Assembly: GCA_965652295.1 (NCBI GenBank)
Contig: CBFGTS010000008.1
Location: 64,001-128,000, forward strand
Direction: 5' to 3'
Source: an uncultured Haloferula sp.
GTDB lineage: Bacteria; Verrucomicrobiota; Verrucomicrobiia; Verrucomicrobiales; Akkermansiaceae
DNA: 64,000 bases
Shown here: piece after piece, positions 1-64,000 of the stretch
Layout: the number at the start of each line of letters is the position of its first letter
Numbering within the stretch: the first letter of the stretch is position 1
Translations under genes and position numbers: made by a program
The notes under the pieces: model-generated
What the model was told of the DNA's origin: nothing
The model's input: only the letters and a program-made list of their open reading frames with translations
Databases searched by the model: none

Positions 1-2
1 CA

Positions 3-635
3 CGCGACCGGCTGCGGCAGATCGCCACCGTTTACCCACGATCCGGTGCCGGGCCTGAAACGCGGCGGATCCTCAGCGAAATGAATCTCGATGAGCTGCT
101 TTCGCCGAGCCGGACCGACGACAAGACCCTCTACAAGGTGAAGCGCGGCGATTCCTACCTCGCGATCGCCGCCCGGCACGACACCACACTGGACATGATC
201 GTCCACCTCAACGGTTTGTTCGATTTGTCCAACCTCCAGCCCGGCGACGAACTGCTGTTGATGTCGCTGAATCTGCGGTTGCTGATCGAACCTGACCGGG
301 AAACCCTCTCTCTCTGGAAGGGAGAGGATTTCGTAGCGGAATACCCTGCCCGGGAAATGGTGGGTCTGCGCGCGAGCACCAAGACGAAGATTGTCGGCAA
401 ACAGGGAATCCGCGACGGCCGGAGAATTCCGCCCAGTCATCCCGATTACCGGGGGGCGCAAAAGGTGCTTTCTCTGGAGTCGCCGGCGGTGGAAATCGCT
501 GTCGCGCCCAAGGAAACTCCGAAAGATGCGGACGAACTCGCCCCCGGCGTCTATCTCAAGCCCGAACACATGGAAGAACTTGCTCTCCTTCTCCGACCGG
601 GGAATGAGGTGGAAATCCGCTTGAGCGGGCGTTAG
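3..635 (+). CDS. LysM peptidoglycan-binding protein with degenerate L,D-transpeptidase-like C-terminus (5'-truncated by window edge)
   Basis: Frame is open from base 3. LysM motif YKVKRGDSYLAIAARHDTTLDMIVHLNGL...LQPGDELL; C-terminus resembles a YkuD fold. Confidence 0.75.
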   Translation, partial: RDRLRQIATVYPRSGAGPETRRILSEMNLDELLSPSRTDDKTLYKVKRGDSYLAIAARHDTTLDMIVHLNGLFDLSNLQPGDELLLMSLNLRLLIEPDRETLSLWKGEDFVAEYPAREMVGLRASTKTKIVGKQGIRDGRRIPPSHPDYRGAQKVLSLESPAVEIAVAPKETPKDADELAPGVYLKPEHMEELALLLRPGNEVEIRLSGR

Positions 636-682
636 CTTCCGTCATCGGCCGCCAGCGTGGCGGCCCATTCCGTTGATCACCC

Positions 683-1636
683 ATGCAGCTGTTGGAATTT
701 GAAAAGCCGATCGTCGAGCTGGAGCGCGAGCTCGAAAAGCTCCGGACCAAGGCGGATTCGCAGGACATCGACATGTCCACGGAAATCTCCACGATGGAGG
801 CGAAGCTGGCGGAGACCCGCCGCAGCATCTATCAAAACCTCACTCCCTGGCAACGCGTGCAGATCGCCCGTCACACCCAGCGTCCCTTCATGCTCGACTA
901 CCTCGCCCAGGTTTTCACCGACTACTGCGAACTCCATGGCGACCGGCGGATCGGCGACGATGAGGCGATGCCGGGCGGATTCGCAACCCTCGGCGGTCGC
1001 AGGGTGGTGGTGATCGGCCACCAGAAGGGGCGCGACACCAAGGAGAACCTGAAGCGCAATTTCGGCTCCGCCCACCCGGAAGGCTACCGCAAGGCGATGC
1101 GGCTGATGAAGCTGGCGGAGAAATTCAAACTGCCCATGGTGGCGTTGATCGATACCCCGGGTGCCTATCCCGGGATCGGTGCGGAAGAGCGGAACATCGC
1201 CGAGGCGATCGCCTACAACCTGCGGGAAATGATGTTGCTCAAGGTGCCCGTGGTGGCCGTGGTGCTCGGTGAGGGTGGTTCCGGCGGCGCGCTCGGGATC
1301 GGCGTGGCCGACCGTGTGCTGATGATGGAAAACGCTTACTATTCGGTGATCAGTCCCGAGGGCTGCGCGGCGATTCTTTGGAAACACCGCAAGCACGCGC
1401 CGGAAGCGGCGGAGGCGATGAAACTCGCTGCGCCGGATCTGCTGAAACTCGGACTGATCGATGGCGTCGTGCCGGAACCGCAGGGCGGTGCCCACCATGA
1501 CCACAAGTTGGCGGCCCAGGCGCTCGGCGAGGCGGTGGGCGCGGCGATCGATGAACTCTCGAAGCTTCCCGTGGCCAAGCTGCTCGACGCGAGGTACGAC
1601 AAGTTCCGCAAGTTCGGCGAGTGGACGGAGGTCTGA
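683..1636 (+). CDS. accA: Acetyl-CoA carboxylase carboxyltransferase alpha subunit
   Basis: LEFEKPI start, LTPWQRVQIARH, IDTPGAYPGIGAEER, GEGGSGGALG, YSVISPEGCAAILW. Confidence 0.97.
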   Translation: MQLLEFEKPIVELERELEKLRTKADSQDIDMSTEISTMEAKLAETRRSIYQNLTPWQRVQIARHTQRPFMLDYLAQVFTDYCELHGDRRIGDDEAMPGGFATLGGRRVVVIGHQKGRDTKENLKRNFGSAHPEGYRKAMRLMKLAEKFKLPMVALIDTPGAYPGIGAEERNIAEAIAYNLREMMLLKVPVVAVVLGEGGSGGALGIGVADRVLMMENAYYSVISPEGCAAILWKHRKHAPEAAEAMKLAAPDLLKLGLIDGVVPEPQGGAHHDHKLAAQALGEAVGAAIDELSKLPVAKLLDARYDKFRKFGEWTEV

Positions 1637-1657
1637 CTTCGGCAGGCAAGGCCGCTT

Positions 1658-2170
1658 TTACATCCCGGCCTGCCAGAGCGCGGCCTGGATCTTGAAATCG
1701 ACGAGGCAGCCTTCCTGCTCTTTTTGACGAAGAAAGCCGCGGACCTCGGAGAGTGGGACCTCGTGCACGGTGATGTCTTCCAGCCCGGTGCCGCCGCCAT
1801 CCGCGACTTTCCGCAGATCGCGGGCAAGGAAGAGGTGGGTGGTCTCGCTGGTCATGCCCGCGGAGGTGGGGGAACTCAGAAGCAGCTCGATCTCGCCTGC
1901 TTCATAGCCGGTTTCCTCGCGCAGCTCGCGTCTCGCGGTTTCGGCGAGGTCTTCTCCCGCGAATTCGTCTTCGTCGCCCACCAGCCCGGCGGGGATCTCG
2001 ATGACGCGCTTTTGCAGGGGAATCCGGAACTGTTCGATGAGCAGCAGCTGGTTTGCCGGCGTGATGGCGAGGATGCCGACGGCGGAGTCGGCGTTGGGTC
2101 GGCGGACGAAGTCCCAGTGGCCGTTGCGGTAGACTCCCAGCCAGGGGGTCTCGAAAAGCGTCTCGATCAT
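1658..2170 (-). CDS. NUDIX hydrolase (ADP-ribose pyrophosphatase-like)
   Basis: Nudix box EIPAGLVGD...AETARRELREETG; start taken at MIETLF. Confidence 0.88.
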   Translation of the reverse strand: MIETLFETPWLGVYRNGHWDFVRRPNADSAVGILAITPANQLLLIEQFRIPLQKRVIEIPAGLVGDEDEFAGEDLAETARRELREETGYEAGEIELLLSSPTSAGMTSETTHLFLARDLRKVADGGGTGLEDITVHEVPLSEVRGFLRQKEQEGCLVDFKIQAALWQAGM

Positions 2171-2225
2171 GTGCAAAGATGTTCTGGAACCTGGACGTAT
2201 GAAGGGCAGGTTTTCCCCGTCGCCC

Positions 2226-3386
2226 ATGCCCCGCCACGATTTCCAGATTCCGCTCATCTTCAAGCACCGGGTGTGCTTCACCCGCGCTGCGTTCGATCCG
2301 GACAACGCGACCGTTCGCGAGTTGCTGGCGGAGGGCGGTGGCCGGCGTGTGCTGGTGGTGCTCGAGGACGCGGTCGCCGAGGCTTGGCCGGATCTCATTT
2401 CCGAAATGGAAGACTACTTCGCCGATCTAGGCTTCGATTGGCGCGGCGTGGCGATCCTCCCGGGCGGCGAGCCGGTGAAAGCCGATGACGCGCTGGTGCG
2501 GGAGGTTTGGACGCGGATCGACGAGCAACACATCGACCGCCATTCGTATCTCCTTGCGATCGGTGGCGGCGCGTTCCTCGATGCGGTCGGTTTCGCGGCG
2601 GCGACGGCGCACCGCGGGGTGAGGCTGGTGAGGTTTCCCACCACCACGCTTTCGCAGGACGACAGCGGGGTGGGGGTGAAGTGCGCGATCAATGGCTTCG
2701 GTAAGAAGAACTGGATCGGCTCCTTTGCGGTGCCGTTCGCGGTGGTGAATGACTTCCGTTTCCTGCACTCGCAGGACGAGGAGACGAAGCGTGCGGGCCT
2801 CATCGAGGCGGTGAAGGTCGCACTGGTGAAAGACGGCGATTTTTTCCGCTGGATCCATACTCATGCCGAGCGGCTCGCGGCCTTGGAGGAGGGGGTTTTC
2901 GAGGAATGCGTCGAGCGCTCGGCGCTGGCTCATGCGCGGCACATCGCTGAGGGCGGCGATCCATTTGAAACGGGCAGCAGCCGGCCGTTGGACTTTGGCC
3001 ATTGGGCTGCCCACAAGCTGGAGCAGCTGAGCGATTTCGCCCTCAGCCACGCGCACGCGGTGGCGATCGGGGTGGCTCTCGACACGCTCTACTCGGCGAA
3101 ATGCGGGCTGCTGCGCGAGTGCGATGCGGCGCGGGTGATGGACGTGCTGGAAGCGCTGCGACTACCGGTCTGGGACGAGGCGTTGGAGCTGCGGGACCCT
3201 GCGGGCCGGCGTCGGGTTCACCAAGGTCTCGAAGAGTTCCGCGAACATCTCGGAGGCGAGCTGACGGTGCTGCTGCTAAAGGACCTGGGACGGGGACAGG
3301 ACGTGCATCATCTCGACGAAGGACTGGTCGAGTGCTGCATCGCGGAGCTGCGCGGAAGCCGCGACGTGCTGTTGCCGAAGGGATAG
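2226..3386 (+). CDS. 3-dehydroquinate synthase-like sugar phosphate cyclase (EboD-like paralog)
   Basis: GGGAFLDAVGFAAATAHRG, PTTTLSQDDSGVGVK, GSSRPLDFGHWAAHKLE; distinct from the canonical AroB at 16292. Confidence 0.8.
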   Translation: MPRHDFQIPLIFKHRVCFTRAAFDPDNATVRELLAEGGGRRVLVVLEDAVAEAWPDLISEMEDYFADLGFDWRGVAILPGGEPVKADDALVREVWTRIDEQHIDRHSYLLAIGGGAFLDAVGFAAATAHRGVRLVRFPTTTLSQDDSGVGVKCAINGFGKKNWIGSFAVPFAVVNDFRFLHSQDEETKRAGLIEAVKVALVKDGDFFRWIHTHAERLAALEEGVFEECVERSALAHARHIAEGGDPFETGSSRPLDFGHWAAHKLEQLSDFALSHAHAVAIGVALDTLYSAKCGLLRECDAARVMDVLEALRLPVWDEALELRDPAGRRRVHQGLEEFREHLGGELTVLLLKDLGRGQDVHHLDEGLVECCIAELRGSRDVLLPKG

Positions 3387-3402
3387 GAGTGATCGATCTC
3401 GC

Positions 3403-3807
3403 TCAGTCGTCTCTGCCGGGGGAGCGGCGGAAACTTTTCTTCTGCGAAAGCAGGCGTTTGTCCTGAATGGAGCGTTGCTTGGAGCGGCGCGAGCGGCGGC
3501 GTTTCTGGCGGCGGACTTTTTCAATTTCCTGCTGCCGTTTCGACGCCTTGCCGAGGCGGATTTCGTCGAGGGTGTCGCAGAGCTCCTTGCGCGCGTGGAA
3601 ACGGTTGAGTTCGCGGGAGCGGGACGACTGGCATTTCACCTCGATGCCGGAGGGCTCGTGCTTCAGGTAAACGCAGGAGTGGGTCTTGTTGATCTTCTGC
3701 CCCCCGGAGCCGGAGCCGAGGATGAATTTCTCCGTGAGCTCGGCTTCGAGGACGCCGAGCTTCGCCATGCGCTCCTCAAGCGCGGCTTGTTTGTCGGGCG
3801 AAATCAT
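3403..3807 (-). CDS. Peptide chain release factor-like ribosome rescue protein (ArfB/C12orf65-like)
   Basis: GSGSGGQKINKT GGQ motif and a highly basic C-terminal tail. Confidence 0.85.
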   Translation of the reverse strand: MISPDKQAALEERMAKLGVLEAELTEKFILGSGSGGQKINKTHSCVYLKHEPSGIEVKCQSSRSRELNRFHARKELCDTLDEIRLGKASKRQQEIEKVRRQKRRRSRRSKQRSIQDKRLLSQKKSFRRSPGRDD

Positions 3808-3878
3808 AGGGCCACTGTGGCACGACCGTCCCGGTCGTAAAAGGCGCAGGGTGGGCACGCGATCATGCCACGGTGTCC

Positions 3879-4664
3879 TCAGCTTTGGACGCGGCTCACG
3901 TAGGCTTCCGCGGCGCGGCGGATGGCCCCGGCGACATCGGCTTCGGGCCTGGCGAAGGGAGGGACGAACCACGGATAGGAGCCGATCAAATCGGTGACGA
4001 CGGCGACTTCTCCGTCGCAGGTCGTTTCTCCACAGCCGATGCCGATGGTGGGAACGGGGATCGTGGCGGTGAGCTCGGCGGCGACTTCAGGAATCACGCT
4101 CTCGAGAACGATGGCGAACACGCCGGCTTCGACGAGGGCGCGTGCACCTTCGCGCAATCCTTCGACCTGCTCGGGGGTGCGGCCTTTCTTTTTGTAGCCG
4201 CCTTCCTCGTGCACGCGTTGGGGGAGCATGCCGAGGTGGCCGCAGACGGGAATGCCGGCGGCGGTGAGCGCGGCGATCTTTTCCGCTTGGCGGACGCCGC
4301 CTTCGAGCTTCACGGCTCCCGCGCCGGCTTCGATGAGCTTGCGGCCGTTGGCGACGGTGGTTTCCGGATCGGGGTAGGTGCCGATGGGGAAGTCGCCTAC
4401 GATGAGCGCCGTAGGTTGTGCGCGCGCCACGGCTGAGACGTGATGCAGCATGTGATCGAGCGTGACGTGGGTGGTGTCCGGATAGCCGAGCACGACCATG
4501 CCGAGGGAGTCGCCGACCAGCAGCATGTCGACGCCGGCTTCATCGAGGAGGCGTGCCGTGGGATAGTCATAGGCGGTGAGGACGGAGATGCGGCGTTTGC
4601 CTTTCCGTGCGCGCAGCGCCTGGGCTTTTGAAGGAAGTTTCAAGGATGCGGTATCAAGTTTCAA
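3879..4664 (-). CDS. panB: 3-methyl-2-oxobutanoate hydroxymethyltransferase
   Basis: LTAYDY, LVGDSLGMV, VKLEGG, GHLGMLPQ; start uncertain (TTG within a heptamer repeat). Confidence 0.95.
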   Translation of the reverse strand: MKLDTASLKLPSKAQALRARKGKRRISVLTAYDYPTARLLDEAGVDMLLVGDSLGMVVLGYPDTTHVTLDHMLHHVSAVARAQPTALIVGDFPIGTYPDPETTVANGRKLIEAGAGAVKLEGGVRQAEKIAALTAAGIPVCGHLGMLPQRVHEEGGYKKKGRTPEQVEGLREGARALVEAGVFAIVLESVIPEVAAELTATIPVPTIGIGCGETTCDGEVAVVTDLIGSYPWFVPPFARPEADVAGAIRRAAEAYVSRVQS

Positions 4665-4676
4665 GCGGGCTGCGGG

Positions 4677-5192
4677 CTACCACTTGCTGCACACCTTTTG
4701 AAGCGGTGGCTCGCGGGTGTCGAGACGCTGGAGGTGGTCGTGGACGGTGAGGTCGTGGCCGGGGAGGCGGAGGTCGGGTTGGATCTCGGCAAGCGGTTCC
4801 AGCACGAAGCGTCTCAGCGTGAGACGCGGGTGGGGGAGTTCGAGATCGGGGGCGGAAACGATCCGGTCGCCGAGGTAAAGCAGGTCGGCATCGAGCGTGC
4901 GCGGGGCGTTGCGCTCGTTTCCGCGAACGCGGCGGAGGCGGGTTTCGATCTGGCGGGCGGCGGCGAGGAGGTCGTGCGGGCTGCCGGCATAAGCGAACTC
5001 GATGACGGTATTGAGAAAATCCGGCGAGCCGTCCGGGCAGGCGACCGGAGCCGCCTGGTAAATGGAGGCCTGGAGGACCGCGGAGTCGTTCTCTGCGATT
5101 TGTTGGAAGAAATCGCGCGCCGCCCGGAGATGGGCAAGGCGGTCGCCGAGGTTGGAGCCAAGGGCGATGCCGGCGCGTGGGATCATGGGCAT
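4677..5192 (-). CDS. folK: 2-amino-4-hydroxy-6-hydroxymethyldihydropteridine diphosphokinase
   Basis: IALGSNLGDR, PRTLDADLLY, LPHPRLTLRRFVLEPL. Confidence 0.95.
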   Translation of the reverse strand: MPMIPRAGIALGSNLGDRLAHLRAARDFFQQIAENDSAVLQASIYQAAPVACPDGSPDFLNTVIEFAYAGSPHDLLAAARQIETRLRRVRGNERNAPRTLDADLLYLGDRIVSAPDLELPHPRLTLRRFVLEPLAEIQPDLRLPGHDLTVHDHLQRLDTREPPLQKVCSKW

Positions 5193-5220
5193 GTTGATGC
5201 GGGTGGGAAACCCGCGCTCC

Positions 5221-5958
5221 TTATTTCAAACCCAGCACGTCCTGCATGTCGTAGAGGCCGGAGGGTTTGTCAGCGAGCCACACGGCGGCACGGACGGCAC
5301 CGGCGGCGAAGGTCATGCGGGAGGAGGCCTTGTGGGTGAGTTCGACCCGTTCGCCATCGGCCGCGAACATGACGGTGTGATCGCCCACGACGTCGCCACC
5401 GCGGAGGGTGTGCATGCCGATCTCGCGCCTGGTGCGGGCACCGGTGATGCCGAAGCGGCCGTGTTTGACGTCGTCCTCGTAGCTGGTGCCGGTTTCTTCG
5501 TTGAGGATTTCCAGAAGGCGGCGGGCGGTGCCGGAGGGGGCGTCGATCTTATGACGGTGGTGCATTTCGGTCACCTCGATGTCGAAGCGGTCCTGGGTGA
5601 GGATCTGCGCGGCCTTGCGGGTGAGCCAGAAGAGGGTGTTGACGCCGACGGAGTAGTTCGGCGCGAAGACGATGGGCAGCGCCTTGGCGGCTTCGGCGAT
5701 TGCGGCGCGTTCTTCATTGGTGTGCCCGGTGGTGCCGATCACGAGACGGGTGCCGTTTTTCAGCGCCGCTTCCAGCACATCCTTGGTGAAGGAGTGGATG
5801 GTGAAATCGATGGCTGTATCGGCCCCGACAATGGCTGTGGCGAGATCTTCGCCAGCATCGTGGGTGGCGGCGAGTTCGGTTTCGGAATGGGCCTCGGTGG
5901 CTGCGATGATGGCCTGGCCCATGCGGCCGGACTTTCCGGTGACGAGGATGCGGTTCAT
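5221..5958 (-). CDS. dapB: 4-hydroxy-tetrahydrodipicolinate reductase
   Basis: GKSGRMG, VIGTTG, EMHHRHKIDAPSGTA, RGGDVVGDH. Confidence 0.96.
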   Translation of the reverse strand: MNRILVTGKSGRMGQAIIAATEAHSETELAATHDAGEDLATAIVGADTAIDFTIHSFTKDVLEAALKNGTRLVIGTTGHTNEERAAIAEAAKALPIVFAPNYSVGVNTLFWLTRKAAQILTQDRFDIEVTEMHHRHKIDAPSGTARRLLEILNEETGTSYEDDVKHGRFGITGARTRREIGMHTLRGGDVVGDHTVMFAADGERVELTHKASSRMTFAAGAVRAAVWLADKPSGLYDMQDVLGLK

Positions 5959-5965
5959 GGGTGGA

Positions 5966-6847
5966 TCAAAGGAGATCGTGAGCTTCGAGGAGTCCGCGGA
6001 GCTGTTCCAGCTTGTCGTTTCCCAGGCCGACCAGCGGCAGGCGGAATTCCCGGGTGCAATGGCCTTGGAGGGCGACGGCTTCCTTGATGGGGACGGGATT
6101 GGTGTCCAGCGACATCAGGCCGCGGAAGAGCGGATACCACGTCTTCTGCATGGCGAGCGCCTCGTCGAACGACCCGTTGAGGCAGGCGCGGACGAGGCGG
6201 ACCATGACGTCCGGGATGAGGTTCGAGGCTACTGATACGAGGCCGATCGCGCCGCAGGAAATGAAGGGCAGTGTGAGCGGGTCGTCGCCGGAGAGGATCG
6301 AAAAGTCCTCGGGCAGGGCTTGGACGAGCTGGTTGATGCGCTCGACGGATCCACCGGCTTCCTTGATCGCGACGATGGTCGGGCAATCCGCGGCGAGCCG
6401 GGCGGCGACCTCGACCGGGATCTCGATGGCGGAGCGGCCAGGGACGCTGTAAAGCATGACCGGCAGAGAGGTAGCGGAGGCGATCGCCTTGTAGTGCTGG
6501 TAGAGGCCCTCGGCGGACGGCTTGTTGTAGTAGGGGCAGACCTGGAGGGTGCCGGTGGCGCCGGCCTTTTCGGCAGCGACGGTCAGCTCGATGGCTTCGG
6601 CGGTCGCGTTGGCGCCGGTTCCGGCGAGCACTTCGCAGCGGCCGGCGGCGTATTCGACGGCGAGGCGGATGACCTCGATGTGCTCGTCCATGTCGAGCGT
6701 GGGCGATTCACCGGTGGTGCCGACCGGCACGACGCCGTCGATTCCGGCCTCGACCTGGCGGTCGATGAGGGCCTGGAATGCGGGACGGTCGATCCGGCCA
6801 TCGCGGAAGGGGGTGATGAGAGCGGTGTAGGTGCCTCGGAAGCTCAT
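5966..6847 (-). CDS. dapA: 4-hydroxy-tetrahydrodipicolinate synthase
   Basis: GTYTALITPF, GTTGESPTL, PYYNKP, IKEAGG, NPVPIKEA. Confidence 0.96.
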   Translation of the reverse strand: MSFRGTYTALITPFRDGRIDRPAFQALIDRQVEAGIDGVVPVGTTGESPTLDMDEHIEVIRLAVEYAAGRCEVLAGTGANATAEAIELTVAAEKAGATGTLQVCPYYNKPSAEGLYQHYKAIASATSLPVMLYSVPGRSAIEIPVEVAARLAADCPTIVAIKEAGGSVERINQLVQALPEDFSILSGDDPLTLPFISCGAIGLVSVASNLIPDVMVRLVRACLNGSFDEALAMQKTWYPLFRGLMSLDTNPVPIKEAVALQGHCTREFRLPLVGLGNDKLEQLRGLLEAHDLL

Positions 6848-6944
6848 GGGCGGGAGAGTGAACGGGGACGCACGAACGTCCAACATCGAACATCGGGGTT
6901 GTCGGAAAAAACCGCGGGGGACGCAAAGGGGCGTCGTGCCGAAC

Positions 6945-7091
6945 TCAGGGCTGCTCGCGGACGAGCTTGCCGTTCTTCCAGACGATGAGGGGGAGTCCGA
7001 GACGTTTGTGCTCCGCCCGAAGCTTGCGGGCGGCGCGGTGTTGGGCTTGGAGCGCGATCCGAGCATCCTCCGGCAGGATGGAGGCTTTCAT
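6945..7091 (-). CDS. Small (48 aa) partner protein of the zeta-toxin-like ATPase
   Basis: ATG overlaps the TGA of the upstream ATPase frame (ATGA). EHKRLGLPLIVWKNGKLV resembles small genes found beside COG4185-type ATPases. Confidence 0.6.
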   Translation of the reverse strand: MKASILPEDARIALQAQHRAARKLRAEHKRLGLPLIVWKNGKLVREQP

Positions 7092-7505
7092 GGGGCTGAG
7101 CGGAGCTGGATGCTTGGGCGCGACCATCGGGAAGTCATGAAGTGACTGACGTCACGGATAGCGTGCGTTTCAGACGTTGCCAAGGCCTCAAAGCGCAGCT
7201 CTTCGGAGGTCCAGATCCGCCATCGATCCGAAAGCGGGAGGTAGAGTTCGACGAGATTGGCCAGGATTCGGTCGTAGCGGCGGAGGATGTCAGTCGTCCG
7301 GGACGTCGTGGCCGCCCATCTTCACCCGCTGCCGGACGCGGGCAGCCTTGCGGCCGACGCTGGCGGGATCGAAGGGGGAAAGGCCGCGGGCGATCTCGTC
7401 GTTGTTGAGAAAACGCATGCCTTTGAGTTCACGGGTCAATAGCTCGCGGGCGAAGGTGGTTTTTCCCGCGCCGTTGGGTCCGCCGATGAGGAGGAGTTCG
7501 GGCAT
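7088..7505 (-). pseudogene. Zeta-toxin/AAA (COG4185-like) P-loop ATPase with internal deletion and frameshift
   Basis: GGPNGAGKTT Walker A and NNDEIARGLSPFDP are followed directly by RVRQRVKMGGHDVP, so the central part is missing. After the TGA at 7290-7292 the +1 frame continues DILRRYDRILANLVELYLPLSDRWRIW to a stop at 7088. Confidence 0.8.
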
Positions 7506-7508
7506 GAA

Positions 7509-7880
7509 TCAGAGCCGGTAGGGCAGGTGGATGTCGGCATTTTCCTCGGGAAAATCAGAGGTATTGCGCGTCGTGAGACGGCAGCCGGTCAGGCGGGCGG
7601 TGGCGAGGATGATGGCGTCGGGGAGGCGCAATTTCGGGACGTGATGGCGGCGTAGGGTCACGGCGGCCTCGGCGATCTCGGGCGTGAGTTCGATGACGTC
7701 GAACTGGGAGAGGAAGTTGCGTGCGATGTCCTCCGCTGCGGTGTCTCGGACGCCGACCATGATTTCCATCCACGTGATGCGGCTGATGCAGCGGCGGTGA
7801 TAGGGGGACAAGGTGACCTGCGCCTCCGGAATGCCATTGAGGAAATCGATGAGAATGCAGGTGTCGAAGCAACCGGTCAT
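7509..7880 (-). CDS. vapC: PIN-domain toxin (VapC family)
   Basis: FDTCILIDFL, ITWMEIMVG, LRLPDAIILATA, TRNTSDF. Confidence 0.9.
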   Translation of the reverse strand: MTGCFDTCILIDFLNGIPEAQVTLSPYHRRCISRITWMEIMVGVRDTAAEDIARNFLSQFDVIELTPEIAEAAVTLRRHHVPKLRLPDAIILATARLTGCRLTTRNTSDFPEENADIHLPYRL

Positions 7881-7893
7881 GGTCCTCAAGGCG

Positions 7894-8130
7894 TCAGTCC
7901 CACTCCGAGCGGAGGTCCTGTTGATAGGTGAGGCCGTCTCCCAAGCGACCTTGAAGCGCTCCGAAACCTTCGAGAGGTGCCGGAGGGCGGATGCTGGCAC
8001 CTTTTCGGCGGACGAGGTATTCCGCGACCGCTTCCCGCAGCACGGATGCACGCGAAGCGGCCTGGTCCTTGGCAAGGCCGTCCAACGCTTTCAGGGCATC
8101 ATCCTCGATGTCCACGATCGTACGCTTCAT
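7894..8130 (-). CDS. Ribbon-helix-helix (CopG-like) antitoxin
   Basis: MKRTIVDIEDDALKALDGLAKDQAASRASVLREAVAEYL, directly upstream of the PIN gene. Confidence 0.85.
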   Translation of the reverse strand: MKRTIVDIEDDALKALDGLAKDQAASRASVLREAVAEYLVRRKGASIRPPAPLEGFGALQGRLGDGLTYQQDLRSEWD

Positions 8131-8145
8131 GACGATAGCGTCGCG

Positions 8146-8176
8146 TGATGCCTACTGATGTCAAGAAATGATATCA
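8146..8176 (-). promoter_or_regulatory. Probable TA promoter/autoregulatory operator
   Basis: TTGACA on the minus strand overlapped by TGATATCA, TGATGTCA and TGATGCCT boxes just upstream of the RHH gene. Confidence 0.45.
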
Positions 8177-8180
8177 GTTG

Positions 8181-8993
8181 TCAAATTTCGATATCGCCCT
8201 CGAAAACGAAATCCGCCGGACCGGTGAGGGTGACGTTTTGAAACGACTGCCCGTCCACCTTTTCAAAGCCGATTTCGAGGGTGTCGCCCCCTTTCACATC
8301 GACCTTCACCGGCGAGGGTGCGTCGGTGAGGAGGTGGTGCATCAGGGCGCAGGCGACCATGCCGGTGCCGCAAGCGAGGGTCTCGTCCTCGACGCCGCGT
8401 TCGTAGGTGCGGATGGCGATGTGGCCGGGGGCGAGCACGGTCGCGAAGTTGGCGTTGGTGCCGTTGGGGGCGAAACGCTCGTGGAAACGAATGGCGCGGC
8501 CATGGGTGGCGACGTCGGTGTTCTCGAGGTCGTCGACGAAGGCGACGACGTGGGGAACGCCGGTATTGACGAAGTGCAGCGTGGTATCGAGACCGGGGAC
8601 CGAGGCACCACTGTCGATGGCGAGGTCCTTGGGCTCGGACATGGCGATGCGGATGTTTTCGTCCACGATCTCGGCGGCGAGGATGCCGGCTATGGTTTCG
8701 AAGGTGACCTTTTCCGGCAGTTCCTCCATGAGCGCCGACGTGAAGCGGCCGAAGCAACGCGCGCCATTTCCGCACATTTCAGCCTCGCCGCCATCAGCAT
8801 TGTAGTAGCGGAACCGGAAGTCGGCGCCGTTCTCGGCGGGCTCGACGGCGAGCAGGCCATCCGCGCCAACGCCGCGGTGGCGGTCGCAAAGATGGGCGAT
8901 CTGATCGCGGTCGAGCTTGAGGGAGAGATCGCGGTTGTCGACGACGACGAAGTCGTTGCCGGCACCGTTCATTTTGTAGAAGTGAAGGAGCAT
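8181..8993 (-). CDS. dapF: Diaminopimelate epimerase
   Basis: [41 protein letters not shown]. Confidence 0.96.
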
Positions 8994-9033
8994 CGGATGC
9001 CGATTGGGGATTGGAGATTGCCGAGCGTGGATG

Positions 9034-9828
9034 TCAGGAAGCGTGCGTGGCCTCGATCAGCGGGGTGACGAAGTCGCGGACGGCTTCGGCGGCGTGGTCG
9101 GGGTGGAGCTCGATCTGTTTCACGATCGCCGAACCGACGATCACACCGTTTCCTGCCTTGGCAACCATGGCGGCCTGCTCGGGCGTGGTGATGCCGAAGC
9201 CGACGCAGACGGGGGTTTGCGTGTGGCGGGTGATGCGGGCGACCTGATCGGCGATCTGCTCGGAGGGAGCGACGTGGCCGCCGGTGACGCCGGTGCGGGA
9301 GAGGGCGTAGATGAAGCCCTCGGCGTCGCCAGCGAGGAGTGGCACGCGGTTGTCGGGCGTGGTTGGGGCGATGAGGCGGATGTGCCGCAGGCCTTCGCCG
9401 CGGGCGAGGTCGGTGTTCAGCTTGGCTTCATCCGGTGGCAGGTCGAGGAGCAGGATGCCATCGGCACCGGCGGCGGCGGCATCGGCGTGGAACTTCTCGT
9501 AGCCGTAGGTGAAAACGGGATTGAGGTAGGTGAAGAGAACGATGGGGGTGTCGTGCGTTTCGCGGAACGCTCGGATCAGGTCGAGCACGCGCCGGGTGGT
9601 CATGCCGGCCTTGAGGGCGCGGTCGGCGGCCATCTGGTTGACGATGCCATCGGCCAGCGGGTCGGAAAAAGGAACGCCGAGTTCGATCACGTCGGCTCCG
9701 GCATCGGCGAGGGCGCGGACGACTTCCAGCGAGGTGTCGAAGGACGGGTCGCCGGCGCAGACGTAGGCGACGAAGGCCTTGCGGTTTTCGGCGCGGAGTC
9801 GGTCGAAGGTGGCGTCGATGCGGTTCAT
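9034..9828 (-). CDS. trpA: Tryptophan synthase alpha subunit
   Basis: [40 protein letters not shown]. Confidence 0.96.
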
Positions 9829-9889
9829 GGGCGGGTGGAGATAGGTCCGGGACGGACGAAAGAAAAGTGCGGAGTGCTGGTTCCGAGCC

Positions 9890-9907
9890 TTGTGAAAACT
9901 TTCACAA
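9890..9907. promoter_or_regulatory. Rex-type operator (also fits CRP/FNR-family spacing) upstream of nuoB
   Basis: TTGTGAA-aact-TTCACAA matches TTGTGAANNNNTTCACAA exactly. Confidence 0.7.
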
Positions 9908-9954
9908 ACCGCTTGAGGGGCGGGACGGGGCGCGGCATGGTCCCGCCGCCTGCC

Positions 9955-10494
9955 ATGGTTTCCGAGAACACCCAAATCGCTCACGCGGCCTACGATTCGA
10001 AGATCGAGGGCAATGTCATTGTCACCCGCGTCGATGCCGCGATGAACTGGATGCGCAAGAACTCGCTTTGGCCGATGCCGATGGGCCTGGCCTGCTGCGC
10101 GATCGAAATGATGGCGACGGCGTGCTCGCGCTTCGACCTCTCGCGCTTCGGCATGGAGGTGATGCGTTTTTCGCCGCGCCAGGCGGACGTGATGATCGTT
10201 TCCGGCACGGTGACCTACAAGATGGCGCTGGCGGTGAAGCGGATCTGGGACCAGATGCCGGAGCCGAAGTGGTGCATCGCCATGGGTGCCTGCGCGTCAA
10301 GCGGCGGCATGTATCGCAGCTACGCGACGCTGCAGGGGATCGACCGGCTGATTCCCGTGGACGTTTACATCTCCGGCTGCCCTCCGCGGCCCGAGGCGCT
10401 GATCCAGGGCCTGATGAAGGTTCAGGAAAAAATCGAGAAGAGCCACGCGCTGACGGAACAGAAGAAGGAATTTTTTGAAGACATCGCATCCTGA
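9955..10494 (+). CDS. nuoB: NADH-quinone oxidoreductase subunit B
   Basis: [44 protein letters not shown]. Confidence 0.96.
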
Positions 10495-10500
10495 CCGGCC

Positions 10501-11073
10501 ATGAGCAACGCGATTGAAGACATCGAGGCGATCCGTGGAAAGTGGCCCGAAGGGGTGGTGGACGTGGTGGATTACCGGGGCGAGCACACCGTGGAGGTGA
10601 AGCTTGAGGTCCTGGCCGGGGTGATGGCCTTCTGCCGCAAGGAGTGCGGTTACGATTTCCTGCTGGATGTCTCAAGTCTCGACCACTTCGGGGAGCATCC
10701 GAGGTTCGAGATGGTTTACGAGCTGGCAACCATCGATGACGCCAAGCACCTGCGGGTGCGGGCGAAGGTCGCGGAAGACGAGGAAGTGCCGACGGTGGTG
10801 CCTCTCTGGGCGGGTGCCGAGTGGCACGAGCGCGAGGTGTACGACATGATGGGGATCCGCTTCAAGGACCACCCGGACCTGCGCCGCATCCTCATGTGGG
10901 AGGGCTACCCCTTCCACCCGCTGCGCAAGGATTTCCCGCTGGCGGGCCGCCCGAGCGAAATGCCGGATGTGGCGTTCAGTGACAAGGCGCCGTTGGAAGG
11001 CGGGCCGTTTGTGACCAGCCCCGGGGTGAAGGGCCCGGTGCGTCGTGAGCCGCGGTCGCGGGCGATCGACTGA
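10501..11073 (+). CDS. nuoC: NADH-quinone oxidoreductase subunit C
   Basis: WHEREVYDMMGIRFKDHPDLRRILMWEGYPFHPLRKDFPL. Confidence 0.95.
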   Translation: MSNAIEDIEAIRGKWPEGVVDVVDYRGEHTVEVKLEVLAGVMAFCRKECGYDFLLDVSSLDHFGEHPRFEMVYELATIDDAKHLRVRAKVAEDEEVPTVVPLWAGAEWHEREVYDMMGIRFKDHPDLRRILMWEGYPFHPLRKDFPLAGRPSEMPDVAFSDKAPLEGGPFVTSPGVKGPVRREPRSRAID

Positions 11074-11110
11074 TTTTTTCGAGCCGTTCATCACAAGGAA
11101 GGGAGCGCAC

Positions 11111-11809
11111 ATGAATCGTGGCCTCTCCTTCGTGTCGGTCGACTGGGGGCGTTTCGGCGTCGTGGTGCTGGTGTCGGTTCTGGTCTCGATCGAAGCGACG
11201 CTGAGTTTGTCGGGAGGGCCCGGGAAGGTCCCCGAGGTTTACCTCACGCTTGGCCTGAGCCGCGATGGAATGGCAGCGGGGAAATTCTGGCAGCTGATCA
11301 GCTACGCGTTGCTTCATGGGGGATGGCTCCATCTTCTGCCGAACGCCGTCGCGCTGGTCTGGCTGGCCCCACAGGTCCACCGGATTCTTGGCGGCAAGGC
11401 CCTTGGTTTCAATCTCGCCGGCGGGGTGCTGGCGGGAGGTCTGGCCCACCTGGCGTTGGCGGATCCGGGCGAGCTGCTGATCGGAGTGTCCGGGGGGGTG
11501 AGCGCCGTTCTGTTGTTGCTGACGTCTCTCGCGCCTGAATCGAAGGTGCGCTTTCTCCGGATTTCGGCGGGCAATCTTGGAAAAGGAATTCTGATCGCCT
11601 CGGCGGTATTGACCGCCCTGTCGCCGCGGTTCGGGTTGCTCCCCGAGGCTTGGGATGGGGAACGGGGCGAGGGGGTTTTCAAGATCGCCCACGCCTGTCA
11701 TCTGGGCGGAGGTCTTTTCGGGTGGGCGATGGGTCGTTGGGTTTTGAGACCACGGGCCGACTTGAAAAAACTAAGGGCCGCCCGCGCGCGTCGCGAGGGC
11801 AGCCCCTGA
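11111..11809 (+). CDS. Rhomboid family intramembrane serine protease
   Basis: WQLISYALLHGGWLHLLPN, GVSG, AHACHLGG. Confidence 0.85.
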   Translation: MNRGLSFVSVDWGRFGVVVLVSVLVSIEATLSLSGGPGKVPEVYLTLGLSRDGMAAGKFWQLISYALLHGGWLHLLPNAVALVWLAPQVHRILGGKALGFNLAGGVLAGGLAHLALADPGELLIGVSGGVSAVLLLLTSLAPESKVRFLRISAGNLGKGILIASAVLTALSPRFGLLPEAWDGERGEGVFKIAHACHLGGGLFGWAMGRWVLRPRADLKKLRAARARREGSP

Positions 11810-11823
11810 GGAAAAGAGCGGAT

Positions 11824-12705
11824 TTACCAAGGGCCGCTGGGACGGCGGGGCCGCTGCTGTTGCTGTTGTTGGAGCCGCTGATAATTCTCCATGGCTTGGC
11901 CGCGGCGGTTGTTTTGCTGCTGTTGTGGCTGGGCTTGGGGCGCTTGCCGTTGGGGCGGCTCCGGCCGCGAATGGATCCGGGGAGCCGGGCGGGTGCGGTC
12001 GGCCTGCTCGCGGCGGGCCTGTTGCTGCCAGGTGGAGCGTTGGTTCTGCGCAGCCTGTTGCTGCTGTTGTTGCCAGCGCGATCGTTGGCTCGGCGCGGCC
12101 TGCGGTTGCTGGCGCACCGCTTGTTGCCGGGCGGCGGCTCGCTGGTTCCAGAGATTCGGAGCCTGGCGGGCGTCGTTATTCCGGCTGTCGAACTGCGGGC
12201 GGCCCTGCGGCGCACGGTTCTGCTGGCGCTGGAAATTGGCGGCGCGCTGGACCTGCTGGCGCTGCCATCCGGAAACGGCGGAGTCCTGGCGGACGCGGAC
12301 GTTCTGCGCCCACTGGTAGTTCCTTTGGCGGAGAAGCGCCTGCCGATCCCGGTAGTTCTGGAGCTGGCGGAAGCGCACTTCACGGGGAGTCGGGCACGCA
12401 CCGCGACCACTCCAGCCATAGGGGTGGGGGGCGTGGTAGATCGGCCGCGGGCAGTAGCCGGACGGGTAGTATCCGTAGAGGAACGGATCGTAGTAGAGAC
12501 TGCGTTGCACGTCGTAGTAGCAGCGGACGGTGGGATCGTACAACCAGCGGCTGCTGCTGGTGTGGACGAAGGTGGTTCCGCCACCGCCGGCATAGCCGTA
12601 GGAGGCGGAATAGTCGGCGCCGTAGGGGTCGTAGGCGCAGGAGGAGAGCCCTGCGGCGGCAAGCGCGAGCAGGGCGACGGTGCGGATGGTGGCCATCATG
12701 GTCAT
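11824..12705 (-). CDS. Hypothetical lipoprotein, Tyr/Pro-rich N-half and Gln/Arg-rich low-complexity C-half
   Basis: Lipobox LSSC after a hydrophobic leader; fills the gap between the rhomboid gene and galE. Confidence 0.7.
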   Translation of the reverse strand: MTMMATIRTVALLALAAAGLSSCAYDPYGADYSASYGYAGGGGTTFVHTSSSRWLYDPTVRCYYDVQRSLYYDPFLYGYYPSGYCPRPIYHAPHPYGWSGRGACPTPREVRFRQLQNYRDRQALLRQRNYQWAQNVRVRQDSAVSGWQRQQVQRAANFQRQQNRAPQGRPQFDSRNNDARQAPNLWNQRAAARQQAVRQQPQAAPSQRSRWQQQQQQAAQNQRSTWQQQARREQADRTRPAPRIHSRPEPPQRQAPQAQPQQQQNNRRGQAMENYQRLQQQQQQRPRRPSGPW

Positions 12706-12787
12706 TGGGACGAGGGTTCGGTGATTTTATTCATGCGACGCGTCATCGTTGACACTCCGGCCGGGCTTCCGTTTTCTCGGCGTTCGA

Positions 12788-13795
12788 ATGAAGTCAGAAG
12801 CGCCGATATTGGTAACGGGCGGGGCGGGGTACATCGGGTCGCATACGGTGCGGCTTCTCGCCGAGCAGGGAAGGAAAGTCGTGGTGCTGGACAATCTGGT
12901 CTTCGGCCACCGCGAGGCGGTGATTTCGGAAGGGGTGGAGTTCGTGGAAGGAGCCGTCGGCGACCGTGCGTTGCTTGAGTCGCTTTTCAAGAAACACGGG
13001 TTTTCCGCAGTCGTCCACTTCGCGGCATACGCCTACGTGGGAGAATCTGTCAGCAATCCGCTGAAATACTACCGCAACAATACGGCGGAGCCTCTCACGC
13101 TGCTGGAGGTGATGCAGGAGCACGGCTGCAAGTGCTTCGTCTTTTCGTCCACTTGCGCCACCTACGGCGTTCCCGCATCGATCCCGATCGTCGAATCCAA
13201 CCCGCAGGACCCGATCAATCCCTACGGCCGCAGCAAGCTGATGGTGGAGTGGATGCTGCGGGACTGCGATCATGCCTGGGGCCTGAAGAGCGCCTGCCTG
13301 CGCTACTTCAATGCCAGCGGCGCGGCGGAGGACGGTGCCATCGGTGAGGACCATGACCCGGAAACCCACCTTATTCCCCGAGTGCTGATGGCCGTGACCG
13401 GCGAAATTTCGCACGTCGATGTGTTCGGCACCGACTACCCGACTCCGGATGGCACCTGCATCCGCGATTACATTCACGTCAACGACCTCGCCGACGCCCA
13501 TGCCAAGGCGCTCGACCACCTTGCGGGAGGAGGCGATTCGATCCGCTGCAATCTGGGGACCGGCGTCGGGGTCTCGGTGCGCGAAATCATCGATGCGGTC
13601 GAAGAAGTGACCGGGAAAAAGGTTCCGGTGCAGCTCGGGCCTCGTCGTGAGGGAGATCCGCCCCAGTTGCTTGCCGACCCCTCCCTGGCTCGCGAGCAAA
13701 TTGGCTGGGAGGCGCAGCACAAGGACGTCCGCGATATGGTGAAATCCGCCTGGGCGTGGATGAACGGACCCCATCAGGGACGCTATCCCCGGTAA
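12788..13795 (+). CDS. galE: UDP-glucose 4-epimerase
   Basis: LVTGGAGYIGSH, FSSTCATYG, PYGRSK, LRYFNASGA, DGTCIRDYIHV. Confidence 0.96.
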   Translation: MKSEAPILVTGGAGYIGSHTVRLLAEQGRKVVVLDNLVFGHREAVISEGVEFVEGAVGDRALLESLFKKHGFSAVVHFAAYAYVGESVSNPLKYYRNNTAEPLTLLEVMQEHGCKCFVFSSTCATYGVPASIPIVESNPQDPINPYGRSKLMVEWMLRDCDHAWGLKSACLRYFNASGAAEDGAIGEDHDPETHLIPRVLMAVTGEISHVDVFGTDYPTPDGTCIRDYIHVNDLADAHAKALDHLAGGGDSIRCNLGTGVGVSVREIIDAVEEVTGKKVPVQLGPRREGDPPQLLADPSLAREQIGWEAQHKDVRDMVKSAWAWMNGPHQGRYPR

Positions 13796-13874
13796 GGGGT
13801 ATGTATTCTCGATGTAATCACATTCCGGCTTGCCATCCCATGTAGCAGAGGCCAAAGTCTTCAAAGCAAAACCC

Positions 13875-14570
13875 ATGATTCCTCACTCATCCAAACGCTC
13901 CCGTGGCTTTACGCTGGTCGAGCTATTGGTGGTCGTCCTGATCATCAGCATCCTGCTGACCCTTGGCTCCGCCGCCCTTCGGGGTGCGGGGGGCAAAGGG
14001 GTGACGACCGCCGTGGCGACCTCCGAAGCGATTTTTGAAGAAGCCCGTTCGGTCGCGATCGGGAAAGGGACCACCTCGCGGGTTCTCGTCGATGTCGGCA
14101 ACGTGCGGTCCGACACCTACCTTCGGCGCATCCTGGTGGCTTACCTCGCTCTTGATGAAGACGGCAACCCGGTCGAAGGCGACTGGGAGTTGTCCAGTCG
14201 GGGCTACACCTTCCCTGATGGAGTGTTTTTCAGCCAGCAGTTCAGCAAAAAGGACTTCCAGTCCGGGGGCGGCGGTCAGATGGACGAGATGACCCTCTCC
14301 GGAGTCTCCGGCCTCTTCAATGGCCGTTACCTCTATTACGAATTCAATTCGGAAGGCATCTGCACCACCGGCTTGAGTCCGACGGGAGACTACCAGAGCC
14401 CGAGCTTTGTCATCGGCCACGGTGCCCTGCCGAGCGGCAGCCCCGACCCGCGCACGACTTCTGAAGGTCGGCGGAATTTCGGCGGCTTCGTGATCTGGCG
14501 CAACGGTGCCACCTCGACCTTCCGCGATCCTTCCCAGATCCTCGGCGATCGCGATCCAACCACCTTCTGA
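13875..14570 (+). CDS. Prepilin-type N-methylation domain protein
   Basis: Class III signal SRG|FTLVELLVV. Confidence 0.85.
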   Translation: MIPHSSKRSRGFTLVELLVVVLIISILLTLGSAALRGAGGKGVTTAVATSEAIFEEARSVAIGKGTTSRVLVDVGNVRSDTYLRRILVAYLALDEDGNPVEGDWELSSRGYTFPDGVFFSQQFSKKDFQSGGGGQMDEMTLSGVSGLFNGRYLYYEFNSEGICTTGLSPTGDYQSPSFVIGHGALPSGSPDPRTTSEGRRNFGGFVIWRNGATSTFRDPSQILGDRDPTTF

Positions 14571-14575
14571 CCCGC

Positions 14576-15286
14576 ATGAAACCCACTACAAATGTCGGCC
14601 GTGCCCGCGGCTTCACGCTCATGGAAACCGTCATCGCCATCGGCGTGTTGGCGGTGCTTTTGACCGCTTTCCTCGCGGTGTTCGGCCCGGCGGCCCAAGG
14701 CATTCGCAAGGCGGTCAGTGTGCAGGACGCGGACCGCTTGGCCTACGCATTGGAAAAAGAGTTGGTGACGTTGCGTGCGGGAGCGTCGGAGACCTACGCT
14801 ACGGGGTTTGAAAAGGCTTACAACTGGATCCAGGAGAGTGCCGAAGAGCCGCTTCTGATCTACCAGTATAAAGGCGATCCGAAGTCCATCCGCGAAGACG
14901 GGACGATGGAGCCTTTCACCGAGGCCGATGGCACCGCCGGGCAGGACTTTATCATTCAGCCGGTGGTGCGTCGCCGCGACTCCGCCCAACTGGAGGAGGA
15001 GCTGCGGGCCATTCAAGGCCGGGTGTTCACTGCCAAACTCACGCAGCTCGTTTTTGACGGCGAAGCTTGGACCAAAGGCGAGTCCGGCGAGATCGTCGAT
15101 CCCACGCCGGATGACAACGACGTCGTTTCCGGCAGCGGGGTGGAGTCCTATCCGGAAGCCGTGATCGCGTTCTCCGCGGAATTTTTCGAGGTTCCGAATT
15201 CCTCCTACGAATACATCAGCTCACGTCTGACCATGGATCGTCTGAAAAACCCGGTTTTCGTGCGCAACCTCGCCGTCCGGCGCTGA
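14576..15286 (+). CDS. Prepilin-type N-methylation domain protein
   Basis: Class III signal ARG|FTLMETVIA. Confidence 0.85.
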   Translation: MKPTTNVGRARGFTLMETVIAIGVLAVLLTAFLAVFGPAAQGIRKAVSVQDADRLAYALEKELVTLRAGASETYATGFEKAYNWIQESAEEPLLIYQYKGDPKSIREDGTMEPFTEADGTAGQDFIIQPVVRRRDSAQLEEELRAIQGRVFTAKLTQLVFDGEAWTKGESGEIVDPTPDDNDVVSGSGVESYPEAVIAFSAEFFEVPNSSYEYISSRLTMDRLKNPVFVRNLAVRR

Positions 15287-15307
15287 CGATCCCCTTTGAG
15301 AAAGCCT

Positions 15308-16246
15308 ATGAAAAACCCTTCAAAACCTTTCCGCCGCGGAGGCTTCACGCTGATCGAACTCATGGTCGCGATGGGGATCACGGCGGTCATCGTCACCGTG
15401 CTGGTAACGATCACCAGCGTCGCCACCGACACTTGGACGCGCAGTCGTTCGGAGGTCCGTGCGGCACGTCAGGCCAAAGTGATGCTCGATACGATGGCAA
15501 AGGACTTCGAGTCGATGGTTTCCCGCCGCGGCACCACCGCCGAATGGTTGTTTGCCGGGGTGGATACCAGCTCCGGGCTGCCGCGCGTGACGCAAAATTC
15601 CGGGAGTGCGGGAGCTGCGGCGCAGCTGACTTTCATGACCGCGGCGACGGACCGCTACGCCGGCCAGATCGGGAACGAAACCTACGACCAGGGCGGTGAC
15701 GTCTCCTGCGTCTCCTACCGGCTGCGGTTCGACGATCCGATCAATGGCCAGCAGGATCCCGAATCATCGACCTACGTGATCTACCGGAAGCTCGTGAATC
15801 CGGACGAAACCTTTGAGAAGCTCCTGGGTGAACAGGACCTCAAGACCGCCTTCTCGACCTTCGAATCACAGGTGGACGATCAGCAGAACTTCGTGTGTGA
15901 AAACGTTCACCAATTCACCGTGACGTTCCTCGTCGAGGTTCCCCGCGCCTCGCAGGCCGGTGCCCAGGGCGGATACGATACCGTGCGCCTTACGCTTTCC
16001 ACCGACCAGCCGACGGCCGAATTCCGGCTCGATGGCACCGGCATCGAGACCACGCTCCAATCCACCAACTATAGCACCGAGCAGATCCAGACCGGTCGGC
16101 TGACGGGGGTCGAGATCAGTATTTCGGTGCTCTCGGACGCGGCCATGGTGCGGCTCAAGACCGGAGGAAACCGCGGGCTGAATCCCGACGACTACGCGCG
16201 GAACGTGTACCACTACTCCCGCTTGGTGACGGTTCCTTCGATGTGA
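15308..16246 (+). CDS. Prepilin-type N-methylation domain protein (PilW/GspJ-like size)
   Basis: Class III signal RGG|FTLIELMVA. Confidence 0.85.
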   Translation: MKNPSKPFRRGGFTLIELMVAMGITAVIVTVLVTITSVATDTWTRSRSEVRAARQAKVMLDTMAKDFESMVSRRGTTAEWLFAGVDTSSGLPRVTQNSGSAGAAAQLTFMTAATDRYAGQIGNETYDQGGDVSCVSYRLRFDDPINGQQDPESSTYVIYRKLVNPDETFEKLLGEQDLKTAFSTFESQVDDQQNFVCENVHQFTVTFLVEVPRASQAGAQGGYDTVRLTLSTDQPTAEFRLDGTGIETTLQSTNYSTEQIQTGRLTGVEISISVLSDAAMVRLKTGGNRGLNPDDYARNVYHYSRLVTVPSM

Positions 16247-16256
16247 CCGACTTCCT

Positions 16257-16292
16257 GCCCGCACCGTATCCGAGGTGCGGGCCTTTCTTTTT
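16257..16292 (+). terminator. Rho-independent terminator after the prepilin cluster
   Basis: GCCCGCACC-gtatccga-GGTGCGGGC stem followed by CTTTCTTTTT. Confidence 0.75.
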
Positions 16293-17371
16293 CATGATCT
16301 GAGGAACTCCACGGCTTCCTCCAGATCGGCCGGGCCGACGGCTTTTGAAACGAAGGCCGAGCCGGGTGAGTCGAGGAGGACGAAGCGGATGTCTCCCGCT
16401 TCGAACTTCTTGTCCTTGGACAGTTTCGCCATCACCTCATGGGTGTGGATGGCATCCGGCAGCCGGGTGGGAAGCTGAAAGCGTTTCAGCAGCGACAAGA
16501 CCTGCGCCGAGGCTTCCGGCGTAAGCCCGGCGTGGCGTTCACTGAGGAAAAGAGCCGCGCGGATGCCGAGCGAAATCGCCTCGCCATGAAGCATCTCACC
16601 GTAGGAAACGGCTGCCTCGATGCCGTGGCCGATGGTGTGCCCGAAGTTCAGGAGCGCCCGGGTGCCGGAAGTTTCGCGCTCGTCCTCGATCACGATCGCG
16701 GCCTTGATGGCGACGTTGCGTGCGATGAGATCCACGGGCACGTCCGGCGAGGAGGGATTCACGGTGGCGAGTTCGCCGAGCATGGCCGCGTCGCGGATGG
16801 CGGCATGCTTGATGACCTCGGCGAAGCCTTCGCGAAACTCCCGCCCGGGGAGGGTGCGCAGGGTCTCGGGATCGATGAGGACCAGACATGGCTGGTGGAA
16901 AGCTCCCACGAGGTTCTTTCCCTGCTTCAGGTTGATGCCTGTTTTTCCTCCGACCGAGGAATCGACCTGAGCGACGATCGTCGTGGGAATCTGAACGAAA
17001 GGAACGCCGCGGTAGAAAGACGCGGCCACGTAGCCTGCAAGATCGCCGACCACGCCGCCGCCCAAGGCGACGACGAAGGACGAGCGATCGTGGCCTGCGG
17101 CAGCCAGCTCCTCGTTCAGTGTCTCAAAAACCGAGAACGACTTGGACGCCTCGCCCGCCGGGATGACGTGGCGTGAGACGCTGATGCCTGCGCTTTCCAA
17201 GGAGGAAACGAGTGCGGCTCCGTGGTGGCGGTCGACATTGCTGTCCGTGATCACCGCGCAACGCCGGCCTAGGTTTAGATCGCGGATCCGGGTTCCGGAT
17301 TCCGTGAGCAGGCCGGGTGCGATGACGACCTCGTACTCGCGGCCGGGAAGGGAGACATGGACGGTCGGCAT
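16292..17371 (-). CDS. aroB: 3-dehydroquinate synthase
   Basis: GGGVVGDLAG, PTTIVAQVDSSVGGKTGIN, KNLVGAFHQP, LNFGHTIGHGIE, LHGEAI. Confidence 0.95.
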   Translation of the reverse strand: MPTVHVSLPGREYEVVIAPGLLTESGTRIRDLNLGRRCAVITDSNVDRHHGAALVSSLESAGISVSRHVIPAGEASKSFSVFETLNEELAAAGHDRSSFVVALGGGVVGDLAGYVAASFYRGVPFVQIPTTIVAQVDSSVGGKTGINLKQGKNLVGAFHQPCLVLIDPETLRTLPGREFREGFAEVIKHAAIRDAAMLGELATVNPSSPDVPVDLIARNVAIKAAIVIEDERETSGTRALLNFGHTIGHGIEAAVSYGEMLHGEAISLGIRAALFLSERHAGLTPEASAQVLSLLKRFQLPTRLPDAIHTHEVMAKLSKDKKFEAGDIRFVLLDSPGSAFVSKAVGPADLEEAVEFLRS

Positions 17372-17414
17372 GGGCGGAGAACAGCAGAAGGGCGGAGCGG
17401 CAGGCGAGGGAAAA

Positions 17415-18029
17415 TCACTTTCGGCGCAGGGCGCTCCAGTGGGACAGGTCGGGCCGGAGGAGGATTTCCACCCCCCGGTCCGCGAGGTCGTGGTCGGCGA
17501 TGACGTGCTCCAGCACCACGAGCGAGGCGGTCGCATCGAAGAGGGCGTCATGCCACTTGCGGTCGGGATGCATCGCGAAGACCCGCCCGGCCAGACCGAG
17601 GGCCTCGCAGATTTCGGAAAGCGAATGACTGGCGAGGCTGGGGTAGGCGCAGCGGGCGACCAGCAAGGTGTCGAGCCAAGGTCCGAACCGGTGCCCGGGA
17701 AAGGCACGCAGGAAGCGCTTTTCCGTGCCGACGCCGTGGGCCACGACGACGGCACCGGAAAGCTGCCGCTTCACCGATCCCCAGAGCTCCTGCAGTCGGG
17801 GGGCGCCGGCGAGGTCATCGTCGCGGATTCCGTGGACCTTGCGAGCCGACCAGGTGATCTTCTGCCCGGAGTGGAGGTAGGAGTGGAAAGCGTCGCGATG
17901 GCCGCCGGCCAGCGACCACACGGCCATCCCGAGCTGCACCGGCGTGTCGGTGCGACCACGCGCCGCACCCGCCGATTCGAAATCAATCGCGGCGAAGGTT
18001 GCGTCTTTCAACAAGGGGCCCGGGTCCAC
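17415..18029 (-). CDS. DEDDh 3'-5' exonuclease (DnaQ-like)
   Basis: AIDFESAG, KVHGI, WLDTL, HDALFDA; start uncertain (GTG 18029 or ATG 18071). Confidence 0.85.
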   Translation of the reverse strand: MDPGPLLKDATFAAIDFESAGAARGRTDTPVQLGMAVWSLAGGHRDAFHSYLHSGQKITWSARKVHGIRDDDLAGAPRLQELWGSVKRQLSGAVVVAHGVGTEKRFLRAFPGHRFGPWLDTLLVARCAYPSLASHSLSEICEALGLAGRVFAMHPDRKWHDALFDATASLVVLEHVIADHDLADRGVEILLRPDLSHWSALRRK

Positions 18030-18130
18030 TTCCCGAGGCAAGCGTTCGGGGAGCGGTGGAGCAATCCTCATGTGAGAGCTCGAGCCCGGGCTTGCCATCC
18101 GGGAAGGAAGGGCGAAGGTGGCGGCGCTTG

Positions 18131-19048
18131 ATGTCGAAAGAGCGGATCCCCTGGTGGTTGTGGCCGAGCCTCTTGAGCCTCGACGCGCCCATGGTGGCGC
18201 TGGCCTGGCTGTATATGTTCGCCAGCGCCTGGCAGGTGACCTATCTGCCATGGCCGGCGTACGCCGCCCTCGGCCTCGCCGTGTGGAGCGTCTATGTGGT
18301 GGACCGGCTGATCGACGGTCGGCTGCGGGCGCAAGACGACCCCTTGCTCGGACGTCAGCACGAGTTCCACCGGCGGCACCGCACGCTTTTCAAGATCGGG
18401 CTGGTGGTCGCCGTCCTGCTGGAGCTCTGGCTGCTCGCCCACGAAGTGACGGGGGCGATCTTCACGTTCACGCCGATGGGGGGATGGGGGATCAACTACC
18501 TCGCCCCCGCGTTGCTTCTGGTCGCGGTGTTTTTCTATCTGGTGACGAGCTCGGCGGGGAGCACGGAAATCCCGCTATTCCGGAATTTCATCGCGGGAGC
18601 CGCGTTCGGCTACGGCACGGCCATGATGGCGCACATCTACGTGCCGTCGCAGGACGTCTACCCGCTGTTGGTTTCCCGGGAAATGATCGGGTTCTCGGTG
18701 CTCTGTGCCACGAACATCACCGCGATCCACCTGTGGGAGCGCTCCAGGATGTCGGACGATCCGGACGAGAAGGCCGCCATGGAAGGCATTCTAACCGTGC
18801 TCTTGACCCTCGTGGGCGGCAGTGCGCTGGTTTTCGCCTACCTCGACAATCCCAACATGTTCTTTTCCGGCCTCGACGGCAGTTCTTACCGCGCGCGCCC
18901 GTTCTTCTACGCGATCCTCATCACGTCGGCGCTGCTGTTGATGGTGAACCGCAACCGCCAGCGCTTCTCGCTGGAGGCTCTGCGTGGGTTGGCCGACCTC
19001 GCTATGATTGTTCCGCTCCCGCTCTTCCTGATCCTGTCGAGGGGGTGA
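18131..19048 (+). CDS. Multi-pass membrane protein, possibly UbiA-prenyltransferase-like
   Basis: About 8-9 hydrophobic segments; YVVDRLID resembles the first Asp-rich UbiA motif. Confidence 0.6.
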   Translation: MSKERIPWWLWPSLLSLDAPMVALAWLYMFASAWQVTYLPWPAYAALGLAVWSVYVVDRLIDGRLRAQDDPLLGRQHEFHRRHRTLFKIGLVVAVLLELWLLAHEVTGAIFTFTPMGGWGINYLAPALLLVAVFFYLVTSSAGSTEIPLFRNFIAGAAFGYGTAMMAHIYVPSQDVYPLLVSREMIGFSVLCATNITAIHLWERSRMSDDPDEKAAMEGILTVLLTLVGGSALVFAYLDNPNMFFSGLDGSSYRARPFFYAILITSALLLMVNRNRQRFSLEALRGLADLAMIVPLPLFLILSRG

Positions 19049-19094
19049 TCAGCGCTTGCCGCAGCTTGGTGGGGTTCCTAGCGTCGCCATTTCC

Positions 19095-19727
19095 ATGATC
19101 GAGCATTTTGACGAAAGGCGTCCCGCGTTCCTCATCCTTGGAGCCCCCGGCTCCGGCAAGGGCACCCAGGGGAAAATCCTCGGGTCCATCCCGCGCTTCT
19201 TCCACTGCGCGTGCGGCGACATCTTCCGCTCGCTCGATACCCGGACCGAGCTCGGCCAGAAATTCGTCGCCTACTCAAGCCGTGGCGAACTGGTACCGGA
19301 CGAACTCACCATCCAGCTTTGGAAGGCGCAGGTGGACAACTGGGCGGAAAGCCACGTTTACAAGCCGGACATCGATTTCCTGATCCTCGACGGCATTCCC
19401 CGGAACGTCGAGCAGGCGCGGATGATCGATGAATTCCTGCACGTCCATCAGATCTTCCATCTCTCCTGCCCGGACCGCCACGAGCTGGCGCGCCGGATGC
19501 GCAAGCGGGCGCTCAAGGAGAACCGGATGGACGATGCTTCGGAGGCCGTCATTCAGAATCGGATCACCACCTATGAGGCGGAAACCAAGCCGATCCTGGA
19601 TCACTATGGAGTGGATCTGGTGACGAACATCGATGCCACCCGCCAGCCGGTCGAAGTGCTCGCGGCGATCATTTCCACGATCGTTGCTCTGCCGGTTTAC
19701 TCCCAATTCACGCGTTCCGGCATTTGA
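19095..19727 (+). CDS. adk: Adenylate kinase family nucleoside monophosphate kinase (short lid)
   Basis: GAPGSGKGTQG, GELVPDE, ILDGIPRN, RMDD...IQNRITTY. Confidence 0.85.
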   Translation: MIEHFDERRPAFLILGAPGSGKGTQGKILGSIPRFFHCACGDIFRSLDTRTELGQKFVAYSSRGELVPDELTIQLWKAQVDNWAESHVYKPDIDFLILDGIPRNVEQARMIDEFLHVHQIFHLSCPDRHELARRMRKRALKENRMDDASEAVIQNRITTYEAETKPILDHYGVDLVTNIDATRQPVEVLAAIISTIVALPVYSQFTRSGI

Positions 19728-20668
19728 TGAGCTCCGCGCGCATCGTTTTCATGGGAACGGGGGAGATCGCTCTCCCGTCGTTCCATTGGCTCATGGAGTC
19801 GGGCCATGCGCCGATTGCCCTCGTCACGCAGCCGGACCGGCCTGCCGGGCGTCGCCGGGAACTGAAGCCGTCCGCCCTCAAGCTTGCCGCCTCCGTCGCG
19901 GGGATTCCGGTGATGCAGCCGGAAAAAGTCCGCGACCCTCATTTCCTCGATCAGCTTGAGGCGCTACGGCCGGACCTCATCGTGGTCATGGCCTACGGCC
20001 AGATTCTCCCGCTCCGGCTCATCGACATGCCTCCTCTGGGCTGCGTCAACCTCCATGCCTCACTTCTGCCCAAGTATCGCGGAGCTGCCTGCATCCAGGC
20101 TGCTCTCGATGCGGGCGACGTGGAAACCGGGGTGACCCTCATGCACGTGGTCAAGGAACTCGATGCGGGCGACGTCATTCTCACCAAGCGCACCCCGATC
20201 TCGGACAGCGACACCGGCGGGAGTCTGCACGATCGTCTTTCTCTGGTGGCGCGGGATGCGCTCGCGGAAGGCCTGCCCGGGCTGCTTGAAGGTGTCGCCC
20301 CACGGGTTTCGCAGGCGGAACTGGGTCCGGCGAGTCATGTGCCCAAGCTGGAGCGCGACGATGGCCGGATCGACTGGACTTGGTCTGCGGACCGATTGGG
20401 GCGACGGATCCGCGCCTATGATCCATGGCCGGGGTGTTGGGCTGAAATGCCTGACGGCAAGCGGATTAAAATCATCGCTGCCGAGGTATGCGAGAGCGAG
20501 TATCCAGCGGATCCCGGGAGGCTCGGCGAAACCTACGTCGGCCCCGTCGTCATGTGCGGAGAGGGTGCGCTTCTCTTGAAGGAAGTTCAGGCAGAGGGCA
20601 CGCGAAGGATGCCGGCTGCCGACTGGTGGCGTGGTTTCCGGGGCTCTCCGCCCGAACGTCTCGGTTGA
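19727..20668 (+). CDS. fmt: Methionyl-tRNA formyltransferase
   Basis: IVFMGT, VTQPDRPAGR, AYGQIL, NLHASLLPKYRGAA, LDAGD. Confidence 0.95.
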   Translation: MSSARIVFMGTGEIALPSFHWLMESGHAPIALVTQPDRPAGRRRELKPSALKLAASVAGIPVMQPEKVRDPHFLDQLEALRPDLIVVMAYGQILPLRLIDMPPLGCVNLHASLLPKYRGAACIQAALDAGDVETGVTLMHVVKELDAGDVILTKRTPISDSDTGGSLHDRLSLVARDALAEGLPGLLEGVAPRVSQAELGPASHVPKLERDDGRIDWTWSADRLGRRIRAYDPWPGCWAEMPDGKRIKIIAAEVCESEYPADPGRLGETYVGPVVMCGEGALLLKEVQAEGTRRMPAADWWRGFRGSPPERLG

Positions 20669-20699
20669 TCCCGCCGAAGCAGGGTGTCATGCTGCCGCC

Positions 20700-21239
20700 A
20701 TGAAATTCCTGCTTCCGTGGATAGCGGCATTGACGATCTGCCACGCGACCACGCTCTCGGTGGTGCCTGTTTTCGAGCCGCTCAGCCTCCGCTCCACGGA
20801 CGTCGACGACCTGCTCAGCGAATCCGGCGAGGCGCTTCAGGCGACGGTGATGTCGCGGCCGATGGCGCTCAGCGGCGCGTTCCCGGAGACCTTGGTCGAT
20901 GCCATTGCCACGCCCCATAAATTCCACACCAACGACCCCCAGTACACGGTCGAGGAAGTGAACCTGCTGGTTCTCTGCCGGGTGAAGATCGCCGCCACCC
21001 TCGAAGACGATGGTCTTCACGTCGTGCTCGACGTTTCCGAACTCTTGATCCCGGAAGATGTCGACATCACCTCGCGGCAGCTGCTACGTCTCGCGATGCT
21101 GGCGGTGCGTCGGACGCTTGAGGAATACCAGCGGCCGCAGGCTGACGAGCTGGTGGTGAAATTGCTCGTCGAAGGCACCTCGCTGGAGACCGAGTCGCTC
21201 AAGGAACTCGCTACTGACTACGTTCTCAACGGCTCGTGA
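20700..21239 (+). CDS. Hypothetical secreted protein
   Basis: Signal-peptide-like N-terminus, typical codon usage, fills the gap. Confidence 0.65.
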   Translation: MKFLLPWIAALTICHATTLSVVPVFEPLSLRSTDVDDLLSESGEALQATVMSRPMALSGAFPETLVDAIATPHKFHTNDPQYTVEEVNLLVLCRVKIAATLEDDGLHVVLDVSELLIPEDVDITSRQLLRLAMLAVRRTLEEYQRPQADELVVKLLVEGTSLETESLKELATDYVLNGS

Positions 21240-21296
21240 GTGCGGTTTCATCCGGGGTGGTTTCCATGGTGATCGGAAACTGACACCCTCCCGGCG

Positions 21297-21345
21297 TTGA
21301 TTCCCTTCCGACGTGGGGGTTTACTCGGCGCGGGAAACGGTTCCC
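21297..21345 (+). promoter_or_regulatory. Putative sigma70 promoter and LacI-family operator of araD-kduI-kduD
   Basis: TTGATT-N17-TTTACT followed by the near-palindrome GGGAAACGGTTCCC (21332-21345, central CG). Confidence 0.5.
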
Positions 21346-21371
21346 CATTCATTTATTCCACTTCTGCGACC

Positions 21372-22064
21372 ATGTCCTACGACGCGCTCCGCCAAGAATG
21401 CCTCGCCGCCAACCTCGAACTGCCGGACACCGGTCTGGTCGATCTCACCTTCGGAAACGTCTCCGTGGCGGACCCTGACGCCCGCGTATTCGCGATCAAG
21501 CCCAGCGGTGTGGATTACAAGGCTCTGAAGGCCTCCGACATGGTCATCCTGGACTTCGAGGGAAACGTGCTCGAAGGCGATCTCCGTCCTTCGTCCGACA
21601 CGCCGACGCACCGCTGTCTTTACCTCCACTTTGAAGGCATCCGCTCGGTGGTGCATACCCACTCGCGCAGCGCCGTCGCATTCGCGCAGGCAGGCGTCGA
21701 CCTGCCCTGCCTGGGAACCACCCACTGCGACTATTTCCATGGCTCCGTCCCGGTCACGCGCGACATGACTCCGGAGGAAGTCGGTGGCGAATATGAGTGG
21801 GAAACCGGAAAGGTCATCGTCGAACGTTTCGCGGATCTCGATCCACGTGAGGTGACCGCGGTGCTGGTTCGCAATCACGGTCCGTTTGCCTGGGGAGCGT
21901 CCGGCAAAAAGGCGGTGGAAAACGCCCTGGCGCTGGAAATCGTGGCCGACATGGCGATCAAGACTTTTGCGATCCGTCGCGACGCTCCGCCGGCTCCGCC
22001 GCACCTCCTGGACAAACACTTCTTCCGCAAGCACGGCCCGGGTGCCTACTACGGCCAGAAATGA
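21372..22064 (+). CDS. araD: L-ribulose-5-phosphate 4-epimerase
   Basis: TFGNVS, IKPSGV, PSSDTPTH, HTHS, GTTHCDYF, LDKHFFRKHGPGAYYGQ. Confidence 0.95.
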   Translation: MSYDALRQECLAANLELPDTGLVDLTFGNVSVADPDARVFAIKPSGVDYKALKASDMVILDFEGNVLEGDLRPSSDTPTHRCLYLHFEGIRSVVHTHSRSAVAFAQAGVDLPCLGTTHCDYFHGSVPVTRDMTPEEVGGEYEWETGKVIVERFADLDPREVTAVLVRNHGPFAWGASGKKAVENALALEIVADMAIKTFAIRRDAPPAPPHLLDKHFFRKHGPGAYYGQK

Positions 22065-22159
22065 ATTTCTCCGTCTGACTCCACTCTCTCCGCAAACACT
22101 CATCCGATTTACCGCCTCCGCGTCCCTGGACGTGACGACGGCTTCTTCATCCGATCCTC

Positions 22160-22990
22160 ATGAAAGTAATCCACATGCCATCCCCGACCGAAACCGCCAT
22201 GCTCGACACGGTGGGTCTCCGCGAATCCTTCCTGCTCGATGAGCTGTTCCAAGCCGGCGAACTGACCCTGGTGTACACCGACCTCGACCGCGCCATTGTC
22301 GGCTCCGCCGTGCCGACCGGCTCCGACCTCAAACTCGATGCTGGCGACGAACTCCGCGCCGAGTTTTTCTGCGAACGCCGCGAGCTGGGCATCCTCAACA
22401 TGGGAGCGAAAGGCACCGTCACCGTCGATGGCACCGCCTACGAACTCGACAAGTGCGAGTGCCTCTACGTCGGCCGTGGCAGCAAGGAGATCTCGTTTTC
22501 CAGCGCCGATGGCGGTGAACCGGCCGGCTTCTACCTCGTCAGCTATCCGGCCCACGCCGCGCACCCTACGACCAAGGCGACCCCGGCCGACGCGACCCGC
22601 GTCGAGCTTGGCAGCCCGGAGGAGTGCAACGAGCGCACGATCTGCCAGTACATCCACGAGAACGGCATCAAGAGCTGCCAGCTCGTGATGGGCTACACCG
22701 AGTTCAAGCCCGGCAGCATCTGGAACACCATGCCGGCCCACACCCACCTGCGCCGCAGCGAGGTGTACTGCTATTTCGATGTGCCTGCGGGTCACGCCGT
22801 ACTTCACATGATGGGCGAGCCGGATGAAACGCGCCCGCTCTGGATCCATGACAAGCAGGCGGTGCTTTCCCCCGCATGGTCGATCCACTGCGGTGCCGGC
22901 ACCGCGGCCTACCGCTTCTGCTGGGCCATGGGCGGCGAAAACCAGGCGTTCACCGATATGGACAAACTCGAAATTTCCGCCCTCCGCTGA
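22160..22990 (+). CDS. kduI: 5-dehydro-4-deoxy-D-glucuronate isomerase
   Basis: RRELGILN, SCQLVMG, WNTMPAHTH, HMMGEP, WAMGGENQ. Confidence 0.95.
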   Translation: MKVIHMPSPTETAMLDTVGLRESFLLDELFQAGELTLVYTDLDRAIVGSAVPTGSDLKLDAGDELRAEFFCERRELGILNMGAKGTVTVDGTAYELDKCECLYVGRGSKEISFSSADGGEPAGFYLVSYPAHAAHPTTKATPADATRVELGSPEECNERTICQYIHENGIKSCQLVMGYTEFKPGSIWNTMPAHTHLRRSEVYCYFDVPAGHAVLHMMGEPDETRPLWIHDKQAVLSPAWSIHCGAGTAAYRFCWAMGGENQAFTDMDKLEISALR

Positions 22991-22992
22991 TC

Positions 22993-23760
22993 ATGAGCAT
23001 TCTCTCCTCCTTCGATCTCAGCGGAAAAGCGGCGGTCGTCACCGGCTGCAAGCGCGGCATCGGCTTCGCCATGGCCGAGGCTCTCGCCGAGGCGGGTGCT
23101 AACATTATCGGCGTCAGCGCCTCGCTCGCCCCGGGCAGCGAGATCGAGAAAGCCGTTACCGCTCTCGGTCGCAAGTTCACCTCCTACCAGTGCGATTTCT
23201 CCGACCGTGAGGCCGTGAAGTCCTTCGCCGCCCAGGTGCTCGCCGAGCAGGGTACGCCGGACATCCTCGTCAACAACGCCGGCACGATCGCCCGCGCACC
23301 CGCCGCGGAGCATCCGGATGAGATGTGGTTCAATGTCATCGATGTGAACCTCAACGCCCAGTTCCTGCTCAGCCGTGATATCGGAGCGAAGATGATCGAG
23401 CGCGGCTCGGGGAAGATCATCTTCACCGCCTCGTTGCTGACGTTCCAAGGAGGCATCACGGTGCCGGGCTACGCGGCTTCGAAGGGAGCCATCGGCCAGC
23501 TCACCAAGGCGCTCGCCAACGAGTGGGCCTCGAAGGGCGTCAACGTCAACGCGATCGCCCCCGGCTACATCGCGACCGACAATACCGAGGCGCTGCGCAA
23601 CGATCCGGTGCGTGCCGGACAAATCCTCGCCCGGATTCCGGCCGGACGCTGGGGAGATCCCGCGGACTTCAAAGGCCCGACGGTCTTCCTCGCATCCAAG
23701 GCATCCGACTACGTCAACGGCGAGGTCCTCGTCGTCGATGGCGGCTGGATGGGTCGGTGA
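22993..23760 (+). CDS. kduD: 2-dehydro-3-deoxy-D-gluconate 5-dehydrogenase (SDR)
   Basis: TASLLTFQGGITVPGYAASKG, ARIPAGRWG, VDGGWMGR; follows kduI. Confidence 0.9.
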   Translation: MSILSSFDLSGKAAVVTGCKRGIGFAMAEALAEAGANIIGVSASLAPGSEIEKAVTALGRKFTSYQCDFSDREAVKSFAAQVLAEQGTPDILVNNAGTIARAPAAEHPDEMWFNVIDVNLNAQFLLSRDIGAKMIERGSGKIIFTASLLTFQGGITVPGYAASKGAIGQLTKALANEWASKGVNVNAIAPGYIATDNTEALRNDPVRAGQILARIPAGRWGDPADFKGPTVFLASKASDYVNGEVLVVDGGWMGR

Positions 23761-23775
23761 ATGGACCGGGCGCGA

Positions 23776-26631
23776 TCAGCGCCCTGTCCCATCATCGAGA
23801 TCCGGATCAAAGGCGCGCTCGGGAACGGGCGCGTCGGCTCCCCCTCCTGCCCAAAGCGCGTCCGCATCGGCCGGAGATAGCGAGAAGCCGGGCTTGAACG
23901 CGTCGCCCGCCAAGTAGTCGGTGAGGGACTTGCGGAGCTGACGCGTGACCGGGTCGTCGCGGTTGAGCGGGATCGCGCACACCAGCAGGTGGCCGGGACC
24001 CACGCGGGCCTCGAAGATGACGCCGAGCTGCCAGTTGCGGTTCCAGTCGTCGATCGCGGAAACGACCGGCTCCAAACCGCGGGGAGCCTTGGTGAGGTTC
24101 ACCGAGCGGACCCCGTCGATGATCGGCGTCCATTGGAAATCGCAGTGGGCGGCGGTGGGAAAGGCGGCGAGGGCGGGGTGGTCGTCTTTGATGAGCAGCC
24201 CGAGCATCGCGTCGAAGCGCGGGAGCGGATTCTTCGGGGGACGGACGGTCATCTGGATATTCCAGAAAATCGGCACGCGCTTCATCGGTGGCGAAATGGT
24301 GGGGTCGAGAAAGTCCTGCTTCGGGACGAATAGTAACTTTTCCCCAGCGGCGAGACGCTTGGAGGCATCGGCCCAATCGTGTGTGATCGTTGCGCCTTCA
24401 TTCGCCGGCCCGTCGGCGGGGTAGAGCCAGAAGTTCCAGTCGTTCTCGACCTCCGTGCCGTCGAGGCCGACGACCAATTTGTAGGCTGCGGGCGCGGGAA
24501 GGTCGGTCAGGTCGGCGCGGACTTCGCCGAGCGGGAGGTTCTTTCCGATGGGCACGTCCCGTGCGTCCCAGGTATCCCGACGGATCCGTTCACCGTCGGA
24601 AGTACGGAGCTCCCAGTAGGGTTTGGCCTGCTCGATCGGTGCTTCACCGAAATGGTAGAGTTCGATCTCCGCTTGGAGTGTCTCGTTCGTGGTGAAAGTC
24701 CGCTGTTTCAACCTCGCGAGCGGCACTGTCTGCGAGTGAAAGCGGCGGAACTCCCCGCCGGTGACGTAGCTCTTCGGGTCCCAGAAGGCGTCGAGCACTC
24801 CGATCAGCGCGGTGCCCTGGCCGAGGTAGTCGCGGATGTCGAGCATCTGGTGTCCGGCCAATCCCGGCGTACGGAGGTTGGCCTCCAGCTCCTCTTTATA
24901 ACAGGCGAGCTGGAATTTCCCGGAAGCGAAAGCGAGTTCGTCGTTGATGTCGGCGAGCCCGTTCTGCTCCGCGATGTGGCGGAAAATGCGATAGTTCGAG
25001 GGCCGGAGATAGCCGGTGAATTTCTCAATGATGTCGAAGTCCGGATAGGCGCACCATTGGCCGATCTCGTGGGCGAGCACCGGGATATCGACGTCTTCCA
25101 GCGCCGCGCGGAAATCGTTGCCGAACCAGCCGGTCACGTTGCGCAGCTCGCCTTTTCCAAACCTCACGAGTCCGGCGAACTGGGCTCCGTCATACACCTG
25201 CTCCGGTCGATTCCAGCCGGTTCCGGCGGCATAGAGCCGCCGCGGATCCTTATCATACCACCGTTTCGCCCATTGCGGAGTGACCTGGGTGTAGCGTCCG
25301 GCCGGTTCGTTGGAGGGAGAGAAGAGGACGAAACTCGGGTGATTACCGTAGGCCTTCAGCATCAGCGGCGTTTCCTCCTCCAGATACTCCGTGTAAACTC
25401 CGTCGGGATAGAACGGTGCCCACAGGCCGGGCTCGGCCTGGAGGTAGAACCCGAGTTCGTCGGCCGCAGTGAAGGCGGCGTCGGGCGGGCAGCAGGAGTG
25501 GAAGCGGATGCCGTTCAGGCCGAATTCCTGGCAGCGGCGGATGATCTTTTTCCAAGATTCGACATCGGTCGCGGGGTAGCCGGTCAGCGGGAAATCGAGG
25601 CCGAAGTGGGTGGTGCGGAGGTTCGCCGGCCGGCCGTTGAGCAGCAGCTCCTTGCCCTGCCATGAGATCTCGCGCAGGCCGAAGGTGATCTTGCTACGGT
25701 GAACGCCGTAGTCGCTGTGGAGCGCGACGTCGAGCTCATGAAGCGCGGGCTCGAACTCGCTCCAGAGCTTGGCATCCCTCCCCAGCGGAATCACCAGGGA
25801 GAGCTTCCCGCCGGCTTCGTCGATCGAGAATTCGCGCTCCGACGGGCCCACGAGGACTTTGCCTGTGACGGGCTTTCCGGAGAGGTTCCCCAGGGTGATC
25901 TCGATCCTCGCCGTTTTCTCCGCCACGTTCGGAAACGCCTGCACATCCTCCAGCCAGACTTGCGGGGTGGCGCGCAGCTCGATCTTGCCCGCGATGCCGT
26001 TCCACGTCTGGCCGAGCGCGTCGGACACCGCATGGGCGTCGGGCATGTGGCCCACGTTGCCCTTCGGGTCGCGGACGATCATCCGGTTGTCCAGCCGGAC
26101 GGTCAGCGTGTGTCGGCCCGGCTTGAGCACGCCCAGACCGAACTGGTGCGGTGCGGCGAGGCTGCGGGCGGAGCCGACCTCGCGGTCGCCGAGCCAGACG
26201 GTCGATTTCCAACGCGGACGTTCGAGAAAGAGCTCGACCCGTTGGTTTGTCCAATCGGCCGGGATTTCGATGTCGCGCTGGTACCATGCGGCACCGAGAT
26301 AGTGCTTGGTTGGCTGGGAAAGGAACGGCACCTCGACCTTGCCAGGCTGCGAGAAGTGGTCGCGCAGCTTCTGTGACTGGAGTTTCCACCACTCCCCGCC
26401 AAGTCCGAGCACCCACGGGGTGTCGGGCGAGATGTCGTCGCCATAACCCTGCGACTGAAGGATTCCGGGGAGGGTGATGCGGTTCTCGAGCGTTCGGCTC
26501 TGCCAGTTCTCCTCGATGCCGACATCTTCCCGATCCATGGAAAACCGCCACTCGCCGGCGAGTGGAAGGACCGGCGTCGAGGCTGTGGCGTGGGCGGCGA
26601 AAAAGAGATAAAGAAACAGACGTGGGATCAT
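23776..26631 (-). CDS. Secreted glycoside hydrolase family 2 protein
   Basis: Signal peptide; LAGEWRF, YLGAAWYQRDIEIP, FGLREI, GLNGIRFHS, NHPSFV..SNE, HEIGQW. Confidence 0.85.
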   Translation of the reverse strand: MIPRLFLYLFFAAHATASTPVLPLAGEWRFSMDREDVGIEENWQSRTLENRITLPGILQSQGYGDDISPDTPWVLGLGGEWWKLQSQKLRDHFSQPGKVEVPFLSQPTKHYLGAAWYQRDIEIPADWTNQRVELFLERPRWKSTVWLGDREVGSARSLAAPHQFGLGVLKPGRHTLTVRLDNRMIVRDPKGNVGHMPDAHAVSDALGQTWNGIAGKIELRATPQVWLEDVQAFPNVAEKTARIEITLGNLSGKPVTGKVLVGPSEREFSIDEAGGKLSLVIPLGRDAKLWSEFEPALHELDVALHSDYGVHRSKITFGLREISWQGKELLLNGRPANLRTTHFGLDFPLTGYPATDVESWKKIIRRCQEFGLNGIRFHSCCPPDAAFTAADELGFYLQAEPGLWAPFYPDGVYTEYLEEETPLMLKAYGNHPSFVLFSPSNEPAGRYTQVTPQWAKRWYDKDPRRLYAAGTGWNRPEQVYDGAQFAGLVRFGKGELRNVTGWFGNDFRAALEDVDIPVLAHEIGQWCAYPDFDIIEKFTGYLRPSNYRIFRHIAEQNGLADINDELAFASGKFQLACYKEELEANLRTPGLAGHQMLDIRDYLGQGTALIGVLDAFWDPKSYVTGGEFRRFHSQTVPLARLKQRTFTTNETLQAEIELYHFGEAPIEQAKPYWELRTSDGERIRRDTWDARDVPIGKNLPLGEVRADLTDLPAPAAYKLVVGLDGTEVENDWNFWLYPADGPANEGATITHDWADASKRLAAGEKLLFVPKQDFLDPTISPPMKRVPIFWNIQMTVRPPKNPLPRFDAMLGLLIKDDHPALAAFPTAAHCDFQWTPIIDGVRSVNLTKAPRGLEPVVSAIDDWNRNWQLGVIFEARVGPGHLLVCAIPLNRDDPVTRQLRKSLTDYLAGDAFKPGFSLSPADADALWAGGGADAPVPERAFDPDLDDGTGR

Positions 26632-26669
26632 GGGCTGGGAAGACTCTACAACAGAAGAGCCGCGATCCT

Positions 26670-27218
26670 TTAGTCGGACGGATAGCCCGTTTGTGGGATG
26701 GGCGTCGGCACCTTCCGGCCGTTCGGAGAGAGGATGAGATCGTCAGCAGTGAAGAGCGCTTTGTCGGGGCCGGCGGAGCGGAGGGTGAGTTCGCGGGCGG
26801 CTTCGGGGTGGACGAAAAGCGGAGTGTTCCAGCGGTCGATCAGAAGGCGGTCGGAGCTCACCGCGGGGTGATCGGCGCGGAGGAAGGGCTGGCGGCTGGC
26901 GTTTTCACCGAGGAGGCAGGCGGTGAGGTCGGCGTTGCCGCCGATGGGATGGCGGGTGACGTCTTTGATCACGGAGAAATAGCCGAGCACGACGGCGCGG
27001 ACTTTTCGGAGGTCCTCGATCGGTGGGCTGGCGGGATCGGCCCAGGTCGCCAGGAGGCGGTCGCCGGGCAGCGGTTGGCGCTCTGGAGCCGGGGCTGGCT
27101 GCGAACGAACATCCGGGGGGGCGGGAGGCTCGGCGGCCGGCTGGCGGAGGAGCAGCCACGCGCCGGCGAGGAGGGCGACGATGACGAGGCCGGAGAGGGC
27201 GGCGAGGAGTTTCCGCAT
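26670..27218 (-). CDS. Membrane-anchored protein with GspG-like C-terminal motif
   Basis: N-terminal TM segment; DRWNTPLFVH...LRSAGPDKALFTADDL resembles the pseudopilin GspG C-terminus; no prepilin cleavage site. Confidence 0.65.
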   Translation of the reverse strand: MRKLLAALSGLVIVALLAGAWLLLRQPAAEPPAPPDVRSQPAPAPERQPLPGDRLLATWADPASPPIEDLRKVRAVVLGYFSVIKDVTRHPIGGNADLTACLLGENASRQPFLRADHPAVSSDRLLIDRWNTPLFVHPEAARELTLRSAGPDKALFTADDLILSPNGRKVPTPIPQTGYPSD

Positions 27219-27224
27219 GACGGC

Positions 27225-28688
27225 TCAGGCGATGAAACCCACGGGTCCTTCGGCCGAGGAAGGATCGAAGAAGTTGGAGATGTTCGGCAGCACGCCTTCC
27301 ATGTCGGTGCCGGAGACGCCGAACCACCGGAGAAGCTCGCAGAAGTATTCGTCCACGGAGAGCTTCGGGAAAATGCGGCCGCCGCGGCCGATGTCGTCGG
27401 GACCGTCGATGGCGAGCGACGGATATTCCCCGAAAACGCGGCCTCCGAGGACCGGGCCGCCCATGACGATCTGGTTTCCGGACCAGGCGTGGTCGGTTCC
27501 CTGGCCATTCGAGCGCAGGGTGCGGCCGAAATCGGAGCAGGTGAAGGTGACGACCTCATCGCCGAGACCGAGGAGATCGAGGGTCTGTTGGAAGGCGTGA
27601 AGCGACTGATCGAGGACCGCCAGCATGCCGGCCTGGGTGTTGAGCAGTTCCGAGTGGTGGTCCCAGCCGCCGAACTCGAGGAACAGGGTTTGCCGCGAAA
27701 GCTTGAGCTGCGGCCGGATGGCGATGGTGCGGATGGCGGCGGCGAGGTTGCTGGCGAAGGGGTGGTTGGGGAAACCTGCGGCGTCGATGGCGGCGTTGAC
27801 GTCGGTGCCGTTGAGATTGCCGGGGTTGTCGAAGTGGGTGCCGAATTCGATGCCGCGTTCGATGCTGTTGGAGGTGATGCGGGCGTGGGTGCGCTGGAAC
27901 AGGTTGCGGTAATGTTCCTCGATCGGGCCTGAAACGGTCTCGCGAATGAGGTTTTCCTTGGCCTGCAGGGTGGGGGCGCTTGAGCCGGTGCCGGTGAACG
28001 CGAGCGCGCCGTTCGAGGTGATGACGAACTGGCCTTCGCTCTGGCCGATCTGGAAGGTCGAGTTTCCTGCGAGGGAGAAATTCATCGGCATGTAGAAACT
28101 GCCGGTTTGCTCGGTGTTGTGGCTGGTGTGGATGAAGTCGGCGGCGCGGCCCGCCCATCCGGTGAGGACCGGCAGGCCCTGGGGAACGGAGGTCTGCCAC
28201 TGCTCGACTTGGTCGCGATGGGAAAACAGGGCCTTGGGCAGTGCGACCGAGCCTGAGAGGTAGGCCTGCTTGTCGGGGATGGGCTCGACGAGGGTCCCGA
28301 CGTTGGCGAGGAGCGAGAGTGTGGCCGGGTCCGCGCCGGTGCCGTTGAATCTTTCCGCGAGGCGGGGGCAGGAGGGGTGCATGCCATAGCGGCGACCGTG
28401 GGAGTCGGTGAAATCGAGCGGCAGCAGCGAATCGCGCGGGATCGCGAGGTTCGAGCGGGCGGCCGCGTAGTCGTCGTATCCGCCGGGCTGATCGATGGGG
28501 ATAAGGAAGTTGAAGGTATCGCAACCCCCACCGAGGAAGACGCAGACGAGCGTTTTGCGGGTGGTGCCGGTAAGACCCTGCGCCGCAGCGTGATTGGCGA
28601 GGGTGAGGTTGAGCAGGGTGGAGAGGACGGGGATCGAGCCGATCGCCGCGCAACTGGCTTCGCCGAGGAATTGTCTGCGGGTGGTCAT
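27225..28688 (-). CDS. DUF1501 family protein with Tat signal
   Basis: TTRRQFL, LVCVFLGGGCD, LFSH.DQ, GGWDHH, SDFGRTLRSNGQGTDHAW. Confidence 0.9.
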   Translation of the reverse strand: MTTRRQFLGEASCAAIGSIPVLSTLLNLTLANHAAAQGLTGTTRKTLVCVFLGGGCDTFNFLIPIDQPGGYDDYAAARSNLAIPRDSLLPLDFTDSHGRRYGMHPSCPRLAERFNGTGADPATLSLLANVGTLVEPIPDKQAYLSGSVALPKALFSHRDQVEQWQTSVPQGLPVLTGWAGRAADFIHTSHNTEQTGSFYMPMNFSLAGNSTFQIGQSEGQFVITSNGALAFTGTGSSAPTLQAKENLIRETVSGPIEEHYRNLFQRTHARITSNSIERGIEFGTHFDNPGNLNGTDVNAAIDAAGFPNHPFASNLAAAIRTIAIRPQLKLSRQTLFLEFGGWDHHSELLNTQAGMLAVLDQSLHAFQQTLDLLGLGDEVVTFTCSDFGRTLRSNGQGTDHAWSGNQIVMGGPVLGGRVFGEYPSLAIDGPDDIGRGGRIFPKLSVDEYFCELLRWFGVSGTDMEGVLPNISNFFDPSSAEGPVGFIA

Positions 28689-28694
28689 GGCATT

Positions 28695-31600
28695 CTACCG
28701 TTGCACGGTGCCTTCGGGGCAGGTGAGCGAGGTCCACAGCGCCAGGGCGACGCGTTGCTCGCGAGTGAGGTCGGTGTTTTCGAGGACGTCGAGGATCAGC
28801 CCGCGGGTGCGGGCGGTCATGGAACCGGCGCAGACGAGCAGGTTGAGCCGGTCGACGAGGATCTCCGGGGTGGCGGCGTCGAGGAGGAAGCGGGCGTAGT
28901 CGAGCGGGTAGCGCGGCCCGGACCAGGAGGAAATGAAGCCATCGCGAAGGTAGTCCCAGAGGCGGTTGGGGAACGAGATGGCGGAATAGGAATCGATGAT
29001 CTGGAAGCCCGGGCTTACCAAGCCGAGCTCGCGGATTTCGCCAGGGGCTTGGTATTCGGGGGTGAAGAAATTGAACACGCTGGGCGAGTAGAACGGCTCT
29101 TGAAAACTATAGCCGTAGTAGAGTTGTTCCGGATTCCACCAGACGAAGTCGGGGTGCAGATCCATCACTCGGCCGAGGCGCGCGAGGTGCATGGTGCGGA
29201 TGACCGGTTCGCGGACTTTTCCGAAGGTGGGATCGAGCGGCATGCGGCGCGCCTCGTCGTCGAGCAGGATGGCGCGGACGGTTTCGCCGAGATTTCCTCC
29301 GCTGGCGGAGAAGGCGGAGGAAACGCGCCCGACATAGGACGGCGAGGGGTTGTCGGTGACGAGGAAGCGGATCAGGTGCTTGGAGAGGAAAGGCGCGGTG
29401 TTCGGATGGCGAACAAGGGCTTGGACGGCTTCGCGGACTTCCTGCATGCCGGCTTGGTCGGACGGATCGCGGGCGGGGAGAATGACGCCGCCGGGCAGCT
29501 CCTTGCGTCCGAAGTCGTGGTGTTCGGCCCACATGACCATGGGCTTGAGGAAATGGCTCTCGCTCCATCCTCCGCCGCCCCAGCCGTAGGGGGCATCGTA
29601 GTAGAGACCGGTGAAAACTCGGGCCAGTTCGGTGATGTCGCCGTTGTCGTAGGTGGGGATCGGTTCTCCGGTTTCGTCGAGCTTGCGGGTGCCATCGGGA
29701 TTGAGCTCCCACAGGCCGATGGTGAAAAGTTGCATGATTTCCCGGGCGAAGTTCTCGTCCGGGTAGCGGGGGATGGAGGGATCGGCCTTCTGATTCCCGA
29801 CGTGGCTGAGATACCAGCCCATGTTCGGGTGAAGGGCGACGCCGGTCAGAAGGTCGGCGTAGGAGCCGAAGGCACCGTTGATGAGGTGATCGTAGTAGTC
29901 GGCGAGGGCCTCGGGCATTTCCGCGAGCTGGGCGTCGCGGCGGGAGATGACGAGGATTTCGGAAAGCGCGAAGGCGACGCGCTGGCGGAGTTGATCGGGC
30001 GCGGAGATGGCGTGGCGGGCCCACGGGGTGGTGATGTTCGAGCCGGTGACGAAGGAGTTGTCCTCGTTGTAGTCGTAGGTCCGGTCGAGGTGCGGGCCGG
30101 CGGCGTCTTCCTTGATGCGGACGATGTAGGGGCGGAGGAGCGAGGGCGGGAGAGAGAGTTGTTCGTCGATCCAGGCTTCGACTCCCGTGGTGCGGACGTG
30201 ATCGATCTCTTCAAGGGTCGGGCCGAAGGTGGCCTGCATGAGTAGCCGGGAGGCATGGACCGGGGAGGGCGCTGAGGTCGACGGGCTCGTGCCACCGCCG
30301 GTGGTGCCGGAAGCGATGGTGTCGAGGAGGGCACGGGCGTCGCCGGCGAGAGGGCCCGCCGCAGGGTCGGTGGTGGAGGCGGCGAGTGAGTCGGGCGAGT
30401 CGGGATCCGAAAACAGAACGTGGGTTTCCACCCAGTCTTCCACTCCGTCGCCATCGCTATCGACGGAACCAACGCCGGCCCGGAAGTACGAGGGTTCTGC
30501 GAGAAGGGCATCGGGAAGGGTCGCGGTGATTTCCGTCGGGGTCAGGCCGAAACCGGGCGGGTCGAACGGGTCCCACTGCGCGAGGTCGGAAGAGGACTCC
30601 AGCCAGTGGGCCTTGTGATCGAGGCGGGTCCAGGCGAGGTGGAGATCGTCGCCTTCCGTCTCGCTGCGCATGCGGAGGCGCGAGTTCGGATCGTCGGGAT
30701 CGGTGCCGGCTTCGCTCTCGGCGCGATTCGACATGCCATCGCCATCGTCGTCGTCGAGGGCGGCGCGGGTTTTTCCTCCGGACCAGAGGGACCAGGCGTC
30801 GGAGAGGCCGTCGTTGTCGAGGTCGTCCAGATTCCCGGAAAAGCCATGCCAGGCGGGCGCGGACGAAGCGATGAGAGGCGAGGTGCCGAGCGCGAGTTCG
30901 GTGGCGTCGGAAATGCCGTCGTCGTCGGTGTCGGCCGCATGAGGATCGGTGCCCGCCAGGAACTCGGTGAGGTTGTCGAGTGTGTCGGCGTCGGAATCGA
31001 GGGTCGCGTCCGCGGGATCGGCGGGGTTGAAGGTGTGAGCGGTTTCCCAGGTGTCGGGCATGCCGTCATCGTCGGAATCTGCGGTTCCGACCGCGTGGCT
31101 GGCGAGGAAGGGAGTGATGCCGGGCTCACTTTCGAAGGTGGTGAACCCGGGGATGCCATCGACGGAGGTCCACGAGGCGGAGCCATCGAGAAGGTGGGGA
31201 TCGACGGCGACGTGGTCGGTCCACTGCCGGGAGGCGATGAGCGTGGGCGAGCCGGGATCCGCGAGGTGGTGGATGGAGAAGGTCAGGGTCCACGCATTGA
31301 TGCCGGGATCGGGGCGAACGGCGGTCATTTCCAGGCGGAGCGGATGGGATTCATCGCCATCTCCGTGATCGCTGAAGCCGAGCGCGGCGGAGAGGTCGTT
31401 GGCGGGATCGGTCGAGCCGGTGGCGTAGATCCCCCACTCGGGATGGCCGGGGTAGTGGAAGAGATTCTGGGTGCAGCGGAAGCGATGGGCGATGACGCCA
31501 TTCCGGTAAACGAGCCCCATGGCCATCTCGTGGGTCCAGCTTTGGTCGTCGAACTCGACGATGGCTTCGAAGAGGTTTGTGGAGCTGGAGTTGATCGCGC

Positions 31601-33650
31601 CGGTCATCGACTGCCGGTGGTCCCAGCGGATGCGCAGGTTGTCGATGCGCCAACGCCAACCCTGGATGGCGGAATCCCAAATCGGGGCGGGAGCAGGGAT
31701 GCTGGAGGGGTCGCCGGGGTCGCTGCCGGATGCGACTTCGAGGTCGTCCGTGAAAGTGTCGTTGTCCGTGTCGGTCAGCACGGGTGAGGAGGGGAACGGC
31801 TGGGCGGTGAGTTCGGTGCCGTCGGGCAAGGTGTCGCCATCGGTATCGCCGAGGAGCGGGTCGGTGCCGTGGCTGTCCTCGTCGCCATCGACGATGCCAT
31901 CGTGGTCGGTGTCGGCGAGATGGGGGTCGGTGCCCCGGATGAGTTCGTCGGCGTTTTCGAGTCCGTCGCCATCGGCATCGAGGTGCGAGTCAGGGACGGC
32001 CGGATCGAAGCCATGTTCGATTTCCAGACTGTCGGCGAGGTCATCGCTGTCGGAGTCGGTGCCGGTGTCGACGATCTGGAGTCCGTGAAGCGAGACCTGA
32101 TCATTGTCGAGCTGGCTGAGCTGGACGGAGTGGCTGGCGCCGGTGAGGCCGCGGTAGCGGACGACGTTGGTCTGGGCGATGTCGGCCTCGGTGGTGGCGG
32201 TGGTTTCGATCCAGCCGGGAAAGGGGGGGGCGGTGTGGGAAACGAAGAAGCGGTCGGTGGCGGGGTCGTCGTCGAGCCGGACACGGCCGCGGTGGTTCGG
32301 GTGGTTGTCGCCGACGTAGAGGATGAGGTCGTAAGTGGCGTAGGGGATGCCGTCGATTTCGAGGAGGACGGGAATGTTCGTCGAGCCGGCGCGGGCGGCG
32401 GCGAGGCAGCCATTGGCCAGACGTTCGTCCGAGCCACCCTTGTGATAACCGGCGGTGGCGTTGCGGTGGGTCCAGGCGAGGGTGACCGGGCTGGCTTGGC
32501 CGAGCGCATCGACGAGTCCGCCAGCCGAGCCGCTGGTCGGCGTGCTGCCCACGCCCCAGACCGGGAGCCAGTCGCTTGCATTCCAGTGGGGCAGACGGAC
32601 GACCCCGGCCGGTTCGAAGGCACTCAGGGGGAGGTTTTCCGGCCGGCTGGAGATGAAGTGGAATCCGACCGCGCCGGCGAAGGGGAAGGGGTGGGAGGCG
32701 GAAGAGTCGGGGTCGGTGCCGTGCTTGATCTCGAAGTTGTCGGAAAAACCATCGGCGTCGGTATCCGCGAGGGTGGGCGAGGAGGACGTTTCGTCGCCAT
32801 CGACGAGGCCGTCGCCATCGGTGTCGGCCACGAGCGGGTTGGTCGTGGTTTCGTCGCCATCGGCAAGGCCGTCGTTGTCGGTATCGGGATGGGACGGATA
32901 GGTTCCGGCCGCGAATTCAGCCAACGCGTCGAGGCCGTCACCATCGGTGTCGATCGCAGCATCCGCCGGGTCTTCATCGTCGAGGCCCCACTCGGTCTCG
33001 AACCAGAGTGGGAGGCCATCTTCGTCGGCATCGCGCAGGGCGAAGGGTTCGGCCTCGAGTTGGAGATAGTCGAAAACGAGATAGCCTCCCGCGGCTCCGC
33101 CGGTGCGTTCGATTTCGATCACGTTGTTCGTGGTCGCGGCGGAAACCGAGGACGCGGGCACCGCGATGGTGAAGGTCGTGGCGAAATGGATATCGGCGCG
33201 GGTGAGGATCGGATGACCGTTGAAGCGGACGACGATGTCGTGCGTCTGGAATCCAGGCAGCGAGGAGGGCGAGACCCAGGCTCCGCCGGAGTGGAAATCG
33301 AGGGTGAGGGTCAGGCGTGATTCGGCGGTGCAGGCGGTTTCCGGAAGGGGGAAATGGAGCCGGACGCGTGGGTCGCCCTGAGTGATGGCGCGTTCGAATT
33401 GGTTGGCCGGTTCATCGCCGGCCACGGGGCCGATGGGCGCGGGATAGGTGCCGGCGAAGTAATAGTCATCGTCCTTCGCCGACGGAGAGCCCGGGGCAGT
33501 GTTCGGATTCCAGCTTTCCGTTTCGAAGGGCAGGGCTTCGGCATCGTCCTGGCCGAGTTGCCAGACGGTTTCGAGGTCGACCGCAAACAGCGCGCTGGGG
33601 GCGGCGACGGCGAAAGCGGCTCCGAGAAGGATGGTCAGAGCCCGGGACAT
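28695..33650 (-). CDS. 1651-aa secreted protein: N-terminal domains and DxDxDG Ca-binding repeats fused to C-terminal DUF1800
   Basis: Signal peptide; 16 DxDxDGxxDxxE-type repeats; DUF1800 motifs ASRLLMQATFGP, DQLRQRVAFALSEI, PDENFAREIMQLFTIGL, GKVREP, SPSVFNFF. Confidence 0.9.
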   Translation of the reverse strand: MSRALTILLGAAFAVAAPSALFAVDLETVWQLGQDDAEALPFETESWNPNTAPGSPSAKDDDYYFAGTYPAPIGPVAGDEPANQFERAITQGDPRVRLHFPLPETACTAESRLTLTLDFHSGGAWVSPSSLPGFQTHDIVVRFNGHPILTRADIHFATTFTIAVPASSVSAATTNNVIEIERTGGAAGGYLVFDYLQLEAEPFALRDADEDGLPLWFETEWGLDDEDPADAAIDTDGDGLDALAEFAAGTYPSHPDTDNDGLADGDETTTNPLVADTDGDGLVDGDETSSSPTLADTDADGFSDNFEIKHGTDPDSSASHPFPFAGAVGFHFISSRPENLPLSAFEPAGVVRLPHWNASDWLPVWGVGSTPTSGSAGGLVDALGQASPVTLAWTHRNATAGYHKGGSDERLANGCLAAARAGSTNIPVLLEIDGIPYATYDLILYVGDNHPNHRGRVRLDDDPATDRFFVSHTAPPFPGWIETTATTEADIAQTNVVRYRGLTGASHSVQLSQLDNDQVSLHGLQIVDTGTDSDSDDLADSLEIEHGFDPAVPDSHLDADGDGLENADELIRGTDPHLADTDHDGIVDGDEDSHGTDPLLGDTDGDTLPDGTELTAQPFPSSPVLTDTDNDTFTDDLEVASGSDPGDPSSIPAPAPIWDSAIQGWRWRIDNLRIRWDHRQSMTGAINSSSTNLFEAIVEFDDQSWTHEMAMGLVYRNGVIAHRFRCTQNLFHYPGHPEWGIYATGSTDPANDLSAALGFSDHGDGDESHPLRLEMTAVRPDPGINAWTLTFSIHHLADPGSPTLIASRQWTDHVAVDPHLLDGSASWTSVDGIPGFTTFESEPGITPFLASHAVGTADSDDDGMPDTWETAHTFNPADPADATLDSDADTLDNLTEFLAGTDPHAADTDDDGISDATELALGTSPLIASSAPAWHGFSGNLDDLDNDGLSDAWSLWSGGKTRAALDDDDGDGMSNRAESEAGTDPDDPNSRLRMRSETEGDDLHLAWTRLDHKAHWLESSSDLAQWDPFDPPGFGLTPTEITATLPDALLAEPSYFRAGVGSVDSDGDGVEDWVETHVLFSDPDSPDSLAASTTDPAAGPLAGDARALLDTIASGTTGGGTSPSTSAPSPVHASRLLMQATFGPTLEEIDHVRTTGVEAWIDEQLSLPPSLLRPYIVRIKEDAAGPHLDRTYDYNEDNSFVTGSNITTPWARHAISAPDQLRQRVAFALSEILVISRRDAQLAEMPEALADYYDHLINGAFGSYADLLTGVALHPNMGWYLSHVGNQKADPSIPRYPDENFAREIMQLFTIGLWELNPDGTRKLDETGEPIPTYDNGDITELARVFTGLYYDAPYGWGGGGWSESHFLKPMVMWAEHHDFGRKELPGGVILPARDPSDQAGMQEVREAVQALVRHPNTAPFLSKHLIRFLVTDNPSPSYVGRVSSAFSASGGNLGETVRAILLDDEARRMPLDPTFGKVREPVIRTMHLARLGRVMDLHPDFVWWNPEQLYYGYSFQEPFYSPSVFNFFTPEYQAPGEIRELGLVSPGFQIIDSYSAISFPNRLWDYLRDGFISSWSGPRYPLDYARFLLDAATPEILVDRLNLLVCAGSMTARTRGLILDVLENTDLTREQRVALALWTSLTCPEGTVQR

Positions 33651-33689
33651 GTCGCGGGGAAACTGGCAAAAGCTGACCTTCAGGGCAAC

Positions 33690-34319
33690 TTATCGTTTCC
33701 TGCGGGATCGCGTGAGGCTGGCGAGCGAAAGCAGGCCGAGGAGGTGTGGCTCGGGCACGGCGCGGATGTTATCGACGAGCAGCTGCGCGGAAATGGGATC
33801 GGCGCGAAACTGGTCGGCGGAGGTGCTGTGGAGGATGCGTACCTGGGTGACGGATGCCAGGGTGGCATCGACGTCGGTGCCACCGCCGGAATTCAGGGCA
33901 TCCCGGGTGAGGGCGAACTCATAGGCGTTCCACGGAGCGAAACGGTTCACTGCCTGGCCGGGTGTGACGAACCAACCGCCGGGACCATTGAGGGCGATGT
34001 GGATGTTGAGATTCGTCGAGCCGGCGTTGCGGAGATCGAGGGCAAGGCCGGTGACGCCGGCGGAGGTGAAATCGCCGGTGAAGTCGGACGTGGTGTAGGC
34101 GACGAGCCGCGAACCGGGACCGACGCCTCCGCTGGATGAAATCCGCAGCGCGGTATCGCCCGGACCGAGCGGTCCGCCGTCGGGGAGAAGGACCGGTGGG
34201 TTCGGGTCGGGGTTTCCCGACTGCCAGGTGTGCGGCTGATCGAAAGTCTGGACGTCGAACAGGCTCGCAGCGGTGAGCGGTGCGAGCGTGACGAGGAGGG
34301 CCGCGGCCACGGATTTCAT
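33690..34319 (-). CDS. PEP-CTERM sorting-signal protein
   Basis: Signal peptide; ends IRAVPEP-HLLGLLSLASL-TRSRRKR. Confidence 0.8.
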   Translation of the reverse strand: MKSVAAALLVTLAPLTAASLFDVQTFDQPHTWQSGNPDPNPPVLLPDGGPLGPGDTALRISSSGGVGPGSRLVAYTTSDFTGDFTSAGVTGLALDLRNAGSTNLNIHIALNGPGGWFVTPGQAVNRFAPWNAYEFALTRDALNSGGGTDVDATLASVTQVRILHSTSADQFRADPISAQLLVDNIRAVPEPHLLGLLSLASLTRSRRKR

Positions 34320-34381
34320 CCGGGCCATGCCATGACAGCCGTGGCCCGGATGCAAGCGGCATCGCCCGACCTCCTTGCGCT

Positions 34382-34460
34382 GATAGGGTGTGGCGACCCG
34401 CCGCGCCGACTCTTTCGCCTTCGGCGATGAAGTGGACCGCGCGGGCCGCACGGCCCTACC
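34382..34460. repeat. REP-like doublet, family A (GTAGGG...CCCTACC)
   Basis: Left arm gatagggtgtggcgacccgccgcgccgac and right arm ggaccgcgcgggccgcacggccctacc resemble the arms at 53598-53729. Confidence 0.65.
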
Positions 34461-34495
34461 TTGATATCAGGCGGCGAGGAGGAAGCCGCCGGTGG

Positions 34496-36301
34496 TCAGG
34501 CTCCGGCGGGTGCGATGGAGGAGGTGCCGGGCTTTTTGACGGTCTGGATGCGGAGGTCGCGGAGTTGCTTGAGATCGACCTCGGCCGGGCTCTGCGACAT
34601 GAGGTCGTTGCCCTTGTTGTTTTTTGGGAAGGCGATCACCTCACGGATGCTGTCCTCGTCACAGATGAGCATGACGAGGCGGTCGAGACCGAGGGCGAGG
34701 CCACCGTGGGGCGGGGCACCGAAGCGGAATGCGTCCAGAATGTGGCCGAACTCTTCAGCCGCCTGCTCTTCGGAAATGCCGAGGGCCTTGAACATGGCCG
34801 ACTGGAGTTTGCCCTCGTGGATCCGGATCGAGCCGCCGCCGAGTTCGTGGCCGTTGAGGACCACGTCGTAGGCCTGCGCGCGGAGTTCGGTGGTGAGCTC
34901 ACCGGCGAGGAGCTTGGCTTCGTCTTCCTTGACCGGGCGGGTGAAGGGGTGGTGGACGGCGACGTGGCGGCCGGTTTCCTCGTCCCAAGCCAGGAGCGGG
35001 AATTCGGTGACCCAGAGGAAGTTCAGCTCGTCGTTGCCTTCGAGGAGGTTCTGCATTTCCGCGACGGCGAGACGGACGCGGCCGAGGACGTCGCAGGCGG
35101 GTTCCCAAGCGTCGGCGGCGAAGAGAACGAGGTCGCCCGGTTCAATGTTGAGCTTGGTGCGCAGGGCCTCGACCTCGGCATCGGTCATGCGCTTGACGAA
35201 GGGCGAGCGCCAGGTGTCGCGCTCGGTGCCGCGTGCCTGGATGTAGGCGAGGCCTTTCGCGCCGGCGGCCTGGGCGAGCTTGGTGAGCTTGTCGATCTGG
35301 CCGGTGGAGATGTCGGCGAAACCCTTGGCGTTGATGGCTTTCACCACACCCCCGGCAGCGATGGCTCCGGAGAAGACGCGGAATTCGCAGTCCTTGAGGT
35401 CCTCGGAGAGATCGACGAACTCCATCCCGAAACGGCGATCGGGTTTGTCGGAACCCCAGGTGTCCATGGCGGTCTTCCAGGTGATGCGATCGAAGGAGGC
35501 GGGGATTTCGGCGCCACGGGCTTCCTTGAAGATGCGGCCGAGCAGGCCTTCGACGAGACCGATGATGTCGTCCTGATCGACGAAGGAGGCTTCGAGGTCG
35601 ATCTGGGTGAATTCCGGTTGGCGGTCGGCCCGGAGGTCCTCGTCGCGGAAGCATTTGGCGATCTGGAAATACTTCTCGATGCCGCCGACCATGAGCAGCT
35701 GCTTGTATTGCTGCGGAGCCTGCGGGAGGGCGTAGAAGTGGCCGGGCTGGAGGCGCGAGGGCACGAGGAAGTCGCGCGCGCCTTCCGGGGTGGACTTCGA
35801 AAGGATGGGCGTCTCGATTTCGCAGAAGCCCTGTTCGTCGAGAAAGTCGCGGGTGGACTTGGTGACGCGGTGGCGGGTGCGGAGGTTGTGGGTCATCCGC
35901 GGACGGCGGATGTCGAGATAGCGGTATTTCATCCGCAGGTCCTCGTTGGAGAGTTCCTTGTCGAGCTGGAACGGGAGGACATCGGCCTTGTTGACGATCT
36001 CCAGCTCGGTGGCGACGATCTCGATCTCGCCGGTGGCGATCTTCGGGTTGGTGGTGCCTTCGAGGCGTGCGGAGACCTTGCCGGTCACGCGGACGACGTC
36101 TTCCTCGCGGAGCTGGTGGGAGAGCTTGGCGGCCTCGGCGTTTTCCTCCGGGCGGAACACGCACTGGGTGAAGCCTTCGCGGTCGCGGAGGTCGGTGAAG
36201 ATCACGCCGCCGTGGTCACGGGCGGAGTTGACCCAGCCGATGAGGGTCACGGTTTCGCCGATGTGTGAGGAGCGGAGTTCGTTGCAGTGGTGCGTGCGCA
36301 T
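34496..36301 (-). CDS. aspS: Aspartate--tRNA ligase
   Basis: [58 protein letters not shown]. Confidence 0.97.
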
Positions 36302-36318
36302 GGCCGTTGAAGAATGGG

Positions 36319-36349
36319 GGACCAGGATGGATAGGATGGATGGGATGAT
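36319..36349. repeat. Left inverted-repeat arm (three 9-mer units) flanking the GxxExxY gene
   Basis: ggaccaggatggataggat (36319-36337); units caggatgga/taggatgga/tgggatgat. Confidence 0.9.
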
Positions 36350-36733
36350 TTACTTTTCGCGGAGCGGATAGATGCGGCGAACTTCGACCTTTGGATTGCC
36401 GAAGTTGATGATGAGGCCGAGTGGTAAGCCCGTTGCTTTAAGATAACTGAGCATCTGGGCCAATTCGCGATCCGTGAGTTGTTTGACGGTCTTGGTATCG
36501 ACGATGATTTGGTCGAAAACGATGAGGTCGGGAATGAGGTCGTCGATGACGGTGTCCTTGTAAATGAGGGGGAAGGCTTTCTGCTGGTCGTAGGCGATGG
36601 ATCGAAGTTGAAATTCGCGGACCATTGCCCGCTCGTAGGCTTTCTCCCGGAATCCGAATCCGACCTCGTTCATCACCTCGTAGGCGATTCCGATGACGGT
36701 GCCGGTTTCGTGATTCAAGGAAATCCTATCCAT
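36350..36733 (-). CDS. GxxExxY protein (PD-(D/E)XK nuclease superfamily)
   Basis: GFREKAY, PDLIVFDQIIVDTK, QMLSYLK..G..LGLIINF. Confidence 0.92.
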   Translation of the reverse strand: MDRISLNHETGTVIGIAYEVMNEVGFGFREKAYERAMVREFQLRSIAYDQQKAFPLIYKDTVIDDLIPDLIVFDQIIVDTKTVKQLTDRELAQMLSYLKATGLPLGLIINFGNPKVEVRRIYPLREK

Positions 36734-36741
36734 CCTGGTCC
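36723..36741. repeat. Right inverted-repeat arm flanking the GxxExxY gene (contains its ATG)
   Basis: atcctatccatcctggtcc is the exact reverse complement of 36319-36337. Confidence 0.9.
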
Positions 36742-36754
36742 AAAAGCTTCGGGG

Positions 36755-38050
36755 TTATGCCAGTAAGGGGCCGTCGGGTTGTTGGAGGCGGTCGGTGAGC
36801 CAGTCGGGGAGGCCGAGGACGTGGCACTTTTCCTCGGTCCTTGAGGAGAGCACCTTGAGGGTCAGCTCGGGAAGCTCGCTGCCGATGACGAGGGCGAAAC
36901 GGGCACCGGCTTTCTCGGCGTTCTGGAACTGCTTGCCGACCTTGACTCCGCCGAACGGGAGGTCGCAGGAAATGCCGGCGTTGCGGAGGTCGGACAGGAC
37001 GCCGAGGGCTTCGGAACGCTTCGACTCGTCGGCGAGGACGAGGTAAACCTCACACGCGGCACCTTGGCGCAGGAGGTGGGTTTCGAGCTGCATCCGCGGA
37101 TCGGTGGTTTCCTCGATGAGGTTGCGGATGACGTAGTCGCCCATGGCGAAGCCGGTGGCGGGCATGTCGACGCCGCCTTCGGAAATGGTGGCGACGAGGG
37201 TGTCGTAGCGGCCGCCGCCGGCGACGGCGCGCATGGATTTCTTCGAATCGAAGACCTCGAAAACGACGCCGGTGTAGTAGGCGAGGCCGCGGACGATGGA
37301 GAGATCGAGCTGGATGAAATCGCCGAGGCCGCGGGCTTCGAGCTCGGCGCGGATGGTGTCGTAGGCGGCGGAGGCGTTCTCGGGGTTGGCGATGAACGCG
37401 GTGACGGCTTCGGTTTCGATGCCGAAGGCGGCGAGCTTCTCTGCGGTGACCTCGGGCTTCTCGCGTTCGAGCTTGTCGATGATCTGGAGGAACTCGGGAA
37501 TCCGGTCGTCGCTGACATTCCGCGCCGCGGCGAAATCGAGCCACGCCTGGCGGTCGGAAACGCGGACGACGAACTCGCCGGCGACGAAACCGAAGGCGCG
37601 CATGGTGTCGATGGCCAAGGCGATCAGTTCGGCATCGGCCGCGGGGCCGGGCTCGCCGAGGATGTCGACGTTGAATTGGTAGAATTCGCGTCCGCGGCCT
37701 TTCTGCGGCTTCTCATAGCGGAAGCACTGGCCGATCTCGAACCACTTGAGCGGCTTCGGGAAATCGCGCTGGTGCTGGGCGGCGAGGCGGGCGAGCGAGG
37801 CGGTGATCTCGGGGCGCAGGCAGACGTCGCGTCCGCCCTGGTCCTCGAAACGGAAGAGCTGTGAGGAGAGTTCGCCGCCGGATTTCTTCAGGTAGAGCGC
37901 GGTGTCTTCGAGGACGGGGGTGTCGTACTCGACGAAGCCGTATTTGCGGGCGACCGAGCGCCAGGTTTCGAAGAGGTAATTGCGCACGGCGCACTCCCGC
38001 GGCGTGAAGTCGCGGAAGCCGGGAAGGGCTTGAAAACGAAGGGCTGCCAT
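36755..38050 (-). CDS. hisS: Histidine--tRNA ligase
   Basis: PGFRDF, LRPEITAS, FRYEKPQKGRGREFYQ, VRGLAYYTG, GGGRYD. Confidence 0.96.
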   Translation of the reverse strand: MAALRFQALPGFRDFTPRECAVRNYLFETWRSVARKYGFVEYDTPVLEDTALYLKKSGGELSSQLFRFEDQGGRDVCLRPEITASLARLAAQHQRDFPKPLKWFEIGQCFRYEKPQKGRGREFYQFNVDILGEPGPAADAELIALAIDTMRAFGFVAGEFVVRVSDRQAWLDFAAARNVSDDRIPEFLQIIDKLEREKPEVTAEKLAAFGIETEAVTAFIANPENASAAYDTIRAELEARGLGDFIQLDLSIVRGLAYYTGVVFEVFDSKKSMRAVAGGGRYDTLVATISEGGVDMPATGFAMGDYVIRNLIEETTDPRMQLETHLLRQGAACEVYLVLADESKRSEALGVLSDLRNAGISCDLPFGGVKVGKQFQNAEKAGARFALVIGSELPELTLKVLSSRTEEKCHVLGLPDWLTDRLQQPDGPLLA

Positions 38051-38111
38051 GATGTCGCCGTTGAAGGGGCGGGGAGGATGCACGGCGGGGGCGGCTTTTC
38101 AAGGCGGGATT

Positions 38112-39010
38112 GTGTGGGAGCCACGGGGCGGAATCCGGGGAGTTCGGGAGCGGGATGAATGGGATTTTCAGGAAGGAGAGGATGCCGAGGCTGCTCTTGC
38201 TTCGAGTGGGTCGGGAGCGTAGTCTGACCTGCCTGGATCAGGAGCAGAACCGCATCAACGAGCCGGTAGTGGAATACCGGACGGGGAGGGCACTGCGTCC
38301 GATCCGCTTGACGCCTTGCTCGAGCGATTACGAGACCGCTGTCGAGCTGACGGCGCGGATGTTGGGGATCAGCGGGATCGATGCATCGAGAAGGAAACCT
38401 TGCACCTCGTTGCTGAGGCTCGCAAAGCCGGGCTCCTGATTCTACAGCGAGTTTTAAAGCCTATTGGGCGGCTTCCGATTCCCTGCCTCTTTCGGGAACC
38501 GAGCATTCGGTCGAGCAGGATGGAGACGTGTTCATCAAAATCACCCGTCCCCCGGGGTTCGGGCTGGTGCCTTTTGTGAATCGCATCCCTGTGCTCGCAG
38601 CGGATCCGGCGGTGCCGACGACTTGGCGGAAAGCCTTGGAATTTCGCAGTGCGACTCCTTTGGAATACCTCACCCGCTGGCGGGCGTCGAACGAGGTCTT
38701 CGGTGATGATATAAGGCTTCGCTCGGTCGTGCAGTGGGCGGATGGTCAGGTTTCGGTGGTCATCTCGCAGCCGCAGTATCACGGTCGGCCAGCGGAGCTG
38801 CGGGAGATCGAGGAATATTTCCGGCGGGCTGGTTGGGAGCGGCTTCGCGAACCGACTGGGCATCTGGTTTTTCACGACTGGATCCGTGGGGTGATCGCCG
38901 TCGATGCGGCACCGCGCAATTGCTACATCAAGGCGGGCGGCTTGCAGCCCTTCGACGTCATCCTGTGCGAGCCGGACGACGACCTTTCTCGCCATCTTGG
39001 GATTGGCTAG
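38112..39010 (+). pseudogene. Disrupted or recoded polyvalent-protein-type Ser/Thr/Tyr kinase domain gene
   Basis: Frame B (open 38417-39010) has SGTEHSV...FIKITRP, ATPLEYLTRW..SNEVFGDDI, VISQP, VDAAPRN, PFDV. Frame A supplies a plausible N-terminus (ETLHLVAEARKAGLLI) but has an in-frame TAG at 38220; the frames differ by -1 near 38440-38459. Confidence 0.65.
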
Positions 39011-39039
39011 CGGGGAAATGCGGGCATGGTGCGGGCCGA

Positions 39040-40113
39040 ATGTTGCGATCGCTGCGAGCTGTGGATTTCCGCTGTTTTCCGTCCCTCGGAATCGAGGTGC
39101 CGGAGGGTGGGGTCGTGCTGACGGGGCGGAACGCGCAGGGGAAAACCTCGGTGCTGGAGGCGGTCTGCGTGTTGGTCAGGCTGCATTCGCCGCGGGCGGC
39201 GCGGATGCAGACGCTGGCGCGGATCGGCGGCGGGGGCGGGTTCGGGATCGCGGGCGAGGCGTGGGGGATGGAGCGGCGGATCGATTGGCGACCGCGGCAG
39301 CCGACGCGACACGTGGTGGATGGCGAGGAGCGGGATGGGCAGGGTCACTACGTCGAGGATGGCGGACTGTTGGTCTGGATGGGAAACGACGACCTCGAAT
39401 TGGTTCGGGGCGGGGGGGAATCGCGGCGGAGGTATCTGGATTTCATGGGCAGCCAGGTGGCACCGGACTACCGGCGGGCGCTGGCGAGGTATCGTCGGGC
39501 GCTGAAGGCGAAAAACCTGCTGCTGAAGGACGGCGAGCGCCGAAGGAAGGAAATCGAATCGTATGAGACGATCATGATTCCGGCGGCGGAAGTGCTGCGT
39601 CGGGTTCGCGCCGGGCTGGCGGGGAGGTTGGCCGGCGCGGTGGCGGAGCAGCAGCGTTTGATCGCCGGGAGCGATGAGGTGGCGGAGCTGGAGTTCATTC
39701 CCGGTGGCGGGATGGACCTGGCGACGGCGCTTGAGCAGGCGCGGGACAAGGAATTCCGTCAACGGCGCAGTCTGGTGGGCCCGCACCGGGACGAGGTGGC
39801 TTTGAAGGTGAATGGTCTGGCCGCGGCGGATTTCGCCAGCGAAGGGCAGCAGCGGACCCTGGCGCTGGCGCTGAAGCTGGCGCAGGGCGGGGTTTTGCGG
39901 GAACAGGCGGGCAAGGAGCCGGTGTGGCTGATCGATGATGTCTTCGGCGAGCTGGACGTGGTGCGTCGCAATGCCCTGATGAGAGCGCTGCCGGAGGGGG
40001 CGCAGAAGTGGATCACGACGACCTACCTCGATTGGCTGGAGGACGCGCCGGAGTTGGCCGGGCTGGCGAGGTTCGGCGTGGCGGGGGGAAAGGTCGAGCC
40101 GAGTCGGGTTTGA
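39040..40113 (+). CDS. recF: DNA replication/repair protein RecF
   Basis: GRNAQGKTSVLEA, RRRYLD, VGPHRDE, ASEGQQRT, LIDDVFGELD. Confidence 0.93.
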   Translation: MLRSLRAVDFRCFPSLGIEVPEGGVVLTGRNAQGKTSVLEAVCVLVRLHSPRAARMQTLARIGGGGGFGIAGEAWGMERRIDWRPRQPTRHVVDGEERDGQGHYVEDGGLLVWMGNDDLELVRGGGESRRRYLDFMGSQVAPDYRRALARYRRALKAKNLLLKDGERRRKEIESYETIMIPAAEVLRRVRAGLAGRLAGAVAEQQRLIAGSDEVAELEFIPGGGMDLATALEQARDKEFRQRRSLVGPHRDEVALKVNGLAAADFASEGQQRTLALALKLAQGGVLREQAGKEPVWLIDDVFGELDVVRRNALMRALPEGAQKWITTTYLDWLEDAPELAGLARFGVAGGKVEPSRV

Positions 40114-40122
40114 AAGAGCGGC

Positions 40123-40416
40123 TCAGGCGAGGCGGACCTTGTCGAGCCGGAGCGTCCGGCGTTCGCCGCGCAACGAGCAAAAGCCGTGGGCGTAGATGAA
40201 GCCGCCGGGCAGGTGTCGGTAGAGCTGGATGGGCTCGAATTTCCGGAGTGCTCCGCGTGAGCTGCCGCCCTGATAGTAGAGGGCGAGGCGACCGCCGCTT
40301 TTGATGGCACGGAGCATGGCGGTGACGACTGGATCGCTGCCCGAAGTGACGGGGAGGATGGGAGCGATGCGGTGGGCGAGGGTTTGGAGCGGAGCGGAGG
40401 AGGTGAGGAGTTTCAT
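40123..40416 (-). CDS. Stand-alone WYL domain protein
   Basis: AIKSGGRLALYYQGGS...RKFEPIQL...YAHGFCSLRGERRTLRLDKV. Confidence 0.8.
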   Translation of the reverse strand: MKLLTSSAPLQTLAHRIAPILPVTSGSDPVVTAMLRAIKSGGRLALYYQGGSSRGALRKFEPIQLYRHLPGGFIYAHGFCSLRGERRTLRLDKVRLA

Positions 40417-40516
40417 CCCGGAAAGGATGTGGGAGGGGGTGGGACATCGGCAGGGCGAGGGTGGCAGGAAATGCGCCTTGTGAAATGCGTGGCGGTGACG
40501 CGAGGATCGTGGCGCG

Positions 40517-41005
40517 ATGGCGAACTGGTTTTACGGGGTGGAGGGGCAGTCGAACGGCCCGGTGGACGACAACGAACTGCGGGCGATGTTGGCTTCGGGG
40601 ATGATTCATCGGCGCACGCAGGTCTGGCGCGAGGGGATGGAAACGTGGAGGGCGCTGGAGGAGACGCCGGAGTGGAGCACGCAGATCGTTTCGGCCGCGG
40701 GCCAGCAGATGCACGCGCCGGGGGTGGTGCCGAACCATGGCTACGCGGTCGCCAGCCTGTGTTGCGGGATCGGTGCGCTGGTGCTGACGTTTTCCTGCGG
40801 GATCGGGTTTCTGGCGGCCGTTCCGGGCGCGATTTTCGGACATCTGGCGCTGCGCGAAATCCGCAACCACCCGCTGCCGATGGGTGGCCGGGGGATGGCC
40901 ATCGCGGGACTGGTCATGAGCTATCTGGCGATCGCCTTGGTGGTGGCAGCGGCGATCGTGTTCGCCGTGGTGGTGTCGAGGGATACCGCTGGATCGATGC
41001 CCTGA
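40517..41005 (+). CDS. GYF_2 (DUF4339) + DUF4190 membrane protein
   Basis: WFY...SNGPV...VWREGMETW; AVASLCCG...GHLALREIR...GRGMAIAGLV. Confidence 0.85.
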   Translation: MANWFYGVEGQSNGPVDDNELRAMLASGMIHRRTQVWREGMETWRALEETPEWSTQIVSAAGQQMHAPGVVPNHGYAVASLCCGIGALVLTFSCGIGFLAAVPGAIFGHLALREIRNHPLPMGGRGMAIAGLVMSYLAIALVVAAAIVFAVVVSRDTAGSMP

Positions 41006-41024
41006 GAACGGTTAGCTCTGCGCC

Positions 41025-41546
41025 ATGGCCGATTGGTATTTCGCCCGTGAGGGAAAGCAGCAGGGTCCGGTGGCGGAAGCTCGTCTTCTGGAAATGATCC
41101 GGAGTGGTGAAGTGGGTGGAGCGGACCTGGTGTGGAAGGATGGCATGAGCGGCTGGGAACCGGTTTCCAAGGTGCCGGCTTTGGCCGTTGCTTTGCTGGC
41201 GGTGCCCTCCGGTTCTTCGGTTCCTCCTCCTCGTCCGGCGGGAGCAACGCCTTACCTTCCCCCGTCGCGTTCGCCGCAGCCGGTGCAGGTGATGCCTGTG
41301 GGAGGGGAGAGGGTTCCGACCTATTTGTGGCAGGCGATTGTCGTCACCCTTGTGTGCTGCCTGCCCTTCGGCATCGTGGCAATCGTCTATGCCTCGCGAG
41401 TGAGCTCCCTGCTGTATCAGGGGGACTACATCGCCGCGAAGAAGGCGTCGGACCGAGCCAAGCTGTGGGTGAACATCTCCGTGCTCGCGGGCGTGGCGAT
41501 CGGCCTGTTGTCCTTTGTGGGAGGCTTGGCGAGCGAGAGCGCCTAG
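41025..41546 (+). CDS. GYF_2 + CD225/dispanin family membrane protein
   Basis: WYF...QQGPV...VWKDGMSGW; PTYLWQAIVVTLVCCLPFGIVAIVYASRV...GDYIAAKKASDRAKLW. Confidence 0.88.
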   Translation: MADWYFAREGKQQGPVAEARLLEMIRSGEVGGADLVWKDGMSGWEPVSKVPALAVALLAVPSGSSVPPPRPAGATPYLPPSRSPQPVQVMPVGGERVPTYLWQAIVVTLVCCLPFGIVAIVYASRVSSLLYQGDYIAAKKASDRAKLWVNISVLAGVAIGLLSFVGGLASESA

Positions 41547-41557
41547 GCACCTGAGAG

Positions 41558-41974
41558 ATGAAAAAGAAGCGACTGGCGATCGTGGTGGCGGGGCTGGCGA
41601 TGACCGGCTTTGGTGCTTGGTGGCTGGCAACGTGGGGAGCGGCCGATTCACCAGCGATCTGCGGGTTGAACCGCTGGACGGGCTATCACTGCCCGGGCTG
41701 TGGGATGACTCGTGCGGCCGAGGCGTTTCTCCACGGGGACTGGTGGCAGGCATTCCGCTTCAATCCTCTGGGCATACTCGTGATGCCGCTGCTGGCGGCG
41801 ATGGCGCTGCCGGAAATCATCGGCTGGGTGAAGGACGAGCCGCCGAAGCGCTGGCTCCGGCTGAACCACCGTTGGGCGATCGCGCTGGCGGTGGCGGTGA
41901 TTGCTTTCGGCGTGCTGCGGAACCTGCCGTGGGTGCCGTTCAGCTACCTGGCACCGACGTCACTTGCCGAGTAG
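41558..41974 (+). CDS. DUF2752 family membrane protein
   Basis: C...WTGYHCPGCGMTRA...LHGDWWQAFRFNPL, FGVLRNLP. Confidence 0.88.
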   Translation: MKKKRLAIVVAGLAMTGFGAWWLATWGAADSPAICGLNRWTGYHCPGCGMTRAAEAFLHGDWWQAFRFNPLGILVMPLLAAMALPEIIGWVKDEPPKRWLRLNHRWAIALAVAVIAFGVLRNLPWVPFSYLAPTSLAE

Positions 41975-42544
41975 TTTCGCCACGTGCTTGGCGAGAACGT
42001 CGGCTTCCAGATTGACGCGGTTTCCGACCTGTCGGGCATGAAGGTTCGTCCGCTCGAAGGTGTGGGGGATGATCCAGAAAGTGGCGAGGTCGTCCTCGAT
42101 CGAGGCGATGGTGAGGGAAATGCCGTCGATGGCGAGCGAGCCCTTGTCGATGCAGTAGGGCACGAGGTCCTGTGGCAAACGGAGGGTCAACCGGTGGTCC
42201 TGGCCCGTGGGTTCGAGCGCGGTGATTTCCCCGGTGCCATCGACGTGGCCGAGCACGAAATGCCCGCCGAAGCGGTCGCCCATCCGTAGCGCGCGCTCAA
42301 GGTTCACGGTGGAGCCGGGGGTGAGATCGCCCAGCGAGGTGACGACCAGCGTTTGACGCAGGACATCGAAGGCGGCGGATTGGTGATCGCGGGCGACGGC
42401 GGTGAGGCAGACGCCGTTGACGGCGACGGACTCGCCCTCCGCGAGCTCGGACGCGAAGGGGATTTCGATCATCAGGCGCGCCTGTTCACCGCGCGGCTCG
42501 ATCGAGCGGACACGGCCGGTGCTTTCGACCAACCCGGTGAACAT
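41960..42544 (-). CDS. ribE: Riboflavin synthase (alpha chain)
   Basis: MFTGLVE, SVAVNGVCLT, VNLERAL, GGHFVLGHVDG, KGSLAIDGISLT. Confidence 0.95.
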   Translation of the reverse strand: MFTGLVESTGRVRSIEPRGEQARLMIEIPFASELAEGESVAVNGVCLTAVARDHQSAAFDVLRQTLVVTSLGDLTPGSTVNLERALRMGDRFGGHFVLGHVDGTGEITALEPTGQDHRLTLRLPQDLVPYCIDKGSLAIDGISLTIASIEDDLATFWIIPHTFERTNLHARQVGNRVNLEADVLAKHVAKLLGK

Positions 42545-42547
42545 GGC

Positions 42548-44170
42548 TCAGTGGGTGACGTCCACGTCGGGCTGTGGGGTCTCGACCTGCGACTCAGGCG
42601 CGGTGAGTTCGAACATTTTATCGATGCCTGGATCCGGGAAGAGCATGAAGAAGGCACCGACGATGAGGGTGGGAACCAGCGCAGCTGCCGCCAGTTTGGC
42701 AGGGGAAATGCCATCGCCGAAGAAGCGGCTGAGCAGTGCCTGGCCAGCGGGGTTCGGGGCGTTGGCGATGACCGTGAGGCCGCCACCGGTGACCGCGCCG
42801 GCGAGGACGGCGTATTTCATGTGGGCCTCCAGGCCGGGCACCTGGCTGGCAAGGAAGGTGATGGCGGCGTTGTCGTTGAAGGAGGTGAGGACGGTGGAAC
42901 CGATGAAAAGCGGCCATTCGGCGAGGCTGCTGAGGATCGGAGCGAGCCACCAGCCTTGAAGGCCGCCGTGGATGACGAGGCCGGCGAGGAAGAAGCCGAC
43001 CAGCACGGGGCCGCGGAGATTCACCTCGTCCTGATAGTGGGCGGTGGCCAGGCGGAAGGCTAGGAAGAAGAGGAAGGCACCGACGAAGATCGAGGGATAG
43101 TGGGCGAAGTAGACCGTGGTGGCCATGAAGAACAGGTGGACGATGGTGACCCACAGGGGGATCGCGCGGTGCTTGCCTCCGAGGTCGCCTTTGCCATCGC
43201 CATCGTGGTCCGGAAGCTTGGCGGCCATTTCGGCCAGTTCCTTACGGAAGAAGAAGAAATAGAGCAGGGTGGATAGCAGGATGCCGAGCACGGCCTTGTC
43301 GCCGAAATGGGTGAGCATCTCGATGGTCGTCAGATCCCATTTCTCGGGAGAGGCGACCATGAGGACAGGCGGAGCGGCGAAGTTGGTGAGCACGCCGCCG
43401 ACGGAGATGTTCACGAAGAGCAGGCCGAGGGTGCCGTAGGCGAACTTCGGCGAGGGGCGGAGGCTGTAGAATTTCTTGGCAAGGAGCATCGCCGAGATGG
43501 TCATGGCACCAGGTTCCGTGATGAACGAGCCGAGCAGGGGGCCGATGATCAGGATGGAAAGCCACCAGGCGGTGGGGGTTTCCTTGCCGAGGCGGGCAAA
43601 GACGCGCATGCAGGTTTCCGCGAAGCGGAGGATCGGGCGGGTCGAAGCCAGAGCCATGATAACGACGACGAACATCGGCTCGGTGAAGTTGACCGAGGAC
43701 ATGTAGGACTCGACCGCGCCGACATCGTAGTAAAACAGCATCGCGGCCATCAGGACGATGACCCAGATGCCGAAGATGGCTTCGATTTCACCGAGGAAAT
43801 GGAGCAGCGTGGCTTTGAAGCTGACCATGTCCTCGGCGTAGGCGCTTTCCCCGGCGGCCTCTTTTTCCCGGCGGATCTGCGCGTCGTGGTCGTGCTGGAC
43901 CTTGTGGGCGAGCTTGGTGATGGGGACGGCGAAGAAGGTGTGGAGGATGGCGCAGATGAAGATGAGGGTGGCGACGACCAGGAATGGCTCCTCTGCGGCG
44001 CGGAACGAGATCCGGTCCGCGATTCCCGCTTTGCCGGCCGCCGCTTCGAGGGCCGGGAATTGCTCGATTTTCTCGACGAACGGGGGTGGTTCAGCGGGGT
44101 GGCCGGCTGCGGCGAGGGCCGGGGAGGCGCCCGAGATCAGCGACAGGATCAGGAAAAACAGATGCTTCAT
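42548..44170 (-). CDS. Putative Na+/H+ antiporter (DUF1504-like, ion transporter superfamily)
   Basis: HFLGEIEAIFGIW, GSFITEPGAMT, VNISVGGVLTNFAAPPVLMVA, GGGLTVIANAPNPAG. Confidence 0.8.
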   Translation of the reverse strand: MKHLFFLILSLISGASPALAAAGHPAEPPPFVEKIEQFPALEAAAGKAGIADRISFRAAEEPFLVVATLIFICAILHTFFAVPITKLAHKVQHDHDAQIRREKEAAGESAYAEDMVSFKATLLHFLGEIEAIFGIWVIVLMAAMLFYYDVGAVESYMSSVNFTEPMFVVVIMALASTRPILRFAETCMRVFARLGKETPTAWWLSILIIGPLLGSFITEPGAMTISAMLLAKKFYSLRPSPKFAYGTLGLLFVNISVGGVLTNFAAPPVLMVASPEKWDLTTIEMLTHFGDKAVLGILLSTLLYFFFFRKELAEMAAKLPDHDGDGKGDLGGKHRAIPLWVTIVHLFFMATTVYFAHYPSIFVGAFLFFLAFRLATAHYQDEVNLRGPVLVGFFLAGLVIHGGLQGWWLAPILSSLAEWPLFIGSTVLTSFNDNAAITFLASQVPGLEAHMKYAVLAGAVTGGGLTVIANAPNPAGQALLSRFFGDGISPAKLAAAALVPTLIVGAFFMLFPDPGIDKMFELTAPESQVETPQPDVDVTH

Positions 44171-44276
44171 CGGGGTAGGAGCGGGAAGACGCGGGAAGTC
44201 TGCCGAGGCCCGCCCGGGGGGCAAGGCAAACCGGCCGCGGATTGCCAACTTCCCAAGGGCCGGTTATGGAGGCGGC

Positions 44277-45191
44277 ATGAAATGGCAGTGGCTCACCCCG
44301 GTGTTTGCTTTTGGGATCGCGGGTTGCGGAACGGATTCGGCGGAGACGGCCGCATCGGGCGCGGCTCCGAACCCGTTTTCGATCGATTCCATCCCGCCAT
44401 CGCTGCGGGGGAGCGGCACGCCGATCTCGCCGGACTCGGGCATTCCCCAGAGCCTCAAGGACGATGTGGGCGTGGTGCTGAACCAGGACGAAATCGTTTT
44501 CACCGATCCCGATGCGGAAGACCCCGACCAGATCGGCACCGAGCTGCGCGAGCTGCTGGAAGCTGCCCCGACGGAAGGGCCGTGGCGCAACAGCTACACG
44601 AACACCTTCAAGGAAGCCCGGCAAACCGGAAAGCCGGTGCTGATTTGGTTCACCGACTCGCAGAACAGTCCGAACTGCAAGATGCTGAGCCGCGAGCTGT
44701 TCTCCAAGCCGGAGTTCGAGGAATGGGCTCAGGAGACCTTCGTCCGGCTCCAGGTGGACCAGCGGATCCAAGGTAGCAAACTGGACAACGACGTGGCTTC
44801 CAAGACGAGCTTTATCCGCGACCTGAAGAAGCGCTACAAGGTGCTCGGCCAGCCGACGATGCTTGTGCTCACGCCCTCCGGCGAGGTGATCGGGCGCTAC
44901 CGCGGCTACAAGAAGGGCGAGGCGCAGTTCAAGTGGGGCCAGCTCCGCCAGGGAGCGATCGTGGCCACGGAGAAGCACGCCGAGTGGCGGGCCAAGATGG
45001 AAAAGAAAGGCTACCGGATGTGGTCCGATCCACGGGGACGCAGCATTTTCGCGAAGCTGGTGGCGTATCGGAAAGGCACGCTGCTGCTGGTCGAACCGGA
45101 TGGCACCCGCGCCCGCACCAAGGAGAGCCAGCTTTCTCAGAAGGATCAGGACTGGATCGCCCAGCAGAAACGGCTGCGCGGGATCGAGTGA
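44277..45191 (+). CDS. Thioredoxin-fold lipoprotein with C-terminal SHD1 domain
   Basis: Lipobox IAGC; GKPVLIWFTDSQNSPNC (SxxC); YRMWSDPRGRSIFAKL...LSQKDQDWI. Confidence 0.75.
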   Translation: MKWQWLTPVFAFGIAGCGTDSAETAASGAAPNPFSIDSIPPSLRGSGTPISPDSGIPQSLKDDVGVVLNQDEIVFTDPDAEDPDQIGTELRELLEAAPTEGPWRNSYTNTFKEARQTGKPVLIWFTDSQNSPNCKMLSRELFSKPEFEEWAQETFVRLQVDQRIQGSKLDNDVASKTSFIRDLKKRYKVLGQPTMLVLTPSGEVIGRYRGYKKGEAQFKWGQLRQGAIVATEKHAEWRAKMEKKGYRMWSDPRGRSIFAKLVAYRKGTLLLVEPDGTRARTKESQLSQKDQDWIAQQKRLRGIE

Positions 45192-45195
45192 TGGC

Positions 45196-46470
45196 TCAAG
45201 TCCCGGCCGGCGTCTCCCCGGACGAGGGGCCTTGCTGATAGATGTGCACGTCGCGCTGCGGGAAGGGGATGGAAATGCCGGCCTTGTCGAACTCGACCTT
45301 CACGCGCTTGGTGACATCGGACAGGACCGTGAGGTAGTCGCTGGTCTTCGACCACGGCCAGCAGATGAAGTTCACGGACGAGTCGGCCAGCTCGCGGAGT
45401 TTGATGTTCGGCTCCGGGTCCTTGAGTACCAGCGGATGCTCGGTCACCACGCGGCGGATGATTTCCTCGGCGAGGTCCATGTCGTCGTCGTAGCCGATGC
45501 CGAAGGTCATATCGACGCGGCGGGTGTCCATGCCGGTGATGTTGGTGATGACCTGGCCCCAGACCTCCTTGTTGGGTACGATGACCTTGCGGTTGTCGAA
45601 GGTGAGGATCGTGGTGCTGACCAAGCTGACGCCGTCCACCTTGCCGAGCACCCCGGCGATTTCGACCGCGTCGCCGACATCGAAAGGGCGGTTGAACATC
45701 AGCATCATGCCGCTGGCGAGGTTGCCGAGACTGTCCTGGAGTGCAAAGCCGAGGATGAAGGCTCCGCCTCCGATCAAGGCGAGGGCGGCACCGACGTTCA
45801 CGCCGAGGGTCCCCACTGCGACGATGAGGCCGAGAATGAGGATCACCCGGCGGGTCCACGTCTGGATGAATTTCCGCAGCAGTCCCGAAACGTGCGAACC
45901 CTTCGCCAGGGCGCGCTCCGTCAGCTTGGCCACGATTTTCGCAAGGACCCAGAACACCACCATGATGCCCGTGAACTGGAGCACGGCGACGGCCCAGTGG
46001 AGGCCTCCATCCTCGGCGAGCAGCCATTGCCGGACGTTGCTAAAAAACGACCGGACATCCTTCGGGTCGGATTGGATACCTTCCACCGCGGCGGCGTAGG
46101 CCCGCTCTTTTCCCGAATCCCCGCCTTTGACCTCGAAGGCGTCGAGGACCACATCGAAGCGTTCGGAGAGCTGGTCTTTTTCCTCCTGTAGTTCGTCCAG
46201 GCGTCTCTGGATTTCCGCGCGACCGGCTTCCGGAGCCGTCCGCAGGGCGATCTTCTGGTCCGCCACTTCGGTGGCCTTCGCCTTCAGGAGTGCCTGCCAG
46301 CCATCGATTTCCGTGCGGATTTCATCCTGGGTGAGAGGATCCAGGCGAAGAGCCAGAACCTCGGGATCGACCGCGACGTCCACCGTCACGGCGGCGGCCG
46401 TTTCCTGCTGCGCGGAAGCCGGGCAGACGAGGACTGCAAAGGCGGCGAACAGCGGCGGCAGGAATCTCAT
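45196..46470 (-). CDS. MscS family mechanosensitive channel with periplasmic N-terminal extension
   Basis: GFALQDSLGNLASG, RPFDVGD, TFDNRKVIVPN, RRVDMTFGIGY, GISIPFPQRDVH. Confidence 0.9.
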   Translation of the reverse strand: MRFLPPLFAAFAVLVCPASAQQETAAAVTVDVAVDPEVLALRLDPLTQDEIRTEIDGWQALLKAKATEVADQKIALRTAPEAGRAEIQRRLDELQEEKDQLSERFDVVLDAFEVKGGDSGKERAYAAAVEGIQSDPKDVRSFFSNVRQWLLAEDGGLHWAVAVLQFTGIMVVFWVLAKIVAKLTERALAKGSHVSGLLRKFIQTWTRRVILILGLIVAVGTLGVNVGAALALIGGGAFILGFALQDSLGNLASGMMLMFNRPFDVGDAVEIAGVLGKVDGVSLVSTTILTFDNRKVIVPNKEVWGQVITNITGMDTRRVDMTFGIGYDDDMDLAEEIIRRVVTEHPLVLKDPEPNIKLRELADSSVNFICWPWSKTSDYLTVLSDVTKRVKVEFDKAGISIPFPQRDVHIYQQGPSSGETPAGT

Positions 46471-46648
46471 GAGGTATGGCATGATAGGGCTACCGTGGGG
46501 AAGTAGCGGCTCACGTCAAGCAGGGGTGCCCCCCTGCGCGGTTTCCGATTTCTTTGGGTCGAAAAACTTCTTGCGCGGGTCCGGCGATTCTCCTACCAAC
46601 CGCGCACCCCGCTCCGGCGGGCCTGATCCGAATCTTTGAGGAGGAAAA

Positions 46649-46724
46649 GGGGCATTAGCTCAGTTGGTAGAGCACCTGCATGGCATGCAGGGGGTCAGCG
46701 GTTCGAATCCGCTATGCTCCACCA
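46649..46724 (+). tRNA. tRNA-Ala(GGC)
   Basis: 76 nt GGGGCATTAGCTCAGTTGGTAGAGC...CCTGC-ATGGCAT-GCAGG...GGTTCGAATCC...CTCCACCA with encoded CCA. Confidence 0.97.
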
Positions 46725-46845
46725 CTCCGCGCTCGCGGAGTGTGGGGAGGAAAGTCGCCCTCCACGCCCGACGAACACTGTCAGCATCCATCCCGTGTGT
46801 TTCCGTAAGTTGGCAGATGACGAAGAATCGGGAATACTGATGGAG

Positions 46846-48669
46846 ATGCGTCGCGTGACGAACATTTCCGCTTACCATTTCGCCCCCCTGCGGGACCTGC
46901 GGGAGCTGCGTCAACACCTGTTGGATTTCTGCCGCGACCACGACCTCAAGGGCACGATTCTGCTGGCTCCGGAGGGCATCAATCTTTTCGTCGCGGGTCG
47001 GCATCTGGCGATCGAGGAGCTGGTGTACGAGCTCCGCACGATCCCGAGCCTCGAGCACCTCCTGCCGAAGTACAGCGAGAGCGACGAACAGCCGTTCAAC
47101 CGGATGCTCGTCCGGCTGAAAAAGGAGATCATCGCTTTCGGCGTCGACGGCGTGGACCCGGTCCGCGAACCGGCCCCGCGCATCAAGCCGGAGGAGCTCA
47201 AGGAGTGGCTGGATGCCGGAAAGCCGGTCGTCCTCTACGACACCCGCAACAACTACGAGATCAAGCTCGGCACCTTCAAGGGAGCCATCACCGCCGGGAT
47301 CGATCGCTTCCGGGATTTTCCCGACGCCGTGGGGAACCTGCCGGAGGAAATGAAGGACGCTCCCGTGGTGACGTTCTGCACCGGCGGAATCCGCTGCGAA
47401 AAGGCCGCGCCCTACATGCGGCAGGCGGGCTTCAAGGAGGTTTACCAGCTTGAGGGCGGGATCCTGAAGTACTTCGAAATGGTCGGAGCCGATCACTACG
47501 AGGGCGAGTGCTTCGTTTTCGACCAGCGTGTGGGTCTCGATCCCGCCCTGCGCGAGTCCGGCTCGGCCGTTTGTTTCGCCTGCCAGACGCCCCTCACTGC
47601 GGAGGAGATGGAGGATCCGCGTTACCTGGAGGGCGAGTCCTGCCCGCATTGCTACGTCAGCGATGAAGCCAAGCGGCAGGCGTCGATGGTCGCCCGTCAG
47701 ACAGCGCTCGATGCGGCCGCCGACCCGCTTCCTGGAAGCCTCCCGTACAACAACCTCAAGCCGATCCGCATTCCCGCCAGCCAAGCGGGGAAAACCTTGC
47801 TCGGTGCGCTGGACGGCCTCTTTCCTTACTTCGGACGTGAGCAGTGGCTCGGTCTCATTGAGGCAGGGCGGATTCTTTCCCCGGAGGAAACTCCGGCAGC
47901 CGCCGACCGCGTGGTGAAGGATGGGGAGCAGTACATCCGCTCGCTGCCCGGTACCATCGAGCCGCCGGTGAACGCGAAGATCACCCTCATCCACGAGGAT
48001 GAGGCCTTGTGGGCGGTGGACAAGCCGGCGCCCCTGCCGATGCATCCCTGCGGTCGCTTCAACCGCAACACGCTGGAGTATCTGATGCGCCAGGCATGGG
48101 CTCCGGAGGTTCCACGGCCGGCCCACCGGCTCGACGCCAACACCAGTGGTGTCGTGGTCGGCGCACGCACGCGGCATTTTGCGAAGCTGCTGCAGCCGCA
48201 GTTTGCCCGCGGAGAGGTGGAAAAGCGCTACCTGGCCCGGGTTCACGGTCATCCGGCGGAGGACCGGTTCGTGATCGAATCGCCGATTGCTGCCGAAGCC
48301 AGCGGTCTGGGCGCGCGGGAGATCGATGAAGACGGTCTGCATGCCCGCACGGATGTCCAGGTGCTGGAGCGCTTCGACGATGGCACCGCGCTGTTACTCA
48401 TCGAGCCCCGCACCGGCCGCACCAACCAAATCCGGATTCACCTCTGGGAAAAAGGTCACGCAGTCGTCGGTGATCCCGTGTATTTGCCCGAAGGAGGGCG
48501 CGGTGGGAAGCAGACGCTGGATCCGTCCGATCCACCGATGCAACTCCACGCCTGGTGGATCCGCCTGAAGCACCCGCTGACCGGCGAGAAAATGCGCTTC
48601 ACCGTCCCGGTCCCGAGTTGGGTGCCGAGGGAAGCGGTGTCGCCGGAGCTGGCGGACTGCGCCGATTGA
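46846..48669 (+). CDS. Fusion of rhodanese-domain tRNA U34 hydroxylase (TrhO-like) and RluA-family pseudouridine synthase
   Basis: GTILLAPEGIN, DTRNNYE, FCTGGIRCEKA, LEGGILKYFE, CFVFDQR, CPHC; then VDKPAPLPMHP, HRLDANTSG, TGRTNQIRIH, GDPVY. Confidence 0.88.
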   Translation: MRRVTNISAYHFAPLRDLRELRQHLLDFCRDHDLKGTILLAPEGINLFVAGRHLAIEELVYELRTIPSLEHLLPKYSESDEQPFNRMLVRLKKEIIAFGVDGVDPVREPAPRIKPEELKEWLDAGKPVVLYDTRNNYEIKLGTFKGAITAGIDRFRDFPDAVGNLPEEMKDAPVVTFCTGGIRCEKAAPYMRQAGFKEVYQLEGGILKYFEMVGADHYEGECFVFDQRVGLDPALRESGSAVCFACQTPLTAEEMEDPRYLEGESCPHCYVSDEAKRQASMVARQTALDAAADPLPGSLPYNNLKPIRIPASQAGKTLLGALDGLFPYFGREQWLGLIEAGRILSPEETPAAADRVVKDGEQYIRSLPGTIEPPVNAKITLIHEDEALWAVDKPAPLPMHPCGRFNRNTLEYLMRQAWAPEVPRPAHRLDANTSGVVVGARTRHFAKLLQPQFARGEVEKRYLARVHGHPAEDRFVIESPIAAEASGLGAREIDEDGLHARTDVQVLERFDDGTALLLIEPRTGRTNQIRIHLWEKGHAVVGDPVYLPEGGRGGKQTLDPSDPPMQLHAWWIRLKHPLTGEKMRFTVPVPSWVPREAVSPELADCAD

Positions 48670-48724
48670 AAGGAGAACGGCCTGTTCTGCCAGCTTGGCA
48701 AGGGACGGCGGAATCGGCCGGGTA

Positions 48725-49858
48725 TCAAGAGCCGCCGTACGTCAGTTGCGCCTTCAGCCCGAGGATCGAGTCCTTGCCGTGCCCTGCGGAAACGGAGATC
48801 CGCAACCTCGCCGTTTCCCGTGGGACGGTGGGGTAGCGGATCGGGGGGACGATAAAGCCTGCTTCCTCAAGAGCCGCGGAGGCGGCAAGGGCGGCTTCGT
48901 TCCCGCCGATGATCCGCGGGATGATCGGGGTGCGGGCACCCGGCGAGAGCAGGCGGATGTTCTCGCGCAGACGGCCCCGGAGTTCGAGACCTTCCTGGGA
49001 ACGGATCAGCTCGATCGATGCCTGCGCCGCGTGGGCCAGCGCGGGGGGCGGGGCGGTGGAGTAGATGAACGAGCGGGTACGGTTGACCAGAAGATCCCGC
49101 CAAGCCGCTGAACAGGCGAGGTAGGCACCGGCGAGACCGGCGGCTTTTCCGAGGGTGCCGAGATGGAAATCCACCCGATCCTGCACGCCCAGTTCCTCGG
49201 CGAGGCCCATGCCGGTTTTCCCGAGGACGCCGAGCCCATGGGCTTCGTCGAGCAGCAGCCGGGCACCGAATCGTTCCTTGAGGTCGAGGATTTCGCGCAG
49301 CGGGCAGAGATCGCCATCCATGGAGAAGACGGACTCGGTGACGATCAGGATGCTGCCCGTAGCATCCTTCGCCCGGATCGAGGAAAGGAGTCGCTCCAGC
49401 TTGGCGAGGTCGTTGTGGGGAAAGACGCGGAGGGTGGCCTCGGAGAGCCGGGCACCGTCGATGAGGCAGGCGTGGGCAAGCTTGTCGAGGATGACATGGT
49501 CGCCCTTGCCGACGAGCGCGGGGGTCACGCCGGTGGCGGCGGCGAAGCCGGAGGAAAAGGTGAGGGCCGCACCGGTGCCCTTCGCTGCCGCCAAGCAATC
49601 TTCCAAGAAGGTGTGAGGCGGCTGGGTGCCGGTGATCAGGCGCGAGGCGGCGGCGCCGTGGCCCCAGCGGTCGAGGCCTTCATGAAACGCGGCGCGAAGC
49701 GCGGGGTGTTCGGCGAGGCCGAGGTAGTCGTTGGAAGCGAAATTCCAGAGCTGCCGGCCGTTGCGCAGAACGCGGACGCCGGTGGGACCTCCGAGCGGGC
49801 GGAGGGTGCGGAGCAAGCCCGCCTGTCCGAGGTCGGCGAGGTGTTGCTCCGGGTGCAT
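48725..49858 (-). CDS. bioF: 8-amino-7-oxononanoate synthase
   Basis: NFASNDYLGL, HACLIDG, ESVFSMDGD, DEAHG, GTLGKA, IRYPTVP. Confidence 0.9.
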   Translation of the reverse strand: MHPEQHLADLGQAGLLRTLRPLGGPTGVRVLRNGRQLWNFASNDYLGLAEHPALRAAFHEGLDRWGHGAAASRLITGTQPPHTFLEDCLAAAKGTGAALTFSSGFAAATGVTPALVGKGDHVILDKLAHACLIDGARLSEATLRVFPHNDLAKLERLLSSIRAKDATGSILIVTESVFSMDGDLCPLREILDLKERFGARLLLDEAHGLGVLGKTGMGLAEELGVQDRVDFHLGTLGKAAGLAGAYLACSAAWRDLLVNRTRSFIYSTAPPPALAHAAQASIELIRSQEGLELRGRLRENIRLLSPGARTPIIPRIIGGNEAALAASAALEEAGFIVPPIRYPTVPRETARLRISVSAGHGKDSILGLKAQLTYGGS

Positions 49859-49870
49859 GCAAGGGTGAGA

Positions 49871-49901
49871 GGCTTGGCGGATGGAATCCGCCGCCACGAA
49901 T
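49871..49901. repeat. REP-like palindrome, family B
   Basis: ggcttggcggatggaatccgccgccacgaat matches the reverse complement of 57990-58020 at 29/31 positions. Confidence 0.75.
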
Positions 49902-50788
49902 CAGAGGCGCGGCGATTCGAGAGCCCAGCGCAGGAGTCGCTCGGAGTCGTCCCAGATGTGCGAGGAGTTGCTTTTCAGTACGACGACGATGGCGGTGCGG
50001 CCGTTCAATTCGCCGGTGCAGACGAGGCAGCGCCCGGCGGCGTTGGTGGTGCCGGTTTTCATGCCGTTGCAGTAGGAGACCCGCTTGAGGACCTTGTTGG
50101 TGTTTTCCAGGAACTTGGTGCGGCCGCCGGCATATTGAAACTGGTAGCTCCGGGTGCCCACCCACGAGCGGATCGCGGCGCTGCGGTAGGCATGGCGGGC
50201 GGCAATGGCGATGTCCCGGGCGGTGGAATACTGGCCGGGGGCGGGAAGGCCGTTCGGGTTGACGAAGTTCGAATTCCGCATCCCGATCGACCGGGCCTTG
50301 CGGTTCATCATGGCGGCGAAACCTTCCTGGGAGCCGCCCATGTCACGGGCGAGTGCGCGGGCGACGTCGTTGCCGCTCTTGACCAGCAGGGCCTTGAGCA
50401 GGGCGGCGCGGGTGTAGGTTTCGCCGGGGCGGAGGTAGAGCTTGGTCGGCTCGCAGGAGGTGTCGTCGTGGGTGACGGTGACCGGGTCGTCCAGCGGGCC
50501 TTGATCGAGCGCGACGAGGGCGGTGACGATTTTCTGGGTCGATGCCACAGGCCGGACCGAGTCGGCGTTTTTGGCGTAAAGCACCTTGCCGGTGTGGGCG
50601 TCGATGACGATGGCGCTCTCGCCATAGACCTTCGGCGGCGCCACATTGGGGATGGCCGCGGCTTCCTCCGGCACCGGAGCGACGGGCCCGCGGGCGGGCG
50701 GGGGAGCAGGTTCACCGCCGCCGCAGGCGCTGAAAGCCAGCGAGGCGAGAAATGGGAGAATCAGTCGAAAGGATCGTTGCCTGAGCAT
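49901..50788 (-). CDS. D-alanyl-D-alanine carboxypeptidase (peptidase S11), lipoprotein
   Basis: Lipobox FSAC; ASTQK (SxxK), SGN, KTG motifs. Confidence 0.9.
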   Translation of the reverse strand: MLRQRSFRLILPFLASLAFSACGGGEPAPPPARGPVAPVPEEAAAIPNVAPPKVYGESAIVIDAHTGKVLYAKNADSVRPVASTQKIVTALVALDQGPLDDPVTVTHDDTSCEPTKLYLRPGETYTRAALLKALLVKSGNDVARALARDMGGSQEGFAAMMNRKARSIGMRNSNFVNPNGLPAPGQYSTARDIAIAARHAYRSAAIRSWVGTRSYQFQYAGGRTKFLENTNKVLKRVSYCNGMKTGTTNAAGRCLVCTGELNGRTAIVVVLKSNSSHIWDDSERLLRWALESPRL

Positions 50789-51018
50789 TGCGGCGGATCA
50801 AAACGCGGCCGGGCCGGACTGGAAAGGCGATAATCGGAGAACAGGCAGGCAGAATCCCGCTTCCGGAGCGGCCGGAGGGTTGGGGTCATAGCATGTAAAA
50901 TGCACAAAAATTTTGAATAAAGTTGCTGCTATGAAATCGAACGTTCGGCAAGACGCAACCGGTGGATGACGGATGCCCGGGAATGGGTTTCAGTACCACC
51001 CAACAACCCTTGTTTTTT

Positions 51019-53595
51019 ATGGGACTCGACAAAATCACCACCAAGCTCCAGGAGGCTCTTCAGGCGGCACAGCGGCTGGCTTCGAAGTCGGCGCACCCGG
51101 AATTGAAGAGCGGCCACGTGCTGCTGGCTCTGCTGCAGCAGGAGGGCGGCATCGTCGTGCCTCTGCTCCAGAATGCCGGGGCGGACGTGACGCAGCTCAA
51201 GGCATCGGTCATCTCCGCACTGGACAAGGAACCGAAAGTCCAGGGCGCGAGCGCGCAGCCGCAGCTGAGCTACGAGCTGCGCCAGACGCTGGATGCGGCC
51301 GACGAGGTGCGCGGCGGTATGGGGGATGAGTTTCTTTCCGTGGAACATTTCATCCTCGGGGCGATGAAGTCCGGCGCGGCGGCAGGCAAGCTGTTGCAAG
51401 CGGCGGGTCTGGATGAACCGAAAGCGCGTGAGGCTCTGGAGGGGATCCGCGGTGCCCAGAAGGTCACCGACGAGGATCCGGAGGGAAAATACCAAACACT
51501 GGAGAAATACGGCACCGACCTGACCGCCCGCGCGCGGGAGGGAAAAATCGATCCTGTGATCGGTCGCGACACCGAGATCCGGCGGGTGCTGCAAGTGCTT
51601 TCGCGGCGCACGAAGAACAACCCGGTGTTGATCGGCGAGCCGGGCGTGGGGAAGACGGCGATCGTGGAAGGCCTGGCGCGGCGGATCGTTTCCGGAGACG
51701 TGCCGGACGCGATGAAGAACAAGCGGATCATCGCCATGGATATCGGCGCGATGCTGGCCGGTGCGAAGTACCGCGGTGAGTTCGAGGACCGGTTGAAGGC
51801 GTTTTTGAAAGAGGTCACATCGTCGGAAGGCGAGATCATCCTCTTCATCGACGAGCTGCACACGATCGTGGGGGCGGGGGCCAGCGAGGGCGCGGTGGAC
51901 GCCTCGAATTTGCTGAAACCCCAGCTCGCCCGGGGTGAGCTGCGCACGGTGGGCGCGACGACACTCGATGAGTATCGCAAGCACATCGAGAAGGACGCGG
52001 CGCTGGAGCGGCGCTTCCAGCCGGTGATGGTGGGCGAGCCCTCGGTCGAGGACACGGTCGCCATCCTGCGGGGGTTGAAGGAGCGCTACGAGGTCCACCA
52101 CGGCGTGCGCATTCAGGATGGCGCGCTGGTGGCGGCGGCGATGCTCTCGGACCGCTACATTTCCGATCGTTTCCTGCCGGACAAGGCAGTCGATTTGGTG
52201 GATGAGGCTGCTTCGCGGTTGAAGATCGAGCTGGATTCCATGCCGACGGAGATCGACCAGCTCGAGCGCCAGATCATGCAGCTGGAGATGGAGAAAAAGG
52301 CGTTGGAGAAGGAGACCGACAAGGCCTCCGAAGCGCGCTTGGAGAAGGTCATCGAAGAGCAGGCGAACCTGCGCGAGCAATCGGCCGGCATGATGGCGCG
52401 CTGGCGCAACGAGAAGGAAGTGATCGAACGCGTGCGCGAGCAGCAGACGAAGATCGATTCCCTGAAGACCGAAGCCGAGCAGGCGCAGCGGCTGGGCGAT
52501 CTGACGCGCGCGTCCGAGATCACTTACGGTGCACTGCCGGAGGCGCAGCGGGCACTCGATGCGGCGCAGCGGGAGCTGGAGCAGATGCAGAAGGGCGGAG
52601 CGATCCTCACCGAGGAAGTCACGGAGGAGGACATCGCCGGCGTGGTGTCCTCGTGGACCGGCATCCCGGTCTCGCGTTTGCAGGAGGGCGAGAAGGAGAA
52701 GCTCGTCCACATGGAGGAGCGATTGGGCGATCGGGTGATCGGCCAGAAATCAGCGATCCGCGCCGTTTCCAACGCCGTGCGGCGGGCCCGCGCCGGCTTG
52801 CAGGACGAGAACCGGCCCATCGGCTCGTTCCTTTTCCTCGGGCCCACGGGTGTCGGGAAAACCGAGTTGAGCAAGGCGCTGGCGGAGTTCCTTTTCGATG
52901 ACGAGGGCGCGATGGTGCGGATCGACATGTCGGAATACATGGAGAAACACAGCGTCGCCCGGTTGATCGGTGCCCCGCCCGGATACGTCGGCTACGACGA
53001 GGGCGGCCAGCTCTCCGAGCATGTACGGCGCAAGCCGTATTCGGTGGTGCTGTTCGATGAGATCGAGAAGGCGCATCCCGATGTGTTCAACGTGCTGCTG
53101 CAAGTGCTCGACGACGGACGCATCACCGACGGCCAGGGCCGCACGGTGGATTTCCGCAACACGGTGTTGATCATGACTTCGAACATCGGCTCGCAGTTCA
53201 TCCTCAACGAGGACAACGCCGAGCAGCGCGAGGCGAAGGTGCTGGAGGCGCTGCGCGGGCATTTCCGGCCGGAGTTCCTGAACCGGGTCGACGAGACGAT
53301 CATCTTCGATCGCTTGCAGCGCGAGGAGCTGACCACGATCGTCGATTTGCAGCTCGAGCGCGTCCGCAAGCGGCTGGCGAAGCAGGGCCTGGGGTTGGCG
53401 CTGAGCGAGGAGGCGAAGGAGTTCCTCGGCAACCAGGGCTATGATCCGGTCTATGGCGCGAGACCACTGAAGCGGGCGATCCAGCGGCATTTGCTCGATG
53501 AACTGTCGCTGGAGATCCTCGACGGCCGCTTCGTGGAAGGCGACGTGATCAAGGGCAACGTCCGCGACGGGCGGATGGTGTTCGAGAAAGCGTGA
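51019..53595 (+). CDS. clpB: ATP-dependent chaperone ClpB
   Basis: Two AAA+ modules ([16 protein letters not shown]) and a long coiled-coil middle domain. Confidence 0.97.
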
Positions 53596-53597
53596 TT

Positions 53598-53729
53598 CGG
53601 TAGGGCGCGGCGGCCGCCGCGCCGGCTGGTAGAGACGGTAGGGCGTGGCGGCCCGCCGCGCCGACTGGTAGAGACGGCCGCGCCGCCTCTATTTTGAAAG
53701 TCGGACAAGCGGGCCGCTTGTCCCTACCG
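53598..53729. repeat. REP-like cluster, family A: two tandem 38/39-nt units plus an inverted arm
   Basis: cggtagggcgcggcggccgccgcgccggctggtagaga / cggtagggcgtggcggcccgccgcgccgactggtagaga; right arm ggacaagcgggccgcttgtccctaccg. Confidence 0.8.
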
Positions 53730-53771
53730 GGTTTTCTTGCCCGGCGGCGGGTGGGGTGATTGTTTCCGCCC

Positions 53772-54236
53772 GTGCACCTGCGTTTCACGGAACAGGAACT
53801 GGCGACGCTGATCGAAATGGTCAGCCTGGCAGCGGACGTGGCCTCGTGGAACCGCAAGCCGACTTCGGACGAGGGTGTGGCCGCCTACGAGGATCTGGAG
53901 AACAAGATCCTGGAAAAGGCGCACAACGCCGGATTTGCCGACGTGATCGAATGGGACGAGGAGAAGCAGCGCTTCCAGGTGAAACCGGAAGAGCAGGACA
54001 AATCGTTCTTCCGCGAGTGCTACGAGGAGTTCCGTAACGAGAGCTTCTGGGAAGACCTCGTGCTCCGCTTGGCGGACCGCGACCTGATCCGCCAGATCGG
54101 GATGGCGGCGTGGGAGAAGCTCAGCGAGGAGGAAAGGCGCACGCGGACCCAAGACATGGAGAAACGCTATTGGGACGAGTTTTCCAAGAACGGCGTCGAG
54201 CGTGTGGCGGTGATCCATCCGCCGGGGGAAGGGTGA
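53772..54236 (+). CDS. Acidic hypothetical protein
   Basis: Strong GC3 codon bias, fills the gap; start uncertain (GTG 53772 or TTG 53760). Confidence 0.75.
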   Translation: MHLRFTEQELATLIEMVSLAADVASWNRKPTSDEGVAAYEDLENKILEKAHNAGFADVIEWDEEKQRFQVKPEEQDKSFFRECYEEFRNESFWEDLVLRLADRDLIRQIGMAAWEKLSEEERRTRTQDMEKRYWDEFSKNGVERVAVIHPPGEG

Positions 54237-54280
54237 GGGATGGGCAATTGAAGATTTGCGATTGCCGATCGGGACATGGA

Positions 54281-54313
54281 AAAAGCGCGTCCCCGTGAGG
54301 AGACGCGCCTTTT
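54281..54313. terminator. Bidirectional terminator
   Basis: AAAAGCGCGTC...GACGCGCCTTTT between convergent genes. Confidence 0.7.
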
Positions 54314-54341
54314 GTGGAAGAGGAACTCTTCGAGCCGATGA

Positions 54342-55964
54342 TCAGCCTTCGCCGGGGACGGCGACGCCGCCAGCGGCTTGCTCAGGTGAGATCGTGAGAG
54401 GTTTGTAGCCACCGATGGTCTTGAAGTAGATCATCAGGAGAATGTAAATGACGGCCATCGTGACCGGGATCATGGCGTCGGCCTTCAGGGTGTTGCGATC
54501 GCCGATGATGCTGGCTTCGACGATGGTCTGTTGTGCTTCGCTGCGACTGCCTTCAGCCACGGCCTTGGCTTCGGCGAGTTTCGTGCCATCCAGGCCCGCC
54601 ACTTCGTCAAAGAACAGGAACTTGGCGCTGCTGTCCGCTTTATTGGCCTCATAGACCTCAGGCGCGGTTTCGCGGAGGTGATCGACGGTGAAGCGGTCCT
54701 TGGCATAACCAAGGCCTTCATTGCCGAGAAGGCCGGCTGACATCATGCCGATGCCGCCCATGATGGACATGGCGATCGCCCCGGTCTTCGGGAAACGATC
54801 GCCAACCACGGCCAACATGGTCGGCCAGAAGAAGGTCTTGCCGAGGGCATAGACGCCGAGGGCAAGCAGCGCGCCAGCGAAGGAGGTGATCCCGCTGACC
54901 AAGAAAAGGCCGATCACCGCGAGCACCGAACAGATCAGGAGCAGACCGATGGGTGAGATACGGAGCTTGTTTTCGATGAAGTGGGCGCAGAACCGCAGGC
55001 CGAACATGAGCAACGATGTGAAGACGAAGAGGATCTTCCCTTGAGTCGGGTTGAGAATATTGCCGGTAATGTTCTGGATCCAACCATCGGTGCCGAGTTC
55101 GACCGCACCGATGAGGGCGTGGGTGATGAAGAGAATGAAAAGAAGGAACGAACCGATAGGGACGATCGAATTTCCTCGGGGGCCATGCGTGTGGGTGATG
55201 ATCAGCAAGATGACAAAGAGCGTGTAAGCCGCGGCACTGGAAAGCCCCAAGGTGCTGGTGAAGAACAAACCGAGTAGCGCGGCGGCAACGATGCCTCCGA
55301 GGATGCCAATTTCCTGAAACATCTCCCCAATTGAGAGACCGCTGGCTGCTGCTTCTGACTTCGGAAAGCTCTGACCCATGAAGGCGACGCCATAGAGGAT
55401 GGTGGGGATGAGAAAAAGGCCGAGTTGGATTTTCCAATCTACGCCGGCACCTCCCAGCGTCCATCCGATGACACCGCCGATAACAAGGCCTAGAGGCCAG
55501 GAGGCATGGAGGATGTTGAGGTAGTGGGTTCGGTTGTTCGGGAACAAGGTGGAGACCAGTGGGTTTGCCACGGCCTCTAGGGTGCCATTGGCGAGAGCGA
55601 AAATAAAGGTGCCCCAGTAGAGGAACTTGAAGGCGAGGGCCTGCTGCTGTCCATCTATGGCGGCGAAGGTCACAAAAGCGGAGAGGATATGAAAGAGGAA
55701 GGCGGCGAAGACAAGTTTGCCGTAGCCGATTTTGTCCACAATGACGCCGCCTATTATAATGCCGAAGCAGAATCCGGTGAAACCGGCACCGCCAATTTTT
55801 CCGAGCTGGGCACCGGTGAAACCGAATTCATCGCCCCAGTTGGCGAGGATGCCTCCGCGGACGCCGAAGCCGATGCCGGCGGCGAGGATGGCGAGGAATC
55901 CGGCCCAGAGGAGGCGTTTGGCGTTCGGGGCGATACCTGGGTCGTCGAGGGTGGCTGCGGTCAT
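54342..55964 (-). CDS. MFS transporter
   Basis: Many TM segments; [44 protein letters not shown]. Confidence 0.88.
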
Positions 55965-56100
55965 GGATGCGGTTTGGAGTTTCGGGTGTCTATCGGGCCG
56001 CGGTGAGGATGGCAAGTTTCTGCGAACCGGACGGGGACGAAACGTGGACGAGGGGGGAGGTCTGTCGCCCCCGGAGGGAAATTCGGTCGTTTTCCAACAG

Positions 56101-56135
56101 AAAAAGCCCGGGCTTCGCGAAGAAACCCGGGCTTT
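56101..56135 (-). terminator. Terminator after ilvC
   Basis: AAAGCCCGGG...CCCGGGCTTT stem with an A-run on + (U-run on -). Confidence 0.75.
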
Positions 56136-56186
56136 GGAAATGGGAAGTGTCTTGAAGAAGGGACGCGGCCTGAAAAGCCGCTCTCC

Positions 56187-57233
56187 TTACTTCGAGGAAG
56201 AGACGTAGCTCGCTTGGGCGGCGCCCTTCTTGAGCTTCTTCTGCTTGATCCAGCTCATGGTGGAACGGAGCTTTTCACCGACCTTCTCGATCTGGTGCTT
56301 GGCTTCCTCCTTGCGGATCTCGTTGAAGCGCTTGCAGCCGTTCTCGTTCTCCTTGATCCACTCCTTGGCGAACTTGCCGGACTCGATCTCCTTGAGCTGT
56401 TTGACCATCCGCTTCTTGACGGAGGCATCGATGATCTTCGGACCCACGGACACGTCGCCCCACTCGGCAGTTTCCGAGATGGAGAAGCGCATGCCGGCGA
56501 TGCCGGATTCGTTCATGAGATCGACGATGAGCTTCAGCTCGTGGAGGCACTCGAAGTAGGCCATTTCCGGCTGGTAGCCGGCTTCCACGAGGGTTTCGAA
56601 ACCGGCCTTCACCAGGGCGGAAGCGCCGCCGCAGAGGACGACCTGCTCCCCGAAGAGATCGGTCACGGTCTCTTCCTTGAAGTTGGTTTCAAACACACCG
56701 GCACGGGTGCAGCCAACGCCGCGCGCCCAGGCGAGGGCGATCTGCTTGGCCTTGCCGTCGGCATCGTTGTGGACGGCGATCAGACCGGGCACGCCCTTGC
56801 CATCGACAAACTGCGAGCGGACGGTGTGGCCCGGACCCTTCGGGGCGACCATGATGACGTTGATGTCGGAGGGCGGGTCGATGGTCTTGAAGTGAACGGC
56901 GAAGCCGTGGGAGAAGAGCAGGGTCTTGCCCTTGGTGAGGTTCGGCGCGATGTCCTTCTCGTAGACGCCGGCGATTTTGGTGTCGGGCACGGCGACGAAG
57001 ATCACGTCGGCAGCCTTCACGGCATCGGCGGTGTCCATGACCTCGAAGCCGAGCTTCTGGGCGACTTCGCGGGACTTCGACTTCTTGTAGAGGCCGATGA
57101 CGACCTTGAGGCCGCTGTCCTTGAGATTGAGAGCGTGCGCGTGGCCCTGGGAGCCGAAGCCGATGACGGCGAGCGTCTTCTTCTTGAGGGGCGTCAGGGT
57201 GGCGTCCTTGTTGGTGTAGATCTTGGCGGCCAT
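56187..57233 (-). CDS. ilvC: Ketol-acid reductoisomerase
   Basis: [50 protein letters not shown]. Confidence 0.97.
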
Positions 57234-57354
57234 GGTAGTCGTCGTAGTTCGGAAAATGAGGCGGTTGCCTCGTGAGTGAGGGCGGAAGCTGGCGAAAATC
57301 GAGCAGGTTTCAAGTGTCAAGTTCTCAGTTTCAAGGCATCGTGTCGCGGTGACG

Positions 57355-57885
57355 ATGAAACGGGCGACGGTGCTGGCGCATGAGGTGGTGGCCGGGGTGC
57401 TGGGAGAGGGGGAGACGGCGGTGGATGCAACGGCGGGGAATGGACACGACACGGTGTTCCTGGCGCGGCTGGTGGGAGAGACGGGAAGGGTATTCGCCTT
57501 CGACGTGCAGGCGGCGGCGATCGAGTCGGCCCGCGGGCGGGTGGAGGCGGCGGGTTTCGGAGAACGGGTGGAATTTTTCTGCGAAAGCCATGCGCGGATG
57601 GTGGAGCGGGTGCCTGCCGGCGTGGCGGCGGTGATGTTCAACCTCGGCTACCTGCCCGGTGCGGATCACGCGGTGATCACGAAGACGGAGGAAACGCTGA
57701 AGGCACTGGAGGCGGCGATCGCGTTGCTGCGTTCGGGAGGGGTGGTGACCGTCGTCTGCTATCCCGGCCACGCGGGCGGGGATGAGGAGGCTGCGGCGGT
57801 GGTGGAGTGGGCGGAAAAGAAAGCCGGCAAGGTGTTTCCTGCGGCGAGAGAGGGCGCGCCGTTTCTGGTGGTGGTGAGCGTGTAG
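57355..57885 (+). CDS. Class I SAM-dependent methyltransferase (YtqB/MnmM-like)
   Basis: [35 protein letters not shown]. Confidence 0.85.
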
Positions 57886-57989
57886 AGTGGCTGGCAGGAT
57901 CGGGCTCGATGCGTTGCCTCGGGCTGGCGATGAAGTTGTCGATGGTGCGGTTGCTGGGGCTCGCGACGGATGGGGCATGTCGAGCGGGC

Positions 57990-58060
57990 ATTCGTGGCGG
58001 CGGATTGGATCCGCCAAGCCAGATTGATGATTGGCATGGCGGATGAAATCCGCCGCCACG
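57990..58060. repeat. Inverted doublet of REP-like family B
   Basis: attcgtggcggcggattggatccgccaagcc ... ggcatggcggatgaaatccgccgccacg. Confidence 0.75.
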
Positions 58061-58100
58061 GTTGCTTGCGGATTGTTAGGGATCCGGCTGAAGTGGGCGG

Positions 58101-59072
58101 ATGCGAAGGGTGTGTGCGGGTTTTGCGGCGGCGTTTCCGCTGTGGATTGTGCTGGGCTGTTTGTGGGCTTGGTGGCGGCCGGGGGACTGGACGTGGTTCG
58201 CACCATGGATCGAGCCGGGGTTGGGACTGATCATGTTAGGGATGGGCCTGACGCTGCGGGTGGCGGATTTCGCCGCGGTGGCGCGTCAACCGGGGACGGT
58301 GGGGCTGGGGGTGGCGGCGCAGTTCGTTATCATGCCGGCGAGCGGCTGGCTGGTGGCGAAGGCGTTCGCGCTGGAGCCGGAGCTGGCGCTGGGGCTGATC
58401 CTGGTTTCCTGCTGCCCGGGCGGGACGGCGAGCAATGTGATCTGCTATCTGGCGCGGGCGAATGTGGCGCTGAGCGTGCTGATGACGATGACATCGACGT
58501 TTGCCGCAATCGGGCTGACGCCGGTTCTGACGAAGTTGCTGGCCGGAAAGGTGCTGCCGGTGGACGCGTGGGCGCTTTTCCAATCGATGCTGATGGTGGT
58601 GCTGTTGCCGCTGGTGGCGGGCATCGCGGTGAGTTCAGGGTTGGGGAAACTTCGGCGGCCGGAGCGGGTAAGACAGGGGGTGGATGCGATCGGACCGGTG
58701 GTGAGCGTGGCGGTGATCGTGCTGATCGTCGGCTGCGTGGTGGGTTTGAAAAAGGAGCTGATCGTGCAGGCCGGGGCGGGGCTGTTCGTGGCGGTGTTCG
58801 TGCTCCACGCGCTGGGCTTCGGCGTGGGATACGGGGTGATGTGGTTTTTCCGTCGGGATGTGGCGATGCGCCGGACGGTATCGATCGAGGTGGGGATGCA
58901 GAACAGCGGGCTGGGCGCGGCGCTGGCGACGAAGCATTTCGCGGAGTTCGCCCTGGCGCCGGTGCCGGCGGCGATCTCGGCGGTATATCACAGCATCATC
59001 GGCAGTGTGCTGGCGGCCTGGTGGCGAAGGAAGCCGCCTGCTGCGGAGTGCCGGGTGGAAAGTAAAAAGTAG
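58101..59072 (+). CDS. Bile acid:sodium symporter (BASS) family transporter
   Basis: MLGMGLTL, AQFVIMP, CCPGGTASNV, SIEVGMQNSGLG. Confidence 0.92.
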   Translation: MRRVCAGFAAAFPLWIVLGCLWAWWRPGDWTWFAPWIEPGLGLIMLGMGLTLRVADFAAVARQPGTVGLGVAAQFVIMPASGWLVAKAFALEPELALGLILVSCCPGGTASNVICYLARANVALSVLMTMTSTFAAIGLTPVLTKLLAGKVLPVDAWALFQSMLMVVLLPLVAGIAVSSGLGKLRRPERVRQGVDAIGPVVSVAVIVLIVGCVVGLKKELIVQAGAGLFVAVFVLHALGFGVGYGVMWFFRRDVAMRRTVSIEVGMQNSGLGAALATKHFAEFALAPVPAAISAVYHSIIGSVLAAWWRRKPPAAECRVESKK

Positions 59073-59089
59073 AAAGTGGTGGAGACGAC

Positions 59090-59121
59090 AACGGCCGCTT
59101 CCCGATGAGGAAGCGGCCGTT
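59090..59121. terminator. Strong hairpin between convergent BASS and ndk genes
   Basis: AACGGCCGCTTCC-cgatga-GGAAGCGGCCGTT. Confidence 0.65.
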
Positions 59122-59182
59122 TGGAGAGCGGAAAGATGCCGGTCTGCCGCCGACGAGTCGGGGGAACAAGACCGGCGCTCCG

Positions 59183-59614
59183 TCAGAAGATTTCGCCTTC
59201 GTTGAAGAAACGCTTGAGTTCGGCCTGAGCGGCTTCGGGGCCGTCGGAGGCGTGGCAGACGTTGCGCATCTTGGCGTCGCCTTCCTTGTCACCGAAGTCG
59301 CCGCGGATGGTGCCGGGGGCGGCGGCCTTGGAATCGGTGGGGCCGAGGAGGTCGCGGATCTTGGCGATGACGTCATCGCCTTCGAGGGCGAGGGCGATCA
59401 CGGGGGTTTCCTGCATGAAACCGCGGACGTCGGGGAAGAAGGGTTTGTCGGCGATGTGGGAGTAGTGCTCGGCAAGGATTTCGTCGCTGAGCGCCATCAT
59501 CTTGATGCCGCGGATTTTGAAGCCTTCCTGTTCAAAGCGGGAAAGCACGGTTCCGACGAGGTTTTTGGCGACGGCGTCGGGCTTGAAGAGGATGAGGGTC
59601 GTCTCGAGAGCCAT
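59183..59614 (-). CDS. ndk: Nucleoside diphosphate kinase
   Basis: TLILFKPDAV, HIADKPFF, APGTIRGDFG, RNVCHASD. Confidence 0.96.
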   Translation of the reverse strand: MALETTLILFKPDAVAKNLVGTVLSRFEQEGFKIRGIKMMALSDEILAEHYSHIADKPFFPDVRGFMQETPVIALALEGDDVIAKIRDLLGPTDSKAAAPGTIRGDFGDKEGDAKMRNVCHASDGPEAAQAELKRFFNEGEIF

Positions 59615-59694
59615 GATGGGGGAGTTAGGCGGCGGGGGCGGGGCAGGCAAGTCCTTTCAGGATGGATGAGAGGATAGGCCGAGGAAAGGGGAGA

Positions 59695-60261
59695 TCAGAG
59701 GGAACGGGCGATCCGGGCGGCCAGTTGGGCGAAGAGGCGGGACTCGGCGGCGGCGAGGGCATTGTAGCCATCGGTCTCCAAAGGTTCGGTGCCGGACCAG
59801 CTTTGGGAGGCGATCATGCGGCGGTCCGGCAGCGAATAGACGCGCCAGGCGGCCTCGAGAAAGGCATCGCCGGTGTCGGTGCCGTGGAGCTGCCGGATGT
59901 CGATGCTGACCTGGTAGCGCAGATCCATGTCGCTGCTCCAAGGGTAGGTGCGGACATCGCCGGTGCCGAGCCGGCGGCCGAGGTTGGCGGCGAGGACCTG
60001 GGCGATGTTTTCATCGAGTTCGCCGGCCCAGCGGTGGGACTCGGCGACGGCGAGGCGGTTGCCCTCCTGTTGGAAGACGAGGTTGGAGCGGTCGAGGTAG
60101 GCGGCCACGGTGACGGGGCCGACGCCGATGCCCTTTCCGCCGCCGGAGGGCGCGGGCCCTTCGGGGGTGAGGAGGTAGTAGCTCTTCGGCTCCGCGCAGT
60201 GGGAGAGAAGCAGGGCGAGGAGGCCGAGGGTGAGGAAATGGAGAAAGGTGCGGGATTTCAT
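59695..60261 (-). CDS. pqiC: PqiC family lipoprotein
   Basis: Lipobox LSHC, YYLL, VGPVTVAAYLDR, HRWAGEL; downstream of pqiB. Confidence 0.85.
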   Translation of the reverse strand: MKSRTFLHFLTLGLLALLLSHCAEPKSYYLLTPEGPAPSGGGKGIGVGPVTVAAYLDRSNLVFQQEGNRLAVAESHRWAGELDENIAQVLAANLGRRLGTGDVRTYPWSSDMDLRYQVSIDIRQLHGTDTGDAFLEAAWRVYSLPDRRMIASQSWSGTEPLETDGYNALAAAESRLFAQLAARIARSL

Positions 60262-61916
60262 CGGCGGGCGCGCGGAATGGGATCGCCGGAAGACTCGCGT
60301 CCGAAAATCAGCGAGTTCGGCTTTTCATCGACGGTGTTGGAAAGGTTCTCGAACGATCGGGCGGCGGCGCGGATCTCATCGAGGGTGCGGCGGAGGTCGC
60401 CTTGGAGGGAGCCGGAGGGACCGAGGGAATTCACCGAGGTCTGGAGTTCGGCGAGCGTTTTGTTGATCTCCGCGGTGAGGCCCTGGGTCGAGTCGGAGGC
60501 GAGGATGGCTCTGGCTTCGGCGAGGGTTTCCTCGATCGAATCGAAGGCCTCGCGGGCTTCGGCGACGGTGACGGAGGTTTCATCGGCGGCGTTTCCGAAC
60601 TTCGTGAGCGTCTCCTCAAGAGGCAGGGCCTCGATTTTGGCGAGGATGTCATTGAGCCGTGCCTCGATCTGGGCCAGACCGCCGGGTTTGGAGGGGATGA
60701 CGGGCAGGTCGTTGACAACCTCCACCGTGGAGGGAGCCTCGGCGGGGTTGATATCCAGCGCGACGTAAAGGGCGCCCGTGATCAGGGAGGCGGAGCCGAG
60801 CTTGGCGCGGAGGCCTTTGCGAATGGCGGCGCGGAGATCGAATTCCCCTTCGACCTCCGGTTCCAAGGCGTTTTTGAGCACGGCGGATTCCAGCTCGATG
60901 AGGACGGGAATGCGGGTATCTCCGCCGTTCGAAAGCTTAAAGGAGATCTCGGTGACCCGACCGATCGGAACGCCTCGGAATTCCACCGCCGCGCCGCGCT
61001 GAAGACCGCGGACGGACTCATCGAACATGAGGAGCGCCCGGGTATCGGCGATGTAGTGGGCGTCTTCGGCCGAGGACTGGTCGCTGAACAGGGTGAAGAC
61101 ATCGCCGTCCTCGGCCGGTGGGGTGTCCTTGAGATCCGCGGGGGTCGAAAAGGTGGCTCCGCCGGTGACGAGTGCCTGCACCGAAGGGGTGCGGAACTTG
61201 AAGCCATCCGATCCGGCGGTGACGTCGAAGCCGCTGGTATTCCAAAAGCGGGTGCCTTTGCGGACGAGCGAAGCGTATCGTTCGCGGATCAGGACGCGAA
61301 ATTCGACCTGTTCTTCAGCGATCGAGAGGATGCGCTGTTCGACTTTTCCGACCTCGAACCCGAGGTAATAGATTGGCGAGCCGGCAGAAAGGGACCCAGC
61401 CTCTTTGGCCGTCAGGGTGAGCCGCAGGCCGGGGACCGACTGGCTGGTCACGGGAGGTTCTTCCAAGCCTTTGAACTCGGTGGAGTGTTTCTCCCGGGTG
61501 CCGGGATCCAGCTCGATGTAGGCACCGGTGATCAGCGTGCCGAGGCCGGAAACCGAGCTGGTGGAGACGCGGGGACGGACGACCCAGAAGCGGCTGTCGG
61601 AGCGCAGCAGGTCGGTGTAGTCCGGGCTGACACGGATCTGGACGACCGTCTTGAGGTTTTTCGTGAGCTGCACGGCCTCGACCATTCCAACGGGAACCGA
61701 GCGGCAGCGGAGTTCGGTTTTACCGGCCGCGATGCCTTCGGCGGTCTCGAACTGAACCGAGACCAGCGGGCCGCGGTCGACGTTGTTTTTCCACAGCAGC
61801 CATCCGGCGAGGACCAGGGCGACCAGCGGAACCACCCACACGCTGCTGATGCGTCGGCGCGGACGGATCGTGGGCCGGTGTTCGCGGATGTCGTCTTTTG
61901 GGTCTTCTTCAGTCAT
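60258..61916 (-). CDS. pqiB: PqiB family multi-MCE (MlaD) intermembrane transport protein
   Basis: VWVVPLVAL TM; three MCE domains (AEGIAAGKT, GSLSAGSPIYY, SVRGLQRGAAVEFRG); SLIFG. Confidence 0.92.
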   Translation of the reverse strand: MTEEDPKDDIREHRPTIRPRRRISSVWVVPLVALVLAGWLLWKNNVDRGPLVSVQFETAEGIAAGKTELRCRSVPVGMVEAVQLTKNLKTVVQIRVSPDYTDLLRSDSRFWVVRPRVSTSSVSGLGTLITGAYIELDPGTREKHSTEFKGLEEPPVTSQSVPGLRLTLTAKEAGSLSAGSPIYYLGFEVGKVEQRILSIAEEQVEFRVLIRERYASLVRKGTRFWNTSGFDVTAGSDGFKFRTPSVQALVTGGATFSTPADLKDTPPAEDGDVFTLFSDQSSAEDAHYIADTRALLMFDESVRGLQRGAAVEFRGVPIGRVTEISFKLSNGGDTRIPVLIELESAVLKNALEPEVEGEFDLRAAIRKGLRAKLGSASLITGALYVALDINPAEAPSTVEVVNDLPVIPSKPGGLAQIEARLNDILAKIEALPLEETLTKFGNAADETSVTVAEAREAFDSIEETLAEARAILASDSTQGLTAEINKTLAELQTSVNSLGPSGSLQGDLRRTLDEIRAAARSFENLSNTVDEKPNSLIFGRESSGDPIPRARR

Positions 61917-62557
61917 GCGGGGCGGCGCTGGTAGTCCCACAGCAGGCGGGGATCGAAACTCATGGCGGACAGCATGGTCAGGATGACGACGGTCGCAAAG
62001 GAAATGGCAGCCGGGCCGGGTTCAATGGTCATCAGGTTCCCGAGGCGGACGAGGCAGACGAGGATCGCCACGACGAAAACATCAACCATCGACCAGCGGC
62101 CGACGAGCTCGGTGATGTGGTAGGCCATGGCGTGGGAATGGGTGGAGCCGTTGGCACGGCCGATGGCGGCGAGGCAGAGCCAGCCGAGGGCGACGATCTT
62201 GAGGATGGGGATCAGCACCGAGGCGGTGAAAATGATGATCGCCACCGGATAGGAGCCGGAGTTCCAAAAGGTGACCACTCCGGCGAGGATCGTGGAACCG
62301 CCGGTGGAGCCGCCGCTGGCGGAGGTGCCGACGCCGTAGACATTCATTACGGGCAGGGTCATGGCCGGCACGTAGAAGGCGATGGCAGCGAGCAGCAGGG
62401 CCAGCGTGCGGGCAAGGCTGTGCGGCTTGCGCAGGTGAAGACGGCGGCCGCAGCGGGGGCAGTGGCCGAGGTCGAGCGGGCTGAGCTTTCCGCAGCATGA
62501 GCAGGAAGCCAGGCCGTGGTCGGCGGCGAAATCACCGGGTGGGGCATCCTCGATCAT
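61913..62557 (-). CDS. pqiA: Paraquat-inducible protein A (second copy)
   Basis: CxxC...CPRC, STILAGV, ASVLIPILK, GRWSMVDVFVV, FDPRLLWD. Confidence 0.9.
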   Translation of the reverse strand: MIEDAPPGDFAADHGLASCSCCGKLSPLDLGHCPRCGRRLHLRKPHSLARTLALLLAAIAFYVPAMTLPVMNVYGVGTSASGGSTGGSTILAGVVTFWNSGSYPVAIIIFTASVLIPILKIVALGWLCLAAIGRANGSTHSHAMAYHITELVGRWSMVDVFVVAILVCLVRLGNLMTIEPGPAAISFATVVILTMLSAMSFDPRLLWDYQRRPA

Positions 62558-63228
62558 GGTGGGTTGTGGTTGTGCGGTGGCAGGGGGCGGGCGATCTCGA
62601 TGCGGTCCCACAGCTCGCGGCGGTCGATGCCGGCCATGGCCCCCGCCAGGCAGATGACGACCGCCACCAGCGCCCATAGGCCGACTTCGAAATGAATCTC
62701 GGCGAGGTGACCCAGCTTCAACAGTGAAACGATGAAGCCCAGCAGGAAGACCTCAAGCATGGACCACGGTTCGGAGAGCTGGATCCAGCGGGCGAGGGTG
62801 ACAGTGCCGGGGAGGGTGCGGCCCCGCATCAGGGGCAGGCAGATATAGATGAGGCCAAGCGCGAGCAAGGTGGGGGAGACAATGGTGAAGATCACCGTGA
62901 GGATGGCGAGCAGGGTGGCTCCGTCGGCATGCAGGGCTTCGGCGGATTCCCAAAGGCCGAGCCGCGTGCGGCTGCCGGCCGCCTCCATGGTGAGGAAGGG
63001 GAAGGCGTGGGCGAGGATCATGAAGACCACGGCTCCGAGGGAGAAGCTGACGCAGCGGGAAAGCGAGCGCGGACGGTTCTGATAGAGCACTTCGCCGCAG
63101 TGGCCGCAGAAGGCGATCTCTCCCTCGTTCAGCCGTGGAGCGGGCTGGATGGCATCGCAGAAATGGCAGGCGACCCGCTCGTGGCGGTCGAGCCGGGGCC
63201 ATGGCAGTCCTGGATGGTGGCGGAGCAT
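62554..63228 (-). CDS. pqiA: Paraquat-inducible protein A (first copy)
   Basis: ACHFCD...CGHCG, PWSMLEVFLLGFIVSLLKL. Confidence 0.9.
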   Translation of the reverse strand: MLRHHPGLPWPRLDRHERVACHFCDAIQPAPRLNEGEIAFCGHCGEVLYQNRPRSLSRCVSFSLGAVVFMILAHAFPFLTMEAAGSRTRLGLWESAEALHADGATLLAILTVIFTIVSPTLLALGLIYICLPLMRGRTLPGTVTLARWIQLSEPWSMLEVFLLGFIVSLLKLGHLAEIHFEVGLWALVAVVICLAGAMAGIDRRELWDRIEIARPLPPHNHNPP

Positions 63229-63231
63229 GGA

Positions 63232-63999
63232 TCAATCGTCGGAGTCGAGGGTTTCCCCTCCGTCTGCGATGGCAGCCTGGTGCAGCGTGATCTGGGTGAA
63301 GGGGATGATCCAGCCCTGCTCGTTGCAGGTGTCGACACAGGCACGCTGGATCGCACGGTGCAACACATTGCGGCTGCGCGCCACTTCGCCGGTGAAATCC
63401 GCCAGTACCGCGTAGTCGAGCGAGGATGCCCCGGCGTTGCTGAACTCCACCTTCACGCTCTTCACGTTTTCCCGCTCCACGGCGGCGACCAGGGCGCGGT
63501 GGATGGACTCGGTGAGAATCTCGGGAACCTCGGTGGTGCAGATGGCCTGGTGGGCGTAGTCGATACCGAAGGTGGCCGAGACGCGGAAACCCTTCGAGAG
63601 ATTCTCCGGGGAAAGCGTGAGGAAATCTCCGACCGGATACTGCCTGCGGCTGCCGCCGAGCTGGAGAATGACGACCGCCTCCGGGGTTTGGGTGAGGACT
63701 TTGCCGAAGGTGCCGTCGGAGAGCACGATCCAATCGTCCTCGTCGCAGGGGAACCACGGTTCCTTTTTTCCCGGCGTGCGGGAGCGCAGGCCGATGACTT
63801 CGCGGATCGGCAGCCGCAGCCGGGCGTCACCGAGCTTTGGATTACTAAATCCACAGTAGAAACCGAGGCTGTCGACGCGCCATGGGACACCATCGATGAC
63901 GATTCGCTCCCCCTCGCGCACCGGCCCGAGGTTGAGGATGGTGCGGATCTGATCGGCGTAGGGGACGAGCGAGTTCCGCGAGGCGATGACCACCGCGAT
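63232..63999 (-). CDS. MscS-like mechanosensitive channel family protein (5' part beyond window)
   Basis: LNLGPVREGERI, EPWFP, FGIDYAHQ, GWIIPFTQITLH; frame open to the window end. Confidence 0.7.
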   Translation of the reverse strand: MAVVIASRNSLVPYADQIRTILNLGPVREGERIVIDGVPWRVDSLGFYCGFSNPKLGDARLRLPIREVIGLRSRTPGKKEPWFPCDEDDWIVLSDGTFGKVLTQTPEAVVILQLGGSRRQYPVGDFLTLSPENLSKGFRVSATFGIDYAHQAICTTEVPEILTESIHRALVAAVERENVKSVKVEFSNAGASSLDYAVLADFTGEVARSRNVLHRAIQRACVDTCNEQGWIIPFTQITLHQAAIADGGETLDSDD

Positions 64000-64000
64000 G

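What the first reader, a model, noticed from the sequence alone, without database searches (positions are those of the whole stretch)
36319..36741. GxxExxY nuclease gene enclosed by perfect 19-bp inverted repeats of 9-mer units, between hisS and aspS: candidate minimal mobile or 'mRNA intervening' element
Seen: ggaccaggatggataggat (36319-36337) and its exact reverse complement (36723-36741) bracket the whole 127-aa ORF. The arms are built from (c/t)aggatgga 9-mers, with a third degenerate unit on the left. The upstream arm contains the ATG and first codons (M-D-R). The ORF looks more AT-rich than its neighbours, no target duplication is evident, and the unit sits between two co-directional essential synthetase genes. 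Established: GxxExxY proteins are predicted PD-(D/E)XK nucleases of unknown function. Inference: a roughly 420-bp selfish unit whose nuclease may recognise its own repeats. In a hisS-aspS transcript the arms could pair into a 19-bp stem that loops out the ORF and hides its start codon, silencing the nuclease and limiting polarity on aspS, or forming an RNase III-type excision substrate.
Basis: partly seen in the sequence, partly recalled or inferred. Interest (0 to 1): 0.8.

Follow-up and report, generated by a model that had tools for sequence, protein, structure and literature searches.

The report
Hairpin-armed nuclease cassette between synthetase genes
A small nuclease gene wrapped in two mirror-image repeat arms sits as an optional insert between two essential genes, and is one example of a very widespread way of packaging this gene family that I could not find described in print.

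Summary
A perfect 19-nt inverted repeat (36319-36337 / 36723-36741) brackets a 127-aa GxxExxY (PDDEXK_3) gene between hisS and aspS. GC drops from 0.65 to 0.51-0.56, and the gene-proximal arm holds the ATG.

It is not a one-off. All 3 GxxExxY genes and all 3 S23p (23S-rRNA-IVS family) genes of this genome sit in such cassettes, each with different arms built of 8-10-nt units. So do 72 of 79 relatives from at least 10 phyla.

In the genus, the hisS-aspS gap holds a cassette in 16 of 22 species and is empty in 6. Three arm/protein types are scattered over the host tree, and two loci keep a remnant of a replaced cassette. Each type is single-copy and tied to one site. dN/dS is 0.05-0.11. The arms stay identical while silent sites are saturated.

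Gene-less hairpins with the same units are dispersed and intergenic.

Best reading: an anciently inserted, selfish or semi-domesticated cassette whose arms are the specific partner of its own nuclease, laid out like REP/RAYT. In the operon transcript the arms fold like a 23S rRNA intervening sequence. RNA processing and nuclease specificity are untested.

Earlier notes of this scan report the same packaging on other DNA.

The parts
36319..36741 (-). Whole cassette (423 bp): arm, GxxExxY gene, arm
   Evidence: Low GC. Present or absent as a block among species of the genus.
36723..36741 (-). Gene-proximal (5') arm: two 9-nt units plus the outer GGACC. It contains the ATG and codons M-D-R.
   Evidence: One metagenome contig (X3) carries one extra 9-nt unit here (table 4).
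36350..36733 (-). GxxExxY / PDDEXK_3 gene, 127 aa. Motif G27-x-x-E30-x-x-Y33; catalytic P68-D69 and D79-T80-K81.
   Evidence: E30, D69 and K81 are nearly invariant in 68 aligned homologues. AF2 mean pLDDT 96.3. PD-(D/E)XK fold matches.
36319..36346 (-). Gene-distal (3') arm: 19 nt perfectly complementary to the 5' arm, plus a third degenerate unit (36338-36346)
   Evidence: I1, I6
36742..36754 (-). 13-nt spacer between the hisS stop codon and the cassette
36302..36318 (-). 17-nt spacer between the cassette and the aspS ATG
36755..38083 (-). hisS (upstream, co-directional flank)
   Evidence: TIGR00442, 319 bits
34496..36301 (-). aspS (downstream, co-directional flank)
   Evidence: NF001750, 829 bits

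Best explanation
The block 36319-36741 is a hairpin-armed gene cassette. It consists of a minimal, catalytically intact PD-(D/E)XK nuclease gene (GxxExxY family) packaged between two inverted arrays of a 9-nt unit.

It entered the hisS-aspS spacer of an ancestor of this Verrucomicrobiaceae genus (Luteolibacter/Haloferula group). It has since been kept at that one site, lost in some species, and swapped for sister cassette types with other arms in others.

The arms are not passive. Their sequence is held constant while silent sites saturate, and it differs between cassette types that live in the same genome. The factor that reads them is therefore most likely the cassette's own protein, probably a dimer binding the phased units (inferred). 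Gene-less hairpins built of the same units are scattered through intergenic DNA. The layout is thus that of REP/RAYT systems, with a different enzyme (inferred: the nuclease acts on these arrays in cis and in trans).

The gene has no promoter signal of its own and lies behind a co-directional gene, so it is probably expressed from the hisS-aspS transcript. There the arms pair into a stem of 19-24 bp that loops out the ORF and buries its AUG. This is the architecture of ORF-bearing 23S rRNA intervening sequences, so RNase III cleavage of the stem is the likely fate (predicted, not shown).
For: SHOWN:
(1) The repeat is real and non-random.
(2) The gene is an intact PD-(D/E)XK nuclease. dN/dS among orthologues at this site is 0.106 (23 pairs, type A), 0.088 (3 pairs, A2) and 0.050 (12 pairs, B).
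(3) The packaging is general. All 3 GxxExxY genes of this genome have arms of different sequence: 19 nt, 21 nt perfect, and about 40 nt imperfect. Of 79 relatives from at least 10 phyla, 72 exceed the maximum of three controls. In 51 of 72 loci an in-frame ATG lies inside the 5' arm.
(4) The cassette is optional at this site. 16 of 22 genus loci have one (gap 453-639 nt), 6 are empty (30-58 nt), and 6 of 6 outgroup loci with hisS next to aspS lack it.
(5) There is turnover. Types A, A2, B and empty need 14 changes on the aspS tree (minimum 5; shuffled labels 14.5). Well-supported sister species differ. L017 and L028 (type B) keep a remnant of a type-A right arm, homologous to that of sister L016.
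(6) Arm and protein covary. Type A arms go with proteins 61-100% identical to this one, B arms with 44-50%. Across phyla, arms share at least 17 of 20 nt in 314 of 813 pairs at protein identity of 50% or more, in 19 of 608 pairs below 50%, and in 0 of 1355 control pairs taken just outside the arm.
(7) The arms are constrained. Four distinct species-level loci (L012, L016, L042/L129, L046/L131) share an identical 19-nt left arm, while dS among type-A genes is about 1.4.
(8) Gene-less copies exist. The type-A unit pattern has 30 hits in this genome against 1-2 for the control, including hairpins with arms about 70 nt apart. Of 20 clusters, 18 lie outside coding-like ORFs. The pattern occurs in 35 of 35 genomes of the genus.
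(9) The gene is single-copy and site-faithful. All 12 genomes with a homologue at 66% identity or more hold one copy, always in the hisS-aspS gap.
(10) The functional unit is probably a dimer. 30 of the 150 best family representatives are two-domain fusions. All 5 of 5 inspected have ordinary linkers, and in at least two of them (P0005, P0023) the second domain lacks the catalytic motif.
(11) RNA. The long-range stem is in both the MFE and the centroid fold of the 465-nt spacer RNA (z -3.94, 0 of 100 shuffles as stable). No promoter-like or terminator-like site was found in 36000-38400. The upstream neighbour is co-directional in 62 of 69 decidable loci. The genome encodes RNase III. All 3 S23p/PF05635 genes of this genome sit in the same kind of cassette.
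Against: - No experiment or RNA data bears on binding, cleavage or processing. No RNA run holds this DNA.
- Mismatches in the arms of 72 distinct loci show no preference for G:U-compatible changes on the sense strand (63 sense against 61 antisense, 104 other). So there is no signature of selection on an RNA stem as such.
- The link between gene and gene-less arrays is weak. The median is 25.5 hits in 12 genomes with a type-A/A2 gene against 15 in 23 without (one-sided Mann-Whitney p 0.038, genomes not independent). G016 and G019 have about 50 hits without such a gene.
- There is no sign of recent movement. Within-type cassette identity never exceeds flank identity by more than 3 points in 57 pairs. 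The flank trees do not track cassette type. The cassette is intact in contigs of three other studies, with no empty allele seen. There is no target duplication.
- Differential loss from an ancestral tandem of cassettes could explain much of the 'turnover' without any new insertion.
- Long retention under strong purifying selection also fits a host-useful gene.
- Concerted evolution of the two arms could come from gene conversion rather than selection.
Confidence: 0.55

Rival explanations
1. Purely RNA-level 'mRNA intervening sequence'. The arms exist only so that host RNase III can cut the selfish ORF out of the hisS-aspS transcript and limit harm. The nuclease has some unrelated target and never touches the arms.
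For: - The architecture matches ORF-bearing 23S rRNA IVSs: 428-444 nt, a 28-bp terminal stem cut mid-stem by RNase III, GC lower than the genome (PMC4990558, passages read).
- The stem is predicted in both the MFE and the centroid fold.
- RNase III is present.
- The S23p genes of this genome use the same packaging.
- The upstream neighbour is co-directional in 62 of 69 loci.
Against: - RNase III needs no particular sequence, yet arm sequence is conserved across phyla at protein identities of 56-70% and differs by cassette type within one genome.
- The phased 8-10-nt units are unexplained.
- There is no excess of G:U-compatible mismatches (63 against 61).
- Gene-less hairpins with the same units are dispersed.
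Confidence: 0.2
2. A currently active autonomous mobile element (transposon or homing element). Its nuclease cuts empty or hairpin targets and copies the cassette into them.
For: - Presence/absence and type changes between sister species.
- Remnant arms of a replaced cassette.
- Low GC.
- Cassettes with near-identical arms in different phyla.
- The PD-(D/E)XK fold is shared with a solved homing-endonuclease catalytic domain (I-Bth0305I, 3r3p, weak Foldseek match at E 2.5e-2).
Against: - One copy per type per genome, despite up to 77 cognate array hits that could serve as targets.
- Always at the same site.
- Cassette divergence is as deep as that of the flanks.
- Flanks are not co-converted.
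- No empty allele or excised form in 4 metagenome runs. The apparent joints were another locus, C7:184156.
- No target duplication.
Confidence: 0.1
3. A domesticated operon component. The hairpin is a host regulatory or mRNA-stabilising element of the hisS-aspS operon (like REP hairpins within operons), and the small nuclease serves the host.
For: - Strong purifying selection (dN/dS 0.05-0.11).
- Long, site-faithful residence between two essential genes.
- Intact in several populations.
Against: - 6 of 22 species of the genus and all 6 outgroup loci do without it.
- Three non-orthologous types substitute for each other at the site.
- One copy is broken (L020).
- The same packaging occurs at unrelated sites and in at least 10 phyla.
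Confidence: 0.1
4. The arms are ordinary REP sequences serviced by the genome's RAYT (Y1 HUH) transposases, and the GxxExxY gene merely landed between two of them.
For: This genome has 12 Y1_Tnp matches, several of them flanked by long inverted repeats. Earlier notes e1-7822327 and e1-7822328 describe hairpin-flanked RAYTs here.
Against: - None of the 12 RAYT-flanking repeats contains a GGATGGAT-like unit. They are GC-rich nested palindromes of another kind.
- Arms of the same unit type travel with GxxExxY genes across phyla.
Confidence: 0.03
5. A chance inverted repeat around an ordinary gene.
For: None beyond the small size of the repeat.
Against: 0 of 100 shuffles. The feature recurs in 72 of 79 homologous loci above all controls.
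Confidence: 0.005

Closest known systems
ORF-bearing intervening sequences (IVS) of bacterial 23S rRNA (Coxiella, Leptospira; S23p / PF05635 ORF)
   Same: A unit of about 420-440 nt. Terminal inverted repeats form a long stem that encloses one small ORF. GC is lower than the host's. Distribution is sporadic. It lies in a transcribed, non-translated slot. (PMC4990558: abstract and passages read.) In this genome the S23p family itself sits in the same cassette type, 3 of 3.
   Different: It lies in an mRNA operon spacer, not in a 23S rRNA helix (no rRNA match). The ORF is a PD-(D/E)XK nuclease, not a four-helix bundle. The arms are arrays of phased 9-nt units with dispersed gene-less copies. RNase III cleavage is not shown.
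REPIN/RAYT systems (REP doublets and REP-associated tyrosine transposases)
   Same: A single-copy gene is flanked by inverted copies of a repeat that also occurs many times without the gene, as hairpin-forming doublets in extragenic DNA. Several repeat groups each pair with their own gene in one genome. (PMC3116915 and PMC3337134: abstracts read. Here.)
   Different: The enzyme is a 127-aa PD-(D/E)XK nuclease, not a Y1 HUH transposase. The repeats are tandem 8-10-nt units, not a single palindrome. The genome's own RAYTs have unrelated flanking repeats. The gene-to-repeat abundance link is only weak.
Free-standing homing endonuclease genes between conserved genes
   Same: A small nuclease gene is optionally present in the spacer between two conserved genes, and different nuclease genes occupy the same slot in related genomes. 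The comparison itself is from recall.
   Different: Flanks are not co-converted. The gene is bracketed by its own inverted arrays. There is no evidence that the empty site is cut.
MITEs / small IS elements
   Same: Terminal inverted repeats, small size, intergenic location, and gene-less copies.
   Different: No target-site duplication. No known transposase family. The gene-bearing form does not multiply.

Membership tests
GxxExxY protein (TIGR04256) / PDDEXK_3 (PF13366) | HMM score above the curated cut-off | tested here: met
   127.9 bits against cut-off 35; 122.8 bits against cut-off 22
GxxExxY protein (TIGR04256) / PDDEXK_3 (PF13366) | GxxExxY motif and PD...(D/E)XK catalytic residues | tested here: met
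   G27-F-R-E30-K-A-Y33, P68-D69 and D79-T-K81 in the translation. E30, Y33, D69 and K81 are at least 90% conserved in 68 sequences.
GxxExxY protein (TIGR04256) / PDDEXK_3 (PF13366) | Restriction-endonuclease-like alpha/beta fold | tested here: met
   AF2 pLDDT 96.3. Foldseek matches: Cas4 SSO0001, lambda-exonuclease-like enzymes, Hjc. VIA matches: R.SwaI Z 8.3, SSO0001 Z 8.1, Hjc Z 6.8. No specific subfamily stands out.
GxxExxY protein (TIGR04256) / PDDEXK_3 (PF13366) | Nuclease activity | not testable with these tools
   The family's function is listed as 'Unknown' in PMC3424549 (table row read).
23S rRNA intervening sequence with ORF | Inserted in helix 9, 25 or 45 of the 23S rRNA gene | tested here: not met
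   It lies between hisS and aspS. No Rfam match in 36000-37100.
23S rRNA intervening sequence with ORF | Terminal inverted repeats forming a stem that encloses the whole element | tested here: met
23S rRNA intervening sequence with ORF | ORF of the S23p / PF05635 family | tested here: not met
   The ORF is PF13366. The genome's own PF05635 genes sit in like cassettes elsewhere.
23S rRNA intervening sequence with ORF | Excised from the transcript by RNase III | not testable with these tools
   No RNA run is available. RNase III gene is present.
REPIN/RAYT (REPtron) | Y1 HUH tyrosine transposase gene | tested here: not met
   Only PF13366 was found. Y1_Tnp genes lie elsewhere, with other repeats.
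REPIN/RAYT (REPtron) | Gene flanked by inverted copies of a repeat that is dispersed, gene-less, in extragenic DNA | tested here: met
   18 of 20 clusters lie outside coding-like ORFs (crude filter).
REPIN/RAYT (REPtron) | Repeat family abundance depends on the cognate gene | tested here: inconclusive
   Median 25.5 against 15 hits, p 0.038 one-sided, related genomes. Two genomes have about 50 hits without the gene.
Free-standing homing endonuclease gene | Cleaves the cognate empty site and spreads with co-conversion of flanks | tested here: inconclusive
   Cleavage is untestable. Flank trees (hisS last 840 nt, aspS first 600 nt) do not cluster by cassette type: 12 and 10 changes against 12.2-12.3 for shuffled labels.
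MITE / IS | Target-site duplication next to terminal inverted repeats | tested here: not met
   The flanks (...aatggg | arm ... arm | aaaagc...) share no direct repeat.

The most novel reading that the evidence does not exclude
GxxExxY cassettes, the S23p cassettes and the classical 23S rRNA intervening sequences are branches of one pan-bacterial class of hairpin elements. Each pairs a small nucleic-acid-binding protein with inverted arrays of its own phased recognition units. In this reading the PD-(D/E)XK nuclease, working as a dimer on the hairpin or cruciform form of the arrays, is what seeds and maintains the gene-less hairpin copies. That would make it a second, mechanistically unrelated counterpart of the REPIN/RAYT partnership. 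The RNA stem lets the element live inside essential operons and rRNA without harm.
Probability: 0.3. Interest if true: 0.9.

Novelty: new variant of a known kind. Interest (0 to 1): 0.66.

Why it matters
GxxExxY/PDDEXK_3 is a large family with no assigned function: 9,471 clusters at 50% identity with E up to 0.001.

Three results turn a bare 'domain of unknown function' into a testable protein-plus-DNA-site system:
- These genes come almost always wrapped in their own conserved, phased inverted arrays.
- Different arm types coexist in one genome.
- Gene-less hairpins of the same make litter intergenic DNA.

This offers a candidate origin for a class of bacterial intergenic hairpin repeats. It links them to the long-puzzling ORF-bearing 23S rRNA intervening sequences. 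It also shows how a selfish gene can sit for a long time between two essential, co-transcribed genes.

The full-text searches found nothing on this packaging: GxxExxY (3 papers), PDDEXK_3 (1), PF13366 (2), TIGR04256 (0), and IVS with '23S rRNA' and 'four helix bundle' (1). Subscription journals are not covered by that library.

Tried and rejected
- No RNA holder was listed for this stretch, so expression and processing could not be examined.
- Complex prediction (homodimer test) was not available.
- The search for related loci with the 68-sequence alignment failed because no stretch was conserved enough. The single protein was used instead.
- The read laying 'joints' 36346->36723 looked like excision products. 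Their inserted letters and loose ends match the gene-less hairpin at C7:184156-184234, so they are another locus.
- An attempt to find a clean empty site for a gene-less ~200-bp element (C1:596035) failed. Only the right flank is syntenic in four relatives, and the left neighbour differs in each.
- G:U asymmetry of arm mismatches: none, 63 against 61.
- Co-conversion of flanks: none.
- Cassette more alike than its flanks: 0 of 57 pairs.
- Non-cognate pairing of left and right flanks was a poor control, because arms of different loci share units. It was replaced by reversed, complement-only and shuffled controls.
- Covariation between arms within type A gave only one clear double change (position 6, A-T to G-C). 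Three right arms were mis-anchored by my pattern.
- No Rfam match for arms at this locus or in 13 other loci.
- No PADLOC or PHROGs family.
- No PDB sequence relative with E below 0.4.
- One locus (L078) was dropped from the family test because its flank was too short. That leaves 79 of 80 loci.

Full report
OBSERVATION. The repeat is exactly as described. The arms are 36319-36337 and 36723-36741: 19 nt, 100% complementary, 385 nt apart. The 19-mer, with up to 3 mismatches, occurs only there in the window, and no shuffle of 100 gave two matches. It is the only perfect inverted repeat of 16 nt or more within 900 nt in the 64 kb.

The arms are AGGATGGAT units, and the arm at 36319 runs on into a third, degenerate unit. 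Between them lies one ORF, 36350..36733 on the minus strand, 127 aa. It is TIGR04256 GxxExxY (E 2.3e-37) and PF13366 PDDEXK_3 (E 1.3e-35). Its ATG and first codons lie in the arm at 36723-36741. hisS lies upstream and aspS downstream, both on the minus strand. GC falls to 0.51-0.56 against 0.65. No direct repeat abuts the arms.

THE PROTEIN. The translation carries G27xxE30xxY33, P68-D69 and D79-T-K81. In 68 aligned homologues, E30, Y33, D69 and K81 are at least 90% conserved. AlphaFold2 gives pLDDT 96.3. The model matches only the general PD-(D/E)XK fold: Cas4 SSO0001, lambda-exonuclease-like enzymes and Hjc by Foldseek, and R.SwaI at Z 8.3, SSO0001 at 8.1 and Hjc at 6.8 by VIA-align. No subfamily stands out.

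The family is large: 9,471 clusters at 50% identity with E up to 0.001. Thirty of the 150 best representatives are two-domain fusions. The five I read have ordinary linkers, and in at least two of them (P0005, P0023) the second domain lacks the catalytic motif. This points to a dimer as the working unit.

There is no PADLOC or PHROGs match and no close PDB sequence. Print is almost silent. PMC3424549 lists PDDEXK_3 as 'Unknown' (table row read). PMC8934634 mentions a GxxExxY domain once, in passing (passage read).

THE PACKAGING IS THE RULE. The genome (G000; the window is C8:64001-128000) has three GxxExxY genes, and all three are bracketed by inverted arrays of different sequence. The second has a 21-nt perfect repeat of CGCGAATGGA units and lies between carA and purA. 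The third has a roughly 40-nt imperfect repeat of GCAGAGGA-like units.

The three PF05635 genes of this genome belong to the family of the ORFs in 23S rRNA intervening sequences. They are packaged the same way, with arms of 44, 34 and 26 nt, and none lies in rRNA.

Of 80 loci encoding relatives, 79 could be tested. They come from Verrucomicrobiota, Cyanobacteria, Acidobacteriota, Planctomycetota, Chloroflexota, Armatimonadota, Spirochaetes, Myxococcota, Desulfobacterota, Lentisphaerae and Firmicutes (titles). In 72 of the 79, the best left/right inverted match exceeds the maximum of the reversed-only and complement-only controls. In 75 of 79 it exceeds the maximum of dinucleotide shuffles.

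The left arm usually runs straight into the conserved coding region: its inner end lies at a median of +3 nt relative to the first aligned codon. It holds an in-frame ATG in 51 of 72 loci.

THE hisS-aspS SITE IN THE GENUS. I fetched the aspS region of 40 relatives. Among 22 loci of the genus (own included), 16 have a GxxExxY cassette in the gap (453-639 nt) and 6 have an empty gap of 30-58 nt. Six outgroup loci with hisS next to aspS have none.

The cassettes fall into three types:
- Type A has AGGATGGAT arms and proteins 61-100% identical to this one.
- Type A2 has CTTGATGGAAAGGATG arms and proteins 66-71% identical.
- Type B has AACCGCAGATGAACGGGATGGA arms and proteins 44-50% identical.

The nearest relative (aspS 94% identical) carries A2, not A.

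On an aspS protein tree the four states (six labels once the broken A copy and the two outgroup loci are labelled apart) need 14 changes (minimum 5), the same as shuffled labels (14.5). Well-supported sister pairs differ: A/A2, A/B twice, A2/empty and B/broken-A. L017 and L028 (type B) retain, downstream of the B arm, a piece of a type-A right arm homologous to that of sister L016. So an A cassette was there before.

Movement, however, is not recent:
- In none of 57 within-type pairs is the cassette more than 3 points more alike than its flanks.
- Trees of the adjoining hisS and aspS segments do not cluster by type.
- Every genome with a type A/A2 homologue (12 of 12) has exactly one, always in this gap.
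- The carA-purA lineage is equally faithful: 3 of 3 relatives at 77% identity or more.
- Contigs from three other studies carry this cassette intact. One has an extra 9-nt unit in the gene-proximal arm, but it is a single contig at depth 5.3, so this is weak.

Differential loss from an ancestral tandem of cassettes could account for much of the pattern.

CONSTRAINT. The genes are under strong purifying selection: dN/dS is 0.106, 0.088 and 0.050 for types A, A2 and B. Silent sites are saturated (dS 1.0-1.8). Yet four distinct species-level loci share an identical 19-nt left arm.

Across phyla, arms share at least 17 of 20 nt in 333 of 1,421 pairs, against 0 of 1,355 for DNA just outside the arm. 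This similarity follows protein identity: 314 of 813 pairs at 50% or more, and 19 of 608 below.

Three different arm types coexist in this one genome, each with its own paralogue. A single host factor therefore cannot explain the constraint. The cassette's own protein is the simplest reader of the arms. This is inference, not a shown result.

GENE-LESS COPIES. The type-A unit pattern has 30 hits in this genome against 1-2 for the reversed control. They include simple hairpins with arms about 70 nt apart. They also include six copies of a roughly 200-bp element with its own terminal inverted repeats around a type-A hairpin. By a crude coding filter, 18 of 20 clusters are intergenic. The CGCGAATGGA type also has gene-less copies: 13 hits against 0.

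All 35 genomes of the genus have type-A arrays, from 1 to 77 hits. Genomes with a type A/A2 gene have more (median 25.5 against 15; one-sided p 0.038, and the genomes are related). But G016 and G019 have about 50 hits without such a gene.

The genome's 12 Y1-transposase (RAYT-like) matches are flanked by unrelated GC-rich palindromes, and none has a GGATGGAT-like unit. The arms are therefore not their REPs.

RNA LEVEL. The 465-nt spacer RNA folds with the long-range stem in both the MFE and the centroid structure: -148.2 kcal/mol, z -3.94, and 0 of 100 shuffles as stable. The AUG lies in the stem. No promoter-like or terminator-like site was found in 36000-38400.

The upstream neighbour of family members is co-directional in 62 of 69 decidable loci, and the downstream one in 39 of 65. 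RNase III is encoded in the genome.

The architecture equals that of the Coxiella 23S rRNA intervening sequence: 428-444 nt, a 28-bp terminal stem cut mid-stem by RNase III, an S23p ORF, and low GC (PMC4990558, abstract and passages read).

Against an RNA-only role, mismatches in 72 distinct arm pairs show no sense-strand G:U bias (63 against 61). No RNA data exist for this DNA.

VERDICT. This is a discrete, horizontally acquired, repeat-armed nuclease cassette. It is one member of a cross-phylum class that this scan has noted before on other DNA, and my searches found nothing on it in print.

It works most like REP/RAYT in layout (abstracts of PMC3116915 and PMC3337134 read) and like an rRNA intervening sequence in its transcript. 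It is a member of neither. It looks like a long-term resident, not an active jumper. Binding, cleavage and RNA processing remain to be shown.

Noticed in passing
G000 C28:7440-7760, C7:152251-152571, C1:86549-86845 (loci L122-L124): All three PF05635 (23S rRNA IVS protein / four-helix-bundle) genes of this genome sit between inverted arrays of short units (arms of 44, 34 and 26 nt), outside rRNA. This is the same packaging as the GxxExxY genes.
   Followed up: partly
G000 C1:596035-596120, C2:289097-289171, C3:64775-64872, C3:225761-225847, C7:190797-190883, C17:33524-33610: Six copies of a roughly 200-bp element with its own terminal inverted repeats (CAGGGCTCCTACNTTAGGGAG...) and a type-A unit hairpin at its centre. 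The C1 copy is absent next to the conserved right-flank gene in four relatives.
   Followed up: partly
window 38153-38183: A solo, degenerate array of type-A-like units (GGATGAATGGGAT...GGAAGGAGAGGAT) lies just upstream of hisS, with no inverted partner seen.
   Followed up: no
G000 C6:25723-26097: A pair of type-A-like arms 375 bp apart encloses no GxxExxY gene. Instead it holds nested hairpins of other unit types (CGGAGGA-like), so hairpin elements nest within each other.
   Followed up: partly
L014, L026, L031-L033 (empty hisS-aspS gaps): The 'empty' spacers themselves contain short tandem units (ccgatcac, ggcacttg). These may be solo arms of yet other cassette types.
   Followed up: no
L020 (G006:C1, hisS-aspS gap): A type-A cassette with intact arms whose gene is broken: two fragments and a stop codon.
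   Followed up: no
L036 (outgroup G039): The hisS-aspS gap is 364 nt with no GxxExxY match. Its content was not identified.
   Followed up: no
G000, 12 places, e.g. C3:252502-252711, C17:82645-82812, C17:91668-91922: Y1_Tnp (RAYT-like) matches flanked by long GC-rich inverted repeats. Several lie inside open frames of 917-1514 aa, in line with earlier notes of transposase domains translated inside housekeeping genes.
   Followed up: partly
hisS last 840 nt against aspS trees, loci L012-L033: The hisS 3' tree and the aspS trees disagree on several species (for example, the place of L015). This suggests recombination between species in this region, independent of cassette type.
   Followed up: no
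Family representatives P0004, P0005, P0008, P0014, P0023 and 25 more: About a fifth of the best family representatives are tandem two-domain GxxExxY fusions. In at least two of the five I read (P0005, P0023) the second domain lacks the catalytic motif.
   Followed up: partly
window 28695-33650 (minus strand): A 1651-aa ORF rich in Asp-x-Asp-x-Asp-Gly type repeats, with a signal-like N-terminus. Not analysed.
   Followed up: no
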